Shown piece after piece: positions 1 to 64,000 of a stretch of 64,000 bases of DNA. The position numbers and the translations under genes were made by a program. Positions within the stretch are counted from its first letter, which is position 1, and the number at the start of each line of letters is the position of its first letter. The stretch lies in NCBI GenBank assembly GCA_039794045.1, contig JBAMLY010000001.1, positions 1 through 64,000 of the forward strand, read 5' to 3'. The notes below the pieces were generated by a model, which ran no database searches, was not told the DNA's origin, and worked only from the letters and a program-made list of their open reading frames with translations. Source of the stretch: Candidatus Micrarchaeia archaeon. GTDB taxonomy: Archaea; Micrarchaeota; Micrarchaeia; Norongarragalinales; UBA8480.

Positions 1-104
1 GGTTGGCCCACCTCCCCGCTTGCCAAAGCCTGCCAAAAAACATTTTTCGCGCGCCAGTAATAAGCGCGGGCAGTAAAGCAATGCATTCGCTTGCTGTCCT
101 GGTT

Positions 105-302
105 TTAGCCGCGTTTTGGTGGCGTGCGCTCTAAACCGCTTAACTTCCACAGGAAGTAAGCAGCGTAAACCGCGAAAGCCAGCGAGAGAACGTAAACGAG
201 TGCTTCAAGAGAGTACGCGCCAAAAGAATACCCTACGAGTTGCAAGACGAACAATACGAGGCAAGCAGCTAAAACTACTTCAATTGCTTTGTCTAACTTC
301 AT
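105..302 (-). CDS. small membrane protein (2 predicted TM helices)
   Basis: 65-aa hydrophobic ORF; start overlaps the stop of the upstream ORF. Confidence 0.6.
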   Translation of the reverse strand: MKLDKAIEVVLAACLVLFVLQLVGYSFGAYSLEALVYVLSLAFAVYAAYFLWKLSGLERTPPKRG

Positions 303-1135
303 TTCCTTTCTCCCCCGAAATTTCCTCTTGGCTTGGGAATCTTTAGTTCAGGGTAGGCGTCGTTTGCCACCTCCACTGAAACGAAGGGCGGAAAACCCCC
401 GTGCTCTAATACCCTGGAGTAAAAGAAGCGCTTGCCTTCTTTAATGTTTTGCGCACCAGCAGCACGCTCGATTTCCTCGTCCACGTGGGACTCGCGCGCA
501 GCAGCAAGCATTTCCGTCACGCGCGCGGCAGACTTTCTGTGAGGAAAGCGTGAAAGAAACTCTTCAGCTAACGCGTTCACGCCAAGCAGCGAACCAGTCT
601 TCCTGTAGAGAGTAAAATGAATTCCCACCAAGCCAACGAAGGCCTCCTTGCGCTCGCCTTCAAGCGAAGCCTTTTTCACCACCGTCCACTCGGGCAAACT
701 CGAAGCAAGCCGCACTTCGTTCTTTGAATGCTTTCCAGAAAAAACTGGGGCGTCGAAAGGCAGAACGCGGTCGAACACTTTTTTGACGTAGAAAGCCAAG
801 GCAATGGCGCGGAAAGCCTTGCGCTGGCACTCGTACTTCTTGCGTTCGTCGTCCTCCACTTCCCGTGGCGGAACTGTTACAGCTGCTTCCAGCGAAGCTT
901 CAAGCCTGGCCGGCTTCAGGGAAGAAAAAAAGTCTTCCAAGCCGTTTGCGCGAACGCCTTCGGCTAGCCGCGACAACTTCCCGCACTCTATTGGCGCGTA
1001 CTCGAATTCTTTTAAGGCGACGAGCTCTAACGCGCGAGACAACAACGAAGCCAGCCCGCGCTCGTCCGCTCCAGACAATTTCTCGAAAGCAGGAAAGTCT
1101 GGAAAAGCAGAAGCAAACAACACGAATTCTTCCAT
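299..1135 (-). CDS. DUF2666-like archaeal protein, apparently two tandem domains
   Basis: Start at MEEFVLF just after rpl37ae; C-terminal YPELKIPKPRG resembles DUF2666 termini. Confidence 0.55.
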   Translation of the reverse strand: MEEFVLFASAFPDFPAFEKLSGADERGLASLLSRALELVALKEFEYAPIECGKLSRLAEGVRANGLEDFFSSLKPARLEASLEAAVTVPPREVEDDERKKYECQRKAFRAIALAFYVKKVFDRVLPFDAPVFSGKHSKNEVRLASSLPEWTVVKKASLEGERKEAFVGLVGIHFTLYRKTGSLLGVNALAEEFLSRFPHRKSAARVTEMLAAARESHVDEEIERAAGAQNIKEGKRFFYSRVLEHGGFPPFVSVEVANDAYPELKIPKPRGNFGGERK

Positions 1136-1146
1136 GAAACTCGCTT

Positions 1147-1386
1147 TTATTCTTTCTTGGCTTGCCTTAAGACGTCCACCACCTTGTTGGCGGCAACGCC
1201 TACTTGCGTGGAAAGAGAGTACGCACCGCCGGCCACTACTGCCCCGCAAGCCCGGCACTCCCACAAAGAGTTGGCCTTGCGTTTCACGGCTTTCTTGCCG
1301 CACTTTGGGCACTCGTACTTGACGCGCGACTGCTTCAAAACCTCTGCTTCAGCTTTCCTTATCCTGACTCCATACCTTGAACTCAT
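1147..1386 (-). CDS. rpl37ae: 50S ribosomal protein L37Ae (eL43)
   Basis: RYG..IRK, CPKC...WECRAC zinc ribbon, AGGAY; position after rrp42. Confidence 0.95.
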   Translation of the reverse strand: MSSRYGVRIRKAEAEVLKQSRVKYECPKCGKKAVKRKANSLWECRACGAVVAGGAYSLSTQVGVAANKVVDVLRQAKKE

Positions 1387-1402
1387 TCCTGCATCAACTC
1401 AC

Positions 1403-2191
1403 TTAAACTAGTACAGCAAGTTCGCCGAACTTGCCTAACGCAATGTCCAGTAACTCCATCATTTCGCGCTTTGAAAAACCAGCGCGTCCGCTCTTCTGGC
1501 CAGCTACCATGAACTGGCCATCACAAACAGCTATAGTTAGCCGCCCGTCTGAAGCAACTTCTTCTTCCTCGGTGGCGTCCACCACGATCTTGCCAGAAAT
1601 CTTTTCGAAGGTAACCGTCAAAACCTTGTTGAGCAACGGAAGAGGAGAAACGCGGTTTTCCCTGTCCACTACGCCCTCGCTTTCACTATTGCCCGGCGAG
1701 TAAGAAGGAAGCTTCGTGCAACTCAAAGCCGCCATCGCAGCCAAGGCCGCAGCATCAGTCAAGTTGCCGCAGTGATCCAAAACGTATAAGTCAACGAAGA
1801 CTCCCCACACTTTGCCGTCTGGAAGCGCGAGCTTAGCCAAGTCAATTGTGCCCGCCGCCCTAATACCGCGGTCCACCACGCGAGCCAACTCAATTGAGTC
1901 CTCGTTGGGCGGGCCCGCAGTAAAGCCAGGGTGCGCAAGCGGAGCGAACTCCGCGTTCACCGACAAAACGCCTTCCCCCGGCCTGTCCGAGAAAGGCTCT
2001 ACGGCGTCAACCTTCACGCCGGCAAGCACTTTAGTGTCGCCAACAAAAGCGATAGCGCTTCCCTCGCAGTTAGAGTAAACGCTTTTCTCTACCTTAATCG
2101 GCCGGTACTGAAGCATTTGGCGCCCGTCAGCGCGCCTTCCGTGAGCCATCAAGTCCTTAACGTAAGCCTCTTTAACCTCGTCCAAAATCAC
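1403..2191 (-). CDS. rrp42: exosome complex subunit Rrp42
   Basis: RADGR...YRPI, PPNEDSIELARVVDRGIR, LDHCGNLTDAA; operon context. Confidence 0.95.
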   Translation of the reverse strand: MILDEVKEAYVKDLMAHGRRADGRQMLQYRPIKVEKSVYSNCEGSAIAFVGDTKVLAGVKVDAVEPFSDRPGEGVLSVNAEFAPLAHPGFTAGPPNEDSIELARVVDRGIRAAGTIDLAKLALPDGKVWGVFVDLYVLDHCGNLTDAAALAAMAALSCTKLPSYSPGNSESEGVVDRENRVSPLPLLNKVLTVTFEKISGKIVVDATEEEEVASDGRLTIAVCDGQFMVAGQKSGRAGFSKREMMELLDIALGKFGELAVLV

Positions 2192-2201
2192 TTAAACCAC
2201 C

Positions 2202-2945
2202 CTATTCTCCTTCTTCTACTTCGGCGCGCGAGTACTTCTCCACTAGGGCAGCTACTTGTTTTTCGCGCACGGCCTTCGCCGCCTCAAAAATCATGTCCAA
2301 CGCGTTAGAAACCTCTTCGCGAGTAAGCTTTCCATCCATCTGGTAAAGCAAAACCTCGCCAGTGCGAAGCGAAACAATGGCAGGCATGTCTGACTCGCCG
2401 TAATTGTCTTCAAGCTTGTCCAAGTCAACCACTTGCTCGCCGTCAATCTTTCCAACAGAAACGCCCTGCACCAAGTCCTTGACTGGAATTCCCGCGTCCA
2501 CCAACGCCACGCTCGCAGCAGTAATAGCGGCAACGCGCGTCCCCCCATCACTCTGGAGAACCTCCATGTCAATGTCTATCGCAGTCTTCGGAAAACGCTC
2601 CACTAAAACATTGTTCTCGAAAACGTGTTTTGCAACCTTACTGATTTCTATGCTGCGGCGGTTGGGGCCACTGCGCCCGTGCTCTTCAAGCGACGAAAAC
2701 GGCGCCATCACGTACCGCGCGTTAATAATAGCCTTGTACGGGTCAGTCAAGTGCTTCGGAAAAACCTCTCGCGGCCCGTAAACGCCAACAAGAATGCGGT
2801 TGTTGCCCCACTCTATCAAGGCAGAACCATTAGCTTGCCTGAGCACGCCAGCCGTTATCTTTAAGTTCCTCAAATCCATTTTGCCGCGGCCGCTCAAGCG
2901 CTTGCCGTCAATAAAAAGCTTTGGCTTGTTCAATGCAGAACCCAT
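2202..2945 (-). CDS. rrp41: exosome complex exonuclease Rrp41
   Basis: GSALIEWG, VYGPRE, RRSIEISK, QSDGGTR, DNYGESDMP. Confidence 0.95.
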   Translation of the reverse strand: MGSALNKPKLFIDGKRLSGRGKMDLRNLKITAGVLRQANGSALIEWGNNRILVGVYGPREVFPKHLTDPYKAIINARYVMAPFSSLEEHGRSGPNRRSIEISKVAKHVFENNVLVERFPKTAIDIDMEVLQSDGGTRVAAITAASVALVDAGIPVKDLVQGVSVGKIDGEQVVDLDKLEDNYGESDMPAIVSLRTGEVLLYQMDGKLTREEVSNALDMIFEAAKAVREKQVAALVEKYSRAEVEEGE

Positions 2946-2952
2946 ACTTTAA

Positions 2953-3573
2953 TCACTTCCTGAAACCATTACCGGAAGCGGCTTCCGCCCGCAAGAACGC
3001 TTGAATGCGGTCCGTCAAGCCAGAAGTGTGCGCTTCCCTGCAAATCTTCATTATCGCAAGCGACGCCAAATGAGAATTGCCTCCCTTCAAGTAAATCCTT
3101 CCATTCTTTCCAACGAAAATTTCGGAGCCAGTCGCTTCCTGCAACATTTGAAGCATGCTGCCGTTCCGCCCTATAACGCGTGGAACCTTGACGCTCTCAA
3201 TCTCAAGAATTTCTCCACCCACGAGCCGGCGCGGCTCAACGACCATGGCGTTGTTCACTTCGTCTACAGCCATTATCTTCACGGAAACAACGTCGCCAAC
3301 GCGAAACTCTTCTCGCGTGTCCTTCGTGCTCAGCTTTCCCTCGTAAGGAGAATTCAAGTCAATAACGTAACCACTAAACAACTCTTCCTTCACTATGCCA
3401 ACCACGTAATCGCCGTAGTTAGGCACGTACTTCCCCTTCAAAGGAATTACTTTATCGCCGGAAAACAAGCTCAGAACAGAAGCAAAAGTCTTTCCACCCT
3501 CAACGAAAGTGCCCTCCGCCCGCAACGGCTTGTCCAAAACCATTTCACCAGGCAAAACAATCCTCTTATCCAT
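2953..3573 (-). CDS. rrp4: exosome RNA-binding subunit Rrp4 (S1+KH)
   Basis: VLPGE, IPLKGKYVP, KVPRVIGRNGSM, GKNGRI. Confidence 0.93.
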   Translation of the reverse strand: MDKRIVLPGEMVLDKPLRAEGTFVEGGKTFASVLSLFSGDKVIPLKGKYVPNYGDYVVGIVKEELFSGYVIDLNSPYEGKLSTKDTREEFRVGDVVSVKIMAVDEVNNAMVVEPRRLVGGEILEIESVKVPRVIGRNGSMLQMLQEATGSEIFVGKNGRIYLKGGNSHLASLAIMKICREAHTSGLTDRIQAFLRAEAASGNGFRK

Positions 3574-3605
3574 TTCAAACCACTTCACTCAAACCATTCA
3601 AAAAA

Positions 3606-4298
3606 TCAATTCAAAACCCTTGACTGAACCTGGCCACTCGTCAGGCGGTTCAACCGGTCGTACAACTCTGACTGAACGCCGGCAGGAATTTCAACCACGC
3701 AAACAAGCGAGCCGTCATTCGCCCACTCCTCCCGCTGAATGCCGTACTCCTTCAGCACTCCGTAAGCGCGCGCCGAAAAAACTGCGGGAACCTTGACTGC
3801 CAAGCGCACTTTCTCCAAGCTTATCGGAATAATTTCCCTAATCTTTTCAATGACTGCGCCAACCTGTTCCTCGGCTGGCTTGAACGCGTCAACGTGAACC
3901 TTCGCCTGCTCCATTGCCGCTTCAATGCGCTGAGGTGGGTGAGGAAGCTTGTCGCGCGGGTTGACGCAGTTGCGCGCAATCCAGTTTATTATCTTGAGCC
4001 TCTTCTCCTCCAACAACTTACGGCGTTGTTCAGTGGTAAGCTGAACCTCGCCGTCACGAAAAATCACTTCAGCTACCTTGAAAACGTCCGTGGTCCCAAA
4101 CGCCTTCATCAAAGCAGTTGAAGTCTGCCTGTCGCCCTTGCGGGCGTCCTTGAAAACCTCTTCAGCGACCAACACGTTGTTCAAGTCCTTCTTAGCGCCA
4201 GTCTTGTAATCGTAAGCCAGCCTCGCGTCCACCAACAACTCGAACTTCTCGCCTCCCTTCTCCAACCGAGCAATAATAGTGTTCTCAATACCTGCCAT
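3606..4298 (-). CDS. ribosome assembly factor SBDS/Sdo1
   Basis: GEKFELLVD, FKDARKG, FGTTD, PHPPQRIEAAM. Confidence 0.95.
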   Translation of the reverse strand: MAGIENTIIARLEKGGEKFELLVDARLAYDYKTGAKKDLNNVLVAEEVFKDARKGDRQTSTALMKAFGTTDVFKVAEVIFRDGEVQLTTEQRRKLLEEKRLKIINWIARNCVNPRDKLPHPPQRIEAAMEQAKVHVDAFKPAEEQVGAVIEKIREIIPISLEKVRLAVKVPAVFSARAYGVLKEYGIQREEWANDGSLVCVVEIPAGVQSELYDRLNRLTSGQVQSRVLN

Positions 4299-4302
4299 CT
4301 CG

Positions 4303-5019
4303 TCACTTCTCTGAAATCAAAGCAGAAACCTCGCCACGCGAAAGCAACCGCGTCCTCTTGCCAGCTTTTTCAACGAAAGCAATGTCTACGTTGCTGGAAG
4401 AAAGCTTTTCCTCCACCGCCTTCCGCAAAGCCCTCAAAGCAAGCTTTGCAGCCTCCTGCATGGAAAGCCCTTCCTCGTACTCTTTCTCGAAAAACTCTTC
4501 CACTACCTTCTTGCCAGACCCAATCGCGGTCGCCTTGTACTCGAAAAGCGCGCCGCTTGGGTCAGTTTCAAACAACCGCGCCGCCTCACTGGACACTCCA
4601 GCCAACAACAACGAAACCCCGTAAGGCCTCACACCAGCATACTGAGTGAAAAACTGTATATGGTCCCCCACTCTCTTGGAAAGAAGCTCCACAGGAATAT
4701 CTTCGTCGAACGTCAAACGGTGCTTCTGCGCCTCAACCCTCGCAAATTCAACGAGCTTGCGCGCGTCAGCCACCAGCCCAGAAGAAGCAGTCGCAATGTG
4801 CTGGTCAATCTGAAAAATCTTCTCGTGAGAGTCCCCAACCACTAACGGGCTGGAAATGCGCTTGTGCGCCACGAGAACAACGCCATCCTTGTTTACCACG
4901 CCAGCACTAGTACTGCCAGTGCGCACTGCCTCGCGCGCGTACTCCACTTGAAAAAGCCTGCCATCAGGCGAGAACACCGTGATAGCGCGGTCGTAAGCAC
5001 TTTGTTGCGGCGGATACAT
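4303..5019 (-). CDS. psmA: proteasome alpha subunit
   Basis: YDRAITVFSPDGRLFQVEYAREAV; ETDPSG; GGAGG upstream of the ATG at 5019. Confidence 0.97.
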   Translation of the reverse strand: MYPPQQSAYDRAITVFSPDGRLFQVEYAREAVRTGSTSAGVVNKDGVVLVAHKRISSPLVVGDSHEKIFQIDQHIATASSGLVADARKLVEFARVEAQKHRLTFDEDIPVELLSKRVGDHIQFFTQYAGVRPYGVSLLLAGVSSEAARLFETDPSGALFEYKATAIGSGKKVVEEFFEKEYEEGLSMQEAAKLALRALRKAVEEKLSSSNVDIAFVEKAGKRTRLLSRGEVSALISEK

Positions 5020-5179
5020 TTTCAACCAGCCTCCCAATTTTTGCTTGTCCGAGCAAAAACTTGACTTGAAAACCAACTCGACCAGAAAACACAAAGAAGC
5101 GGTTCAGGAGCCGCTCAACGGCGGGCGTCTTGAAACCGAGAACTTCCCTTTATTTTTCCAGCAATTATTTTGTCGGGCT

Positions 5180-5515
5180 TCATTTATAAAACTGCTTTTC
5201 CGAGCCCCGCCCAGCGAAGCCAGTGCCCGCCACCGACCCGCTCACGCGCGAAACGCGCAAAGCAACTCCCTCACCACCAAAAAAACGCTTTAAAGCCAAA
5301 GCCGCAACCACGCCCTCCAACTCGGAAGCCGCGCACTTCAATAACAACTCTTGCCTGCCAGCGTCAAACCCCTTCAATTGCACCGCCGCACGAGAAGCCC
5401 CGAACTCGCCAAGCAACTGGAAAACCGCTTCGTAAACCAAGCGCTTCGCGAGAACCTCGTCAAACTCCTTGCGCGCAAACAAGCGAACAACCAAGTAACG
5501 CTTCTTCTCCCTCAC
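5180..5515 (-). CDS. rnp2: RNase P protein Pop5/Rpp14
   Basis: REKKRYL..., VSGSV motif; between rpp30 and psmA. Confidence 0.85.
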   Translation of the reverse strand: MREKKRYLVVRLFARKEFDEVLAKRLVYEAVFQLLGEFGASRAAVQLKGFDAGRQELLLKCAASELEGVVAALALKRFFGGEGVALRVSRVSGSVAGTGFAGRGSEKQFYK

Positions 5516-6051
5516 TGCAAGCCACCCAAAACCTCTTCCGCAACAAAGCCGACCGCTGCAGACGCTTGCTCGCGCGACAAGCCAACCAAGAAACCAATCG
5601 CGGCAACTTCCCGTGGAGACTTCAAGTCAAACTCGTCCTCAGCACGCGAAGTGAAAACAAAAGGAACACCGCGCTTGACACACCGACGCAAGAAAAAACG
5701 CAGTTGATTCAACGCCTTCGCGCGGTTCACGAAACTCGCGTGCAGCAGCGGACGCAACGGAATTTCGAAGACGCGCTTCTTGTCCTTCGCAGCAGCGAGG
5801 AGCTCGTCGTCCTTGTAATAATAAGGAAAGCGAGTAGGGTTAAGCAAGGCAAAGCGGCCCCGCCTGCACGCCTCAACCAACAAACTCAAGTTCTCCGACT
5901 CGACAATCACGAGCTCATTGTCCTCCCGCGTGGGAACGTCCACGCTCTTCCTTAAACTCACGACGCGCGCAGCTATTGCTTTGGAAAAACCGAGCTCCAC
6001 CGCCTTCGAGACAAGCTTGGCGTCCGCAACGCATAAGTCGTAGTAATTCAT
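5512..6051 (-). CDS. rnp3: RNase P protein Rpp30
   Basis: YYDL start, FEIPLRPLL, TSRAEDEFDLKSPRE motif. Confidence 0.85.
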   Translation of the reverse strand: MNYYDLCVADAKLVSKAVELGFSKAIAARVVSLRKSVDVPTREDNELVIVESENLSLLVEACRRGRFALLNPTRFPYYYKDDELLAAAKDKKRVFEIPLRPLLHASFVNRAKALNQLRFFLRRCVKRGVPFVFTSRAEDEFDLKSPREVAAIGFLVGLSREQASAAVGFVAEEVLGGLQ

Positions 6052-6094
6052 GAAAACCCAAAAGAAATAAAATAAAAAGAAGAATAAAAACGAG

Positions 6095-6580
6095 TTACTT
6101 CTTCGCCGTCACCGCTTCTCCTGCCGCAGTTGCCGCGGGTGCGGCGGGCTTGGCTTGCGAGCGGGCTGGCTTTGAAGAGCAGTTGTTTTTGAGGACGACT
6201 TCGTAGAACGTGTTTTGACCGTCTTCTCCAACATAGTACGAGCCGACGACGTCGAGGTTAGGGTACCTGCGCGCGACTTTTTGTTCAGCGAACCACTGCC
6301 AGGACTTGCTTGGGTTTTCGCGCTTGCGGTTGCGGCCCGGCTTTCTTCCCTGGTCTGCTTTCTTGCGGACGCGCTTGCCTTTCTTCACGCGAACGCGGGC
6401 AACCACGAATTCCTTCTTGGCTTTGAAGCCGAGGCTCCTCGCTCGCGCTATGTTGGTTGGCTTCTCAATGCGAGTGATTACTGGTTGGTTGCGCCACACT
6501 GAAAGGCGGGCGCGGTATTCTGGCGCGCGTTCCTTGTATTGTTGCTGAAAAGTTTTTTGCACGTACTTATACATTCCCAT
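6095..6580 (-). CDS. rpl15e: 50S ribosomal protein L15e (C-terminally shortened)
   Basis: MGMYKY, RIEKPTNIARARSLGFKAK, YPNLDVVGSYYVGEDG; GGTGAT upstream. Confidence 0.95.
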   Translation of the reverse strand: MGMYKYVQKTFQQQYKERAPEYRARLSVWRNQPVITRIEKPTNIARARSLGFKAKKEFVVARVRVKKGKRVRKKADQGRKPGRNRKRENPSKSWQWFAEQKVARRYPNLDVVGSYYVGEDGQNTFYEVVLKNNCSSKPARSQAKPAAPAATAAGEAVTAKK

Positions 6581-6667
6581 CTTGTTTATCACCAGTTAAC
6601 GCGTTCAGGGCCGCGCTGCTTGCCGGGCGCCCGCAGCGTCGTTATCTTCCTACATCCGCGAAAAAAA

Positions 6668-6883
6668 TTATTCCCCGAACTGTTTTTTGGCTCGGGCAGG
6701 GTTTTGTTCTGACTTGAACTCCTTTCTTTTCTTCGTGTTCGTCCAGCAGTCCTTGCAGATTACGCGGCGAATTGTTTTGGCGACGGTGCGCGAGCTCTTA
6801 ATGCAGGCGCGGCACACTTTCCTGCCACAGTAATCGCAGGCTTCTATGACGTGAGCGTCAGAACCACATCTTTCGCACTTCAT
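6668..6883 (-). CDS. small Cys-rich zinc-finger protein
   Basis: Four CxxC pairs (CERC, CDYC, CRAC, CKDC) in 71 aa. Confidence 0.7.
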   Translation of the reverse strand: MKCERCGSDAHVIEACDYCGRKVCRACIKSSRTVAKTIRRVICKDCWTNTKKRKEFKSEQNPARAKKQFGE

Positions 6884-6944
6884 TATTCAACCAACTCTCT
6901 TCATGAAAAGAAAAAACTTGAAAAAAAATTGGAAAAAGCTTTTC

Positions 6945-7289
6945 CTACTTTTGCAGCACTATCTCGACGGAAGTAACCTTCGTAGCGCGTCCGTCCATTG
7001 AGGTGACGTCCTCAGTTGAAACGTTGACCGACTTTATTTGCAGGGCTGGAAAGAAACGGTTTTTCACTATTTCTTCCACGTCGAAGGCAGTGCTTATAGA
7101 TCGCCCGCGCGCCTTGAGTTTGACTTCAGGCGAGCCAGTGTTGAACTGCGTTACGGCGGCTAAAACGTATGCCATTGTGTTCTTTTTGCCGACGTAAATC
7201 GTGTTTGGATCACGTGGGCCCACCTCGTGGCGTGGCACGCGCTGCATTGGCTGCCCTACAGGCTGTTCTTGTTCCATTGGTTGCTCCAT
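6945..7289 (-). CDS. albA: DNA/RNA-binding protein Alba
   Basis: IYVGKKNTMAYVLA, LKARGRSISTAFDVEEI. Confidence 0.93.
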   Translation of the reverse strand: MEQPMEQEQPVGQPMQRVPRHEVGPRDPNTIYVGKKNTMAYVLAAVTQFNTGSPEVKLKARGRSISTAFDVEEIVKNRFFPALQIKSVNVSTEDVTSMDGRATKVTSVEIVLQK

Positions 7290-7413
7290 GTTTTTCCACC
7301 CTTTTTCGCTTGTTTTGTGTTAATAGTTTTCCAGTGAACTTTCTGAATAACAGAATTGTTTTGAGTGCAAGCAAATAATAATATTTGGTTGCCTAAAACC
7401 ATCGTGGTCGCAA

Positions 7414-7617
7414 TTGGTTAGAGTGAAAATAATTAAAAACGGCTCGCAGGAAGAACGAGTCTTGCGGCGCGCGCGCACGGTAGCGCAAGCGATTGCTTTG
7501 CTTGGCTTGAACAAGGAAACACTCGTCCCAAAACTCAACGGCGAGGTTTGCTCTCTCTCTGAAGAGCTCGGCGACGAAGATGAAATCGAATTAATTCACA
7601 TCATTTACGGTGGGTAA
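7414..7617 (+). CDS. ThiS/MoaD/SAMP-family ubiquitin-like sulfur carrier
   Basis: 67 aa, KLNGE...DEIELI, C-terminal Gly-Gly. Confidence 0.85.
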   Translation: MVRVKIIKNGSQEERVLRRARTVAQAIALLGLNKETLVPKLNGEVCSLSEELGDEDEIELIHIIYGG

Positions 7618-7619
7618 CT

Positions 7620-8339
7620 TTGCACGGCCACGCGATAGCACACGAAATAATTGAGAAAGCAAGAAAAAAAGGAGAGCCAAAAGCAATCGAAGTAGAAGTA
7701 GGCGAACTCTCCACCATCACACCCTCAGAGTTAATGAAGTCATTGAAGCAGCACGTTAACTGGAAGGTCCGCATTTTCTACAGGAAAGGCGTCGTAGCCT
7801 GCGCGTGCGGCTTCAAAGGCAAGCCAAAAATACTGGCGCGGGAACACGACTTAGTGTTGTTTGCTTGCCCGAAGTGCGGCGCGGCCCCACAAGCAGTGAA
7901 AGGAAATTCAGTGTTCCTCAAGAAAGTGACGCTTGACGCCACGCCAACTTTCTTGGCCGTCGGAAACCCCTTGCTGGAAGGAGACTCGCTTGCGCTCGCG
8001 GCCTGCAAGCGCGCTTCAAAAAAAAGCAGTGCTTCCTTTGTTTTCTGCGAGAGCTTGGACGACTTGATGGAAGAACTCTCTGCAAGGGGAGGCAAAAAAA
8101 TAGTCGTTGACGCCGCCAAAGGAATAAGCAAGCCACGCCTCGTTAAACTAAAGGCGCTGAAGGCAGAGCCAGTTGTTGGAGCGCACTCCTTCGACGCTGG
8201 CTTCTTTCTCCGCTTGGCTGAAGCCGCAGGAGCCGCGCGCGGCGTGAAAGTGCTTGCCTTGCCTGAAAACTCTTCCTTAGACGATGCCGTGCACGCGGTT
8301 TTAAAAGCTGCGGGCGGAAAGCACCCCAAAAAGCGCTAG
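7620..8339 (+). CDS. hypA: HypA nickel metallochaperone fused to hydrogenase maturation endopeptidase-like domain
   Basis: N-term MH..., VEVGELS, CxC...CPKC (HypA); C-term VGNPLLEGDS...VVDAA...AH (HycI/HybD-like). Confidence 0.8.
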   Translation: MHGHAIAHEIIEKARKKGEPKAIEVEVGELSTITPSELMKSLKQHVNWKVRIFYRKGVVACACGFKGKPKILAREHDLVLFACPKCGAAPQAVKGNSVFLKKVTLDATPTFLAVGNPLLEGDSLALAACKRASKKSSASFVFCESLDDLMEELSARGGKKIVVDAAKGISKPRLVKLKALKAEPVVGAHSFDAGFFLRLAEAAGAARGVKVLALPENSSLDDAVHAVLKAAGGKHPKKR

Positions 8340-8416
8340 ACCCTCTGCTTAAAAGAAGGCTTTCTCAGCTTCCTTCTCTCTTTTCTCTTCCGTCGCAGTT
8401 TCTTGCTCTTCAGCAA
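8336..8416 (-). CDS. putative 26-aa highly basic peptide (eL41/eS32-like composition)
   Basis: TTG start 6 nt after AGGTGA; (M)LKSKKLRRKRKERRKLRKPSFKQRV*; not in the ORF track. Confidence 0.35.
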   Translation of the reverse strand: MLKSKKLRRKRKERRKLRKPSFKQRV

Positions 8417-8426
8417 ACCAGTTCAC

Positions 8427-9776
8427 CTACTTGATTTTATTGAGTTTCAACTCTAAAAAGTGCGCGGCACAAGAAAAGCACGGGTCGTAAGCGCGCACGA
8501 GCTTCTCTATCTCTGCAACAAGTTTTTGCTTCGGCAAAGAGCGCCGAACTTGGTTCGGTGGCCCACCCGCCCGCTGAGCAGACGCTGAAGCTATCAATTC
8601 TCGCAGCAGCGCCTTCAAGTCTTCCTCGATGTTGCGAACGTTTTGCTGCGTAGGAGTAATAATTCTAGCATCGCGCACCATGCCGCGCTCGTCCAAAGAG
8701 TACTCGTGGTAAAGCACGCCGCGAGGTGCCTCGCTCAAAGCGCGTCCAGTAGCCTTCCTGAACTCCAGCGCGTGCAATGGCTCGACGCGAATTTTGGGAA
8801 TGAGTTCCTCAATCAATTCAGTTGCTTCGTCAAGAAAGTGAACTAATTCAATTGCTTGAGCGAAGTTGTTCGCAAAAGGAGTAAAGCTCGGAAAACGAAT
8901 GCTTGACTCTAGAGCCACTTCCCTCGCATCGTCAGACAAGAAAGAGAAATTGTTGTTTACGCGCGCCAGAGCACCGGTCAAGTAAGGCTTGCCGCCGAAA
9001 GCGTGTTTTTTGGCAGTGGAACCATCTACCACTTCCTCTGAAACTTCCTCGAAAAACTTTTTGCCGCTCGCCTTCCAAGTCTTTGCGTTCCTGCCAAACG
9101 AGTTCAACACTACTTCCTTTCCACTCACCAAATAGTTTTTCAGCGAAAAGTATTGCGTGCGCCTCTCGAACGCAGGGTAATCAAGAGAGCCAAACAAGCG
9201 AGCGGTTTCCACGGCGTCAGCTTTAGCGTTCTTGACAGAGTCAAGCAGCGCTTCAAGCCTCGCTTTTGTTGGAACGCTCCTGAAACCACCCACCGCCGCA
9301 GTCACAGCATTTATTTCTCGCCCGCCCACCGACAAGCAAAGCTCGGTCGAAACTCGCTTCAACGCCATGGCTCGCTTGAAGTCAGCAGGCCGAGCCGGCG
9401 CCATTTCAATAGCGCTAGCAAAGCCAAGGTAGTCAGGCAACGCCAGAAAATACAAGTGAAGCGCGTGACTTGAAATTATTTGCGCTATTTGAAGGAGCTC
9501 GCGCAACTTCAAAGACTGCTCTGAAACACTGAGCCCGAGCGCGTCTTCGACCGCGTTAATCGCGGTTACTTGGTGGGCTTGAGAACAAAAACCGCAAATG
9601 CGCGCGGCAGTAATCGGTATTTCAGTGCAAGAATGCCCTCTCACAAGCGACTCAAAAAAACGCGCGCCTTCAGTGACGTCAAGCTTTACATCTTTCACTT
9701 CGTTCTTGGAAATAGTCACCACCAAACGCGCGTGACCCTCTATCTTGGAAAGCTTTTCAATCCTTATTTCAGTCAT
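8427..9776 (-). CDS. hydA: group 3b [NiFe]-hydrogenase large (alpha) subunit
   Basis: KIEGH, GARFFE, RICGFC (L1), EAPRG.LYH, DPCFSCAAH (L2) followed by a C-terminal extension. Confidence 0.93.
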   Translation of the reverse strand: MTEIRIEKLSKIEGHARLVVTISKNEVKDVKLDVTEGARFFESLVRGHSCTEIPITAARICGFCSQAHQVTAINAVEDALGLSVSEQSLKLRELLQIAQIISSHALHLYFLALPDYLGFASAIEMAPARPADFKRAMALKRVSTELCLSVGGREINAVTAAVGGFRSVPTKARLEALLDSVKNAKADAVETARLFGSLDYPAFERRTQYFSLKNYLVSGKEVVLNSFGRNAKTWKASGKKFFEEVSEEVVDGSTAKKHAFGGKPYLTGALARVNNNFSFLSDDAREVALESSIRFPSFTPFANNFAQAIELVHFLDEATELIEELIPKIRVEPLHALEFRKATGRALSEAPRGVLYHEYSLDERGMVRDARIITPTQQNVRNIEEDLKALLRELIASASAQRAGGPPNQVRRSLPKQKLVAEIEKLVRAYDPCFSCAAHFLELKLNKIK

Positions 9777-10564
9777 TTAATCCAGCCCTTTAAACGGCAA
9801 TAGTCTTTGAAGCGCTTCGAGCGCCCAGCAAAACGAATTATTTTCTGTTTTACTTGCTCTTCACTCAACCCACAATTACGCAGCACTAGCTCAAAAGCTT
9901 CAAGGTTAGCATCGTCGAAAGGCCCGCGGCAATTCTCGCAAGGCATGTTGTGCGAAGGACACAAAGCATTGCATCCCCCCGCGCTGACAGGACCCATGCA
10001 AGGAATCCCCTTGTCAAGAAAACACGCGTTCTCTTTAATCTTGCACTCCATGCAAACTGAAACGTATTTCGGCTTCGGAGTCTTTCCGTGCACTAAGTCC
10101 TTCAAGACGCGATGCAACTCCGTGCGCTCCACAGGACAACCCCGCAAATAATAGTCGACTACAACGAACTCGTCTATTGGGCGCGGGCTCACCGCATTTA
10201 ATTCCCTTGCCTTGCCACCGAAAGCCAGGCGCTCAACTTCACCCTCGTCCAAAAAAGACTTCTGAGCTGGAATGCCGCCATCGCAAGAACAAGAACCCAA
10301 GGCAACCAAGAACTTAGAGCCCTCGCGCACGAGCTTCAATTCCTTCTCGTGCTCTCTCCGCAAAACCCCGCCTTCAACGAAAGCCACGTCCAAGCCCTCA
10401 ACGCCCCCTCCTTCCTCATTAGTCAAAGCAAATTCCTTGAACTCGACTCGCTCGCAAACCTCTGGAAAGTCTTCAAGCTTCAACAACTGCAGTTGGCACC
10501 CGAAGCACCCACCGAAACCGAACACACCCGCCACGAGCTTGCCGTTGCTTGCCGCTTTATTCAT
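9773..10564 (-). CDS. hydD: group 3b [NiFe]-hydrogenase small (delta) subunit
   Basis: CFGCQ, FVEG, GSCSCDGGI, GCP, CMECK...CMGP...GC.ALCP...CENCRG. Confidence 0.92.
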   Translation of the reverse strand: MNKAASNGKLVAGVFGFGGCFGCQLQLLKLEDFPEVCERVEFKEFALTNEEGGGVEGLDVAFVEGGVLRREHEKELKLVREGSKFLVALGSCSCDGGIPAQKSFLDEGEVERLAFGGKARELNAVSPRPIDEFVVVDYYLRGCPVERTELHRVLKDLVHGKTPKPKYVSVCMECKIKENACFLDKGIPCMGPVSAGGCNALCPSHNMPCENCRGPFDDANLEAFELVLRNCGLSEEQVKQKIIRFAGRSKRFKDYCRLKGWIK

Positions 10565-10573
10565 TTGACTTCC

Positions 10574-11386
10574 TCACTCCGCAGACAACTTCTTTCTCTC
10601 AGCAAAAGAAAAAACAGGGCCGTCAACGCAAACGTACCTGCCGTGAACCATGCAGTGCCCGCACTTGCCTACCCCGCAGTGCATCAACCTCTCAAGAGAA
10701 ACGAAAACATTGTCAGCCTTCATTCCACGCGAAACCAGTTGCTCGGCAACCACGTCCATCATTTTAGGCGGCCCACACAAGAACGCAGCCGAAGCAAAAG
10801 ACGAGGGAGGCTTTGCTGAAAGAGCAGACGAAACAAAGCCAACACAGCCAGTCCACCCCACGCAAGAAACGTCCACCGACTTTACCACGCGCACTCCCTC
10901 CTCGCTCCATTTCCTCAAGTCATCCTCAAAGAGAAAGTCGGAAGGAGAATGCGCTCCGTAATACAAGAAAACCTCGTCGAAGAGCTTCAAGTGAACACTG
11001 CACGCAATCGCAGAACGCAAGGAAGCCATTCCAAACCCCCCCGCAACGAAGACAACGCTTTTCCCCTTGAAAGCACTCAAAGGATAACCTTTCCCAAAAG
11101 GACCACGCAAGCCAACCTCGCTTCCAACACCCAAGGAATGCAGAGCACGAGACACGTTGCCTACAGCCTTGACAGTAACCCATAAGCCCTCGTGCGGCGC
11201 GCTAGAAACAGAGAAAGGCGCCTCGCCAAAGCCAGGCACGGAAACCTCCACAAACTGCCCAGGAGAAAAAGAAAAAACTCGCTCGTCGCGCGGCGACTTG
11301 AACTTCAACTCGAAAGTCTTCAAACCGCCTGCTTCAACGCGAACCGAGGAAACAACACAAGACAATGGCAGAAACGAGTTCCTCAC
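10574..11386 (-). CDS. hydG: group 3b hydrogenase gamma subunit (FAD/NAD(P)-binding, 2Fe-2S)
   Basis: PGQF, GEAPFS, RGPFGKGY, AGGFG, CGPPKMM, ERLMHCGVGKCGHC...CVDGPVF. Confidence 0.92.
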   Translation of the reverse strand: MRNSFLPLSCVVSSVRVEAGGLKTFELKFKSPRDERVFSFSPGQFVEVSVPGFGEAPFSVSSAPHEGLWVTVKAVGNVSRALHSLGVGSEVGLRGPFGKGYPLSAFKGKSVVFVAGGFGMASLRSAIACSVHLKLFDEVFLYYGAHSPSDFLFEDDLRKWSEEGVRVVKSVDVSCVGWTGCVGFVSSALSAKPPSSFASAAFLCGPPKMMDVVAEQLVSRGMKADNVFVSLERLMHCGVGKCGHCMVHGRYVCVDGPVFSFAERKKLSAE

Positions 11387-12372
11387 CTTCTCTCACCAGT
11401 CTTGAAAGCATAGTCAGCCGCGCTCACACTAGTTGGACACACTGCAGCGCACCTGCCACACCCAGTGCAAGCGTTGAAGCCGAATTCCTTCTCGTACCAC
11501 GAAAACTTGTGTTGAATGCGGCAACGAGTACGCTCTACTTGCCCAGCGCGAAAAACAAAGCCGCCAGCCACTCGAGTAAAGCCAGTAAAAGGACACCCAC
11601 TCCAACGCCGCGCCCGCTGACCCCTAACCCCACTCAAGTCAAGCTCGTCTTCCACGTCAAAGCACGTGCACGTCGGGCAAATCGTGGTACACATCCCGCA
11701 ACTCAAGCACTTTTCAGCCCAGTCCTGCCAATGAAAAACAATGTCTGGAGCAGCGCCCAACTTCTTCAAGTCAGCTTTTCTCTTGCACGCAACTTGAACC
11801 AAGGGCTCCTCGCTGGACTCCCGCAACACGTGCATCGCGGCGCTCACCATCTGCTCGCCCTTGAAAGAATGAACTTCAACGAGCCACTCCTCGCCAGCAT
11901 CCACGAGAAACAAGTCAGCGCCAGCACGCGCGTTGCGAGTGCCCATAGAGTCACAAAAACAATTCTTTGAAGGAACCACGCAATTCATTCCAATCAAGGC
12001 AGTCTTGCTCCTGCGATTCAAGTAATACTTGTCTTCAAAACCCCGAGAAAAAAACGCGTCTGTAACCGCAATCGCGGCCAAGTCGCAGGGGCGAACACCG
12101 AAAATCACTTGCTCGAAGTCACTGGAAACAGATTTCGTGACCGCGCCCTCTCCACCCAAAGAAAACTCGAGGAGCGGCTCGTGAGGAGGAAGCAAGAACT
12201 TCTTGTGCGAGTAATAAGTATTATGAGCAGTGAAAACCTCTTTTCCTGGCCTCCACAAAGAAAACTTGGTGACGCCGCCTTCCCTCGCGGGAGCAATAAC
12301 TTGCCTCGGCGTAGGCGAAACACGCAACGCGCTCAAGAACTCTTTGACTCTGCGTTTTTCTAGTGCGAGCAT
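11383..12372 (-). CDS. hydB: group 3b hydrogenase beta subunit (4Fe-4S dicluster)
   Basis: GVRPCD, CFC, CLSCGMCTTICPTCTCF, CTGCGRCAAVCP. Confidence 0.9.
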   Translation of the reverse strand: MLALEKRRVKEFLSALRVSPTPRQVIAPAREGGVTKFSLWRPGKEVFTAHNTYYSHKKFLLPPHEPLLEFSLGGEGAVTKSVSSDFEQVIFGVRPCDLAAIAVTDAFFSRGFEDKYYLNRRSKTALIGMNCVVPSKNCFCDSMGTRNARAGADLFLVDAGEEWLVEVHSFKGEQMVSAAMHVLRESSEEPLVQVACKRKADLKKLGAAPDIVFHWQDWAEKCLSCGMCTTICPTCTCFDVEDELDLSGVRGQRARRWSGCPFTGFTRVAGGFVFRAGQVERTRCRIQHKFSWYEKEFGFNACTGCGRCAAVCPTSVSAADYAFKTGERR

Positions 12373-12465
12373 GAAAACCAATCTCGTTCGTTACTGCGCA
12401 ACAAAATAAATAAGTAATGCTGGCTCCCACTGCAGTCGCTTTCCAGCAAAGCCGCCCAGCCAAAC

Positions 12466-13104
12466 CTACCCCGCTTTCCTGGAGAGCAACGCCGCACCCG
12501 CCTCAAACCAGCGAAGGCGATGCAACGCGAAAACAATCATTGCCACGCCAGCCACGAGCCCAGCAACCACGTAGAAAGCGCTCGCGTAACGCGCTGCTAC
12601 CAAGCCAAGCCAAGCAAGCAAGAAAGCACGCGGCAGAGTCCCAACGAAAGTAAAAACCACGAACTGCTTCAAGTCAAACTTGAGGACGCCGCTAGCTATA
12701 GAGAAAACCTTGTAAGGAATGAAAGGAATCAAGCGCGCAACTAGTATAGCGACTCCCCCGTACCTTGCAAACTTTTGTTCAGCGCGCTCCACTCTCTCAG
12801 GAGTGACGAGCAAGTAAGGCCCAACGCGTTTCACCACCGGGCGCCCGCCCCAAAAACCGATTCCATAACCAATCACCGAGCCAAGAGTGGAACCAAGGGC
12901 TCCCCATAACGCGACAGTCAAAGGATCAAAGCCAAGCGCTCCCGCAGTCACTAGGACGAGCTCCGAAGGAATGGGGACGAAAGAAGACTCCAAGAACATG
13001 CCGAGAGCAATGCCGAAACCACCAAAAGAAGCCATGAAGCCGTTTGCAGTGCTCACACCCCACTCCTGAAAGCCCTTGAAAACGCTGAAGAAAAAGTCTA
13101 TCAT
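12466..13104 (-). CDS. DedA/SNARE-associated membrane protein
   Basis: LESSFVPIPSELV, GRPVV, ARLIPF motifs. Confidence 0.9.
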   Translation of the reverse strand: MIDFFFSVFKGFQEWGVSTANGFMASFGGFGIALGMFLESSFVPIPSELVLVTAGALGFDPLTVALWGALGSTLGSVIGYGIGFWGGRPVVKRVGPYLLVTPERVERAEQKFARYGGVAILVARLIPFIPYKVFSIASGVLKFDLKQFVVFTFVGTLPRAFLLAWLGLVAARYASAFYVVAGLVAGVAMIVFALHRLRWFEAGAALLSRKAG

Positions 13105-13141
13105 AACAACTCGCCACAAAAAAGAAGAAAAAAGAAAAAAG

Positions 13142-14296
13142 TTATTGGCAAGCACCTGAAGACGCGGCAGGAACGGAAGCGTTCACTTCCGCGCTGCACT
13201 CGGCTGGCGGCTTATTAAAAGCACTGCAAATCGCGTCCTTGAAAGCTGACGCCGAGCGCGCGCCCTCGTACTGCACGCCATTGATTACCAGCGTAGGCGA
13301 ACCAACCACGCCGAACTCTTCATCCAAGCTTTGCTCGGCCTTCAACAAAGATTCTGCCTCGCTTTCAAAGCACTTCGTCACGTTTTCAACGTCAATGCCC
13401 GCCGCCTTGGCAGCGTCCTTCCAACACGACTCAATGTTTTGCAGCGAGCACTTAGTGTTCACGTAATTATTGTATTCAAGCCACTTGCTTTCCTGGTACT
13501 TCCAAATGCAGAGCTGGCGCACGTCCTCCCTGACCTCGTTTATTCCGTGCATGGAGCAAAGAGTCCCGTTAGCGATGCAGTAGTCCGCGGCGTTACAACG
13601 GTTGCCAGCGCAGTAGTCAGAGTAAATCACGAACCTAGGCTCTACTTTAACCGCGGAAGCAAGCGCCTTCGCAACAGGATACATTATCTGCTGTGCCTGG
13701 CTACCATAAGGACAGAAGCTCATCACAAATAGCTTGACGTCAGGCTTGTCCGACTTCGGTATTTCCGCTGGCTTGGAAGGCGTGGGCGTCGGAAGCTCCA
13801 GCTTCTTGTTCAAGTCGAAAGCAGTGCCAACCAGCAAAGTGTTTCCGTCAAACGAAACATACGCCTCGGCAGGCTGCAGCGTCTCGTTGCCCTGCATTAT
13901 TTTGAAGGAAATCACGTACATTCCTGATTTCTCGCTGACATTAGACAACACCGCAGTCAAGCCGCGCGGCGACAAGAAGTTGTCGTTAATATAAGCAATC
14001 GCCTTCGCTGAAGCAGCTTCCTGAGAAATCTTGCTTTGCGCCGCTAATGCAACCGCGGAGCTCGCACTGGAATTGTATTGCAATGCTGCCGGCGCAGGCG
14101 CCGAAAGCGCAGCGAAAGCAAAGCCGATGACTATTCCTGCCACGAGGGCGGTCGCAATAAAAATCAATGCCTTGTTGGAGACTCCCTTTGCTGGAGCGGA
14201 AACAGCATGCTCGTGCAGCCCACGGTGAGACTCTGAGTGCTCTGCATGGTGCGTCTCATGGTGCGCTTCGTGCTCGTGATGATGTTCTTCAGTCAA
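13142..14296 (-). CDS. membrane-anchored thioredoxin-fold (DsbA/GILT-like) protein with His-rich N-terminus
   Basis: 12 His near the N-terminus, one TM helix, FVMSFCPYG, SMHGINE, GSPTLVING; start uncertain (ORF extends to 14311). Confidence 0.75.
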   Translation of the reverse strand: MTEEHHHEHEAHHETHHAEHSESHRGLHEHAVSAPAKGVSNKALIFIATALVAGIVIGFAFAALSAPAPAALQYNSSASSAVALAAQSKISQEAASAKAIAYINDNFLSPRGLTAVLSNVSEKSGMYVISFKIMQGNETLQPAEAYVSFDGNTLLVGTAFDLNKKLELPTPTPSKPAEIPKSDKPDVKLFVMSFCPYGSQAQQIMYPVAKALASAVKVEPRFVIYSDYCAGNRCNAADYCIANGTLCSMHGINEVREDVRQLCIWKYQESKWLEYNNYVNTKCSLQNIESCWKDAAKAAGIDVENVTKCFESEAESLLKAEQSLDEEFGVVGSPTLVINGVQYEGARSASAFKDAICSAFNKPPAECSAEVNASVPAASSGACQ

Positions 14297-14319
14297 CCAA
14301 ACCACCTTCAACTAACTTG

Positions 14320-14359
14320 TTTGCTTTACAACTAGTAACATTAATGTTTTGCTTTACAA
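14320..14359. promoter_or_regulatory. candidate operator: direct repeat TTTGCTTTACAA x2 flanking palindrome AACATTAATGTT
   Basis: Repeats at 14320-14331 and 14348-14359; palindrome 14337-14348; AT-rich divergent intergenic region. Confidence 0.4.
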
Positions 14360-14422
14360 AATATAAAGGTATCATTAAGTGTAAAAAGTATCAGTGAGAA
14401 GCGCTTGAGGCGAACTAATTCA

Positions 14423-15364
14423 ATGTCTTTCGTTCACTGCACGAAATGCGGGAAACGCGCGGTAGCCGACGTAGAGTACGCAGCAACAAGTTTGTGCGCG
14501 AAGCACTTCAATGAGTTCTTCGAGTCCAAAGTCCGCAAGGCAAACAAGGAATTCTCGGTGCTCAGGAGAGGCGACAAAATAGCTGTTGCAGTGAGCGGCG
14601 GTAAAGACAGCGCGGCAATGCTTTACTCGCTCAACGCTCTAGCGCGCAAGATAGGCGCAGTAGAACTCGCACCCCTTTTGATTGATGAAGGAATAGCCGG
14701 CTATAGAAACGAAGCAATAAAGAAAGCCGAAAAACTATGCGACCAGCTCGGCCTACACCTAACAATTGTTTCCTTCAAGGAAAAATACGGTAAAACCTTG
14801 GACGAGATAATTGCGGCGCGCAACCACAAGTGGAAGGACGAAGGCAAGCGCACTAAAGCCTGCTCGTACTGCGGAGTGCTTCGCAAGCGCAGCCTAAACG
14901 ACGCCGCACTAGAAATGGGCGCCAACAAGCTCGCAGTCGGCCACAACGCAGACGACTTAGCGCAAACGTTTTTAATGAACTTGATGCGAGGCGAGCCCAT
15001 GCGCGTGGCGCGCTTCACGCTAGACGAAGACGCGTGCGAAGAAGAGTTCGTACCACGCGTGCGCCCCCTCGCGTACTGCCTAGAGCGCGAGAACGCACTA
15101 TACTGCATGCTAAACAGCATTCCTTTTCACTTGGACGAGTGTCCTTACGCTGCTGAAGCATTCCGTGGAATCGCGAAAGACTTCTTCAACAACGCAGAAG
15201 CACAGTACCCCGGCGTCAAGCTCAACTTCGTTCGCTCGTTCCTGAAAGTAAGCAAGACATTAAAGCAAGAAAGCCTCCCCAAAGTCAGGAAATGCGTAGA
15301 GTGCGGCGCTCCTTCCTCGAAAAAAACATGCAAAGCCTGCGAACTCATTGCAGGACTCAACTGA
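14423..15364 (+). CDS. tRNA 2-thiolation protein TtuA/Ncs6 family
   Basis: N- and C-terminal Zn fingers, SGGKDS PP-loop, CSYCGVLR, GHNADD, CPYA. Confidence 0.92.
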   Translation: MSFVHCTKCGKRAVADVEYAATSLCAKHFNEFFESKVRKANKEFSVLRRGDKIAVAVSGGKDSAAMLYSLNALARKIGAVELAPLLIDEGIAGYRNEAIKKAEKLCDQLGLHLTIVSFKEKYGKTLDEIIAARNHKWKDEGKRTKACSYCGVLRKRSLNDAALEMGANKLAVGHNADDLAQTFLMNLMRGEPMRVARFTLDEDACEEEFVPRVRPLAYCLERENALYCMLNSIPFHLDECPYAAEAFRGIAKDFFNNAEAQYPGVKLNFVRSFLKVSKTLKQESLPKVRKCVECGAPSSKKTCKACELIAGLN

Positions 15365-15458
15365 AAAAAAAGCTTTTTATAAGATGCGCCCAATATTTTA
15401 CTCGCTCCTTTTACGCAAAGGTTGCACTCCAATTCTATTGCCAGAGAGTTGATTTGAA

Positions 15459-16133
15459 ATGGGTTTGAGGCCAGCCAAAACCGTTCGCAATCCGCAAGGA
15501 CAAGTGTGGGCTCGCATCTCGCAGCGCACGCCACGCAAGAGCTACGTCAAAGGCGCTCCGCGCCCCAAAGTACGCCAGTACGACATGGGAGTCGACAAGC
15601 GCTTCGAACTCGAGTGCGACTTAGTGGCAACCAAAGACGTTTTCTTGCGCGACAACTGCATTGAAGCGGCGCGCCAAATAGCAAACAAGTACCTCGAAAA
15701 AAACCTTCTCTCCAACTACTACTTTAAAGTGTTGAAGTACCCCCACTACGTTATCCGCGAGCACAGCGCGCTCGGCGTCGCAGGCGCGGACCGCATTTCT
15801 AAGGGAATGAAGCTCGCGTTCGGCAGGCCAAAAGGAAGAATGGCTGGGCTTTACAAAGGAGAAGCGATTTTCCGCGTCCGCTGCTTCAAGGCAGGACTCC
15901 CAATAGTGCGCGAGGCAATAAAGCGCGCGAGACTAAAACTCAGCGGCGACTACAAACTCGAAGTAAGAGACATCACGAACGACCCAGCCAACCTTCGCAG
16001 GAGCATTGAAGGAAGAGCATTCAAGAAAAAAGAGGAAGAAAAGCCTGCAGCCGCGGCGGCGCCTGCGACAGCAACGCCAGCCGAAGCAAGCAAGGCAACA
16101 ACGCCGGCAAAAGAAGAAAAGAAGATGGTTTAG
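15459..16133 (+). CDS. rpl10e: 50S ribosomal protein L10e (uL16)
   Basis: MGLRPA, IEAARQ, YPHYVIREH, GADRISKGMKLAFGRP. Confidence 0.96.
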   Translation: MGLRPAKTVRNPQGQVWARISQRTPRKSYVKGAPRPKVRQYDMGVDKRFELECDLVATKDVFLRDNCIEAARQIANKYLEKNLLSNYYFKVLKYPHYVIREHSALGVAGADRISKGMKLAFGRPKGRMAGLYKGEAIFRVRCFKAGLPIVREAIKRARLKLSGDYKLEVRDITNDPANLRRSIEGRAFKKKEEEKPAAAAAPATATPAEASKATTPAKEEKKMV

Positions 16134-16853
16134 TTGAACAAAGGATTAATGACGCTGTTTTTAGTGGCAGCGCTTTTCCTGATTGGATGCACCCAGCAAG
16201 CAAGCGAAAATACAGGCACTGCGCCTTCAGCAGGTGGCGTAGTTACTGCTACGCCAGCAGCTTCAACGTAAAGCGCCCAACAAGCAAACACTTCACCAGC
16301 AAGCACTGCAAGCCAGTCCTCAGTTACTGGCGCGGAATTGTTTAAGTACAGCAACACTCTTTCGTACACTTACAAAATAACATTTACTGCGTACGGCCAA
16401 ACTACGACCACCACCATGAGCACCGCCATGAAGGGAATAGAAAACGTTGACGGAGTAACGGCAAAACACGAGCAAGTGTCCATCAGTGGGGAAGCAATGG
16501 GCGGGAAAACACTAGTTTACCATATTTGGAGAGAAAAGGAAACCAACAAGTGCTTGAAAACAGAAATGGAATTTGAAGGACAACTCATGGAATCCGATTG
16601 CTCGCAAGCAAACGATGGCGCGGGCGTCCCCGAAGGAACGACTTACTTTACGAGCACCGGAGCAGAAAGCGTTACCGTGCCCGCGGGAACTTTTACTGCG
16701 ACAATCTACTCTAACACAATAACCAACGACGGAAAAACGGTTATGACAAGCAAGTACTGGAAGGCAGACAACGTGCCAGTTCCAGTCAAATGGATTACTT
16801 CAAGCAGCGAAGGAGGTTCCACGACGGGCGAGCTCGTAAGCTTCACGCCATAA
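16134..16853 (+). pseudogene. lipoprotein gene interrupted by an in-frame TAA at 16269-16271
   Basis: TTG at 16134 gives signal peptide MNKGLMTLFLVAALFLIG-C in the same frame as ORF 16338-16853 (ESVTVPAGTF motif); single stop in the Ser/Thr/Ala linker. Confidence 0.7.
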
Positions 16854-16992
16854 AAACTTTTCTTCCTTTTCTCTTACGCGCCAAATCTTTTTTTTCACGC
16901 GTTCTAGCCACGCTTCCCATCCACAAGAAAAAACTGAGGAAGCTGAAAGGGTTTTAAATCAAGTGCAGTAATGAGTGGGAGAGGAGTTGGCG

Positions 16993-19338
16993 ATGGCTAA
17001 AAACATTTACTGGTTTCAAGAACTCACCAAGGAAAGCCTGGCAGTTGCCGGCGGCAAAGGCGCAAACTTGGGGGAAATGATTAACGCTGGCTTGCCGGTG
17101 CCAGAGGGCTTCGTCGTAGCAAGCGAGGCTTACTTCGAGTTCGTGCGCGTAAACAACTTGGGAGAAGTAATTCGCGCGCAAACCAGTAACTTAGACGTGC
17201 AAAACACTCTCGCCTTAAACGCGGCCTCGGACGCTATAAAGAAAGCCATTCTCGCAGGCGAGATCCCGCAAGAAATCCGCGCGGATATAGTGCGTGCTTA
17301 CAACAAGTTGTGCGGAACAGAATTAATGCCTGCCCCCTCACAGGAAGTCTACGTTGCAGTCCGCTCTAGCGCTACCGCAGAAGACTTGCCTGAAGCAAGT
17401 TTTGCAGGACAACAAGAAACTTTCTTGAACGTGAAAGGAAGCGACGCCTTAATAGAAGCAGTCAAGAAATGCTGGGCTTCATTGTTTGGAGCGCGCGCCA
17501 TCTACTACAGGGAACAACAGCATTTCGACCACTTAAAAGTAGGAATCGCGGTTCCAGTCCAGCGCATGGTGCAAAGCGACAAAAGCGGCGTAATGTTCTC
17601 CATAGACCCAGTAACCAACGACTCAACAAAAATAGTGATAGAAGGCGGGCTTGGATTGGGCGAGGCTGTAGTGAGTGGTTCAATCACGCCAGACCACTAC
17701 GCCGTAGACAAGAACTCGTTTGAAATCGTTGAAAAAAAAATTAACACGCAAACGCAGATGATTACGCGAGTAGGAGACCACAACGAGTGGCAGCCAGTCC
17801 CTGAAGAAATACAGTCAATCCAAAAACTCTCAGACGACGAAATAGTGAGGTTAGCGCGCTACGCGAAAGCCATCGAAGAACACTACGGCTTCCCGCAAGA
17901 CATAGAGTGGGCAATCGAGGGAGAAAACATTTACATAGTCCAATCGCGCGCAGTCACCACCACAAAGAAAAAAGCTGTTGAAAAAACTACACAGCCAACC
18001 GAAAGCCAGCCGCAAACACCCGAGAACGCGAAAGTAATAATTCAAGGACTCGGCGCATCACCTGGAATTGCGTCCGGGCAAGTGCGCATAGTAACCGACT
18101 TAAAGGAACTCTACAAAGTAAGAAAAGGCGACGTCCTAGTAACGCAAATGACTACTCCTGACTTCGTGCCTGCAATGAAGCGCGCCGCAGCCATAGTGAC
18201 TGACGAAGGAGGAAGCACTTGCCACGCAAGCATAGTAAGCAGGGAACTCGGCATTCCATGCATTGTCGGAACCCGTAAGGCAACGGCGTTGCTGGAAGAA
18301 GGAGAAACCGTGACAGTGGACGCGTTCCACGGCGTAGTCTACCAAGGAAAAGTAGAGGCAGTTGCGCAAGAAAAAGCCGCCCCACAAACAACAACAGGCA
18401 AGATAGCACTCCAGCAATCAATCCTCGTTACCGGCACCAAGATTTACGTTAACCTCGCTGAACCAGAACTCGCCGAAAAAGTCGCAGCCGAAAACGTTGA
18501 CGGCGTCGGATTACTGCGCGCAGAATTCATGATCGCAGGCATCGGCAAGCACCCAAAGTGGCTATTAAAGCAAGGAAGAGGACAAGAATTCGTTGACGCC
18601 CTCGCAAAAGGACTCCGCAAAGTATGCGCTGCGTTCGGCGACCGCCCAGTAATATACAGGGCCACGGACTTCAAAACCAACGAGTACAAGAGCCTGGAAG
18701 GCGGGGCAGAGTTCGAGCCACACGAAGAAAACCCAATGATTGGCTACAGGGGCTGCTTCCGCTACATCAAAGACCCAGAAGTATTCAAACTAGAACTGGA
18801 AGCAATAAAGCGCGTCCGAGAACAATACGGCATGAAAAACTTGTGGCTAATGATTCCAGTAGTGAGAACCGTGCGCGAATTCAAGCTAGTAAAAGAAATA
18901 ATTGAAGAAACTGGCTTGCACAAGAGCTACGACTTCAAGCTCGGAATAATGTGTGAAGTGCCTTCCACCGTAATCCTCGCAGAAGAATTCTGTCGCGCAG
19001 GCGCGGACTTCTTCAGCATCGGCTCAAACGACTTAACTCAACTAACGCTCGGAATAGACCGCGACAACCCAATAGTAGCCGAGGAATTCGACGAACGCGA
19101 CCCCGCAATCCTGCGAAGCATTAAGCACGTAATAGAAACGTGCCACAAATACGGAGTCAAAGTAAGCTGCTGCGGCCAAGCCCCTTCAGTCTACCCTGAA
19201 TTCGCTGAAGCGCTAGTGCGCTACGGCATAGACAGCATAAGCGTAAACCCCGACGTCATAGAAAAAACGCGTCGCACCATCGCAAGCGCAGAAAAAAGAA
19301 TTCTGCTGGAAGGCGCGAGACGCCAGCAAGCCCCCTAA
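16993..19338 (+). CDS. ppsA: phosphoenolpyruvate synthase (pyruvate,water dikinase)
   Basis: GGKGANLGEM, VRSSATAEDLPEASFAGQQET, GGSTCHASIVSRE, SIGSNDLTQ. Confidence 0.97.
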   Translation: MAKNIYWFQELTKESLAVAGGKGANLGEMINAGLPVPEGFVVASEAYFEFVRVNNLGEVIRAQTSNLDVQNTLALNAASDAIKKAILAGEIPQEIRADIVRAYNKLCGTELMPAPSQEVYVAVRSSATAEDLPEASFAGQQETFLNVKGSDALIEAVKKCWASLFGARAIYYREQQHFDHLKVGIAVPVQRMVQSDKSGVMFSIDPVTNDSTKIVIEGGLGLGEAVVSGSITPDHYAVDKNSFEIVEKKINTQTQMITRVGDHNEWQPVPEEIQSIQKLSDDEIVRLARYAKAIEEHYGFPQDIEWAIEGENIYIVQSRAVTTTKKKAVEKTTQPTESQPQTPENAKVIIQGLGASPGIASGQVRIVTDLKELYKVRKGDVLVTQMTTPDFVPAMKRAAAIVTDEGGSTCHASIVSRELGIPCIVGTRKATALLEEGETVTVDAFHGVVYQGKVEAVAQEKAAPQTTTGKIALQQSILVTGTKIYVNLAEPELAEKVAAENVDGVGLLRAEFMIAGIGKHPKWLLKQGRGQEFVDALAKGLRKVCAAFGDRPVIYRATDFKTNEYKSLEGGAEFEPHEENPMIGYRGCFRYIKDPEVFKLELEAIKRVREQYGMKNLWLMIPVVRTVREFKLVKEIIEETGLHKSYDFKLGIMCEVPSTVILAEEFCRAGADFFSIGSNDLTQLTLGIDRDNPIVAEEFDERDPAILRSIKHVIETCHKYGVKVSCCGQAPSVYPEFAEALVRYGIDSISVNPDVIEKTRRTIASAEKRILLEGARRQQAP

Positions 19339-19417
19339 AAATTTTCTCAGCCTCCCCGCCACCCCCCTCGTTTTTATTTGAGTAAAAACAATAGTATTAA
19401 GGAGGCGCAAAACGCGA

Positions 19418-20911
19418 ATGAAGAGCTTGCAAGCAAAATACCCTTGGCTCAACAGCCACTTGAAACGCTCTAAGTTATTGCTTGAAGGAGTCAAGACGAC
19501 AACCGGCGAAGACGCCTTTCAACGCAACCTACGGCTAGTCCGCAAAGTAATCGAAGCCCTGCCAGACCCCAACCACAAAGAACAACGCGATGTAGTAATA
19601 GCGGCGGCCTACTACGGCGTGCCCAAAGACAAACTCAAAGCCGTGCCCTCAGTCGTCAAGCCAATAGTAGAGTCAACCAGCAAGGTAAGACAAATGATTC
19701 TGCAACATAAGCCAGAAAAAGAAGTCCTTGAAGAACTCGTCGTACACCGCGGCGCGCCCCTAATTGAAACGCTTGCGATGGCGGACGCCATGGAAAACCT
19801 TGAAAAAGAACCAGCGCACTTGAAGGAAACGCTTGCTCGCTACGCGTTGTTCGTTCACAGCACAGTAGCGCGCCACGGCCTCTACGACGCCCACAAAAAA
19901 ATAGAGGAAAACGCTTTCAAGTACTTGTACCCCAAATACTACAACGAAATAAAAAAAGACATTGAAGACATGTACAAAATAAATTGGGTTCAAAACTCGA
20001 TTGGAACAGCGCAAGTAGTCGCGAAAGACATTCTCAACCAAATGAATGAGAAAGCGAAAAAAAACAATCAATTAATTGAATACGAAATCCAAGGCCCCGA
20101 AGTAAAAAGCATTCCCAGCATTCACTACAAACTCGAGGAATACAGGAACTCTTCAGAAGAAAAAAAGAAAAACATCAAGTACGCCTACGAACTCCCAGAC
20201 ATCATAAGAATGCGCGTAATAATAGAAAAAAACGACCCCAAACTCTTATACGAGTTCCTGCAACGCCTCCAAAAACACGAGGGAGTCAGCGAAGTAACAG
20301 ACGTCGAGGACAGGCTCGGCCCCAGAAAAAAACCAAACGGTTACGAGTCACTTCACGCCATAATCAAATTCAAAAACCCTGAAGCGCACCCAATAGAATT
20401 ACAGATAAGAACAAGAAAAATGCATGAAGTCGCAGAAAAAGGAAAAGCATCGCACTACCTCTACAAGACAGAAAAAACTCGCGCGCTTCCCTCCGGAGAA
20501 ATCAAGCGCTTGCCCGTCATGCCAAGAGAATTCTTCGACGAAATAAAGAAAAAACTAGGAGTAAGCGAAGCACACTTAAGCAAGCAAGCAGTCGTCCTCA
20601 ACCAAGTCCGCGTAAACGGCAAACTGCACTTGATTTGCGACGCGCCCATCGTAGAAGCCGCGGTGCTGCACTACGGAGAAAAAGTCAAAGACATGTTTCC
20701 ATTGGCAGCTAAAATAAACGGCAAGCCAGCCCCCCTCTCCGCCAGAATAAAAGACGGCGACGAAATAGAGTTCTACCGCGACACCAAGAACGGCAAAATG
20801 GTGCCAATAGACGCTCCCCTCGTGCAAGAAACCAGGAAACTAATTACCAAGTACAATTTGTGGGAAAAAAAGGGAGCAAAAAGGAAGGCCGCAGAAAGAA
20901 AAATCAAATGA
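19418..20911 (+). CDS. RelA/SpoT homologue: degenerate HD domain + (p)ppGpp-synthetase-like domain + TGS domain
   Basis: KSIPSIHYK, DIIRMRVI, KPNGYESLH, ELQIRTRKMHEVAEKGKASHYLYK; TGS-like AAKINGKPAPLSARIKDGDEIEF. Confidence 0.88.
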   Translation: MKSLQAKYPWLNSHLKRSKLLLEGVKTTTGEDAFQRNLRLVRKVIEALPDPNHKEQRDVVIAAAYYGVPKDKLKAVPSVVKPIVESTSKVRQMILQHKPEKEVLEELVVHRGAPLIETLAMADAMENLEKEPAHLKETLARYALFVHSTVARHGLYDAHKKIEENAFKYLYPKYYNEIKKDIEDMYKINWVQNSIGTAQVVAKDILNQMNEKAKKNNQLIEYEIQGPEVKSIPSIHYKLEEYRNSSEEKKKNIKYAYELPDIIRMRVIIEKNDPKLLYEFLQRLQKHEGVSEVTDVEDRLGPRKKPNGYESLHAIIKFKNPEAHPIELQIRTRKMHEVAEKGKASHYLYKTEKTRALPSGEIKRLPVMPREFFDEIKKKLGVSEAHLSKQAVVLNQVRVNGKLHLICDAPIVEAAVLHYGEKVKDMFPLAAKINGKPAPLSARIKDGDEIEFYRDTKNGKMVPIDAPLVQETRKLITKYNLWEKKGAKRKAAERKIK

Positions 20912-21497
20912 AGGCCTTCAACAAGAAAGCCACTCTCTCCTTCAGTTGGTCGCGGGAGCCGTCGTTCACTATCTTTTCGTCAGCCAAGTCCATACAAGCG
21001 CCAACCATTTGCGCCGACGAAATCATTCCCGCCCTCTCCCTCGCATCGCTTTCCTTGAACTCTTCAAAAGAAAGAAGGTTTTCTTTAGCGCGCTTGCGTT
21101 GCTTGACGCGCTCGTACCTTAACTCCAACGGCGCATCAACCGCCCACAACACGAAGTTCCTTCCAAGGCGCCTCAAAAAATTGACTTCGCCGACGTTGCG
21201 AATGCCGTCAACGAAAACAATTTTCACTTTCTCCGGCAACTCAGACGCGCGCTCTAAAGCCATTTCAGCAAGAACGCCAGTGCCTTTCTCGGCGCGCAAC
21301 TCATTCGCAACCCTCTGCAAGTTCTCCCTCTCCAAGCTCAAGCCACGCCTCGCCGTCTCCTCGCGAACGATGTCGCTCGTGCTAACCGAGGCCACGCGGT
21401 CGCCGTAAAGCTCTCGCGCAACCTCTATCACAGTCCCCTTGCCTGAAGCGAAAGTGCCAGTCAAGCCCACGAACTTCCTTTCCGAGTTTAAAGCCAT
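20904..21497 (-). CDS. P-loop nucleotide kinase (UPF0200/dephospho-CoA-kinase-like)
   Basis: GLTGTFASGKGT, VDGIRN, DAPLELRYER. Confidence 0.85.
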   Translation of the reverse strand: MALNSERKFVGLTGTFASGKGTVIEVARELYGDRVASVSTSDIVREETARRGLSLERENLQRVANELRAEKGTGVLAEMALERASELPEKVKIVFVDGIRNVGEVNFLRRLGRNFVLWAVDAPLELRYERVKQRKRAKENLLSFEEFKESDARERAGMISSAQMVGACMDLADEKIVNDGSRDQLKERVAFLLKAFI

Positions 21498-21623
21498 GAA
21501 GAAAACCACGAAAGCGAAGTATTTATTTTATGCTGCCGCCAATGAACGCGCCATCCCGAGTGAGCGCAACACGCAAGAAAAAAAGTGCACGGGTTTTTAT
21601 AGAAACGCCAACAAAACAATTTC

Positions 21624-22190
21624 ATGACCGACAAGTTAAGCAAAGCAATAAACCGCGCCATAGCCGAACTCAGCGAAAAAGAAAAAAGACAGGACGCAGC
21701 AATAGCGCTCTCTCGCGAAATAGTGCGCGACTGCGCCCTCGCCATAAAAGCAGTCCACCAAAACGAGTGGAAGGAAGCAGAAAAAAAACTAGCCGAAATA
21801 ACGCCGAAAATAAAGAAAATGCATTCCTTGGACGAGGGACTAGAACACGTTTCCCAGCAGTGCTACCAAGAATACGCGGAAATAAAGTGCTTGGAAGCCA
21901 TCACCAAGAAAAAAGAAATTCCAGACTACGACGAACTCGGCATTGACGCCATTTCTTGGATGAATGGATTAGCGGACTGCGCAGGCGAACTAAGACGCGC
22001 CCTCCAACTTGCTCTTTCAAGCGGCGACAAAGAACAAGCGAAGTACTTGTTCCAGAAAATGAATGAAATATACGACAACCTAATGCTCGTAAAATACTCG
22101 TCTTCACTTGTGGGCGGGCTGAAGCACAAGCAAGACGTCGTGCGCTCTCAAGTAGAGCAAGCCAGAAGCGAAATCTTGAGGTTCTCGTGA
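21624..22190 (+). CDS. translin family protein
   Basis: LSREIVRDC, QEYAE, GLADCAGELRR. Confidence 0.88.
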   Translation: MTDKLSKAINRAIAELSEKEKRQDAAIALSREIVRDCALAIKAVHQNEWKEAEKKLAEITPKIKKMHSLDEGLEHVSQQCYQEYAEIKCLEAITKKKEIPDYDELGIDAISWMNGLADCAGELRRALQLALSSGDKEQAKYLFQKMNEIYDNLMLVKYSSSLVGGLKHKQDVVRSQVEQARSEILRFS

Positions 22191-22230
22191 AAAAAAGCGT
22201 TGCCTTCAAACGCTTTCAACGGTGGTTTAA

Positions 22231-23532
22231 GTGCTTGAAATAAAGTTAATACGCAAAAACCCGGAAGCAGTACGCGCCAACCTAGCCCGCCGCAACAACC
22301 CTGTCTTCCTGGAGTGGTTCGACGACTTGCTAGTCGTAGACGCAGAACAAAGGCGCCTCCTCCAAGAACTCGAGCAACTGCGCGCCACGCGCAACCAGTT
22401 GACTGAAAAAATCAAGGAACTCAAGAAAACAGGCGAAGACGCTTCCGCGCTACTCAATGAAGCCGCGCAGCTCCCACAAAAAATAAAAGCAGTAGAAGAA
22501 CAACAAGAAAAGCTCGCCCAGCGAATGAAGAATTACTTGATGCGGCTGCCGAACCTGCTTCACGAAAGCGTTCCAACCGGAAAAGACGAGTCTGAAAACG
22601 AGGTAGTCCGCGAGTGGGGCGGCAAAAAAATCCCGTGCGACGACCCAAAAAGCCACGTTGACCTCCTAGCACAACTTGACGTGGGCGACTTAGAGCGCGC
22701 TGCAAAAATTTCCGGAGCCCGCTTCTATTACTTGAAGAACGAGCTAGTCTTGCTGGACTTGGCGCTGCAGAGGCTGGCGCTAGAAATGCTTTTCAAGAAA
22801 GGCTTCACGTTAGTCGAGCCGCCGCACATGATGGCGCGCAAGCCATACGAGGGCGTCACAGACTTGAATGACTTCAAGGAAGTCATGTACAAAGTTGAAG
22901 AAGAAGACTTGTACTTAATCGCGACAAGCGAGCACCCCCTCGTGTCAATGCATTGGAACGAAATTCTTGAGGCTGAAGAGTTGCCAATAAAGTACGCGGG
23001 AATAAGCCCTTGCTACCGCAAGGAAGCCGGAGCGCACGGGAAGGACACGAAAGGTATTTTCCGCACGCACCAGTTCAACAAAGTCGAACAAATCGTGTTC
23101 TGCAAGCCAGAAGAGTCCTGGCAGTTGCACGAGGAACTGCTTGCAAACGCAGAAGAATTCTTCAAGAAAATAGAGATTCCCTACCGCGTCGTAAACATTT
23201 GCACTGGCGACATTGGAACCGTGGCGGCAAAAAAGTATGACATCGAAGCCTGGATGCCCGCCCAACAAAAATACCGCGAAGTCGTCAGCGCAAGCAACTG
23301 CACTTCCTACCAAGCAGCGCGCCTTGGCCTACGCTACAGAACAGGAAAAAAGAACGCTAAAGGAGAAGAAGAAAAAGAGCTAGTGCACACGCTTAACTCG
23401 ACAATGGTTGCCACGGGCCGCGCGATGGTCGCAATAATGGAGAACCACCAGCAGGACGACGGCAGCGTAATCATTCCAAAAGCACTGCGCCCTTACATGA
23501 ACGGCATAGAACGAATTTCGCGGAAGAAGTGA
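22231..23532 (+). CDS. serS: seryl-tRNA synthetase
   Basis: N-terminal coiled coil, LIATSEHP, CYRKEAG...GIFRTHQFNKVEQ, VHTLNST. Confidence 0.97.
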   Translation: MLEIKLIRKNPEAVRANLARRNNPVFLEWFDDLLVVDAEQRRLLQELEQLRATRNQLTEKIKELKKTGEDASALLNEAAQLPQKIKAVEEQQEKLAQRMKNYLMRLPNLLHESVPTGKDESENEVVREWGGKKIPCDDPKSHVDLLAQLDVGDLERAAKISGARFYYLKNELVLLDLALQRLALEMLFKKGFTLVEPPHMMARKPYEGVTDLNDFKEVMYKVEEEDLYLIATSEHPLVSMHWNEILEAEELPIKYAGISPCYRKEAGAHGKDTKGIFRTHQFNKVEQIVFCKPEESWQLHEELLANAEEFFKKIEIPYRVVNICTGDIGTVAAKKYDIEAWMPAQQKYREVVSASNCTSYQAARLGLRYRTGKKNAKGEEEKELVHTLNSTMVATGRAMVAIMENHQQDDGSVIIPKALRPYMNGIERISRKK

Positions 23533-23539
23533 AACGCGG

Positions 23540-24736
23540 ATGGGAATTCAAACAAAAGAAGTTTACGAGTTCAAGCAGAAAATCAAGGAATTGCAGGAGT
23601 TCAAGGGCCACGGCACTGAACTTATTAGCGTATACATTACGCCAGGCTACCCAATCAGCGACGTTGCCGCCAAACTACGCGACGAGTACGGACAAGCTTC
23701 GAACATCAAGAGCAAAAGCACGCGCTTGAACGTGCAAGCCGCAATAGAAAAAATTCTCGCCTTCCTTAAGACCATGAACAAGCCGCCAGAAAACGGCATA
23801 GCCATATTCGCTGGAAACGTCAGCGAAACAGAGGGCAAGACTGACGTGAGGTTGTTTTACGTCGTTCCGCCAACTCCATTGAAAGTACAGTTTTACCGTT
23901 GCGAGAGCGCCTTCGTAACCGAACCGCTTGAAGACATGCTAGCACAAACTGGGAGCTACGGACTCGTGGTAATGGACGGAAAGGAAGCCACCGTAGCGCT
24001 CCTCAAGGGAACCAGCATCAAAGTAATAAAGAAGCTTCACAGCACTGCCCACCAAAAATTTAGCAAGGGCGGCCAAAGTGCTGCAAGATTCGGCCGAATT
24101 CACGAAGAAACAGTAGAAAAGTACTATCAACGCATAGGCGAGGCAATGGACGCTTTCGTGGGAGTTAAAGGCCTCAAAGGAGTAATAGTTGGCGGGCCCG
24201 GCCCAGCGAAAGAAAACTTTTTGAGGTTAAAGCCGTTCAACTACCAAATAAAAATACTCGGCGTAGTCGACACCGGCTACACGGATGAGTACGGCTTGCG
24301 TGAAGTGCTGGAAAAAAGCAGTGAAATAATCGCGGAACAAGAAGCAGTGAAAGAAAAAAAGTTGTTGGACGAGTTCATGCGAGAAATCGTGAAGGGCGGA
24401 CTCGCAGTTTACGGCATAGACGACATTCGTGAAGCCCTCGCCACCCGCAAGGTTTCCAAGTTGTTGGTCAGCGAGGGACTTGAACTAAAAGAATTCAAGA
24501 TGAAGTGCGACAAGTGCGGTAAAGAGTTTACGCGCGTGGGAGAAAAACCGCCTGAAGAAGAATGCGAGTGCGGCGGCAAACCCAAGGTAGTCTCAGAAAC
24601 AGACTTAGTGGAAGAAATCCAGCGCCTCGCGGAAGAACAAAGCATTCCAATAGAACTCGTTTCAACTGAAACAATGGAAGGCTCGCAATTCCGCGCAACA
24701 TTCCATGGCATGGGTGCTTTCCTACGCTACAAGTAA
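23540..24736 (+). CDS. prf1: peptide chain release factor aRF1
   Basis: GTELISVY, ASNIKSK, YRCES, KGGQSAARF. Confidence 0.97.
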   Translation: MGIQTKEVYEFKQKIKELQEFKGHGTELISVYITPGYPISDVAAKLRDEYGQASNIKSKSTRLNVQAAIEKILAFLKTMNKPPENGIAIFAGNVSETEGKTDVRLFYVVPPTPLKVQFYRCESAFVTEPLEDMLAQTGSYGLVVMDGKEATVALLKGTSIKVIKKLHSTAHQKFSKGGQSAARFGRIHEETVEKYYQRIGEAMDAFVGVKGLKGVIVGGPGPAKENFLRLKPFNYQIKILGVVDTGYTDEYGLREVLEKSSEIIAEQEAVKEKKLLDEFMREIVKGGLAVYGIDDIREALATRKVSKLLVSEGLELKEFKMKCDKCGKEFTRVGEKPPEEECECGGKPKVVSETDLVEEIQRLAEEQSIPIELVSTETMEGSQFRATFHGMGAFLRYK

Positions 24737-24748
24737 CGCGGCAGGAAA

Positions 24749-25231
24749 GTGATGAAAATGCAGGAAAAAAAGTTCGAGCACGATTTAGAGGTAAAAAAGC
24801 CCTTCTTATCCAGAGAATGCTTGCTCGTGTTGAGCGACGCGCGCACGAAGAAACCACTCGCAAGTCTTAATTTCCACAATTTAGGTGTCAACGAAGAGAC
24901 GCGAGAAATAAACGTTATCACTTCGGGGTTGAGGGCTGGAAACTTTGAGCACGCAAAGCAGTTGATGGAAGACGTCCAAGAAATACTGAAGGCAATCGCG
25001 TTAAAGCAGAAAATGAACGTGCTGCACTCCCACCTTGCCGTTGAAGAAGAAGAACACGAGTTGAAGAGCTTGGAAGACCAGAACTACGTGAAAACGCAGG
25101 AAAAAATAGAGGGAGACGAAAAGATTTCGCGCTTCAACAAAAGAATTTTTTTCAATGCTTCCGCGAAAGAACCACTTAAAAGGCACGGCCTCGCCGCCAT
25201 AAGAATAATGCTTGAAGTGGGCCAATGGTAA
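24749..25231 (+). CDS. hypothetical protein
   Basis: 160-aa ORF filling the gap between aRF1 and truD, overlapping the truD start. Confidence 0.6.
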   Translation: MMKMQEKKFEHDLEVKKPFLSRECLLVLSDARTKKPLASLNFHNLGVNEETREINVITSGLRAGNFEHAKQLMEDVQEILKAIALKQKMNVLHSHLAVEEEEHELKSLEDQNYVKTQEKIEGDEKISRFNKRIFFNASAKEPLKRHGLAAIRIMLEVGQW

Positions 25232-26469
25232 AGTTTGCGTTCAAGCCAGAAGAATTCGTGGTAGAAGAAATCTTTCCCGACGGCAGAGTAATGGAGGTAG
25301 ACAAGCCATTCGTAGCCGAGCAAGGCGAAGGAAAATTCTGTCACTTCGTAATGCAGAAAAGGCAGTGGAATACGTCGCAGGCTTTGAACGCCATAGCAAG
25401 AGCGCTTCACACCAGCCACAAGCGATTCAACTGCGCGGGAACAAAGGACAGGAACGCGACTACCGTGCAATTATGCAGTGCCTTCTCGATCGCGCCACAA
25501 AAACTGATGGCGGTAAACGTGAAAGACATTAAAGTCTTGGGGGCTTGGAACGCACCAGAAAAAGTAAGGATGGGGGAACTGCTTGGCAATCGCTTCACTA
25601 TCACCCTCAACAAAAAAAATTGCGGCGTGAAAGTAAACGCGAGCCAAGTAGAAGAAAAAGCTGAAAAACTAGGTTACTGCATTCCAAACTATTTCGGAGA
25701 ACAACGTTTTGGTTCGCTGCGGCTGAATACTCACTTGGTCGGCAAACTTCTCTTGAAAGGGCTTTACAAGGAAGCCGTCTTGAACTTTCTCTCTTACACG
25801 GACGAGAGAGAAAAAGGCGAGGGAAGAAAAGCACGGGAAAAACTCGCGAGCGAAGGCGATTTCGCTAAAGCACTAGAGTACTTTCCCTCCTACCTCAAAT
25901 ACGAGCGCACGGTGTTGGCGCACTTAAGCCAACACAAAAACGACTTCGTTGGAGCGCTCCGCAAGCTGCCGCGCCCTACTCTGCTCATGTTCATTCACGC
26001 TTACCAGTCGTTCCTCTTCAACTCGTTGTTGCAGCGCAGGACGAACGAAGGAAAACTCTTCACGCCCGTTGTTGGAGACTGGTGGTGCGAGGCAGACGAA
26101 AACAATTTTCCGTTGCTGAAAGAAGAAAACCGCATGGAAAAAAAGAAACCCAAAAAAATTTGTTCAACAACAGAAGCGAAAAAAGTGCAGAAATTAGTGA
26201 AAGAAAGGAAGGCCTTCCTCCTCGGAAACCTCGTTGGAAGCGAGTCTGAGCTGACTGACGAAGAACAAAAATTGCTGGAAGAAGAAGGAGTAACCCAAAA
26301 TGAATTCGTTCTCAAGAGCCTGCCCGAGCTCAGCAGCAAGGGAGCGTTCAGGCCATTGTTTGTTCCCCTCAAAGACTTTCAGATTCTCTCGCGAAACCCA
26401 CTCAAGCTAAGGTTTTCGTTGCCGGCAGGCTCTTACGCTACCGTGGCGTTAAAAGAACTTCTTTCTTGA
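25225..26469 (+). CDS. truD: tRNA pseudouridine(13) synthase TruD
   Basis: PEEFVVEE, AGTKDRNATTVQ, GNRF, PNYFGEQRFG, FSLPAGSYAT. Confidence 0.95.
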   Translation: MVKFAFKPEEFVVEEIFPDGRVMEVDKPFVAEQGEGKFCHFVMQKRQWNTSQALNAIARALHTSHKRFNCAGTKDRNATTVQLCSAFSIAPQKLMAVNVKDIKVLGAWNAPEKVRMGELLGNRFTITLNKKNCGVKVNASQVEEKAEKLGYCIPNYFGEQRFGSLRLNTHLVGKLLLKGLYKEAVLNFLSYTDEREKGEGRKAREKLASEGDFAKALEYFPSYLKYERTVLAHLSQHKNDFVGALRKLPRPTLLMFIHAYQSFLFNSLLQRRTNEGKLFTPVVGDWWCEADENNFPLLKEENRMEKKKPKKICSTTEAKKVQKLVKERKAFLLGNLVGSESELTDEEQKLLEEEGVTQNEFVLKSLPELSSKGAFRPLFVPLKDFQILSRNPLKLRFSLPAGSYATVALKELLS

Positions 26470-27621
26470 AACGCTTTCGTAAACGCCTTCAAGCAAGTCA
26501 ACCGCCTTCGAAAGAGAATGTAGTCTGGCAGTAGCAACTGCTTGCTCCCTCATCTTCCTCGCTTGGCGAGAAGGCATTAAGAGAAGACGCGTTAGCTTGT
26601 CAGCGAAGTCTTTGGGGTTGTTTGGCTCGAACAAGAAGCCGTTGCAACCATCGCGCACTATCTCTGGAATTGCGTAAGCTCTTGCGCCGACGCAGGGCAC
26701 GCCGCAAGCCATTCCTTCTACGATCGACAAGCCATAAGTATCAAAAGTGCTTGGGCAAACGTTCACGTCCGCGACAGAGAAAAAGAAAGGCATTCGCGAG
26801 TGAGGAACCGCGCCTTTGAAGACGAACCTGTCATTCAAACCGTTTTCTGCCACGAGAACTTCCACGGTTGACTTGAAGGGGCCATCACCCACTATCAAGA
26901 ATTTAACCGAGGGCACTGAACGTATTACCTGCTTAGCTGAACGCACTATCAAGTCAACATGTTTTTCTTCTGTAACACGCCCCGCGAACAATACGACTTT
27001 GTCTCTTGCCCTGAAGCCAAGCGCCTTCCGTGCTTTAGCGTGGTCGTGCTTGCAGCGAAAACTCTTCAAGTCAATGCCGTTGGGCACCACGCGAAGCTTG
27101 TCCTCGTCCACGCCGTGCTCGGCAAGCATTTCAACTATCACTTTAGATGGCGCGGTGACCACGTCGAACGGCTTGTAAAAGTGTTTTATTGAATGCCACG
27201 CAATCCGCGAAATTATTTCTTGTCCGCGCTTGTTGTGAGTAATATAGTGCGTTCCCGCGGGAAGCAGGGTGTGAAAAGTTCCCACCAATGGAAGCCGCAA
27301 GTCGCGTGCCGTCTTTATCGCAGCAAAACCCATCGAAGCCATTGCATGGCAGTGAACCAAGTCAAAGCCGCGATCGCGCACTATTTTTTTTGCCGCGAAG
27401 GGATTGAAGGCTATCTTGTATTGAGGATAGGAAGGAAAAGAAAAACCTTCAAAAAAGTGGACGTGAGGGTCTTCGTTTAACCTCGCGGCTTCAGCACTGC
27501 CAGCCGCAAACACTTCTATTTCGTGCCCGCGCCTTTCCAGTTCGCGTCGGTAGTTTTGAATAGCTACCACGACGCCGTCCAAGTTAGGAAAATAAGTGTC
27601 AGTAAAAAAACTTATTCGCAT
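26449..27621 (-). CDS. GT4 family glycosyltransferase
   Basis: FTDTYFPNLDGV, TFHT, FAGRVTEEK, DTYGLSIVEGMACG. Confidence 0.92.
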   Translation of the reverse strand: MRISFFTDTYFPNLDGVVVAIQNYRRELERRGHEIEVFAAGSAEAARLNEDPHVHFFEGFSFPSYPQYKIAFNPFAAKKIVRDRGFDLVHCHAMASMGFAAIKTARDLRLPLVGTFHTLLPAGTHYITHNKRGQEIISRIAWHSIKHFYKPFDVVTAPSKVIVEMLAEHGVDEDKLRVVPNGIDLKSFRCKHDHAKARKALGFRARDKVVLFAGRVTEEKHVDLIVRSAKQVIRSVPSVKFLIVGDGPFKSTVEVLVAENGLNDRFVFKGAVPHSRMPFFFSVADVNVCPSTFDTYGLSIVEGMACGVPCVGARAYAIPEIVRDGCNGFLFEPNNPKDFADKLTRLLLMPSRQARKMREQAVATARLHSLSKAVDLLEGVYESVSRKKFF

Positions 27622-27638
27622 GCAATAACTACTATAAA

Positions 27639-29477
27639 CTACTTTATAATAAACAACGCAAGAAAAGCTAACGCGATAGATAAAAAGAAAATGGTGGGCG
27701 CCATTATCTTCAGCACTGCCACAACTGAGTTTATCGTGCTCAATAACTCGGAAGCGCGGTTGCTGCCCAACACATCTATTTCAATGCGCCGCGTCGCGAA
27801 AGAAGCCGAGCAATACTCGCAGTCGCGCAACGCTTCCTCAACTGCTTTCACGGTTCTCTCAACCAACTCAAAGCGGTTGGCACGCAAGCCCAGCGGATTG
27901 TGGACGCTGTAAAGATTGTTTACGGCGTGCGTGTCTGTCGTCATCACGTCAACGAAATCAAAGCCGAAACGCGAAAGAGAAGACAGAATTTCTTCCCTGA
28001 AAGACGGAAGGCAATTGTTCGCGTCAAAAAGGAGAATGCAAAAACGCTTTCCGCCAACCTCGAAAACTGCTACCTTTAAGCCCGCCCGTCCTATGCCTTG
28101 TTCTGGCTTGAAGTCAGACAACGAGTCGCAGGCTACGCCGAGCTTGAAAGCTTGCTGGCGTTGAACAGGCACTGGCTTCAACAAGTCTATGACGTCCTCG
28201 TAGTCGTAGAAAAGCCTGCTTCCCGCGTCGAGAACGCCTATTTGCGTCTTCGAGTTGTGGCGGTCTACCAGCACTGCTTCAGAAAAACCCCTAGCCAAAA
28301 CCCTGTTGGCGAGCGCCAATCCCACGGAAACATCAATATCCTCTGTTCCCTTGGGAGCACGCGAAAGCGTCAGGAAAGCATTGCTGCCAAAAGCCAGTCC
28401 CGCAACCCCGCAAGAGTCCTTGGAAGCGCGAAGAATCACGGCAGAAGAAGCGCCTTGCTTTGCGGAAGAAACCATGGACGCCACCTCGCGCGAGAGCCTT
28501 GAAGCGCTTGAAGAGTAAACGGGGTTGAAGTCATGGTAGGCAGTCCCGTGAAATACGAGGGAAGGAGCGCCAGTTCTTTCCTCTATTTCGCTTCCCAGCA
28601 AGGCAGGAAACTCGCTTCCTCCAAGGTTGCCAAAGGGCCCGAAGTGAATCATTGGAATGACAAAGGAAGCCTTGAGCCTTCCCTTCCTCGTCCTGAAAGC
28701 CACCACGCTAACTTGCGTGCGCACTCGCTCGCTCATTTCAGCCATTACTTCTTCCAGTCCTTTCGTTCCGCTGTGAAGCTGCGCGAAAAAAAGCGCGGTA
28801 GACTGCACTGCCGAAATCCCGAAGTTGCGTTTCGCTGGAGCGTTGATAAGGAAGAAAATGCTCCACAAAGCAAGCAGTATGACCGCGGCAGCCAAAGCCA
28901 TTCTAACGAAGACGAGCCAAGGCGAACCGAATTCTATCGCTGGAGCTATCCTGCCGTAGCCGCTCCAGATGACGAGGAAAGACAAGTTAAACAAAGGATG
29001 AAACGCTGAAACAAGGAAAGCCTTCACGCCGTAGTTCAACGCCAGAAAAGCCGCCACAAACCACGTTGCAAGCACTAAGGCGTTGGCAACCAACACGAAA
29101 GACTGCACCGCGAAAAAGCTTGGCGCGATTCCAGTCCAGGAAACAATGAAGCCAGCAAAAACAGTTAACCCGTAAATAAGCGAGGCAAGAAAGCCCACGA
29201 AAACAAAGCGCTTGAACCCCAACCTAAAGTTCTGGCGTGAAACAATTGAAGCCGCTAAAGCTGCTGAAGCAACGGCAGGCAAGGCGACCAGGATTATTCC
29301 TTCTGCGCCCCCCAAGAAGAACGCGTCTGCGGGCTTGTCCCACCCGTTACTGCAAACAAACCCGATTACGCCCGCCAAAAAAGAGTAGGCGAGCAAGTAA
29401 ACTATCGTCAAGCGATAAGAAGGAAGCGAGAAAGCAAACTCGGTTACCTTAACTGCTTTTTTCTTTAATTGGCTCAT
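27639..29477 (-). CDS. DUF2070 family membrane protein
   Basis: Multiple N-terminal TMs; IHFGPFGNLGGS, FHG...HDFNP, DRHN, FDANN, TTDTH. Confidence 0.85.
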   Translation of the reverse strand: MSQLKKKAVKVTEFAFSLPSYRLTIVYLLAYSFLAGVIGFVCSNGWDKPADAFFLGGAEGIILVALPAVASAALAASIVSRQNFRLGFKRFVFVGFLASLIYGLTVFAGFIVSWTGIAPSFFAVQSFVLVANALVLATWFVAAFLALNYGVKAFLVSAFHPLFNLSFLVIWSGYGRIAPAIEFGSPWLVFVRMALAAAVILLALWSIFFLINAPAKRNFGISAVQSTALFFAQLHSGTKGLEEVMAEMSERVRTQVSVVAFRTRKGRLKASFVIPMIHFGPFGNLGGSEFPALLGSEIEERTGAPSLVFHGTAYHDFNPVYSSSASRLSREVASMVSSAKQGASSAVILRASKDSCGVAGLAFGSNAFLTLSRAPKGTEDIDVSVGLALANRVLARGFSEAVLVDRHNSKTQIGVLDAGSRLFYDYEDVIDLLKPVPVQRQQAFKLGVACDSLSDFKPEQGIGRAGLKVAVFEVGGKRFCILLFDANNCLPSFREEILSSLSRFGFDFVDVMTTDTHAVNNLYSVHNPLGLRANRFELVERTVKAVEEALRDCEYCSASFATRRIEIDVLGSNRASELLSTINSVVAVLKIMAPTIFFLSIALAFLALFIIK

Positions 29478-29482
29478 TTGAT

Positions 29483-29704
29483 TCAACGAATTCTGTTGTT
29501 ACGCGCACCGCCTTTCCCGTTGTTGCCGCGCAAGGCAGAGTGAAGACGCGATGCATTCGCAAAGAATTCCTTGGCGACTTCCGAGAAACTGCAGCCGCGC
29601 AGTGCAGCGATCTTCATTAACTCCAAAGTAATAAAACGCAACTCAGAGTTTATTACCGCTTCCTCGGATTCCTGCCCGCCTTCAATTTCTTCCTCTCTCT
29701 TCAA
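29483..29704 (-). CDS. small hypothetical protein
   Basis: 73-aa ORF with GGTGAGG upstream, coupled to the DUF2070 gene. Confidence 0.55.
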   Translation of the reverse strand: MKREEEIEGGQESEEAVINSELRFITLELMKIAALRGCSFSEVAKEFFANASRLHSALRGNNGKGGARNNRIR

Positions 29705-29766
29705 AAGAATTACCTCACCAAAATTAAGGCGTGCTGATTAAAAAACCAAGCGCAGAAATTGTTTGA

Positions 29767-30444
29767 ATGAACGCAATTCAAGGCAAAATTTGCCCGCGCT
29801 GCGGTAAAACGGAAGGTCAAATAGAATTTGTTGGCGCGTTCTGCGTCCAGTGCTTAGCTGAAACGCGTTTTTCTTGCAGCACTCCTAGAAAAATAAGTCT
29901 AGAGTACTGCGCCTCGTGCGGGCGCGCGAGAATGGGAGACTGGAGTGCTGCCACCGACTACAACGTAACGCAGTGGCTGCTCGCGAAAAGCAAGGCAAAA
30001 GAAGTAAAGCCACTCAAAACCAGAATTCAGCGCTTTGAAGACCACTGGATTGCCTCACTCGTTTTCGTTCTTCAAGCAGGAGACAAGAAAATCGAGAGAG
30101 AGTGCAGCACGCGAATAAACCTCGTCAACACCCAGTGCCCCGAGTGCTCGCGCCGATCTGCTGGCTACTACGAAGCAGTAATTCAAGTCAGGCGCTCCTC
30201 GCCAGCCACGCCACAAGAAAAACTAGCACGCGCCGCGGAAAAGCTGAGGAGAAAACTCGAAAAAACTTCTTTCGTGAGCAGAGTAGAAGAAAAAAAAGAG
30301 GGAATCGATTTATACGTTGGCAGCGCCCCAGCCGCGAGAAGCGCGTTAGAAGAACTAAGCAAGGGCTTTGAAGCCAGCAAGACGCTTGCGGGAAGAAAGC
30401 AAGGAAGAGAAGTTTACCGCACTACCTTCTGCGTCAGAATTTGA
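29767..30444 (+). CDS. NMD3 family ribosome biogenesis protein (short form)
   Basis: CPRC..CVQC, CASC, CPECSRRSAGYYEAVIQVR, GIDLYVGS, YRTTFCVRI. Confidence 0.9.
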   Translation: MNAIQGKICPRCGKTEGQIEFVGAFCVQCLAETRFSCSTPRKISLEYCASCGRARMGDWSAATDYNVTQWLLAKSKAKEVKPLKTRIQRFEDHWIASLVFVLQAGDKKIERECSTRINLVNTQCPECSRRSAGYYEAVIQVRRSSPATPQEKLARAAEKLRRKLEKTSFVSRVEEKKEGIDLYVGSAPAARSALEELSKGFEASKTLAGRKQGREVYRTTFCVRI

Positions 30445-30457
30445 ATTACGTAAAGCT

Positions 30458-31141
30458 TCAAAACTGCTTCAACGCCTTGCGCGCTTCATCTAAAGGTATT
30501 TTCGTAGCAAGCAAGGGAATTCCCTCGCTTTCAGCGATTTTGATTGCGAGCTTGTCCACTATCTCTATACCATGAAGAATTACAAGGGAAGGCTTTATCG
30601 GAGAAACGCGCACAGCAACCAATGGACTCCTCCCCGTTTCCACGCGCGTGAACAAGAGCGCGCGCTGGGAAGTAGTAGAATATATTTTTACGAAGCTGTC
30701 GTAGGGAAGCTCAAGAATGACTTTCAAGCTGTCAAGTATTGTTGCGCCAAAGATGGTCAACTCATTCAAGCGCTCCCCACACGCAACGCACTTGGCGTCC
30801 AAGGCTTTTGCCAGTTCTAACCCAGAAATTCCTTTTTGGAAGTTGAATACCTCGAAGTACTCTTGCGGCGACTTCTCAGCTTCCTTCATTCGCTTGACGA
30901 ATTCCCCGCCGCGTTTCTCGTCCAACTCGAACAAAGCATTCACGAAACGGTTTATCACGCCGATACCTGGACTCTTGCGGCGGTTGCCTTCGTAGTCGCT
31001 TATAGTGGAAGGAGAAATTTTCAGGAACTCGCTTAACTCGGTTTGAGAAATGTTGAATACTTCACGCCACTTCTTCATTGCAGCGCCAGGATTAGGCGAA
31101 ACAGTTATCTCGCCGGCAATCCTTACTTTTAACTCTTCCAT
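30458..31141 (-). CDS. archaeal HTH transcriptional regulator (COG1709-like)
   Basis: IAGEITVSPNPG..MKKWRE.F, ISDYEGNRRKSPG, TGRSPLVAVRV. Confidence 0.88.
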   Translation of the reverse strand: MEELKVRIAGEITVSPNPGAAMKKWREVFNISQTELSEFLKISPSTISDYEGNRRKSPGIGVINRFVNALFELDEKRGGEFVKRMKEAEKSPQEYFEVFNFQKGISGLELAKALDAKCVACGERLNELTIFGATILDSLKVILELPYDSFVKIYSTTSQRALLFTRVETGRSPLVAVRVSPIKPSLVILHGIEIVDKLAIKIAESEGIPLLATKIPLDEARKALKQF

Positions 31142-31232
31142 CAAAATCAAATTTTGTTGCCTGAGATTTTATAATAATGTTTCGCCGACCGCCCAACAAT
31201 CATTTAAATAATTCTTGAAACAATTTATTTCA

Positions 31233-32075
31233 GTGGAAAGAGTAAGCATCACCATAGACAATAAGCTCCTCGCCTTCCTGGACGGAATGGTGGACGGCGA
31301 GCGCGTCAAAAGCCGTTCTCAAGCGGTAAGCCTATTGCTCAACAAAGCCATTGAGTCCACGAGGCCGCGAAAAGCAATGATTCTGGCGGGCGGCGGGAGA
31401 CACAAAACAATCGCGCCAGGCAACAACATTCCGCGCTCACTGCTTAAAGTAAATGGGAAGACCGTAATAGAGTTACTGCTTTCCCTGCTTAGAAAACAAG
31501 GCATTGAAGAAGCAGTGATACTCGTCGACAATGGTGGAGACAAAATAATAAGTAAGCTCAAGAACGGCGAAGAACTCGGAATGCGAATTCAATATGTTTG
31601 GGACTCTCAAGCGACGGGCAGCGCTGGGGCAATGATGCTAGCCAAGCAATACTTTCACGAGCCATTCATTCTCGCTTACTCTGACGTCATCTACGACGAC
31701 TTGAACTTGAATGACTTGATTGACTTCCACCGCTCCCACAACAGTGCCTGCACCATGGTTCTAGCAAGCGTGGACAACCCGCGAGGACTTGGAGTGGCGA
31801 GAATGACTGGAGCACGCATAATAAGCTTTACTGAAAAGCCATCCACAGCGAAAAGCCACTTGGTAAACGCTGGACTCTTCATGTGCGAGCCCGCCGTTCT
31901 CGCAGTAATTAAACAAATTCCCAGCAGCTTCGAGAAAGACGTGCTACCCAAAATAGCAGCGAAAGAAAAACTGTTCGGATACGTTTACTCTGGCGCCTGG
32001 TTTCACGTGCACTCTCAACAAGAAGCCGACCAGGCAAGCAAGTACTTCAGCAAACGCAACGCGCGAAAGCAATAA
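31233..32075 (+). CDS. ribbon-helix-helix domain fused to sugar-phosphate nucleotidyltransferase-like domain
   Basis: ERVSITID...SRSQAV (CopG/RHH), then ILAGG, TGSAGA, FTEKP, VNAG; start may be 31215. Confidence 0.82.
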   Translation: MERVSITIDNKLLAFLDGMVDGERVKSRSQAVSLLLNKAIESTRPRKAMILAGGGRHKTIAPGNNIPRSLLKVNGKTVIELLLSLLRKQGIEEAVILVDNGGDKIISKLKNGEELGMRIQYVWDSQATGSAGAMMLAKQYFHEPFILAYSDVIYDDLNLNDLIDFHRSHNSACTMVLASVDNPRGLGVARMTGARIISFTEKPSTAKSHLVNAGLFMCEPAVLAVIKQIPSSFEKDVLPKIAAKEKLFGYVYSGAWFHVHSQQEADQASKYFSKRNARKQ

Positions 32076-32105
32076 AAGCCCGCGCGAGACAGCAACTTTA
32101 AAGTG

Positions 32106-32687
32106 ATGCAAGAAATGATTGAAAAAATAGTCGAGTCATTCATAGTCTTTCTAGTAATAATGGATCCATTTTCCAGCCTGCCCGTCTTTCTTGCGCTGAC
32201 GAGGAAGTTCAAGCTGTCGGAACGAAAACGAGCGGCAGACAAAGCCGTGCTTGTGGCTGCGCTCCCCATAATTGTTTTTGCTTTAACTGGAACAACTATT
32301 CTTAGCCTCCTCGGCATCAGCTTGCCAGCATTCAGGATAGCTGGCGGAATAGTGCTTGCCCTGATGGGAATCCAGTTGGTGCTATCTATTTCCGTGCACC
32401 AAGAAAAAGTAAGGGACGGCAGCGCGGCAGGAGTAATAATAGGAGTGCCACTAATAACTGGCCCGGCAGTGATAACGAGCACCATAATCTTCTCGCAACA
32501 AGTTGGCGTGCTCGCCACCATCGCTGCGGCCGCACTAGCCCTCGCAGTAGTTTGGGGGGTCCTCCGCAGCGCAAACTTTTTCGCGCGACTGCTTGGAAGT
32601 CAGGGAATGCAGGTCTTAACGCGCATAATGGGTTTGCTGTTGACGGCGATAGCCGTTTCAATGATTCAAAAAGGAATAGTGGGCTGA
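32106..32687 (+). CDS. MarC family membrane protein
   Basis: IMDPFSSLPVF, FRIAGGIVL, PLITGPAVIT, TRIMGLLL. Confidence 0.92.
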   Translation: MQEMIEKIVESFIVFLVIMDPFSSLPVFLALTRKFKLSERKRAADKAVLVAALPIIVFALTGTTILSLLGISLPAFRIAGGIVLALMGIQLVLSISVHQEKVRDGSAAGVIIGVPLITGPAVITSTIIFSQQVGVLATIAAAALALAVVWGVLRSANFFARLLGSQGMQVLTRIMGLLLTAIAVSMIQKGIVG

Positions 32688-32692
32688 AGGGA

Positions 32693-33286
32693 ATGACGCT
32701 TTGCTGCACTCCACAAGTTTATTTCCCACGAGAAGACTCTGAACTCTTAGCGCGCGCCGCAGCCAACCACGCCTTCGGAAAAGTACTCGACATGGGGTGC
32801 GGCACCGGAATCGTGGGCATTAACGCGACGCGCAACCCCGCAGTAACCGAAATAGTTTTCGCTGACTGCAACCTAGAAGCAGTGAAATGCGCGAAAGAAA
32901 ATGCGAAAGCGAATGGCGTGAGGCGTGCGCGCTTTGTCAAAACAAACTTGTTCTCTGCACTAGAAAAAGAAGAGTTTGACTGTATTTGCTTCAACCCGCC
33001 TTACCTGCCAAGCGATCCTGAAGACTGCTCGCCCACAGAGCTGAAGCTAGCGTGGGACGGCGGAGCCGACGGCCGCAGCGTGATAGATCTTTTTCTTGCA
33101 CAGTTTCCAGAGCACCTGAAGGAAAACGGCGTGTTGTTGCTTGTTGACTGCTCCTTAAATGACTCGAAGAAAACAGAGCAAGCCCTATCACGGCAAGGCT
33201 TTGAATTCAGCGTGCTTGAAACTCAGTCCTTTTTTTTCGAGCGGTTGAGGGTATTAAAAGCAAGCAAAAAAACTCATTTACTTTGA
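32693..33286 (+). CDS. HemK2/Mtq2-type N5-glutamine methyltransferase
   Basis: VYFPREDSELL, LDMGCGTG, FNPPYLP, WDGGADGR. Confidence 0.92.
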   Translation: MTLCCTPQVYFPREDSELLARAAANHAFGKVLDMGCGTGIVGINATRNPAVTEIVFADCNLEAVKCAKENAKANGVRRARFVKTNLFSALEKEEFDCICFNPPYLPSDPEDCSPTELKLAWDGGADGRSVIDLFLAQFPEHLKENGVLLLVDCSLNDSKKTEQALSRQGFEFSVLETQSFFFERLRVLKASKKTHLL

Positions 33287-33311
33287 ACTCCTTTGGTTGT
33301 CTGGTGAGAAT

Positions 33312-34193
33312 TTGGCTTCCCTGAATGCTGGACCAGAGTATTACGCGGCTGAGGCGCGCTACCAACAAGCCAAGACTTACGAAGAGAAAATGGCGGCGCT
33401 CGAGGAAATGCTGCGGCACTGCCCAAAGCACAAGGGCAGCCAAAGCATCTTAAGCGAGATTCGCGACAAGATGGCGCGCTTGCGCAAAGAACGCGAAACC
33501 GAAGCAAAAAAGAAGGCAGCACGCAAGACTGGCGGAGAGTTCGTGCGCAAGCAAGGCGGCGCGCAAATAGTTTTGATTGGGTTTGCTAACGCAGGCAAGA
33601 CCGCCTTGTTCAACGTCTTGACTGGACTCAGCGCGCCCTCCACTCACACTCCCTTTGAAACAGTTAAGCCAGAACCAGGAATGATGAACTACAATAAAGT
33701 CCAAATACAAGTTATTGATACTCCAAGCATTACTGAGTCAGACAAAGCACGCATTTTCGCGTTGGCACGCAATGCTGATTTAGTAGTAGTAATAACCACT
33801 CCCGAGAAGGAAAGCGATGAAAAAACGTTCTGGGAACACAACTTGCCAATATTCTTGAAGGAAACACGCAAAATCGTGTTGCGCCAGCGCGTAGACTACG
33901 ACGCATGCGATCCTGAATCAGTAAATAACTTAAAAAAACGCCTCTACGACGCCCTCGAAATAATACGGGTTTTCACTAAAGCCCCAAGAGAAAAAGCAGA
34001 AACTGAGAAGCCAATAGTGCTCAAAAAAGGAGCCACTGTCGCTGACGCTGCAAAAGAAATACACAAGGACTTCGCGAGACAACTTGATTTTGCGCGAGTG
34101 TGGGGCTCAACGCGTTTTCCCGGGCAAAGAGTAAGCGCGGAGTACGTATTGCAAGACGGAGACGTTTTCGAGCTTCACTTGAAGCAATCCTAG
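33312..34193 (+). CDS. DRG/OBG-family GTPase with TGS domain (shortened, divergent)
   Basis: PEYYAAE, PKHKG, GFANAGKT, IDTP, IHKDF...FARVWGS...LQDGD. Confidence 0.85.
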   Translation: MASLNAGPEYYAAEARYQQAKTYEEKMAALEEMLRHCPKHKGSQSILSEIRDKMARLRKERETEAKKKAARKTGGEFVRKQGGAQIVLIGFANAGKTALFNVLTGLSAPSTHTPFETVKPEPGMMNYNKVQIQVIDTPSITESDKARIFALARNADLVVVITTPEKESDEKTFWEHNLPIFLKETRKIVLRQRVDYDACDPESVNNLKKRLYDALEIIRVFTKAPREKAETEKPIVLKKGATVADAAKEIHKDFARQLDFARVWGSTRFPGQRVSAEYVLQDGDVFELHLKQS

Positions 34194-34294
34194 TCACCAA
34201 ACAACGCCAAAGCAAAAAAAGCTATCAAGGCAAGCACTGCGAGAGCCATGGCAACGGAAACTATTTGGTATTGAGTTGAAATCCTCACATTCAT
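34190..34294 (-). CDS. 34-aa single-TM micropeptide
   Basis: MNVRISTQYQIVSVAMALAVLALIAFFALALFGD*; ATGA overlap with the upstream stop; below the ORF-track cutoff. Confidence 0.5.
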   Translation of the reverse strand: MNVRISTQYQIVSVAMALAVLALIAFFALALFGD

Positions 34295-35604
34295 CCCCAC
34301 AAGCTCTTCGGCTCAGCGGGCTCGTCTTCCCTCTCTGGCGCGGTCTCGGCTTTCTCTCTCTTTTTCAAGAAAAACAATAACGCCGCAAGCCCCACAACAA
34401 CTAAAGCAGGAAACATGAGCTGGGAGTAGTCAAACTCTTTTTCTGCTTTCTTTGAGGAAGCAGAAGCACAAGAAGAGTATTTCGCGTCAGCGGCGTCCAA
34501 CAGCTTCTGCAACACATTCATTGAAGAAATTGCTTGATCGTATTCAGCTGGCGTGGCCAGCGCGGAAAAAACAGGAGTGCCCGCCACGCCTTGCACTGAC
34601 TTCCACGAGTCCTCTATTTTCTTGACGTCAACGCCGCATTCAGAGTAAGCTTGCCTCAACTGGTAAGCGTTCAAAACTGGTTGAACGCGAGAACTTAGCA
34701 CCTCGAAAAAGCTTTTCGCGGCCTTCTGTTTTTCAATGACTTCCTTGCGGTAGAAAAAACTCTTGACGCTGTCGTTAACTAATTCATCTTCTCCATCGAA
34801 AAGCCGGTTGAAAGCCTGTGCTTTCAACGAAATTCGCGCCAGTTCCTGCGACAACGCATCAGGAACTTGAATCACTTGAAGATAGCTTGAAACTATTGCC
34901 CTCTTTGAAGCGTCAACAGACAAAACGGCTTCCAAGAGCGCTGACGCGTAAGCATCATTCGCGTCCCTGAGTTTAGCGAGCTCGATTAAAGTCTTGTTGT
35001 AGTTCGAAATCAACGAGTTAAGCGCTGAAAGAGACTTCTCTGACTCGAAAGCCTGCTGGGCTTGCGTGGCTTTCTCGATTTTTTCTTCGACTGCAGAATT
35101 CTTTGCCGACAAGGAGTCGAGAGCCTGCTGCACTTTAACCAAGTCAACAGAATAGTTTTCCTGTAAAGAGTACCCAACGAAAACCATGCTCGTCTTGCTG
35201 GAGGGATTGTTCAAGTTATCTATCACTGCCTTGTACTTGCCAAACCAAGCGGACAAGTCGCTCACTGAAAGAGAGTCTTTAGTAAAAGAATTCAAGCGCG
35301 ATTGCCTAAAGTCAAGCAAGTGAATTTTGTGAAGCAAGTCTTCGTCCGAAACGATTTCGCCTGCGTCAGCGCTTACCGCTACCACCAAATTTTTTATGTT
35401 TGGCTCGTTTTCCGGAGTGAAGTAAACTATCCAGTAATTGCTGCCGTCAACCGAAAACTTGGAATCTAGTATGCTGGCTTTCTCTCCACTCTTCAAGTAA
35501 AACTGCGCTTTTGACAATGCTGCTTCGCTTGAAATTATCGCGTGAGAAAACGAAGCCAGAAAAAGCAACGAGAAAACGCAGGCGAATAAGCGGCTTGAAA
35601 TCAT
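34291..35604 (-). CDS. secreted, C-terminally anchored helical surface protein
   Basis: Signal peptide (..LASFSHA), long helical body, C-terminal TM and charged tail. Confidence 0.7.
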   Translation of the reverse strand: MISSRLFACVFSLLFLASFSHAIISSEAALSKAQFYLKSGEKASILDSKFSVDGSNYWIVYFTPENEPNIKNLVVAVSADAGEIVSDEDLLHKIHLLDFRQSRLNSFTKDSLSVSDLSAWFGKYKAVIDNLNNPSSKTSMVFVGYSLQENYSVDLVKVQQALDSLSAKNSAVEEKIEKATQAQQAFESEKSLSALNSLISNYNKTLIELAKLRDANDAYASALLEAVLSVDASKRAIVSSYLQVIQVPDALSQELARISLKAQAFNRLFDGEDELVNDSVKSFFYRKEVIEKQKAAKSFFEVLSSRVQPVLNAYQLRQAYSECGVDVKKIEDSWKSVQGVAGTPVFSALATPAEYDQAISSMNVLQKLLDAADAKYSSCASASSKKAEKEFDYSQLMFPALVVVGLAALLFFLKKREKAETAPEREDEPAEPKSLWG

Positions 35605-35639
35605 AACAAATAATAAATCGCCGTCGTTTAAAAACAATA

Positions 35640-36374
35640 ATGAACGCCTTCAAGCCACCGCGAGTAATACTCGTCGAACCGCGATATCAAATAAATGTTG
35701 GCGCCGTGGCGCGCGCGTGCAAAAACTTTGGGTGCAGCGAGCTTTTCCTCGTGCGCCCAAAAACAAGGATTGGCTTCACCGCCCGCATCTTCGCAAAGCA
35801 CGCCGAAGAAGTGCTCGCGAAAGCAAAAACTTTCAACTCTATTTCTGAGGCGGCGCGCGGCTGCAGCATCGTAGTAGGAACCACTGGAGCAGCGCGCAGG
35901 TACAACGACAGACTAAAGAAAATCATTTCGCCACGCCATGCTGCAAGGCTATGCAAGGGAAGGAAGGCAGCGCTAGTGTTCGGCAGCGAAGCAACTGGCT
36001 TGAGCGCTGCAGACATTCAAGCCTGCGACTTGGTCGCCTCGATTCCAGCAAACCCGCAACACCCAATACTCAACTTGTCGCACGCCGCCGCAGTCATGCT
36101 TTACGAGTTCTGGCTAGCTCAACGCAGTCCCGCCCCGCAAGTAACGGAGGCCCCCGAAACCAAGAAGCGCCTCCTAGAAGAAAAGTTTGCAGCCGCCCTC
36201 TCGGCCGCGAACAAGACTAAGCAGACGGGCGCGAGAGTACGCGACAAAGAAAAAGTAGTACGCGCATTCAAGAACTTGTTGCATCGCTCGCGCGTGGAAG
36301 ACGACGAAGCGCAAGCGTTGCTGGCTGCACTCACGAAAATGGAGAAGTGTGGGAAAAAGCTCAGCACTTGCTGA
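35640..36374 (+). CDS. TrmJ/SpoU family RNA 2'-O-methyltransferase
   Basis: ILVEP...NVGAVARACKNFG, VFGSEATGLS, LNLSHAAAVMLYE. Confidence 0.92.
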   Translation: MNAFKPPRVILVEPRYQINVGAVARACKNFGCSELFLVRPKTRIGFTARIFAKHAEEVLAKAKTFNSISEAARGCSIVVGTTGAARRYNDRLKKIISPRHAARLCKGRKAALVFGSEATGLSAADIQACDLVASIPANPQHPILNLSHAAAVMLYEFWLAQRSPAPQVTEAPETKKRLLEEKFAAALSAANKTKQTGARVRDKEKVVRAFKNLLHRSRVEDDEAQALLAALTKMEKCGKKLSTC

Positions 36375-37422
36375 AGACAAGCTCAAAGTAATTGCCTTGC
36401 ACTTTGTCGCTCGTCCAATTCAATTCAAATGGTTCTACTCGCGGCGCGTTCTGGCCTGCTCCAACGCGCTTGTTGAGTATAGTGTACGCGTTGGTGGGCT
36501 TGCCGTCCGCCTTCAACTCTATTTTGACGCAAACGAACTCGTCTTGCGAGGAGGGGTTCGTGAAGTTGCAGTAGCCTTTAACGCTTGAAACGCCGTTTCC
36601 AACCTCGTCTGGAACTAAAGACGGTGGCTTAAACAGGGAAGGCGGCGCCACGTTGGAAGGATCTGGCGCGCAAGCGAATGAAGCCGTGCCGCCAAAGCCA
36701 GGAATTCCTCCCTTGAAAAGCAGCACGTAAGCAAACAACGCCACCACGACTAAAACTATTATTCCTTGAATGTTTTTGCCGCTGAACAACCCCCCGCCCA
36801 CGGCCTTTCCTGCCTCGGAAACCGTCTTGCTTCCCAACTCTACCCAGCCGCCGGGCGTCTTCATTTTCTCGATGGTTTCCTGAGTGGCTTCCTCCCACCC
36901 TTTTTCCTTGCGCGGAATGTCGTCCAAGCCTACTGGCGCGCCCAAGGAAGCGTCAACATCTATCTTGAAAGTGTCGCCGGCAACGTTAACCCAAACGCGG
37001 TAAAATGGAACATAGTACTTGCTTACCGCAGAAATCGCTACTTTTTCTTTCGCGACTCCCGCGAACCCAGCGACTTTAACGCACGCAACATCTTTTACTT
37101 CGCTTAAAGAAATAGTGGTTTGCTCTACTTCAGCTTCTGTTTTTTCTGGAGTTGAGTTGGAGCGCTTCAACGGCTTGTCTAACAGCACGGGAACAAAGTC
37201 GTTGAGCTCGCCAGTGTAAGCATTCAAAGCTGCTTTCCCTGAAGGCGCTTGCCCTTGCTCCGAGGCTATGTCAAACGAAAAAACGTAGAAGGGAGTGTAA
37301 ACCAGTTTTATGCTGGCAACCTCGTAGTTCTTCCACCCCTTGGAGGCTATCCCTTTTTGTATGATGCTCAAAGCTATTTCAGGGGTTAGGCTCAACTCGA
37401 AAGCAGGAGCGTCAAGCAACAT
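36361..37422 (-). CDS. hypothetical single-pass membrane protein
   Basis: 353 aa; repeated Y.PFY motifs in the N-terminal domain, one TM, Cys-containing C-terminal domain. Confidence 0.7.
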   Translation of the reverse strand: MLLDAPAFELSLTPEIALSIIQKGIASKGWKNYEVASIKLVYTPFYVFSFDIASEQGQAPSGKAALNAYTGELNDFVPVLLDKPLKRSNSTPEKTEAEVEQTTISLSEVKDVACVKVAGFAGVAKEKVAISAVSKYYVPFYRVWVNVAGDTFKIDVDASLGAPVGLDDIPRKEKGWEEATQETIEKMKTPGGWVELGSKTVSEAGKAVGGGLFSGKNIQGIIVLVVVALFAYVLLFKGGIPGFGGTASFACAPDPSNVAPPSLFKPPSLVPDEVGNGVSSVKGYCNFTNPSSQDEFVCVKIELKADGKPTNAYTILNKRVGAGQNAPRVEPFELNWTSDKVQGNYFELVFSKC

Positions 37423-37567
37423 TAAATCTTCCTGCTACAACAACGACTCCACTCGTTAAAAACATTGCGAGCAACGCCACTCAAAGAAAGCAACGCATTA
37501 ACAAAAAAGAAAATAAGTCTTAGCGAAGTCTTTGAAAAAATAAAGGAAAAATAAAAAAGAAAGCGCT

Positions 37568-37933
37568 TTACTGCTTGCGGCGCTTCACTATCTTCACGTT
37601 CTGGGGAGTGAGTAAAATCTTGTCTTCGTCCAAGCGCGCCATGTCGCCGTTTATGCCGTTCACGAAGGCCTTGATGTCGTTAATGGCTGACTTGAGCTTT
37701 TGAGGGTTGCGCGCCATTGGCGCTATGTTGAGGATAACGTGATTGCGTTGCTTGAGCTCTTCTTCCACGAGCTTGGCGTCGCTCTCCATTTGAAGCGAAA
37801 TGGGTTTCACGTAGTAATCCGCTTGCTTGTGCAAAACGTCAACGTCTTCTGCTTCTTGGGCGGTCATGAACTCGTCCAACGACATTTCCTTGGAAATGCC
37901 GAGCGCTTTTGAAAGCCCTGAAAAAACTCCCAT
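37568..37933 (-). CDS. sepF: cell division protein SepF
   Basis: VILNI...INGDMARLDEDKILLTPQNVKI. Confidence 0.88.
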   Translation of the reverse strand: MGVFSGLSKALGISKEMSLDEFMTAQEAEDVDVLHKQADYYVKPISLQMESDAKLVEEELKQRNHVILNIAPMARNPQKLKSAINDIKAFVNGINGDMARLDEDKILLTPQNVKIVKRRKQ

Positions 37934-38093
37934 TAATCTCACCCTCTTACAGCATAAGCAGTTTCTCTTGCGTTGATTAACGAAGCAATCTTATAAAGCT
38001 TTTCCATTAATTGCTTGAAGGCAAGCAAAGAAAAATTTTAGCGCAGCGCGCGTCACAAAAACATTTAAACCGCAATTCCCCTAATAAGAAAAG

Positions 38094-39299
38094 GTGGGCG
38101 TCTTGCCGAGCTTTTCAGAAATACTAAACGAAAAAAGCATTTTCTCCAACAAAGCCGTCCTCTCCCCGCACTATCTTCCCCCAATCCTGCTCTACCGAGA
38201 CGACGAAATAAGGCACGTGATGCGCGCCATCGCTCCAGCCCTCAAAGGACTAAAGCCACGCAACCTCTTCTTGTACGGCAAAAGCGGAACTGGAAAAACT
38301 GCAACGTGCAAGCACGTAATAGAAAAACTCGCGGAAGAAAAAAACGAGCAAGTGAAAAGCATTTACTTGAACTGCCGCGTCTACGACTCGCGCTACAAAA
38401 TAATACAGAAAATAATCAGCGACTTCCACCCCGAAAGCGCGAAAACAGGTTACTCGTTCGCCTTGCTTTACGAGAAAATGCTTGACTGGATAGAAGACGG
38501 CGAAAAAGAAAAACACTTGATTTTATTTCTCGACGAAATCGATGTAGTAAAAGACTTAGACAACCTCATTTACACGCTCACGCGCGCCAACGACGACTTA
38601 AAGAAAGGAAGCGTTTCAATCATCGGAATATCCAACCGAGTGAACTTCAAGCAACGCCTTGACGCGCGAAGCAAGAGCTCGCTATGCGAAGAAGAAATAG
38701 TGTTCCAACCCTACAACGCCGACCAACTCAAAGGCATTCTAGAACAAAGAATACGACAAGCCTTCCACGCTGACACCGTAACCAACGCGGCCGTCAACCT
38801 CGCCGCAGCAATAGCAGCAAGCGAAAATGGCGACGCGCGCTACGCGTTGTCCCTCATTCTGCGCGCCGGCGAAGTCGCCGAGAAAAAGAAGTCAAGCAAA
38901 GTAAGCGAGAAAGAAGTAGAGGAAGCCCGCAAGGCGGCAGATGAAGACAAGGCCTTCGAAGTAATCTCGACGCTCCCCGAACACCAGCAACTAGTTCTAT
39001 ACGCCCTAGCAATAGTAAGCGAAGATGTTCACTACAAGCGCCTCGTGGAAGACGACGGAGAAAAATTTTATTTCTCGGGAGAGGTATACGAACGCTATTG
39101 CTCGATGGCGAAAAAAATGGGTTTCGAGCCCCGCACTTCTCGTTGGTACCGAGAGTACTTGCACGACCTAGAAAACCTAGGCTTGGTGCGCAGCACTGAG
39201 AGCGGCAAGGGAATCCGCGGGCACGCGACTCTCTTGCGCTTGAGCTACGACGCCCCCAAAGTAAGAAAAGCGATAGAAAAAACTCTTTTAGGAGAATGA
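38094..39299 (+). CDS. cdc6: Orc1/Cdc6 replication initiator
   Basis: IF.NK.VL.PHYLP..L.YRD, GKSGTGKT, LDEID, PYNADQL, GDARYAL, C-terminal wHTH. Confidence 0.95.
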   Translation: MGVLPSFSEILNEKSIFSNKAVLSPHYLPPILLYRDDEIRHVMRAIAPALKGLKPRNLFLYGKSGTGKTATCKHVIEKLAEEKNEQVKSIYLNCRVYDSRYKIIQKIISDFHPESAKTGYSFALLYEKMLDWIEDGEKEKHLILFLDEIDVVKDLDNLIYTLTRANDDLKKGSVSIIGISNRVNFKQRLDARSKSSLCEEEIVFQPYNADQLKGILEQRIRQAFHADTVTNAAVNLAAAIAASENGDARYALSLILRAGEVAEKKKSSKVSEKEVEEARKAADEDKAFEVISTLPEHQQLVLYALAIVSEDVHYKRLVEDDGEKFYFSGEVYERYCSMAKKMGFEPRTSRWYREYLHDLENLGLVRSTESGKGIRGHATLLRLSYDAPKVRKAIEKTLLGE

Positions 39300-40213
39300 A
39301 CTACTCCATGAAAGCATTGCAGGGAATCATAGTGCCCCTAGCAACGCCTCTCACTCCAAGAGAAGAAGTAGACCAAGCTGGAATGAGGCGACTCGTCCGC
39401 CACGTTTCCAGGGGCGGGGCAAACGCTTTGTTCGTTCTCGGCTCAACAGGCGAGTTCGCGTGCTTGGACTCGAAGCAAAAAAGGAAGGCAGTAGAAGCAG
39501 TCGTTGACGCTAACGAAGAAAAACTTCCAGTCCTGGCCGGCGTAACGGCTTGCTCTACCAAGAAAGCAGTGCAGCTAGCGAGAGACGCAGAAAAAGCGGG
39601 CGCCGACGCTGTAGTCTGCGCGCCACCCTATTACTACCAATTGCCGCAAGAAAAAATAATCGAGCACTTCCAGGCAGTCGCGAAAGCGACTAACCTCCCC
39701 GTAATCGCTTACAACTTCCCGCAAACAACTAAAAACGCTTTGGAAGTAGCCACCCTAAAAAAACTTTCAAGCAACTCGTGCTTTATTGGCTTGAAGGACA
39801 GCAGCGGCGACGAAAACTATTTGACGGCGGTAGCAAACGAGTTCCAAGACTCGCACTTTAAAGTATTTCAGGGAAACGAGAACGCGTTAGGGCAAGCACT
39901 CGTAATGGGCTGCGCGGGAGGAGTGCCGTCGCTTGCCAACGTCTTCCCACGCGAGTGCGCCGACCTCTGGAACGCCTTCAAAAAAATGGACTTCAAAGCC
40001 GTGCACGCAGCGCAAGAGAAAATTATTGAACTACAATTCGTTTACGGCCCGCAAAAAAGCAAGGCAATAGCAGGCATTAAAACCGCTTTAAACTATTTAG
40101 GCGTGTGCGGAAAAACAGTGAGCGCGCCTCTTCCAACCCTCTCGCCAGCAGAAGAGAAAACCATTGTGCGCGCGCTTCAAACGCATTTGCGCGAGTACAA
40201 GTACTGGAAGTAA
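39296..40213 (+). CDS. DapA/KDG-aldolase family class I lyase
   Basis: GSTGEF, PPYY, YNFP, GLKDSSGD (Schiff-base Lys). Confidence 0.9.
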   Translation: MNYSMKALQGIIVPLATPLTPREEVDQAGMRRLVRHVSRGGANALFVLGSTGEFACLDSKQKRKAVEAVVDANEEKLPVLAGVTACSTKKAVQLARDAEKAGADAVVCAPPYYYQLPQEKIIEHFQAVAKATNLPVIAYNFPQTTKNALEVATLKKLSSNSCFIGLKDSSGDENYLTAVANEFQDSHFKVFQGNENALGQALVMGCAGGVPSLANVFPRECADLWNAFKKMDFKAVHAAQEKIIELQFVYGPQKSKAIAGIKTALNYLGVCGKTVSAPLPTLSPAEEKTIVRALQTHLREYKYWK

Positions 40214-40219
40214 GCACAG

Positions 40220-40292
40220 CGCCCTGGGCAGGATTTGAACCTGCGACCCCCTGATTAACAGTCAGGTGCTCTGCCGACTGAGCTACCAGGGC
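40220..40292 (-). tRNA. tRNA-Asn(GTT), no intron
   Basis: GCCCTGG TA GCTC..GAGC A CCTGA CT GTT AA TCAGG ... GCAGG TTCAAAT CCTGC CCAGGGC G cloverleaf. Confidence 0.96.
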
Positions 40293-40367
40293 TTTCTGGT
40301 TAAAAACCAAGGAAAATTATTTTCTGGGTGCCAACTTTTATTAATGTTGTTTGAAGCAAATCTTATC

Positions 40368-40994
40368 ATGGTTGTCAAGAGGTTGTGGGCTTTCGCTCCG
40401 CAGGGAAGCAGCGAGTTGGCGGAGTACTTAAAGTTGAAGAACAGTTACATAGAGGGCTTGAAGCGCGTGTTAGGTGAGGAGAAAGCGCGCGAGATGGCAG
40501 CGAAAGCCGAGAAAAACTTTGATTACTTGAAAAAGTTTTTCGGCGTGGCGGAAAGCGAGAGAGCCACGGCGTTGGTTAGATTGCACGGCTCTTTTGTTGA
40601 CGGAGGCTTGACGGAGGAGGACTTGTTTGCTGGTGCGAGCGCAGCTAAAACGCTTGGCTTGAAAAACCACGAGAAGCCTGTGGCCGCTCTTTTCCTAGCT
40701 CGCTTGCGCAAGTCTTTCCACGAGGCTTACGGTGACGGCAGCAAGTGGCTGAATTTCTTGAAGCGCGTCGAAGAACTCGCAAAACAAAAGCCGTCGCTCA
40801 AGGACTTGCACATTGCAATCGCTGAAGCGCGCGCTGAAGCGGCTTCAGCTAAGCTGCAAGAAATTTTTACTTCCATGGACGACTTAGAGCAAGAAATCAA
40901 GTTCTGCATTTTCGGGCAAGCGGACTTGCCTGAAGCAGTGTGGCGCGGCGAGAGACTGCTTGAGTTATTGCTCGCGCAAAAAAGAAAGCATTGA
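40368..40994 (+). CDS. hypothetical helical protein
   Basis: About 208-aa ORF divergent from tRNA-Asn; no motif recognised. Confidence 0.6.
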   Translation: MVVKRLWAFAPQGSSELAEYLKLKNSYIEGLKRVLGEEKAREMAAKAEKNFDYLKKFFGVAESERATALVRLHGSFVDGGLTEEDLFAGASAAKTLGLKNHEKPVAALFLARLRKSFHEAYGDGSKWLNFLKRVEELAKQKPSLKDLHIAIAEARAEAASAKLQEIFTSMDDLEQEIKFCIFGQADLPEAVWRGERLLELLLAQKRKH

Positions 40995-40997
40995 TTT

Positions 40998-42140
40998 TCA
41001 GGGCAGGAAGTCTTTGTTGTTGATTTTTTCTGGCAAGTAAACGTTTGAAATGTATTGAAGGTTTTTGCTGCTGAGCGACTGAATTTCCGCCTTGATTTTT
41101 TTCTCGAGGAACTTGTTGATTTCGCGTTGCCATTCCTTTGACTTGAACCACTCGTATTCCTTCATTTCGTTGGCGCGCTTTATGTCCACGTCCTTCGCTT
41201 TTATGGTGACGCCGCGCAAGTCGTAGTGTTCTATGTCGGAAATGCTCATTCCAAGAAACTTGGCTTCCTTGCAGCCTAGCCTGTCGCTTTCGTGCGCTAG
41301 AGCCATGGAGCCGTACTTCATCGTAGAATAAATGTACCAGCCGTATGGGTCCGCGTCGGTGAGGACGTAGATTGGGAGTTTTAATTCGGTGCTCAAGCGC
41401 TGGAGGAGGCGGCGCGCGCCGCGCGCTGCTTGGCCGGCGGTGGTCATTATAAGGCAATGGTTTTTCTTCCAGTAAGCATCTTCGTTCAAGCGGTCGAAGA
41501 TCGCATTTTTTTCTGCGACGAGTACGTAGTCAACGTCTACTTTCTTGAACTCTATTTGTTCGACGATGGAAGGAACGGCCCACCCGCCTGAACCCATTTT
41601 AGACAAGTCAATCAAGTCAACCTTGTTTTTCACGCGGTCTTCCACGATTACTTCGCCTGCCATGCGTCCCTTTGGCTCGGCGCGCAAGTGAAGGCGTTCG
41701 CGGAAAGTGTCAAGCGCTACTTCCAAGTCTACTATCGCCAAGTCGGATTCTTTTTGTTCGTCTATCGTGTCTTCTTTGGTACCCGCAATCGTGTGCTTTT
41801 TAGCGTAGTAGAGGTCACGAAGAGTTGCAGTCAAGTTGTTTTCAAGCAAGTCTTTTTTCACGTAAGAGCCGACCAGCATGGTTTGCATGAAGCGGCGAGC
41901 GTGCGCGACGTTGAACAAGTACCTGTGAGCTACTTTTTCGCCGAGCACTATCTTTTTTTCTTTCTCGTCGAACAAGACGTTAGCTGAGCCGCGCACCGGA
42001 ATTTCTATGCTTGGGTTTTCTTTTGACTCGATTTGCTTGATTATTTTTTCTCCTAGTTCGACGAGCTTTTTTTTGACTTCTTCTTCAGCGGCTGACAGGG
42101 ACTCGCCTTCTTTTTTCAGTGTTTTTTCTTTTTCGGTCAT
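40998..42140 (-). CDS. top6A: DNA topoisomerase VI subunit A
   Basis: TLRDLYY (catalytic Tyr), Q.ESD, AEK, DADPYGWYI, KAEIQSL. Confidence 0.96.
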   Translation of the reverse strand: MTEKEKTLKKEGESLSAAEEEVKKKLVELGEKIIKQIESKENPSIEIPVRGSANVLFDEKEKKIVLGEKVAHRYLFNVAHARRFMQTMLVGSYVKKDLLENNLTATLRDLYYAKKHTIAGTKEDTIDEQKESDLAIVDLEVALDTFRERLHLRAEPKGRMAGEVIVEDRVKNKVDLIDLSKMGSGGWAVPSIVEQIEFKKVDVDYVLVAEKNAIFDRLNEDAYWKKNHCLIMTTAGQAARGARRLLQRLSTELKLPIYVLTDADPYGWYIYSTMKYGSMALAHESDRLGCKEAKFLGMSISDIEHYDLRGVTIKAKDVDIKRANEMKEYEWFKSKEWQREINKFLEKKIKAEIQSLSSKNLQYISNVYLPEKINNKDFLP

Positions 42141-42150
42141 TAAGCACCAC

Positions 42151-43866
42151 CTACTCCGCTGGAGCCTCGCCTTCTTCTTCTATTTCTTTTTCGGCTTTTT
42201 CCTCCATTTCCGCTAACTCTTTTTCTTCTTCTTTTGTTTCTACGACGGTTCTTTCTTTAGCGAGCGCCTTGAGTTTTTCTTCAATGACTGCTTTTGGCTT
42301 GCCGGTAATCTCGTGTAGTGCCGCTGCAACTTCTCCTACGTAGCGAATGAAGATGCTGCGGCGTTGTTCTTGTTCTTGTGCGTGCTGGAGGGAGTGAATG
42401 TAGACCCCTATTTCGCGCGCGCACTCCATTAATGCGAAGCGAATTTCTTCAACGATTTCTTCTTCCGCGCTTATGGCGAGCTTGCCTGCACCGGTGTAGG
42501 GAACGTAGACGCTGACGAAGTTGACGAAGATGCTTACTGGTTGTTCTTCGATGTTCTTTAAGTCATAACGGCTCCAGTCAATGCTTTTAACGGCTTCAGT
42601 AATGGCGCAGTTGCCGGCGTCGAAGAGGAGGGGCGTGCGGTTGGCGTAGCGAAGCAACTCGTATTTCGCGCTCTTGGCTTCCGCTTCTGCTCTCTCTTCT
42701 TCCACGGTTTTCGCTTCTACTTTGGCTTTCTTTTTCTTTGGTTCTTCTTCGGAGTAGTTGCCGCCGGCTTTCCCGCCGTAAGCTATGGCGGCTTCGACGA
42801 GGAAAGGAATTCCGCCGCGGAAAACTTTTGGCTTGCGTTGGACTACCTTCATGTGCTCGGGCTGAATCAAGTTCTTAAGCGACTTTTCTATTTGGTTTTC
42901 CCCGATTGGGCAAAGAGTATCCGTCTCTGGCGCAATCCACTTCATTTTTTGTATTGCGGCGACGATGCTTTCCGCTTCCGGCCACGCGAGCGCTGAGGGA
43001 GCGCGTTCAAAGTTGATGTTGGGGCAGAGGGCGGCGAGTTCTTTTACTTTGTCTGAGCTGAAGCGCGAGAACTCGCTTGAAAGAAAAGAGCTTATTTTCC
43101 GGCTCTTGGAAGAGTGAGCCATTTCTATTAAGTCGTTCGTGGTTATGCCGAGGGGGTGAGGCAAAGCCGCTTTTGGTCGGGGCGGAATTTCTTTGGTTGC
43201 GCGGGGAAAAACAATTATTTGCTTTGATGGCTCCACGAGCGTTATTTGCGCGTGCGGGTTAGCGAGGGCGGTGCGGCGCAAGTACTCGTAGACGCTGTAC
43301 TCGCTTCGGTTGTAGCTTACTTCGGCGAACTCGAATTCCAGGCGCACGCCGCGAAAGTTTTGAGAGTATTCTTTCTCGTTTGAAATTAGTGGCTCGTTCT
43401 TTTTAACGTCTATGCTGACGTCGCACTCGTAGACTTTGTGGTCGCCTAAGCCAGTTTTCACGTGCGTTGGCTTGCCTGTAGTGATCTGCGAGAAGAGGAC
43501 GGCGTAGCTTACCCCGATTCCTTGCTGGCCGCGCTTTTGCTTGCGTTGGTGGAACTTCGTGCCGGCCAAGAGTTTGGCGAAGGCTTGCCCCACGTTTTTC
43601 TTTGGAACTCCTGTGCCGTTGTCTTGAACTATTACTTTCAAGTGCTCGTTTGGGAGCTCTTGTATTTCCACGTAAATGTCTGGCAGTATTTCGGCTTCCT
43701 CGCACGCGTCAAGCGAGTTAGTGACTGCCTCGTGGACTATAGTCGTCAGGGAACGCACTTTGCCGGAGTAGCCAAGCATTTGCCTGTTTCGCTTGAAGAA
43801 CTCTGCAACCGAGTATTCCTTGAATTCCTTGCTGAGTTGTTCCTCTGAAATCGGTTGTTCTGCCAT
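42151..43866 (-). CDS. top6B: DNA topoisomerase VI subunit B
   Basis: [41 protein letters not shown]. Confidence 0.97.
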
Positions 43867-43878
43867 GCAAACCTCCCC

Positions 43879-44403
43879 TTAAAAACTTGTCTTGCGCTTT
43901 CGTTCAAGGAAACTGTAAACAGAAGAGTGCGTGGAGCCTTCAAGCAAGCGAGTCACTGCTTCCTTGGCTTGGCTTAGCTCGTCGTATTTGCCGATGAGTC
44001 CTATTTTGTCGTCAGCCACGGAAAGGAAGGCGCCAGTGAGTTCTTCTATTTTTGACTTGGCTTTGCCGCCGGAACCGATTACTCTCGCTTTATAGCGAGT
44101 TATTTGCTTTGCGTTGCGGCGCATTATAAGGTCCAAGTCCAGCACTTCTAAGTAGTAGTCGTCATTGAAGAGCTTTATTGCCCGAGAACAAGGAAAGCCA
44201 AGCGAGAGGGCTTCCAAAACTTTTTCTGCCATCCACTCGGCGCCCTGTTGTTGTGGGTCTGTCGCTTCAACTGAAATGCTTTCCTCGCCCGCCAATGAAA
44301 GCCGCACGCCTCCCTTTCGCTCTATTTCCTTCCATGCCTTGCGGTCGTTCTTCTGCAACGCGTTCAAGACTTTTCTTTCAACCGCGATTACCCTCATTCG
44401 CAT
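43879..44403 (-). CDS. KH-domain rRNA processing protein Dim2/Pno1
   Basis: LGF...A.KL, RVIGSGGK, LLEGSTHSSVYSFLE. Confidence 0.88.
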   Translation of the reverse strand: MRMRVIAVERKVLNALQKNDRKAWKEIERKGGVRLSLAGEESISVEATDPQQQGAEWMAEKVLEALSLGFPCSRAIKLFNDDYYLEVLDLDLIMRRNAKQITRYKARVIGSGGKAKSKIEELTGAFLSVADDKIGLIGKYDELSQAKEAVTRLLEGSTHSSVYSFLERKRKTSF

Positions 44404-44517
44404 CAACCAAGAGAGAGCGCGCTAGGCTCCAGAAAAACCAGTGATTTTCAAAATAGGTTTCTGCAAACTATTTATCTCGTCCCCCCTTTAAATATTTTCG
44501 TGGCTTGCAGAAGCGTT

Positions 44518-46248
44518 TTATTTGAGTCCCAGCAAGCCTGCCACGAAATCGTATGCTGCTTGAAGCGCTTGCACTAAAAAGTCTATTGGCATGGGTTGCA
44601 TTGCCGGGGAAGGCGAGGCGGCGGTGCAGACGGCGTTCAAGCAATAGTATGTCTTGCACTCGTAGTTTTGCGCGCATTTTTCGCCTGCGTTCTTCTGGTG
44701 GTTCCATTGCCCGTCTGGCGCGCAGTAAGATGGCTTGCCGTTAACTACTTCTAGGGAACCGAACTCGCGGCACGATAAACCGAAAGCGCAGCCTGAAAGC
44801 TGCTTGTGCTTGCAAGCGCCGGAAAGGCAGTAGTCTTCCGTGCAGGGATTGCCGTCGTCGCACTGTGAGCTTTCAGTGCACTCCGCTAATGGAGTGGGCG
44901 TGGCTTCCGGCGGGGAAGGCGAAGGAGAAGGCGACAGCGTAGGATAAACTATTGGGGTTGGCGTTGAAAATGACGTGCAATAACCAGAAGCACACGAATT
45001 GCTTTTGCACTCGTAGTTAGCCGAGCAAGTCATTCCGCCTTCTTTTTGGGGCAAGAGTATTGAGCCGTTGCAGTAAAAGTAGTTGCTTGGATCGGTCACC
45101 CGCGTTCCAGTTGAAATGCAGGCGCCCTCGTAAACGCAGCCAGTCAAGTTAGTGAACACGCATACCTTGCTCGTGTTGCCGGAATAGTTTCCTATCGTGA
45201 TGTTGACGGTCTCGTTGCCAGTGCCGCTGCAGGAAAAGCCTTCGCAGGGGTTGCCTCTGTTGCAATGCGAGTCAACGAAGCAGTAAATGTATTTTGGTGA
45301 AGTGTTGTTGGTTGCGTTGTTCGCTCCACTTCCTGGCGGGCAGTTCACAGCCAAAACAGTAGAACTCCAGGAAGACGGCTCCACCAAGCGCTTCAACGCG
45401 TTATTGCAAGTGAGTTGAGGCAGGTAAGCACAGTCTTGAGTCAAAGCGAACAACGGATTAGAGCCTTCCATGACGCTCGAATAAGAACCAGTAAAGCCAG
45501 CGAGTTCACCGCTTGAAGTAAACTCAACGCCTTGAATGTCGCAAGCGCTTTGCCCGAAGCCGCTGCAGTAATACCGTCCCCATGCGTCCGGCTGCACTGT
45601 GTAAACCTGGGAATAGAAAGCGCTCGTCAGGAAAGTATTGTTTTGCTGGGTTCCAGGCACTATCTTGAGTACTCCAATGATGTAATTTGTAAGGAGGTCT
45701 TGCTTGAACTGTCGTTCTGCGAGCAAAACGCTACTGAAAACCGAGCTTCCCCTCAAAAAGTCAAGTTGCGTTCTCAGCCTCGATTGTCCGACTGAAAGGT
45801 TTTGTTCAAGCTGTGAAACGTTTACGACGTAGTCGCCCATAGTCCAATTGCAGGCTATTGTGGTGCTCTCGTTAGTGTAATTTGTTTCAATGCCGAAAAC
45901 CACTTTTTTCTCGTTGGCGTTAAAGTAGAGCAAGACGTACTGCGCGCCCTTCCACTTAAAGAGAGTTCGGTTGCGCAAGTCGCTTAAAATGCTTTGGTTC
46001 AACGGGGGGTCGAAAAAGACTCCGTAAAAGTTTTCCTGGGATGGCTTCCCTGAAGCGAACAATAGCTTTTCGTATTCCGTGCTCACCTGCGCGCCGCCGC
46101 TCTTCACGAAGTATTTTTCGAGGTTGGAAGTGTTCTCTGCCGTGATTACGGTGTCCACGCCACCCCAAGAAGAAAAATTGTACCAGTCGTAAGCGCTAGC
46201 AAGGCAGGCCAGGCAAAGCAAGGCAAAAGCAAGAAAAGTTTTCCGCAT
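44518..46248 (-). CDS. secreted Cys-rich surface glycoprotein
   Basis: Signal peptide, many N-x-S/T sequons, two Cys-rich repeats separated by a Pro/Ser/Thr linker. Confidence 0.8.
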   Translation of the reverse strand: MRKTFLAFALLCLACLASAYDWYNFSSWGGVDTVITAENTSNLEKYFVKSGGAQVSTEYEKLLFASGKPSQENFYGVFFDPPLNQSILSDLRNRTLFKWKGAQYVLLYFNANEKKVVFGIETNYTNESTTIACNWTMGDYVVNVSQLEQNLSVGQSRLRTQLDFLRGSSVFSSVLLAERQFKQDLLTNYIIGVLKIVPGTQQNNTFLTSAFYSQVYTVQPDAWGRYYCSGFGQSACDIQGVEFTSSGELAGFTGSYSSVMEGSNPLFALTQDCAYLPQLTCNNALKRLVEPSSWSSTVLAVNCPPGSGANNATNNTSPKYIYCFVDSHCNRGNPCEGFSCSGTGNETVNITIGNYSGNTSKVCVFTNLTGCVYEGACISTGTRVTDPSNYFYCNGSILLPQKEGGMTCSANYECKSNSCASGYCTSFSTPTPIVYPTLSPSPSPSPPEATPTPLAECTESSQCDDGNPCTEDYCLSGACKHKQLSGCAFGLSCREFGSLEVVNGKPSYCAPDGQWNHQKNAGEKCAQNYECKTYYCLNAVCTAASPSPAMQPMPIDFLVQALQAAYDFVAGLLGLK

Positions 46249-46289
46249 TTACTTGCTTTAAAGCCTTCCCCCCAATTAATAGTTTTCGT

Positions 46290-47054
46290 TTAACTCTCCA
46301 CAAAGGAAAGCGCTTCCTGGAAGGATTTTGTCGCGCCGCGCTTGGCGAAAAAGTTTACGAGGTTGTGGACGTCGCGCTCCAATAACTCGCGTGCTTTCGG
46401 GTGCTCGAGCAAAACCGCTTGCCCCAAGTCTATTATGTAGGGCTCTCCTTTATGCATTATTACGTTGAAGCTACTCAAGTCCGCGTGAACCAAGCCAGCG
46501 CGCAGCATTTTGCGCACGTCCTCCAAAAGCATTTCCAGAACTTTTTGGGGGTCGCTTAAAACTGCGTGCTCCAAGAGAGGCGACGGAATTCCTTGCTCGC
46601 CCAAGAACTCCATCACCAAAACGTTTTCCTTCCAAGCGATTGGTTCTGGCACGCGCACTCCAGCGTCGAAGCACAAGCGAAGGTTAGCGAATTCCTTGCG
46701 CGCCCAAACCTTGACTATTTCCCGGCGCGAGCCGCGCGCATTAAAGCGAGGGTCACCCCACAAGTAGTCCATCATGCTCTTTGAAAAAGAAGAAGTCTCG
46801 TACTTGAATACTTTGACTGCACGAAAACCTTTTTCGCCTGAATCCCTGTCCACCCAAGTGGCTCGAAAAACCATTGCTTCCTTGCCTTGAGCTATTGGGT
46901 AGTCCAAGCTCTTTATTACGCCCGCGTTCAAGAAACGCAGGAGGACTTCCACTGTCTTGTCGTCAAGCACGCGCTCTGCAGTCTTGCTGAATTTTTCCTT
47001 GAATGGCTTTAGCTCGCGGGGAGGAAGCTTTCGCTTTGACGCGTGAAACGCCAC
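46290..47054 (-). CDS. rio1: RIO1 serine/threonine kinase
   Basis: GKEAMVF, AVKVFK, WARKEFANL, VHADLSSFNV, IDLGQ. Confidence 0.95.
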   Translation of the reverse strand: MAFHASKRKLPPRELKPFKEKFSKTAERVLDDKTVEVLLRFLNAGVIKSLDYPIAQGKEAMVFRATWVDRDSGEKGFRAVKVFKYETSSFSKSMMDYLWGDPRFNARGSRREIVKVWARKEFANLRLCFDAGVRVPEPIAWKENVLVMEFLGEQGIPSPLLEHAVLSDPQKVLEMLLEDVRKMLRAGLVHADLSSFNVIMHKGEPYIIDLGQAVLLEHPKARELLERDVHNLVNFFAKRGATKSFQEALSFVES

Positions 47055-47067
47055 CAGAACCAGCTCG

Positions 47068-47394
47068 TCACATTCTAATTACTCCTTTTTGCTTGAGAAT
47101 ATCTGACTGAACTGAAGTATAACGGAAGACTATGTCGCACTTCTTGTCTCCTTCCACGCTCCAAGGCACTAGTAGCACGTAGTCTCCTTCCCTCACCCAA
47201 ATCTTGTTCCTTATCTTGCCTGGAATGCGTGCTATTCTCTCCTTGCCGTCCTCGCATTGAACAACCATGCGACTGCCGCCGCTCAAGCTTACCACTATGC
47301 CCATCAACTCGCCTGGCCTGGGCATGCGGACTCTCACCTCGGAAGGCAAGGCATTGCCAGCCGTTTTCCTTCCCGCGCTTGCGTTGTAACTCAA
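47068..47394 (-). CDS. eif1a: translation initiation factor aIF-1A
   Basis: CEDGKERIARIPGKIR..IWVREGD, IVFRY. Confidence 0.95.
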   Translation of the reverse strand: MSYNASAGRKTAGNALPSEVRVRMPRPGELMGIVVSLSGGSRMVVQCEDGKERIARIPGKIRNKIWVREGDYVLLVPWSVEGDKKCDIVFRYTSVQSDILKQKGVIRM

Positions 47395-47416
47395 GAAACC
47401 ACTTCCACTCGAAAGC

Positions 47417-47824
47417 CTACTTTCTTATTGGGTGCTTGGCGCCGCACGCCTCGCACACGAGCACGCGAATACCTGACTCCGGCATTACTTCAATGTGAGT
47501 GTCTGGCTTGCCGCACTCCCTGCAAATGACTGCCAAGCCACAGTAATCCTGTATTTTGTCGTTCACTTGCTTGAAGCTGAACTTGCCGTTCAAGACGAGA
47601 CGACCGCCCTCGACCTCGCCGGGCACGGCGAGCTCGCGAAACAAGTACTTGCTGAGCTCTGCAGGAGAGCGCCTCAACTTCGCACAGACAGCTTCAAAGT
47701 TTTTCACGAAAGTCTTGTTTCCTTGAACCATGGTCTCGGCGACTGGGCACTCGAAGCGCTCGCCGGAATCTTTTTTCGTGACGCTGCGGTAAATGTTGTC
47801 TAACAGTTCTTCGTATCCAGGCAT
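47417..47824 (-). CDS. eif2b: translation initiation factor aIF-2 beta
   Basis: YEELLD, ERF, GNKTFVKNF, CRECGKPDT...CEACGA. Confidence 0.95.
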   Translation of the reverse strand: MPGYEELLDNIYRSVTKKDSGERFECPVAETMVQGNKTFVKNFEAVCAKLRRSPAELSKYLFRELAVPGEVEGGRLVLNGKFSFKQVNDKIQDYCGLAVICRECGKPDTHIEVMPESGIRVLVCEACGAKHPIRK

Positions 47825-47894
47825 TCAAACCATCCTTAATATGGAGAGAGAAAGCATAATAATAACTTGCCTGCGCCAAGCAAGCTCGCCAGCG

Positions 47895-48776
47895 CTAAAA
47901 CAACGCGTAAGCCGCGAGCGCGGCAAGAGAACAGAAAACGAGGGGCGGAAGAGCAGGAAAATACCCTCTGCGTTTTTGAATCAAGGCAAGCAACAGCACT
48001 GCGCCAGCAACTACTCCCACCGCTGAAGCCACACCAGCTCCGCCCACCCACAAGCCGTCCACGAAAACGCCGAGTGAAGAGTCAGCGCCACAAGCAGAAG
48101 CAGTAACGAGGGCCGGAATCACGAAGTCGCCGGTTCCCACTTCTAAGCTCTCGCGCTCCGCGAAAACTTTTCCAGCGCGTTCTCCAGCCTCTTTTTGGGG
48201 GCGAGCGCGAGAAAGGCCAGGCAACGCGAAAGTCACGCTGAAAGAACCGCCTCGCTCAGCGAAACCTTTTGCAAGCACTACCATGTGCTTCGTGAAAAAA
48301 ACGGCTACGACGTCGTAAAACGCGAGCAAAACCGCTAGAAGGAGGGCAGGAAGCAAGCCAAGGTTCGCGCCAAGCAAGCCACCCACCACTCCCGCCACTA
48401 CAAGCAACAAAAAGTTTTTAGTGGCTGGCTTCCACAACCGCAGCCCGGCAACCAAAGCCGCCAAAGCCGTTGAAGCCGGCTCGCCAGCAAAAAAAGCGAA
48501 CAAGACTTGAAAGGAAGCAAATAAGAGGAATAACTCGACCAGCAAGAAAAGCTTTATTCCCTTGTAGTACTTCAACAACAGCAGCATTGCAACGGCGCCG
48601 AACAACACGTAAGCGAATAAGAGGAACGCATTGGCTGGCTCGGCTGGGTTAGGGAACACTGGCTCGAGCGCGCCACTTTGAATCATTTGCGTGAACGCGG
48701 CGCCGTTGGCGAGCGCCAGCAACTGCACGAAGGCGAAGCCGAGCACTACGAGGACGAAAACTGGTTTGAGCTTCAT
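47895..48776 (-). CDS. presenilin/signal-peptide-peptidase (GxGD) intramembrane protease
   Basis: YD, KHMV.LA, GTGDF and PALP motifs in a multi-TM protein. Confidence 0.88.
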   Translation of the reverse strand: MKLKPVFVLVVLGFAFVQLLALANGAAFTQMIQSGALEPVFPNPAEPANAFLLFAYVLFGAVAMLLLLKYYKGIKLFLLVELFLLFASFQVLFAFFAGEPASTALAALVAGLRLWKPATKNFLLLVVAGVVGGLLGANLGLLPALLLAVLLAFYDVVAVFFTKHMVVLAKGFAERGGSFSVTFALPGLSRARPQKEAGERAGKVFAERESLEVGTGDFVIPALVTASACGADSSLGVFVDGLWVGGAGVASAVGVVAGAVLLLALIQKRRGYFPALPPLVFCSLAALAAYALF

Positions 48777-48887
48777 GCAGTACTCACGCACGCAAAATAT
48801 TAAATAAAGAAGGTAGCGGAAGAGAAAACGCTCAAACCCACCGAGTGCAACTGCTAAAAGGCAGGGCGCTAGTGCCTCTCCCGCAGA

Positions 48888-50981
48888 CTACCATTCCTTG
48901 TTGCGAGTGGCGCTCTTCACGTAGCCGGTCTTCGGCGAATAAAGTTCTCCGATGCGCTGGAGTTCGGAAACCATGCGGCGCGCGCTAGGCTCGTCTATGC
49001 CGAGGGAAGCTGCTTCCTTGACTACGTCGTCCACGCTCACTAAGTCAAACTTCTTTTCAAGCTGCGAGATGATGCCGAGTAGAGAGCGCTGCTTGTCTAT
49101 TTTGCTCTTGGGTTGGCCGATGTTGATAATATCGGAGTCTATCCTGCCTGTTTCCTTGTCCATGAATACTTCGCGCAAAACGAATTTCTGTAAGGCTATC
49201 GCGCGCTCGGCGTCAATAACTTGCACTGTATTGCTTAAACGCATTTTCGCGCTTGCTTCTGCGAGGCGAATTATGCCTTCAATGTAGCGCGCCGTGATTG
49301 GGAAGTTGTTTTGCTGGCGGCCCATGCGCCGCATTTCAATGTAAAAGTCTTTTATTTTGTCGGCGGCTTCAGGGGAAAGGACCGGGAAAACGTTTTTGCG
49401 GGCGTAAGCAACGTATTTGCGGAGGAGCTCCAAGTCTATTACTGGCGTTACTGGGCTGTCGGATTCTGGTTTCTGCTTTGAAGCGGCGAGCCTGTGGCCC
49501 ACTATAATGTGTTCCGCAATTTTCTTGTCCTGCGTTTCGTCCAGCGCGTCGCGAATGGGGAAAATCAAGTCAAAACGCGAGAGCAGGGTAGGCGAAATGT
49601 TGAACTGTTGGGCTGGTAAGGCGTTGGGGTCGAACCTCCCCATTTTGGGGTTGGCGGCTGCGAGGACGGCGGTCTGCGAATTGAACTGAGTAATTATTCC
49701 TGCTTTCGCGATACTTATTACTTGTTGTTCCATTGCTTGGTGCATTGCGCTCCTGTCTTCCTCGTCCATTTTGTCGAGTTCGTCGACGTTTACTTGCCCT
49801 CCGCTCGCGAGAACCATTGCACCAGCTTTGAGTATCCAGCCGCCTCCCACTTCGTCTTTCTCTGCCGCGGCAGTCAGGCCGACAGAGGAAGTGCTTTTGC
49901 CGCTGACGTAAATGCATTTTGGAGCCAAGCGCGAAACATAGGACAGCAACGAACTCTTGGCTGTGCCTGGGTCGCCGATGAGGAGAACGTGAATGTCGCT
50001 TCTCACGCGCTGGCCGTCTGGAAGAAACTTGTTTGGAGTGCCGCCGAACAACTGGAGAGCAATGGCTTCCTTCATTTCGTTGTAGCCCCAAATGCTTGGC
50101 GCAATGCTTTTCACTATTTTTTCGTAGAGGAGGGGGTCTTTGGATAAAGCAATTATTGCTGCCTCTTCTTCAGCGGAAATCTTGAGAGCTTCAAAATCTT
50201 GTTCTTTCTTTTGCAAGTGTATTACGTCAAAGCACTTGGCGTAAACGCTTGACCTCGTCTTTCCGTCTCGCACTGGCTTCAAGCGAAGGATTCCAGTCAG
50301 CGTCACCTTGTCGCCTGGGTTGACTAAGTTAACTATGTCGTCTTCCATCCAGACTTCAACGTGAGAGGTTGGCGCGTTGCCCCTCAAGTTTTCAACCAAA
50401 TCTTGCAACTGGGCGCGTTGCACGTTAACGAACTCGCTCTCCGACTCCAGCAACCTGAAATCCTGGCGCCCACAGTCCTTGGCGGAGCAAGCGCGCGGTG
50501 GCTTCAACGCGTACTTGTCTGTCTCCAACTTCATGACGTTGTCGCAGTGGAGACACTGCCACGCGGCTTTCTTCATGCGCGGGTTTATTCCAGTCACCCA
50601 CGAGAAAACGCCGTCCACGCGAATTAGTTTGTCCAAATGCTCGCTGCCGAGCGACTGCACTTGCGCTTGCAGTGCTTCAGGCAAGTTGTACACGCGCACG
50701 TGGGGAACGAATTTCTTGACTGAAGGCAAAGCGACTGGCACATTCATTTTGGCTATGGCATCTTCAGCTGCCTGCAGGTAAGCATCGCTTTCTTCCAGCA
50801 AGCCTTCGGCGAGCGACAAATTGTATTTCTCTATTTCAGCGAAGTCAACTTCAAGACTGCGTTTTTCAGGGAAGACTGCGGCGAGCTCGGCTATCTGCTT
50901 CTGCATCTTGGCTGAAAAGAATTCCTCGAAGGAGGCTATGGCGTCAATTGGTTCCTCGCTTTGTTCGCTCAAGTTTTTCAC
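48888..50981 (-). CDS. mcm: MCM replicative helicase
   Basis: Zn finger, GDPGTAKS, VGLTAA, DELDKM, AAANP, SRFD; no intein evident. Confidence 0.97.
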   Translation of the reverse strand: MKNLSEQSEEPIDAIASFEEFFSAKMQKQIAELAAVFPEKRSLEVDFAEIEKYNLSLAEGLLEESDAYLQAAEDAIAKMNVPVALPSVKKFVPHVRVYNLPEALQAQVQSLGSEHLDKLIRVDGVFSWVTGINPRMKKAAWQCLHCDNVMKLETDKYALKPPRACSAKDCGRQDFRLLESESEFVNVQRAQLQDLVENLRGNAPTSHVEVWMEDDIVNLVNPGDKVTLTGILRLKPVRDGKTRSSVYAKCFDVIHLQKKEQDFEALKISAEEEAAIIALSKDPLLYEKIVKSIAPSIWGYNEMKEAIALQLFGGTPNKFLPDGQRVRSDIHVLLIGDPGTAKSSLLSYVSRLAPKCIYVSGKSTSSVGLTAAAEKDEVGGGWILKAGAMVLASGGQVNVDELDKMDEEDRSAMHQAMEQQVISIAKAGIITQFNSQTAVLAAANPKMGRFDPNALPAQQFNISPTLLSRFDLIFPIRDALDETQDKKIAEHIIVGHRLAASKQKPESDSPVTPVIDLELLRKYVAYARKNVFPVLSPEAADKIKDFYIEMRRMGRQQNNFPITARYIEGIIRLAEASAKMRLSNTVQVIDAERAIALQKFVLREVFMDKETGRIDSDIINIGQPKSKIDKQRSLLGIISQLEKKFDLVSVDDVVKEAASLGIDEPSARRMVSELQRIGELYSPKTGYVKSATRNKEW

Positions 50982-51128
50982 CGGCGAAATAGCTCTTGAA
51001 TTGAAACAAATTTAAAGGCGCAAGCCACCAGTTTTCCACTGCGTGCCACAACTGGTTTGGTTGCCGCGCTTCCAACAACTTATTAATAACTTTTATTTAA
51101 CTGATTTGGAGAATAGTGGAATACAGGG

Positions 51129-51362
51129 GTGTTTCTCGTGGCTTTGAATAAGGAAGCGTCTGAAGCCTTCGAGGTGCTGGACGCTAAAATGGATGGCTTG
51201 AAAGAGCAACTGCAGAAGTTCGAGGCATTCGAGCAACACGTTGACAGAGCGATTGCCAACAGGTTGTACGACTTACGAGTAGTAGCTTACTTGACGTTAT
51301 TGCTCGTAGTAATAATGTTTTTCTTTCTTGTAGGCTTCGTGTTAAAGCAAGTGGGCTTGTAA
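51129..51362 (+). CDS. small C-terminally anchored membrane protein
   Basis: Coiled-coil-like N-terminus plus one TM. Confidence 0.5.
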   Translation: MFLVALNKEASEAFEVLDAKMDGLKEQLQKFEAFEQHVDRAIANRLYDLRVVAYLTLLLVVIMFFFLVGFVLKQVGL

Positions 51363-51388
51363 ACAAAGCGCTGCAAAAAAAAGAGTTT

Positions 51389-51790
51389 TTACTCGCTTGA
51401 AACGCGGGCCCAGATTTTCTTTCCCATGGCTTCAATGTACTCTACTTCTTTTCCTGCTTCCACTTGTGCTTGAAACTCGGCAGGTATTTCTAGCTCGAAT
51501 GTTTCAAAAGTCTGCGAGTCCATGAGTTGCGCGGTGCTGCCGCTTACACTCACTACTTGCGCGCGCTTTCTCTCCACCACGGGCACTTCAACGTCAGCGT
51601 CAGAGGGAGCCATGAGGGTGTGCTTGCTGCCGTCCACGATGCTTATTGCGACGACGTTTATCTTGCCTGCGCCGTGCTTGCCTGTCTTGCTGTGGCTTAT
51701 GCTCATCACGCGACAGGGGTGTTCGTCTATTATTACGTAGCGCCCTTCGCGTAAGTCGTTCATCGTTGCAAACATTCTGTCAACAGCCAT
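51389..51790 (-). CDS. eif5a: translation factor aIF-5A
   Basis: SKTGKHG hypusination motif. Confidence 0.96.
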   Translation of the reverse strand: MAVDRMFATMNDLREGRYVIIDEHPCRVMSISHSKTGKHGAGKINVVAISIVDGSKHTLMAPSDADVEVPVVERKRAQVVSVSGSTAQLMDSQTFETFELEIPAEFQAQVEAGKEVEYIEAMGKKIWARVSSE

Positions 51791-51912
51791 TCCACTAACG
51801 CCCTCCCAAATTTAACGCAAAAACTCATTTAGTAGGCAAAAAACACATTTAAACCCTTTGCACGACACGATAATTAGCGGCGTTAAAGCCAGCTTGCAAG
51901 CAAGGGAGCCGC

Positions 51913-52371
51913 ATGAAAAAAAACGCGACGCAAAAAGAAAGAGTTTTAAGGAAAGGCGTTGCCGCCGTAGTGTTCAAGGGCACTGGAAGCCGCAAGCGCT
52001 TTCTCTTGCTGCACCGGACTCTTAATTGGAGGGGGTGGGAGTTTCCGAAGGGCGGCATTGAGGGTAGGGAAAGCGCGGCTCGCGCCCTGAAGAGAGAACT
52101 CGCAGAAGAAACAGGGATTCAAGCGCGGGACGTGGAATACGTTAAGCCAACGAGGTTGCGGCTCGAATTCGAAAGCAAGGAAAACGAATCACGCAAGAAA
52201 AAGTTTTACTCCAACAAGGTTTTCTTAGTTAAAGTAAGGCCGCGAGCGAGAGTAAGGCTCGGCCGTTTTCCAGTCAAGGAACACGATTCTTTTAAGTGGG
52301 CACCCAAAAAAACGGCTTTGAAGCTCTTGTCTTTTGAGAGCTTGCAGCGCGTGCTAGAGGAAATAAAATGA
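51913..52371 (+). CDS. NUDIX hydrolase
   Basis: WEFPKGGIEGRES..RALKRELAEETG Nudix box. Confidence 0.92.
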   Translation: MKKNATQKERVLRKGVAAVVFKGTGSRKRFLLLHRTLNWRGWEFPKGGIEGRESAARALKRELAEETGIQARDVEYVKPTRLRLEFESKENESRKKKFYSNKVFLVKVRPRARVRLGRFPVKEHDSFKWAPKKTALKLLSFESLQRVLEEIK

Positions 52372-53120
52372 GTTCGTTTGTCGACGCGCACTGCCACTTG
52401 ACGCACGAGCTTTTCGCGGCTGACTTGCCGGAAGTGCTTGAAAGAGCGAGAAAAGCCGGAGTGGAAAAAGTTTACTGCGTTTCCGGAATGGCGGGACACG
52501 ACGAGAGAGTGCTCGACCTTGCCGCGCGACATCCTGGCTTCGTATTCCCAGTTTTAGGCGTTAGCCCTCACGACGCGCCAAAGACTAGCGACGAGCAACT
52601 GAAGGCCGAGCTGGCGCGCGTTGAAGAAAACAAGGAACAAATCGCTGCAGTTGGCGAGATCGGCTTCGAATTTCACTACTTCAAGGGAGAAGCTGAGCGT
52701 GAAGCGCAACGCAAAATTTTTCGCGCGCAACTCGAGCTGGCTGAGCAGCTGGGCAAGGCCGTCGTGGTTCACTCGAGGAAAGCAACCAAGGAAACCCTTG
52801 ACGAGCTGGCTGGATTCAACGGCAAGGTGATGCTGCACTGCTGCAACGACGCCTTGCTCGCAAGAGAGGGAGCGCAGCGCGGCTACTTGGTTTCAGTGTC
52901 AACGCTTAAAAGCCGCGAAAGACAGAAGATTATCGCTGAAACTCCGCTGGAAAGCCTTTGCTGCGAGACTGACTCACCTTTTCTCTCGCCGGAGAAGGGA
53001 AAGAGAAACGAGCCCGCGAACGTGGTTGCTGCTTACGAGGCGGTCGCCGTAGTCAAAGGAATTAGTTTAAGCGAGTGCGCCGAAAAAATTTACTTGAACT
53101 TGAAGCGTTTTTTCCGGTGA
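52368..53120 (+). CDS. TatD family nuclease
   Basis: DAHCHL, GEIG, VHSR, LHC, ETDSPFL. Confidence 0.93.
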   Translation: MSSFVDAHCHLTHELFAADLPEVLERARKAGVEKVYCVSGMAGHDERVLDLAARHPGFVFPVLGVSPHDAPKTSDEQLKAELARVEENKEQIAAVGEIGFEFHYFKGEAEREAQRKIFRAQLELAEQLGKAVVVHSRKATKETLDELAGFNGKVMLHCCNDALLAREGAQRGYLVSVSTLKSRERQKIIAETPLESLCCETDSPFLSPEKGKRNEPANVVAAYEAVAVVKGISLSECAEKIYLNLKRFFR

Positions 53121-53581
53121 TTGGCTTGGTTTTGCGTGGCTTGAAGGAAATGCTTGGCAAGAAAGCCGTTGACAAGAACATGGCAGTGTTCGTGGACGGC
53201 CCAAACATTCTCCGCAAAGAACTCGGCACAGACTTGGACAAAATAAAAAAGAAGCTCTCCAAATTCGGTAAAATCAAGGTAGCAAAAGTTTTCTTGGACC
53301 AGTTCGCTTCAGACAAGCTCATCGAAGCAGTCACCAACCAAGGATTCGAGGCAGTAATTGTTCCCAGTGACGTTGACGTAGCGCTTGCTGTAGACGCAAC
53401 AGAATACGTTTTCAACCCGCACATAGACATAATCGTGGTGGTGTCGCGCGACAGCGACTTCAAGCCTCTCATAACTAAAGCGAAGGCGCACGGAAAAGAA
53501 ACTGTTGTGGCAGGGTGCGAACCCGACTTCAGCACTGCCCTTCGCAACAGCGCAGACCACACCGTCGACATAAGAGAGTGA
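53117..53581 (+). CDS. NYN (LabA/DUF88, PIN-like) domain protein
   Basis: VDGPNILR, DVDV.LAVDA, SRDSDF; GTGA coupling with tatD. Confidence 0.9.
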   Translation: MIGLVLRGLKEMLGKKAVDKNMAVFVDGPNILRKELGTDLDKIKKKLSKFGKIKVAKVFLDQFASDKLIEAVTNQGFEAVIVPSDVDVALAVDATEYVFNPHIDIIVVVSRDSDFKPLITKAKAHGKETVVAGCEPDFSTALRNSADHTVDIRE

Positions 53582-53585
53582 GAGC

Positions 53586-53816
53586 TTGCCAGCCAGGAAA
53601 GACTTCGACGCAAGAATTGCGCTCGCCCGCAAGGCAGTGCTTGAAGAAAAAGAATTCGGTGGCGCGAAAGCGCTTGACACTCGCCAGCAAAAGCAGAAGC
53701 CGTTGAAGAAGCTTGACTTGGGAGACCGTCAGGCAATGAAGGAAATCATTAGGGCAGCGCGCCTTCAAGCAATAGAACGCCTCAAAAAACAATCTGGCCA
53801 CCGACTCACTCGGTGA
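53586..53816 (+). CDS. small basic hypothetical protein
   Basis: 76-aa ORF directly after the NYN gene. Confidence 0.45.
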   Translation: MPARKDFDARIALARKAVLEEKEFGGAKALDTRQQKQKPLKKLDLGDRQAMKEIIRAARLQAIERLKKQSGHRLTR

Positions 53817-53879
53817 AAAGGAATAGGCAGTGGAAGCAAGTATTTTTAAGTCCTATTCGGTATTCTTTCTTGTTTTGCG

Positions 53880-54434
53880 GTGAAAAATTTGAACTTTCCT
53901 TACGGCAACCCAGTAAAAACAGGCATAGATGCTGCCAGCGTGGACTTCCTCGCGCTACTCCGCGAACTTCAAGCCAAGATGTTTAACGGCTACTTGTGCA
54001 TTACCGTGAAGGGAGTGGGAGGACTAGAGGAAGGCGTAATGGTATTCGACAACGGCAAAATCGTTGCAAGCGTTTACGAGTACTTCAAGTACAACAAAAC
54101 CATTCTCGGAGACCAAGCATTCTTCAGAGTGCTTAACGCGAGCGCAGCCAAGCACGGCGTCATAGATTTGTACCAGTTAAGCAACGAGCAAGTGCAGTTG
54201 ATTCTCGCCTTCAACGAGCAAGCAATTTCTATTCCCACCGAAAAAGACTTCAAGTCAGTGAAGCTGGACCGATTCAATCCAGCTTTCGAAGAGCAAGTTA
54301 GAGAGCAAGCCAAAGCCGAAACCGAGGCAGAACTCTTGAAGAAATACAAGCTCGGCGAAGTAAGGGAAGAAAAGAAAGAGTCAAGCGAAGAAATTCCTTT
54401 GGGGGAACTCGAATCCCTCGTTGAAAAAAGATGA
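53880..54434 (+). CDS. DUF2226-like protein
   Basis: FNGYLCITV..G..EEGVMVFDNGKIV, GVIDLYQL; upstream of minD. Confidence 0.65.
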   Translation: MKNLNFPYGNPVKTGIDAASVDFLALLRELQAKMFNGYLCITVKGVGGLEEGVMVFDNGKIVASVYEYFKYNKTILGDQAFFRVLNASAAKHGVIDLYQLSNEQVQLILAFNEQAISIPTEKDFKSVKLDRFNPAFEEQVREQAKAETEAELLKKYKLGEVREEKKESSEEIPLGELESLVEKR

Positions 54435-54439
54435 CTTAA

Positions 54440-55234
54440 ATGACTTCAATAGTAGTGTCTTCAGGAAAAGGCGGCGTCGGAAAAACTAGTCTCGCAGTCA
54501 ACTTAGGAATAGTGCTCGCGCAGGCAGGCAAGAAAACCGTCGTCGTTGACGCAGACATAGCAATGGCGAGCGTAGGCATAATGCTTGGAATAGAGCGCGC
54601 CCCAATCTCGTTGCACAACGTGTTAATGGGCGAAGTCGAAGTCAAGGACGCGGTTTACGAGGGACCAAAAGGGTTGAAGTACGTGCCTTCAAGTTTGTCT
54701 TTGGAGCGCCTCAAGAAAGTAGAGTACGAGAAGCTGAGGACAGCAATAGCAGAACTCGAAACAGAAAACGATTTCGTCATAATCGACAGCCCTCCTGGAC
54801 TATCGCAAGACGCTCTCGCCGCAATTCGCTCGGCAAAAGAAATGATTATGGTCGTAACTCCGGAACCCGCTTCGCTTGCCGACGCCCTCAAAATAAAGAG
54901 CGTAGCGGAAAGAAACAACGTGAAAATAATTGGGCTCGTAATGAATTTCGTTACTCACGACAAGAGCGAGATTAAAAGGCAAGATCTTGAAACGCTTCTC
55001 GGCTTGAGGGTAATCGCGGAAATACCTGAGGACTTGGAAGCACGCAGGAGCGCCGCGCTGCAGCAACCAGTAGTACTGCGAGCCCCGGAATCGGATTTCG
55101 CGCACGGCGTGCTAGACGTGGCAGGTGCCCTTCACGGCGTGGAACTCAAAGTGGAAGCCAAGCCAAAAAAGAAAAGCGTTTTCTCTGGCATTGCCGCCGC
55201 CTTGGCTTCGTTATTCAAGAAAAAAAAAGAGTAG
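54440..55234 (+). CDS. minD: archaeal MinD-family ATPase
   Basis: SGKGGVGKT, VDAD, IDSPPG, IPED. Confidence 0.92.
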   Translation: MTSIVVSSGKGGVGKTSLAVNLGIVLAQAGKKTVVVDADIAMASVGIMLGIERAPISLHNVLMGEVEVKDAVYEGPKGLKYVPSSLSLERLKKVEYEKLRTAIAELETENDFVIIDSPPGLSQDALAAIRSAKEMIMVVTPEPASLADALKIKSVAERNNVKIIGLVMNFVTHDKSEIKRQDLETLLGLRVIAEIPEDLEARRSAALQQPVVLRAPESDFAHGVLDVAGALHGVELKVEAKPKKKSVFSGIAAALASLFKKKKE

Positions 55235-55280
55235 TGCTTGAAAATTTTGTTTTAAATCCTTTTTTTGTGAGGTGCGAAAG

Positions 55281-55505
55281 ATGACTGAAAAAAGACCGTT
55301 CGACGTCTTGAACAACGCGCTTGAGAAAAGCGTGCTAATAAAACTCAAGGGAGACGTGGAAATACAAGGAACGCTGGCAAGCTTTGACGTGCACATGAAC
55401 CTCGTCTTAGAAAACGCGCAGGAAATGAAAGGCGGAGAACTCAAGCGCAAGCTTGGCACCGTCTTGTTGCGCGGCGACACAGTCGTCTTCGTTTCGCCGG
55501 CTTGA
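55281..55505 (+). CDS. Sm-like (SmAP/Lsm) RNA-binding protein
   Basis: RPFDVL, GTLASFDVHMNLVL, LLRGDTV. Confidence 0.95.
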   Translation: MTEKRPFDVLNNALEKSVLIKLKGDVEIQGTLASFDVHMNLVLENAQEMKGGELKRKLGTVLLRGDTVVFVSPA

Positions 55506-55558
55506 GCGCAATCCATTTTAAGCATTCGCGGCAGAATAGATTAGCAATAGCTTCACGT

Positions 55559-55651
55559 GGGCCTGTAGATCAACGGTTCGCTCTCGAGAGCGCGTTAAAG
55601 ATCGCATGCATGGCATGCATGAGGTTGTGGGTTCGAATCCCGCCAGGTCCA
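55559..55651 (+). tRNA. tRNA-Ala(GGC) with 21-nt D-loop intron (55578-55598, position 20/21)
   Basis: GGGCCTG/CAGGTCC acceptor with G3:U70; CATGC-AT GGC AT-GCATG; strict BHB around the intron. Confidence 0.93.
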
Positions 55652-55687
55652 CTCCCTTTTTCTACTTTGCCGTCAAAACAATTATTT

Positions 55688-56170
55688 ATGGAGTGCAGGT
55701 TCTGCTCCGTCGTCCGAGGAGCCGAGAAGGCATTCAAGCTAGGCGAAAGCACGCACTGCATAGCCGTCCTCGACATTCACCCGAAAGCGGTTGGGCACTC
55801 GCTCGTCATCACGAAAAAACACTACAAGAAAATCACTGAAATGCCTGGCGAGGAACTGCACGACGCCATCGACTTAGCGTGCCGCCTCGAGGAAGCAATT
55901 CTTTCAGCGTTACACTGCGGCGGCATCGAGCTGCGCCAAAACTATTACCCGTTCATTCCAGAAAACGAGTATCGCTTAGACCACGTGCACTTCCACTTAG
56001 TGCCACGCGAGAAAAACGACGCGCTGTGGCGCAATCCATCCACGCGCTTGAAGCCAACCGAACACGAGCTAGAGGAAACCGCAGAAAAAATAAGGCGCGC
56101 CCTCAAACAAAAACAATTCAAGCTCAATCAAACGCCAAGCGATACCGCGAGCCAGACAAAACTAATTTAA
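55688..56170 (+). CDS. HIT family hydrolase
   Basis: CRFC, LDIHP..GHSLVI.KKH, HVHFHL triad. Confidence 0.92.
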   Translation: MECRFCSVVRGAEKAFKLGESTHCIAVLDIHPKAVGHSLVITKKHYKKITEMPGEELHDAIDLACRLEEAILSALHCGGIELRQNYYPFIPENEYRLDHVHFHLVPREKNDALWRNPSTRLKPTEHELEETAEKIRRALKQKQFKLNQTPSDTASQTKLI

Positions 56171-56196
56171 TAACCGCACCACAAAAAAGTATTGTT

Positions 56197-56313
56197 GGGC
56201 CCGTAGTCGAATGGTTAAGACGTCCGCTTGACATGCGGGAGACTCGGAGTTCGATTCGAGCAAGCAAAAGCCTTGCAACTGCTCGCCTGCTCGCGAACAT
56301 CTCCGCGGGCCCA
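56197..56313 (+). tRNA. tRNA-Val(GAC) with 44-nt T-loop intron (56256-56299, position 59/60)
   Basis: GGGCCCG/CGGGCCC acceptor; TCCGC-TT GAC AT-GCGGG; BHB CGGAG-TTCG-ATT.../...CGAA-CAT-CTCCG. Confidence 0.92.
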
Positions 56314-56424
56314 CTGCACTTTTTTGCTCGTCACTACGCTTCGCTTCATTCCTCGCAAAAACCTGCACTAAAAAACGTCAAACCAAGCGCAGCCTTATTA
56401 TATTTTAGTTGAGTGCCTTGAAAC

Positions 56425-57186
56425 ATGGCTGAAACAGTCAAGCTTGTGTTGTTGCGCCACGGTGAAAGCGAGTGGAACAAGCAAAACAAGTTCACTGGCT
56501 GGACTGACGTGGGCTTGAGCGCACGAGGCAAGAAAGAGGCAGTTAAGGCAGGCAAAAAGCTTTCGCGGGCGGGATTCTCGTTTGACGTTGTGTTCGAGTC
56601 TTTCTTGAAGCGCACGCATCAAACCACTGACTTGGTTTTAAAGGAAATGCGCATTAACCCAAGACGAGAAAAAACCTGGCGTTTGAACGAGAGGCACTAC
56701 GGCGCGCTTCAAGGACTCAACAAGGCAGAGACTGCCGTTAAGTACGGCGAAGCGCAAGTGAAGTTGTGGCGGCGCAGTTATTCGGTGCGGCCGCCTGCGT
56801 TGCAGGCAAGCGACCCCCGCAATCCAGCCAAAGACCCCTTGTACGCAGGAGTGCCGAAAAAGTTTTTGCCTTTGACTGAATCGCTGGCGGACACCGTAAA
56901 ACGAGTGCTGCCTTTCTGGCGCGAGAAAGTTGTTCCGTTGCTGAAGAAGAAGAAAAAAATCTTGATTTCCGCGAGCGGGAACAGCATTCGCGCCATAGTC
57001 AAGTACTTGGACAAGCTCTCGGAAAAAGAGGTAGTGGAACTAAACATTCCAACCGGCATTCCATTAGTCTACGAGTTCGACTCGCGGTTGAAGCCGATTA
57101 AAAAGTATTACTTGGCGAGCCAAAAAGAGTTAAGGAAGGCGCTAGCTAGAGTAGCAGCACAAGGAAAAGCAAGAAAGCGAGGCTAG
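56425..57186 (+). CDS. gpmA: cofactor-dependent phosphoglycerate mutase (dPGM)
   Basis: LRHGESEWN, FTGWTDV, LNERHYGALQGLNK, WRRSY, IPTGIP. Confidence 0.93.
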   Translation: MAETVKLVLLRHGESEWNKQNKFTGWTDVGLSARGKKEAVKAGKKLSRAGFSFDVVFESFLKRTHQTTDLVLKEMRINPRREKTWRLNERHYGALQGLNKAETAVKYGEAQVKLWRRSYSVRPPALQASDPRNPAKDPLYAGVPKKFLPLTESLADTVKRVLPFWREKVVPLLKKKKKILISASGNSIRAIVKYLDKLSEKEVVELNIPTGIPLVYEFDSRLKPIKKYYLASQKELRKALARVAAQGKARKRG

Positions 57187-57386
57187 TCTATTTTTATTGC
57201 TTTCACTGGACAGTTTACTTCGCAGGCGTGGCATTGAATGCAGTCGTCTTCAGCGCCTGGCCTGATGCTGGTTTTTTTCCCGTTCAACGCGTAACAACTC
57301 ATGGGGCACACTTTCACGCACGTGCCGCAGCCAGTGCACTTGTCTAAGTCTACTGTAATTGGTCCCTTTGAAATCACGTTAGCCAT
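57183..57386 (-). CDS. 2[4Fe-4S] ferredoxin
   Basis: CTGCGTCVKVCP and CIQCHACEVNCP. Confidence 0.93.
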   Translation of the reverse strand: MANVISKGPITVDLDKCTGCGTCVKVCPMSCYALNGKKTSIRPGAEDDCIQCHACEVNCPVKAIKID

Positions 57387-57457
57387 AAAGCAATTACCTC
57401 CCACAAATAAACTCTGCAACACTTAAAAAGGTTCTCCAATTCGGCATAAAACGAAAT

Positions 57458-58015
57458 TTATTTTTTTATTGTTGACGCCATTTTCTTGCCACGCAAAACT
57501 TCTGCTTGAAAGCTTTTCACTCGCTGTTCTTGAAAGCCGGCGGCTTTCGCGCGAACTTGGCGCATCTTGTTTTGTATAGAGTGAAATGCTTTCACTGCCG
57601 CAGCAAGCGCGTCTCGCTCGTGCGCGTTAGCGGGCTCGAGCCGCGAAGCAGTGACGCGCAAGTGCTTTTCAACCAAACGCGTTTTCTCGAGCTGGCCCAG
57701 CGAGTGCGTGGGCTTGAAGAGCTTTGCGTTGAAGGCCGCTTTCACTTGCCTCGCCAGCTTGCTTGCAGGGTTGACGTCGGACGCGACCAAAAGAGGCGAG
57801 TCGGCAGCAACACTCATTACTTCCCCAATTATTTCCGAAGCGCTCCAGTTCTTCTTGCTTTCCAGCGCAACTATTCTTCCGTCGTAGTCGAGTATTGCAA
57901 CCGCGCTTGTAGCGCCCCCGTCAACTCCCACAATTATTTCGCAACGCCTCCAGTGGCTTGCACTAAAAAAACGAAAAACTAAAAGAAATAAAGAAAAGAA
58001 TGAAATGGCTTGCAA
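57458..58015 (-). CDS. DUF460 (RNase H-fold) protein
   Basis: IVGVDGGATSAVAILD, VASDVNP, HERDALAAA; true start probably downstream of 58015. Confidence 0.8.
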   Translation of the reverse strand: MQAISFFSLFLLVFRFFSASHWRRCEIIVGVDGGATSAVAILDYDGRIVALESKKNWSASEIIGEVMSVAADSPLLVASDVNPASKLARQVKAAFNAKLFKPTHSLGQLEKTRLVEKHLRVTASRLEPANAHERDALAAAVKAFHSIQNKMRQVRAKAAGFQEQRVKSFQAEVLRGKKMASTIKK

Positions 58016-58846
58016 TCAGCCTTTGCGTGACGTAATGTAGAGGAGAGTGTTGTAAACAAGGGAATAGCTTTGAGTGCTTTTAGCTGGGTCGAACGCAAAA
58101 TAGATTACTTTGCCTAAGCCTAGTCCCTTGCTTTCTATTATGCCGTAATAAACTTGTGTGGAATCACCGGTGTCCACTGCGGCAAGCACTTCGCCTTTCG
58201 TGGGAGTTACTTTGACGATGTCGCCGCTGAAGTCAACGTAGCCGCGTTGTTGAGCGCCAGTCAAGCCATTAAATATTGGGTGGTCCCAGTTGTAGACGCG
58301 GAGCCTGCCTTCAGCGAAGTTTCGGCTTAGCTTTCCTATCTCTACTGGCATGACGTCTCCGAGAGTGTGAACGCCAATCTTCCATCCGTACACTGTTGGG
58401 TCCTCGCGCACGGTAGTGCACGCGTCACCGATTACGATCAGTTTGCCTCCGCCGTTAACGAAGTCGGCGAGTTTCTCGCGCGCAGCGAAACTGCAGTCAC
58501 GCCTTCCCTGCAGTATGACTACGTCGTAGTTCTTCAAGGAAAAACCGCGTCCGACATCGTCTGGGCTAATGTCTGGAACGGTGGTGACTTTCTTTATCAC
58601 AGCTATTTGCTCGCTTGAGAGAATCTCGTTCATTTCAGGCGACAAGTGGCCGACTACCGCGACTTTCGTGGTCGCGCCGCCAACCAAGTTTTCGAGAATG
58701 GGTATGCCTTGCACTGGAATCAAACCAAACTTTGCTCCAATGAACACGGCTAGAATAATAAGCAAGATTACTGGAATGGCTCCCTCGGTACCGCCTTTTT
58801 GTCCTCGCTTCAAACAAATCACCCGCAATAGTTTTTTGGGTTTCAA
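58016..58846 (-). CDS. membrane-anchored protein with class I GATase-like (flavodoxin) fold
   Basis: N-terminal TM, LKNYDVVILQG...LADFVNGGGKLIV; start uncertain. Confidence 0.65.
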   Translation of the reverse strand: MKPKKLLRVICLKRGQKGGTEGAIPVILLIILAVFIGAKFGLIPVQGIPILENLVGGATTKVAVVGHLSPEMNEILSSEQIAVIKKVTTVPDISPDDVGRGFSLKNYDVVILQGRRDCSFAAREKLADFVNGGGKLIVIGDACTTVREDPTVYGWKIGVHTLGDVMPVEIGKLSRNFAEGRLRVYNWDHPIFNGLTGAQQRGYVDFSGDIVKVTPTKGEVLAAVDTGDSTQVYYGIIESKGLGLGKVIYFAFDPAKSTQSYSLVYNTLLYITSRKG

Positions 58847-58914
58847 ACGTTAATAAACTTACGCGTCGCTTATAAAAAGCTATGCTGGAAGGACAACCAA
58901 ATCAAGCGCTTGGC

Positions 58915-59844
58915 TTAGCATGCCACCAAGTAATCTAAAACGTTGTTGAGCAAGCCAGTCATCTTGTCTGAAATCATTTCCAAGGGGAAGGCAACGTAAA
59001 CAATTCGCGAAACGTATTTCGTGTCTATGATTGCTGGATAGGATTGGTTGCCTCCAAGCACTAGGACTGCCACTTTAGTGGAGCCTGCGACGGCGCCGCT
59101 TGGCTTCTCGTTCACTACCGCGTAAGGCAAGCCAGGCGACATGCTGCCGAGAGGCAGTTCGCGCGGCATTCCAGGTGCAGAGCCTTCTGGAGCGAAGCCC
59201 ACGCCGCTTCCCAGTAAGCTGCCTGAGTCTACCACGCGTAATACAAGGTTGGGGGAAGCCGTTTCCGCGCGCACGAAGGAAATTCCTGCGTAAAGCGAGC
59301 CGAGTTCGCCGAAGCCCTTCGTGTTGTTGACTTTCTTCAAGAACTTCTCGTAGTATCCTGGCTTTGATGCGTTTAAGGAGAGGGCTTCAGCGAGTTCTTC
59401 TGGCGTCACCGCGTAATTAGATGCTGAGTCGGCTTGCCAGACGAGGTTTCCGCCGCCGTCCAAGAATGACTGCAGCGCCGCGGCTTGCGCGAAAGTAATC
59501 GTGCGCGCGCGGTCTAAGAACACGACGTCATAGTTTTTCAGCAAGCCAGCGCTGATTTCCTGCAAGGGAATGCGGGTGGGAGCGCTGTTGGGTTTCGCGT
59601 GAGCAATCAAGTTTTCAAGTTTTTCTGGGTCTCCTGCACCGTCGTCGCCGTAAACTATAGCTATTCTAGACGGAGCGCGCTCTATTACTCCACAGTAAAA
59701 CCCTTGCCATCCTGGAATGTCGCGGGGGTGAATGAAGTGAAACTTTGTTAGGACGACGAGCAAGGCGATGACGAGAACAAAGAGGACGACGACGTTCACT
59801 AATTGTTTTCCCTTGCTGGAAGCCTGCGAAGGAGGAGCGTACAT
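58915..59844 (-). CDS. membrane-anchored protein, paralogue of the downstream gene
   Basis: N-terminal TM, LKNYDVVFLD...LQSFLDGGGNLVW. Confidence 0.65.
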   Translation of the reverse strand: MYAPPSQASSKGKQLVNVVVLFVLVIALLVVLTKFHFIHPRDIPGWQGFYCGVIERAPSRIAIVYGDDGAGDPEKLENLIAHAKPNSAPTRIPLQEISAGLLKNYDVVFLDRARTITFAQAAALQSFLDGGGNLVWQADSASNYAVTPEELAEALSLNASKPGYYEKFLKKVNNTKGFGELGSLYAGISFVRAETASPNLVLRVVDSGSLLGSGVGFAPEGSAPGMPRELPLGSMSPGLPYAVVNEKPSGAVAGSTKVAVLVLGGNQSYPAIIDTKYVSRIVYVAFPLEMISDKMTGLLNNVLDYLVAC

Positions 59845-59922
59845 GAAGTGATTTAGTAAAACCAACTTTTAAATATTGAGTTAAACAAGAAATCTTACAG
59901 TGTTTTTGGAGGGTGCAAGAGA

Positions 59923-60075
59923 ATGGGCGAAAAGCTTTCAATGCCGTCTTCATCGACTGGACTAATGCGTTTTTATGATGTCAGCGCAAGCAAGATACAA
60001 TTGGGTCCCAAGCTCGTCGTGGGAGCGTGCGTTGCGTTCATACTACTCGAAATATTTCTTGGCTTGCTGCACTAA
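59923..60075 (+). CDS. secG: preprotein translocase Sec61-beta (SecG)
   Basis: MGEKLSMPSSSTGLMRFYDVSASKIQLGPKLVV...; GL.RFY and I...P..V signature; 50 aa, absent from the ORF track. Confidence 0.9.
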   Translation: MGEKLSMPSSSTGLMRFYDVSASKIQLGPKLVVGACVAFILLEIFLGLLH

Positions 60076-60079
60076 GGCT

Positions 60080-60355
60080 TCACTCGAGCGGTATTGCTCC
60101 TTCTCTGTTCAAGCAGTTTTCCAGTGCTTCTCGTGGGTCGCCCCACTCTAGCAATACTCTGTTGGGAACGCCTCGAGGGGCGAGCTTCAAGCTGAGTTCC
60201 TCGGCTTTCCCCCTCATTTTCTCGAGGCGGGATTCAAGCTCGCCAGCCAAACCGTGCTTGGGCGCGACAACCAAAATGATTAGTTCTTCTCCTGAATAGT
60301 TTTCAGCCAAGAACGTGTCCTCGTCGCCGGTGGCAATCAAGAAAACGTGTTTCAT
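60080..60355 (-). CDS. truncated UspA-like protein
   Basis: GVPNRVLLEWGDPREAL resembles the universal stress protein core. Confidence 0.55.
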   Translation of the reverse strand: MKHVFLIATGDEDTFLAENYSGEELIILVVAPKHGLAGELESRLEKMRGKAEELSLKLAPRGVPNRVLLEWGDPREALENCLNREGAIPLE

Positions 60356-60390
60356 GAAACTAATTTAGCAGCAAAAATTAAAGAAGTATG

Positions 60391-60999
60391 TTACTTGACT
60401 GCGACGAAGAAGCCCTTCTTTTTTTCTAGGACTTCCCCGTCTTCCTTTAATACTTGGAGGGCGGCAATGCACGCCGCTTCTTCCAATCCAGTTGAAGCGG
60501 AAATGCGGGAGGCAGTCAGTGGTTCCTTGCCTGACAAGACGGGCAACAGCTTGGAGGACGCTTTCTCGAGGAAAGAAGAAGAAACCACGTAAAACTTTTT
60601 ATCGAAGCCTCTCACGCCGCGCACGCTTCCCGCTTTTATGTCGCGCTCGAGAAGCCTGGAAAGCGCTTTGGCGTCCTCCTCGTTTTCTATTACGATGAAG
60701 CCCTTGGCATCTAATTGATTTAAGGGAGAGTTCGCGCGCGCCCGCAAAGGAGTTGAAGGCGTTTGAAGCGCTTGCTGTGGCCGCGCTTGCGGGGTTTCTT
60801 GAGCAACGCAGCGCGACAGCAACTCGGCGAAAACGCTTTTCTTGGAGTCTTCGGCGAGTTTGAAGCGGCTCACGAGCACGAAAACTCCTGGTTCTACCTC
60901 GAAGAACTCGTACTCGTCGTTCTCGTGTACGCTGCTGCTCTTGCGCAGCGGCTCGGGCAAGACTATGGCGAGGCTGTCCCCGTGCTTGAAAAAACGCAT
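60391..60999 (-). CDS. AbrB-like DNA-binding domain + winged-helix protein
   Basis: MRFFKHGDSLAIVLP...DEYEF (AbrB/MazE-like); C-terminal wHTH-like LKEDGEVLEKKKGFF. Confidence 0.7.
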   Translation of the reverse strand: MRFFKHGDSLAIVLPEPLRKSSSVHENDEYEFFEVEPGVFVLVSRFKLAEDSKKSVFAELLSRCVAQETPQARPQQALQTPSTPLRARANSPLNQLDAKGFIVIENEEDAKALSRLLERDIKAGSVRGVRGFDKKFYVVSSSFLEKASSKLLPVLSGKEPLTASRISASTGLEEAACIAALQVLKEDGEVLEKKKGFFVAVK

Positions 61000-61031
61000 T
61001 TTTTCTTCCCTCAAAAGAAAACGCAAGCAAG

Positions 61032-61688
61032 TTAAATTGCTTTTCCTAGCGGCTTTTCAGTGACTTTGCCGCCTGGCTTTTCTTCGCAGAATACTTGCGC
61101 TTGAAAAACGTAAACGCGGGCTACTGGCTTTCCGTTTCTCTCGGCGCGCCAAGCGCGCGCAGGCAGGCCTGCCTTCAAGCAAACGCAGTCCAGGAACTTT
61201 TCAGCGTCAAAACCTTCTTCTACGGCGACTTGAGGCAAGAGCAAGCCGCTTGCTCCTCCCACCTCTATAATCAAGCCGTCCCTGCCTACTTTGACTGCTT
61301 CCACGAAGTCTTCAGGCTTGCGTGCCAGCACTTGCTTTGGCTTAGTCAAAACGCTTACTTCCACTATTACTTTGTCTAGCTCGCTGCGCGAGAGGGGGGG
61401 AAAGCGGGGGTCAGCGAATGCTGCTTGAAGCGCGAGTTCTGAGACTTCCTCGTCCACCGCCGAAACAGGCAAGGGATAACCTATGCAGCCCCTCAAACCG
61501 CTTGCGAGAGAGCGCAGCGTCACAAATGCTCCGAGCGCTTCGAGCGATGCGTTCTTGCCTAGTTCTTTTTCGCGCAGCTTCTTCACTTCCTCTTTGGAAA
61601 ACTCTTTTCCTTGGTTGAAGAAGTGTTTGAGGGAAGCACGGGCAAGAGAAACCAGGAACCGTCCTTGTTCAAGTGAGAGCATAACCAT
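61032..61688 (-). CDS. AMMECR1 family protein
   Basis: GAFVTL, LRGCIG, AAFADPRF, EVSVLT, GLLLPQV, CLKAGL. Confidence 0.93.
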   Translation of the reverse strand: MVMLSLEQGRFLVSLARASLKHFFNQGKEFSKEEVKKLREKELGKNASLEALGAFVTLRSLASGLRGCIGYPLPVSAVDEEVSELALQAAFADPRFPPLSRSELDKVIVEVSVLTKPKQVLARKPEDFVEAVKVGRDGLIIEVGGASGLLLPQVAVEEGFDAEKFLDCVCLKAGLPARAWRAERNGKPVARVYVFQAQVFCEEKPGGKVTEKPLGKAI

Positions 61689-61718
61689 ACTTAAAAAGGA
61701 GGGTTTATTTATTTTGGC

Positions 61719-64000
61719 ATGAGAGCTGCGGCGTTGTTCTCTTTCTTGTTGGCTGTCTTTACAGCGCAAGCTGCTGCCTTCCATGAGTTCGCGCAACTCA
61801 TTCCGCAGGGAAGCGAGTACGCGGCATTCAACGCCTTCTCTCAGGCAAGCAGTTGTGTTGGCATGAACGGCGAATTCTTGTTGGCTTCCTCGGACTTGGA
61901 AACGGAAAAGCTTTTCGCTGACTCGCTGCAGTTGGCCGCGCAGTGCAAGAACAACATGAAGTCAGCTCAGTGGATAGCGCATTACCAGTCTCATACGCTT
62001 TTTGGTTGGGGTTCAATGTTGATGGGAGCGTTTTTCTGCTTTTATGACGCGGCAACGGGCTTGAATTACTGTTCTTCTGCGGCGCGGTCGGGCTTGAACG
62101 TGGTGGACGAGGCGCTTGCGCAGTTGGAGTACGCGGCAGGAGAAAATTATTCTGGAATGGCTGGCGGCGTCATCGCGGAAGCAAGAGAAGCAGAAAAAAA
62201 GTTGAATGAAAAAAACTTTTCAGGCAGGTTCGCTGAATCGTTTAACAAGGCTTCAACTGCGGCGAGTGCGGCGTGGCAGTCCCTTGCAACGCGTCCCAGT
62301 GCGCCTGCCTTCACTTTCGCGGCAGCTTCTCTCGTATCAACGTCTTCTCTTCTCTCCGAGGAAATGATTTTGGCGCGCAAGATAGTCGAAGCCGAATACG
62401 AGTTGGAGAGGGAGAGGGCAACAGCAGAAGAAGAAGCGGAAAGGCTTCAAGCAATAACTGAAACTCGGTTGTCTGAAGCCGTGGAGCAAAAGCTTTACTT
62501 GGCAAGCGAAGCCTCGGCAGCACTCGCTATGGGTGGGGGCGCGCTCTTGCTTGAAGGGGGGAACACGGAGACTTTCGGGGAGGCCGTGGCGCGCGCTAAG
62601 TGGGAGGAAGAAGAGGGGAGCGCGCTATTGTCTCTGGCGCGCAAGACTGGGGCGGCAAAGAACAAGGGCTTCTTGGGCGACGCCATTAAAGCCTTGCGCC
62701 AGTCGCAGGAAAGGTTTTCTTCCGCGGCTTCCTTGCTGGAGGAAACAATGAAGCGAGCCGAGAAACTAGAGCAAAAACTTGACGCAGCGGTGGCCGAGCG
62801 CTACGCAGAAGTTTCGTCGGTTGTTTCAAAGCGTTTGACGAGTGCTCCCGAGAGCGCAGGCAGGGCGTCTTCGTTGCTCGAGCAAGTGCGGAAGGAGTTG
62901 GAGAAGCAGCCGAGCGCTCGCGGCGAGAGAATCGCTTTTCTTTGCAGGCACTTGACGTTGCTTAACGGCGTGCTTGCAGTGGCTGCCGCGCCGCAACAAG
63001 AGCCGTTGTTGAGGAACAAAGTCAACACCAAAATAAATTGGGCGCAACAAATACTGGAAAAAGCCGAGAAAGACGGCGTGGTCGTAGACTTCCAGAAAGC
63101 GCAGTTGAAGTCAGTTGAAGCCGCGGCGGAAGGCATTTCTTCGGACGAGAAGGGCGTGGCCGCCCTCGTGGAACTTGAAAGGGAAGTGGACGCTATAGTG
63201 AAAAGCGTTTACGGGGCGGCGCTGGAAAAGTATTCGTGGCTGGAAGGGGACTGGAAGTTCTTGGAGGAAGCAAGGGAAGCACTGCAAGTATCAGAGCAAG
63301 AAAAACTTTCTTCCAAGGCACAGTATTTTTGGGGCGGCTTGAATGTGGAAGCTGCTTTGGGGGAGTTGCAGGAAACAGCGAAAGTAGTTGAAAGAGAAAA
63401 GGCTCTCGCTGAAAGCAGGCTTCCTCAATTGGTTGCGCGCCTCCTCGCTCAAAATGCGGTGGTAACCCAGGAAAAAAGAGAGAACTGGGTTGATAACGCC
63501 ACCGAAGTTGACGTGAAAATAGTTTTGCGGAACCCGTTAAGCGTTGCCGTGAACGAGGCAGTGGAAGTTGAGTTGGACGAGTTGAAGCCATTGGCTGGCG
63601 CGGCTTACGTCATAATAGTTAACGCGAGCGAGGGAGTGAGCTTGAACGATGAAAAAATTGTTTTGGAGAGCGTGAGGGCGGGTGGGGAATACTTCTTGCA
63701 CTTGCGTTACGCGTCAGTGGCAGCGAAAACGATTTCTTTTACTGAAAGCACTGAGTGGGCTTCGTTGTCTGAGGCCAGGAAAAAAATAACGTGGGGCTTC
63801 ACTTGCGCGGCAGCAGGAGAAGTCGTGCTAGCGAGAAGAGTGGCGGGACGCGTTTCTGGTGCTTGGGCTTCCTTTGGCGCCACGGCTTTTTTTGACTCGC
63901 AAAGCAAAACAAGCACGGTGGGAGCGAGAGCGTACTGCTTGCCTGGAGCCAACAAAATCGAAATAAGTTACTCTATTGCCGAGCCGTTCGCCGTCACACG
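61719..64000 (+). CDS. large secreted protein, truncated by the window edge
   Basis: ATG 61719 MRAAALFSFLLAVFTAQAAA signal peptide; frame appears open to the window end, which explains its absence from the ORF track. Confidence 0.75.
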   Translation, partial: MRAAALFSFLLAVFTAQAAAFHEFAQLIPQGSEYAAFNAFSQASSCVGMNGEFLLASSDLETEKLFADSLQLAAQCKNNMKSAQWIAHYQSHTLFGWGSMLMGAFFCFYDAATGLNYCSSAARSGLNVVDEALAQLEYAAGENYSGMAGGVIAEAREAEKKLNEKNFSGRFAESFNKASTAASAAWQSLATRPSAPAFTFAAASLVSTSSLLSEEMILARKIVEAEYELERERATAEEEAERLQAITETRLSEAVEQKLYLASEASAALAMGGGALLLEGGNTETFGEAVARAKWEEEEGSALLSLARKTGAAKNKGFLGDAIKALRQSQERFSSAASLLEETMKRAEKLEQKLDAAVAERYAEVSSVVSKRLTSAPESAGRASSLLEQVRKELEKQPSARGERIAFLCRHLTLLNGVLAVAAAPQQEPLLRNKVNTKINWAQQILEKAEKDGVVVDFQKAQLKSVEAAAEGISSDEKGVAALVELEREVDAIVKSVYGAALEKYSWLEGDWKFLEEAREALQVSEQEKLSSKAQYFWGGLNVEAALGELQETAKVVEREKALAESRLPQLVARLLAQNAVVTQEKRENWVDNATEVDVKIVLRNPLSVAVNEAVEVELDELKPLAGAAYVIIVNASEGVSLNDEKIVLESVRAGGEYFLHLRYASVAAKTISFTESTEWASLSEARKKITWGFTCAAAGEVVLARRVAGRVSGAWASFGATAFFDSQSKTSTVGARAYCLPGANKIEISYSIAEPFAVT

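Follow-up and report, generated by a model that had tools for sequence, protein, structure and literature searches.

The locus described here belongs to a window of 64,000 nucleotides (the whole stretch of DNA that was analysed) from an archaeal genome of 655 kb, which is 92% complete, shows 0.03% contamination and contains a single RelA_SpoT gene. One DNA sequencing run, from a hot-springs metagenome that is possibly its source, shares sequence with the region, whereas another run of that study has almost none of it and no RNA run is listed with it. The RelA_SpoT gene (RSH from now on) lies between a gene coding for PEP synthase (ppsA) and a gene coding for a nucleotide-kinase-like protein, and its product is predicted to consist of a pseudo-hydrolase (pseudo-HD), a synthetase domain (SYNTH), a linker, a TGS-like beta-grasp and a basic C-terminal helix, in that order:

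16975..19338, + strand: PEP synthase (ppsA), the upstream neighbour (NF005057, 997.6 bits)
19339..19417, + strand: spacer of 79 nt after ppsA, read from the sequence
19418..20911, + strand: RSH gene, 497 aa (open reading frame with ATG start; RelA_SpoT Pfam match; AlphaFold2 model)
19418..19933, + strand: pseudo-hydrolase, residues 1-172 (HD-type alarmone-hydrolase fold, metal ligands replaced)
19931..20476, + strand: SYNTH domain, residues 172-353 (Pfam match 229-353; SAS1/SAS2 structures; conservation in 125 sequences)
20459..20596, + strand: linker between SYNTH and beta-grasp, residues 348-393 (pLDDT <50 at 348-373, 379-382 and 386-393)
20597..20782, + strand: beta-grasp at the TGS position, residues 394-455 (HMMER alignment to E. 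coli RelA, domain model)
20825..20905, + strand: basic C-terminal helix, residues 470-496 (DSSP on the AlphaFold2 model)
20904..21509, - strand: P-loop nucleotide-kinase-like gene, the downstream neighbour (AAA_17/AAA_18; PRK08356 59.2 bits, below cut-off)
21624..24736, + strand: translin-like protein, seryl-tRNA synthetase (SerS) and aRF1 (archaeal housekeeping context)

The spacer contains a T/A-rich element, TTTTTATTT, at 19371-19379 and the motif AAGGAGG at 19399-19405, 12 nt ahead of the RSH ATG, which could serve as a promoter element and as a ribosome-binding site, respectively. The kinase-like gene is convergent with RSH and their 3' ends overlap by 8 nt. A housekeeping context (ppsA, translin, serS, aRF1) had been proposed in the preliminary description of this DNA, and it holds, as the neighbours are archaeal and the order NcsA-uL16-ppsA-RSH-kinase-translin-SerS-aRF1 recurs in related genomes. 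ppsA adjoins RSH in 9 of the 43 loci of relatives (in all six RSH loci of its own family, in two of three in family f7 and in one of five in f11) and the kinase gene does so in 5 of the 43, while the translin/SerS/aRF1 order is also found in the genomes of the relatives G008, G017 and G003. In the last of these (91% complete) RSH is cleanly missing and ppsA is joined directly to the kinase gene, which indicates that RSH is dispensable. No antitoxin-like gene was seen adjoining RSH. PADLOC reports a weak match of RSH to the candidate system PDC-S33 (32.7 bits) and, with 68.8 bits, a match of the kinase-like gene to a model of an anti-phage dCTP deaminase, in its kinase part; against the NCBIfam model of that deaminase, the same gene reaches 39.6 bits, with a cut-off of 400.

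The scanned ORFs (40 of the 68 in the window) include Rrp41/42/4, SBDS, the archaeal proteasome alpha subunit, L15e, Alba, aRF1 and Orc1/Cdc6, and archaeal genes flank RSH on either side for tens of kilobases. Two other origins, namely assembly of a bacterial gene into a chimeric contig (a misassembly that the preliminary description had itself considered) and very recent acquisition from a bacterium, would agree with the named near matches of a word-indexed search, all of which are bacterial long RSHs (24-31% identity), and with the GC content of RSH, 46.2%, which falls short of the window mean (51.3 +/- 2.5) by about 2 SD. However, its GC3 (0.547 versus 0.583 +/- 0.049 in the window) and its codon-usage correlation (0.73 versus 0.765 +/- 0.079) are typical of the window, and no bacterial sequence stands above 35% identity (nor does any relative among 1.84 billion representatives). 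Together with the archaeal flanks, the gene order common to other genomes of the order and the position of RSH in the tree, where it clusters with RSHs of small-genome archaea and not with the bacterial-type clade, these data refute both of these origins as far as they go. RSH is a native archaeal gene, inherited at a fixed place (ppsA-RSH-kinase-translin-SerS) within an order of small-genome DPANN-type archaea.

RSH matches the Pfam family RelA_SpoT (PF04607) over residues 229-353 with 65.4 bits (E 7.1e-18; cut-off 27), a score that is 68.9 bits in the genome-wide scan. From the three Pfam profiles named in the preliminary description (RelA_SpoT, HD_4 and TGS) this is the one matched above its cut-off, HD_4 giving no match and TGS a score below the threshold. 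The NCBIfam model TIGR00691 (spoT_relA) aligns residues 127-458 with profile positions 121-426, but at 76.4 bits versus a cut-off of 499.2, and HMMER aligns residues 248-452 with E. coli RelA 263-463, as far as the RelA TGS. Long RSHs account for 13 of the 15 matches in a PDB sequence search, and a profile built from 19 archaeal relatives reaches around 260 bits against bacterial long RSHs, which are all the proteins found among the matches listed. The AlphaFold2 model (pLDDT 85.4, pTM 0.73) agrees with this assignment: according to VIA-align, it matches B. subtilis Rel (6yxa) across 1..497 with Z 24.6, and its segment 1..343, in which the HD-fold domain is packed against SYNTH, matches the N-terminal region of the same protein (8acu_B) with Z 23.8 and an rmsd of 2.5 A over 298 residues. 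On sequence and model, RSH is thus a shortened and highly diverged long RelA/SpoT homologue of the [hS] type, with an apparently dead hydrolase and a live-looking synthetase.

The N-terminal region retains the fold of alarmone hydrolases (SAH/Mesh1 structures match model residues 5-171 with Z 14.6-15.2), although no match to the Pfam families HD_4 and HD was obtained at E <= 0.1. Its His/His-Asp ligands are replaced, with R36/N37 instead of His, Y66-G67 instead of His-Asp and MADAMEN instead of ADRLHN in the motif table and alignments, so that the degenerate HD domain first noticed in the translation is borne out. Where P0174, one of the short bacterial-type RSHs discussed below, has H, H-D, E-D and D-R-H-N, RSH carries R, Y-G, K-gap and D-A-E-N; the intact active site of bifunctional Rel/SpoT enzymes ([HS]; His, His-Asp, Glu-Asp, Asp...His-Asn) is therefore missing, and the hydrolase half is predicted to be dead. 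In the divergent archaeal RSH group the HD Asp is retained in 1 of 30 rows. The preliminary description saw no obvious antitoxin or hydrolase, and the genome bears this out: besides the lack of an antitoxin neighbour, no HD_4 hydrolase was found in it at E <= 0.1, and in the family to which it belongs HD_4 is confined to the RSH genes themselves. It encodes three Nudix and two generic HD proteins, which are candidate alarmone removers, with no specific family or PDB match marking the Nudix or HD proteins (L014, L015) as alarmone hydrolases.

The motifs quoted in the preliminary description (KSIPSIHYK, LPDIIRMR, KPNGYESLH, ELQIRTRKMHEVAEKGKASHYLYK, AAAYYG and MADAMEN) are all present in the translation. 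SAS1/SAS2 structures match residues 172-351 with Z 14.4-14.9, and an acidic DVED stands at what we take to be the position of the EXDD motif of RelA. The SYNTH residues retained are K230, S234, K238, D261, R266, K305, N307, G308, Y309, H313, E327, Q329, H336 and E340; D261 and Y309 are invariant in the 125 aligned sequences, and the position of E327 is Glu in 119 of them. All the SYNTH positions conserved in at least 90% of these 125 sequences are kept in RSH except one, the arginine two residues before K230 (K230-2), which is Arg in 121 sequences and Glu (E228) in RSH, the four exceptions being RSH, P0121, P0202 and L025. As published for RelSeq, D264 and E323 are catalytic, Y308 stacks on guanine, and R241 and R269 sandwich the adenine of ATP (PMC7983052). 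In RSH this arginine pair is incomplete, since R266 is present and its partner is replaced by Glu. The synthetase motifs line up with Rel/RelA as proposed, but the site is, as judged from its residues, not fully canonical. P0121, the nearest relative (35% identity), has the same loss and keeps the other named SYNTH residues save N307 (Thr), while members of family f20 have T/M at the R266 position, losing the second arginine, and L007, L009 and L040 have lost the catalytic Glu, suggesting that catalysis is not under uniform constraint in the archaeal group.

A TGS domain had been assigned after SYNTH, and what is found is a beta-grasp at the TGS position, which Pfam TGS scores at 14.9 bits, under its cut-off of 22.2. 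Residues 386-497, folded separately, give this beta-grasp followed by a long helix (pLDDT 80.1). The domain shares 31% identity with the TGS of SpoT over 65 columns and superposes on the TGS structure 3hvz with an rmsd of 2.2 A, but the isolated beta-grasp matches RelA/SpoT TGS (Z 6.4) no better than MoaD/ThiS (Z 6.3-7.0), so that the fold does not separate them. His432 of RelA contacts tRNA-CCA; HMMER and MAFFT alignments disagree on the placement of the region that would hold its equivalent in RSH. The protein stops at residue 497, about 40 residues past the beta-grasp, with one helix in place of the helical, ZFD and RRM/ACT domains and no match to the Pfam families ACT_4 or ACT, and thus the absence of a ZFD/ACT tail claimed earlier is confirmed; canonical relatives of the same class with ACT_4 are L043, L044 and L049. 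The last 25 residues have a net charge of +9, and the tail is likewise net positive in 27 of 29 relatives.

RelA_SpoT genes are present in 25 of the 68 genomes of the order and in 110 of 401 sampled genomes of the phylum. In a tree whose bacterial rows had no taxon labels and from which named RelA sequences were left out, RSH groups with P0121 (SH-aLRT 99) inside a nine-row clade with RSHs of the genera g2 and g4 of its own family, and this clade of small-genome archaeal sequences is outside a 41-row clade of bacterial-type long RSHs. Placement with the proteobacterial RelA subfamily is not supported in this tree. A single clade with all family-f1 RSHs and five unlabelled relatives, chosen after the tree had been seen, is not rejected (p-AU 0.51; 41-row LG+G4 tree). 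A clade of the seven labelled family-f1 rows alone was rejected (p-AU 3.7e-06), a constraint that was ill-posed because it forced out unlabelled sisters of the labelled rows, such as P0123.

RSH diverges far faster than its neighbours: at the G008 locus these are 55-76% identical and RSH 24.7%. In some relatives the gene is lost, shortened or inverted; the RSH of G010 has 359 aa and ends before the beta-grasp. In the six closer pairs of relatives that were compared, pN is far below pS in every case (e.g., 0.29 versus 0.74), a statement limited to these terms because synonymous sites are saturated in all six pairs, dS being computable in two. These pairs belong to relatives and not to the lineage of RSH itself, whose closest relative is at 35% identity.

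A survey published in 2011 reports no long RSH in archaea (PMC3153485). A later study, printed in 2021, gives RelA/SpoT in 69.0% of Diapherotrites, 41.7% of Woesearchaeota, 21.3% of Pacearchaeota and 19.0% of Nanoarchaeota, and predicts the DPANN genes to be of bacterial derivation (PMC8407392). The counts obtained here are within that range. For this reason, and in view of its patchy distribution and loss in close relatives, the novelty of an uncharacterised archaeal system is lower than was assumed at the outset. That source, in the part available, is concerned with presence only, and the domain anatomy, the dead hydrolase, the synteny and the rate of divergence are added here.

Among known systems, E. 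coli RelA ([hS]; PDB 5iqr, 5kpv) has the same succession of a hydrolase-dead HD fold, SYNTH and a beta-grasp at the TGS position, and matches the model across 1..485 (VIA Z 22.8). Unlike RelA, which has 744 aa, RSH is outside the bacterial-type clade, lacks the ZFD and RRM/ACT domains, has its helical domain reduced to one helix, lacks the adenine-sandwich arginine and belongs to an organism with an archaeal ribosome. The label RelA-like used in the preliminary description is thus apt for the hydrolase-dead state that the two proteins share, yet RSH is no orthologue of proteobacterial RelA. The best structural match is the N-terminal region plus TGS and helical domain of B. subtilis Rel (6yxa, 8acu), but Rel has both activities and an intact HD site, whereas in RSH all the ligands are replaced, and identity is 16-20%. 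Short HD-SYNTH-TGS RSHs of about 460-510 aa (P0147, P0148, P0151, P0162, P0170 and P0174) are similar in length and also end soon after TGS; Atlas clusters of this build are mostly from candidate-phyla bacteria, e.g., WWE3 and Peregrinibacteria. They are above the Pfam cut-offs for HD_4, RelA_SpoT and TGS, most of them keep His-Asp, and their place in the tree, unlike that of RSH, is among the canonical bacterial RSHs. Small alarmone synthetases and their toxic forms (SAS/toxSAS; RelQ/RelP, CapRel, Tas1) share the SYNTH fold and rank below long RSHs in the structural comparison (Z 14.9 for SAS1, 11.1 for CapRel and 9.7 for Tas1), but RSH is multi-domain, with an N-terminal HD fold and a domain at the TGS position, and it has no toxin-antitoxin partner, its neighbours persisting without it.

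The most likely reading, to which we give a probability of about 0.55, is that RSH is a monofunctional (p)ppGpp-type synthetase. SYNTH would transfer the beta,gamma-pyrophosphate of ATP onto the 3'-OH of GDP/GTP to give (p)ppGpp, as suggested by the conservation of the two catalytic acids (Asp and Glu), of the Tyr that stacks on guanine and of the lysines that bind phosphate, although, with one of the adenine-sandwich arginines gone, ATP is probably bound less tightly or in another way. The role of the pseudo-HD would be confined to regulation within the molecule, as in RelA, and the beta-grasp and basic helix could make the activity depend on a bound RNA, for which uncharged tRNA is the most plausible candidate, either alone or together with the archaeal ribosome. 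In a genome devoid of an RSH-type hydrolase, removal of the product would fall to dilution or to other enzymes, with the Nudix and generic HD proteins as candidates. We put forward more tentatively, and as a doubtful extension, that these elements form an archaeal alarmone system unlike the bacterial one, in which a hydrolase-dead RSH devoid of its C-terminal domains would read uncharged tRNA through the TGS-like beta-grasp and basic helix, on or off the archaeal ribosome, and, with an altered ATP pocket, would produce (p)ppGpp or a nucleotide akin to it in cells devoid of an RSH-type hydrolase; its divergence, threefold faster than that of the flanking genes, could then reflect continual retuning of the sensor in host-dependent, genome-reduced archaea.

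We consider it unlikely that RSH is a relic with little or no catalytic activity, which, where it survives, serves as a regulator or scaffold that binds RNA or the ribosome and which is heading for loss in the lineage. The loss of the adenine-sandwich arginine, the absence of the catalytic Glu or second arginine in relatives, the truncation in G010, the clean absence from G003, the low identity of positional orthologues (about 25%) and the patchy presence in 25 of 68 genomes would all fit decay; against it, the open frame is intact, the predicted fold is confident, the highly conserved SYNTH residues are kept bar the arginine at K230-2, and pN is far below pS in every pair of relatives. Moreover, P0121 shares the arginine loss and keeps the other named SYNTH residues except N307, suggesting that this is a tolerated change and not decay. 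An active pyrophosphokinase with another target is, in our view, quite improbable. The toxSAS FaRel, FaRel2, CapRel and Tas1 pyrophosphorylate adenine nucleotides or the tRNA 3' CCA end, and RSH might likewise make (pp)pApp or modify the CCA end of a tRNA brought by the TGS-like domain. Its SYNTH fold also matches CapRel and Tas1, the nucleotide-binding arginines are altered in the group (E228 here; T/M at the R266 position in f20), the TGS-position domain and very basic tail suggest RNA binding, and the protein diverges fast. However, the proteins closest to it in sequence and structure are long RSHs with (p)ppGpp as their product, no chain of CapRel, FaRel2 or Tas1 is among the PDB sequence matches at E <= 1, no antitoxin-like gene adjoins it, and the guanine-stacking Tyr and K-x-N-G-Y loop are retained, a loop kept in some toxSAS too.

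A fused toxin-type or defence RSH, in the manner of the CapRel toxin-antitoxin, whose divergence would result from an arms race against viruses or the symbiont's host, is very improbable, even if the extreme divergence beside slowly evolving neighbours, the sporadic loss, the weak PDC-S33 match and the resemblance of the neighbouring kinase to part of the anti-phage deaminase model point in that direction. The gene is single copy and holds a fixed place in a housekeeping order common to three families, not in a variable island; the kinase gene remains where RSH is lost, and the protein has the N-terminal region and TGS build of long RSHs with no C-terminal antitoxin domain.

The value of a monofunctional archaeal synthetase is tempered by the facts that the family was already known in DPANN archaea, that close relatives can do without the gene and that the synthetase role is predicted. 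The locus is nevertheless a clean case of rate heterogeneity, with RSH at about 25% identity versus 55-76% for its neighbours. RSH can also be regarded as a natural minimal long RSH, which suggests that the hydrolase site, the ZFD, the RRM and one ATP-binding arginine can disappear without loss of the fold or of most catalytic residues, and, being a compact archaeal protein of 497 aa with a nearly complete synthetase site, it would allow a direct test of archaeal alarmone synthesis.

The RSH gene is a single open frame whose translation contains all the motifs quoted in the preliminary description. It is preceded by two motifs that were read in the sequence, a putative ribosome-binding site and a putative promoter element:

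Features of the RSH locus
19418..20911, + strand: RSH gene, ATG start, 497 aa
12 nt 5' of the RSH ATG, + strand: AAGGAGG, putative ribosome-binding site
about 40 nt upstream of RSH, within the 79-nt spacer 3' of ppsA, + strand: T/A-rich TTTTTATTT, putative promoter element

Of the profiles that the preliminary description had proposed to search (Pfam), RelA_SpoT matched residues 229-353 with 65.4 bits (cut-off 27), TGS reached 14.9 bits, below its cut-off of 22.2, and HD_4, like HD, had no match on RSH at E <= 0.1. TIGR00691, the NCBIfam long-RSH model, aligned to residues 127-458 with 76.4 bits (cut-off 499.2). Long RSHs accounted for 13 of the 15 PDB sequence matches at E <= 1, and in this search residues 248-452 aligned with residues 263-463 of Escherichia coli RelA, a segment that spans the RelA TGS domain.

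The AlphaFold2 model of RSH has a pLDDT of 85.4, falling below 50 only in the linker (348-393), and a pTM of 0.73; since its 125-sequence input alignment included bacterial long RSHs, the model leans on that homology. The top Foldseek matches were Bacillus subtilis Rel (6yxa, E 5.2e-14), ribosome-bound RelA and full-length SpoT. In VIA-align, 6yxa matched the model across 1..497 with Z 24.6, and the N-terminal region of B. subtilis Rel (8acu_B) matched 1..343 with Z 23.8 (rmsd 2.5 A, 298 residues); small alarmone hydrolases and Mesh1 aligned with residues 5-171 (Z about 15), SAS1/SAS2 with residues 172-351 (Z about 14.9), and the toxin-type enzymes CapRel and Tas1 gave Z 11.1 and 9.7. Modelled in isolation, residues 386-497 form a beta-grasp followed by a single long helix (pLDDT 80.1). 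Foldseek returned nothing for this model at E <= 0.001, and ThiS and TGS domains are intermingled in its leading rows at about 1e-2, including 31% identity to the SpoT TGS over 65 columns and an rmsd of 2.2 A to the 3hvz TGS; in a search independent of Foldseek, MoaD/ThiS (Z 6.3-7.0) tied with the RelA and SpoT TGS domains (Z 6.4). The TGS domain claimed in the preliminary description thus stands as to position and beta-grasp fold, but its Pfam score falls short and MoaD/ThiS is an equally good match by fold. Because of this tie and the weak sequence signal, the modelled C-terminal domain, a predicted beta-grasp at the TGS position, is named TGS-like.

In the synthetase (SYNTH) domain, D261 and Y309 are invariant across the 125-row alignment, and RSH also retains K230, S234, K238, R266, K305, N307, G308, H313, E327, Q329, M335, H336 and E340. 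In the part of PMC7983052 cited here, the catalytic pair of RelSeq is D264 and E323, Y308 stacks on guanine, and R241 and R269 sandwich the ATP adenine. R266 of RSH is the equivalent of R269; Glu occupies the place of R241, which lies two residues N-terminal to K230, and Arg is missing there in just four of the 125 rows (RSH, its nearest relative P0121, P0202 and L025). Active-site erosion appears to vary by lineage among the archaeal relatives, judging from their sequences: in family f20 (L050, L052, L053, L056, L059, L060) the second adenine-sandwich arginine, R266 in RSH, is replaced by Thr or Met, and in the family-f9 proteins L007, L009 and L040 the catalytic Glu, E327 in RSH, by Asn or Ser.

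The hydrolase columns, which read H, H-D, E-D, D-R-H-N in the canonical short RSH P0174, read R, Y-G, K-gap, D-A-E-N in RSH, and the degenerate HD region described earlier is borne out. Among the 30 divergent archaeal rows, P0226 alone keeps the Asp of the His-Asp pair, so the dead hydrolase is a group-wide trait and no accident of this gene. As to a separate hydrolase, HD_4 was not found in the same genome at E <= 0.1; it does encode two HD proteins of generic type and three Nudix proteins, one of the latter being read from its sequence as IPP-isomerase-like. Across the order, HD_4 matches occur in 25 of 68 genomes, some as stand-alone proteins in RSH-bearing genomes (for instance G017 and G025), and the only two in the window's family lie within RSH genes.

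The assembly (655,099 bases in 16 contigs, 92.1% complete, 0.03% contamination) holds one RelA_SpoT match. A gene-content scan of 40 of the 68 window ORFs of at least 90 aa included exosome Rrp41/Rrp42/Rrp4, SBDS, the archaeal proteasome alpha subunit, L15e, Alba and archaeal uL16, together with NcsA, PEP synthase, SerS, aRF1, TruD and Orc1/Cdc6. The GC content of RSH (46.2%) is about 2 SD under the window mean (51.3 +/- 2.5), and its GC3 (0.547 vs 0.583 +/- 0.049) and codon usage (r 0.73 vs 0.765 +/- 0.079) are ordinary. The nearest Atlas cluster has 132 members, 66% of them Archaea and most commonly Microcaldota (kingdom Nanobdellati); together with the size and gene content of the genome, this cluster suggests a DPANN-type archaeon. 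Elsewhere in the window, this 0.66-Mb genome has a NiFe sulfhydrogenase-like cluster of four subunits (HydA/D/G/B-like, 8427-12381, minus strand), adjoined by a HypA-like gene (7620-8339; cluster region 7620-12381). A tRNA at 55559-55651 (+; Rfam 53.4 bits) that ARAGORN missed has 22 extra nt in the region of its D-arm, which probably represent an intron in a non-canonical place.

Close relatives of RSH are scarce. A word-indexed protein search gave a bacterial protein with 31% identity as the best non-self match, and an exhaustive phmmer search of 1.84 billion representatives gave 3105 matches at E <= 1e-3 and only two at E <= 1e-30, namely P0121 (413 aa, 35% identity) and a 68-aa fragment identical to the C-terminus of RSH. 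Within the same order, 25 of 68 genomes have a RelA_SpoT match above the cut-off (11 of the 22 high-quality ones and 6/11 in the window's family); at E <= 0.001, matches occur in 110 of 401 genomes sampled from the phylum, unevenly by family (f19 62/80, f23 7/8, f12 0/33, f13 1/89, f14 3/82). Sorted by Pfam, 41 proteins from related genomes fell into three kinds. Canonical proteins with HD_4, RelA_SpoT, TGS and ACT_4 all belong to family f23 (L043, L044, L049). The kind to which RSH belongs is divergent (450-680 aa), with a central SYNTH and weak or no HD_4/TGS signal; when bacterial long RSHs are searched with a profile built from 19 such proteins, the score is about 260 bits, which places homology across the N-terminal region and TGS beyond doubt. 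The third kind, a well-conserved RelA_SpoT clade of 355-400 aa found in five families (L042, L051, L054, L057, L058, L061, L062), has its SYNTH close to the N-terminus (residues 70-190) and a C-terminal half without an assigned domain; two of its members share 84% identity and have a dN/dS of 0.04.

In a quick IQ-TREE run (LG+C20 PMSF, 85 rows, 463 columns), RSH pairs with P0121 (SH-aLRT 99) within a 9-row clade (SH-aLRT 92) that also contains the RSHs of two genera of the same family, g2 and g4. A separate 41-row clade (SH-aLRT 92) unites the f23 sequences with long RSHs of bacterial type and with short HD-SYNTH-TGS proteins, and the remaining divergent archaeal RSHs form an unresolved comb of long branches. 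The canonical f23 proteins (L043-L049; about 650 aa, as in L043 and L044, and about 137 bits), present in 7 of 8 sampled genomes of their family, which belongs to the same class, group with bacterial-type sequences and therefore make up an RSH lineage of their own, the second in these archaea. In a reduced 41-row LG+G4 tree, a grouping of every family-f1 RSH with five unlabelled relatives in one clade was not rejected (p-AU 0.51); without those five the grouping was rejected, but in a test that is ill-posed. The data name neither the root of the RSH tree nor a bacterial donor.

Gene order was compared by tblastn of the window's neighbour genes against 43 RSH loci, with the wider order taken from 18 extended loci. 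ppsA adjoins RSH in nine of the 43 (6/6 in the window's family, 2/3 in f7, 1/5 in f11) and in none of the other 29. G008 has the window's entire order, NcsA-uL16-ppsA-RSH-kinase (convergent)-translin, with identities of 55.1% for NcsA, 75.0% for uL16, 75.7% for ppsA, 59.3% for the kinase, 67.6% for translin and only 24.7% for RSH. Genus g3 has RSH at the same place on the opposite strand. In genus g4, of the window's own family, the RSH of G010 is 359 aa long and has no beta-grasp, in G003 (91% complete) the kinase gene comes 66 nt after ppsA, and in G007 neither gene is present there; three RSH queries gave no match at E <= 1e-3 in the corresponding stretches of G003 and G007. Comparison of six closer pairs among the relatives gave pN values much lower than pS (e.g., 0.29 vs 0.74; 0.09 vs 0.71), with synonymous sites saturated. 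In our reading, RSH is an old gene of the order, passed down at a constant position and subject to purifying selection wherever it is retained, that can be dispensed with and changes roughly threefold faster than the genes around it.

The 3' end of the P-loop kinase-like gene (20904-21509, minus strand) and the RSH stop overlap by 8 nt. This gene is similar to the kinase portion of models for anti-phage dCTP deaminases (PADLOC dCTPase 68.8 bits; NCBIfam 39.6 bits vs a cut-off of 400); it runs in the same direction as ppsA in G003, G010 and G017 and is inverted in the window and G008. The g4 genomes G003, G007 and G011 each have 17-20 matches to residues ~350-457 of the window's PEP synthase, the PEP-utilizers mobile domain (e.g., G007:C9:6771-7088 and G003:C32), mostly within open frames of ~350-530 aa, which looks like an expanded paralogue family with that domain; G001 and G004 have one match each.

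The analysis shows how RSH folds, in which order its domains stand, which residues are conserved and how the gene has evolved. Beyond this, a mechanism may be proposed in which the protein would make (p)ppGpp out of ATP and GDP or GTP. The pseudo-HD (residues 1-172) would retain a regulatory role only, by analogy with the role proposed for RelA in the cited part of PMC8012599, and the beta-grasp and basic C-terminal helix could make activity responsive to uncharged tRNA or the ribosome; across its last 25 residues the helix carries a net charge of +9, and net positive tails occur in 27 of 29 relatives. We give a probability of roughly 0.55 to RSH being a (p)ppGpp synthetase with a regulatory pseudo-HD and an RNA-coupled beta-grasp/helix; the value is held down by the absent arginine, the lack of a hydrolase and the finding that some relatives have lost catalytic residues.

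In the passages cited from Atkinson et al. 2011 (PMC3153485), archaea have no long RSHs and only sporadic SAS/SAH. Jimmy et al. 2020 (PMC7229694) classified 24,072 genomes; the first 4 of 428 matching rows of their Dataset S1 are all GCF (RefSeq) assemblies, two of them with an RSH, both methanogens with SAS only. No (p)ppGpp is reported for Haloferax and Sulfolobus in the excerpts cited from PMC8646023 and PMC10249747. Within the library covered, our full-text literature search found no paper describing the architecture, gene neighbourhood or activity of the archaeal RSHs considered here. Li et al. 2021 (PMC8407392), in the part cited, found RelA/SpoT in 19-69% of the genomes of four DPANN phyla and predicted a bacterial origin. 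The preliminary description, an archaeal RelA-like RSH among housekeeping neighbours with no ZFD/ACT, was confirmed as an observation and right in its anatomy. RSHs in DPANN archaea are already known, and this protein adds another case, which is useful as a starting point for experiments, shows a notable difference in evolutionary rate from its neighbours and has one active-site change that is unusual.
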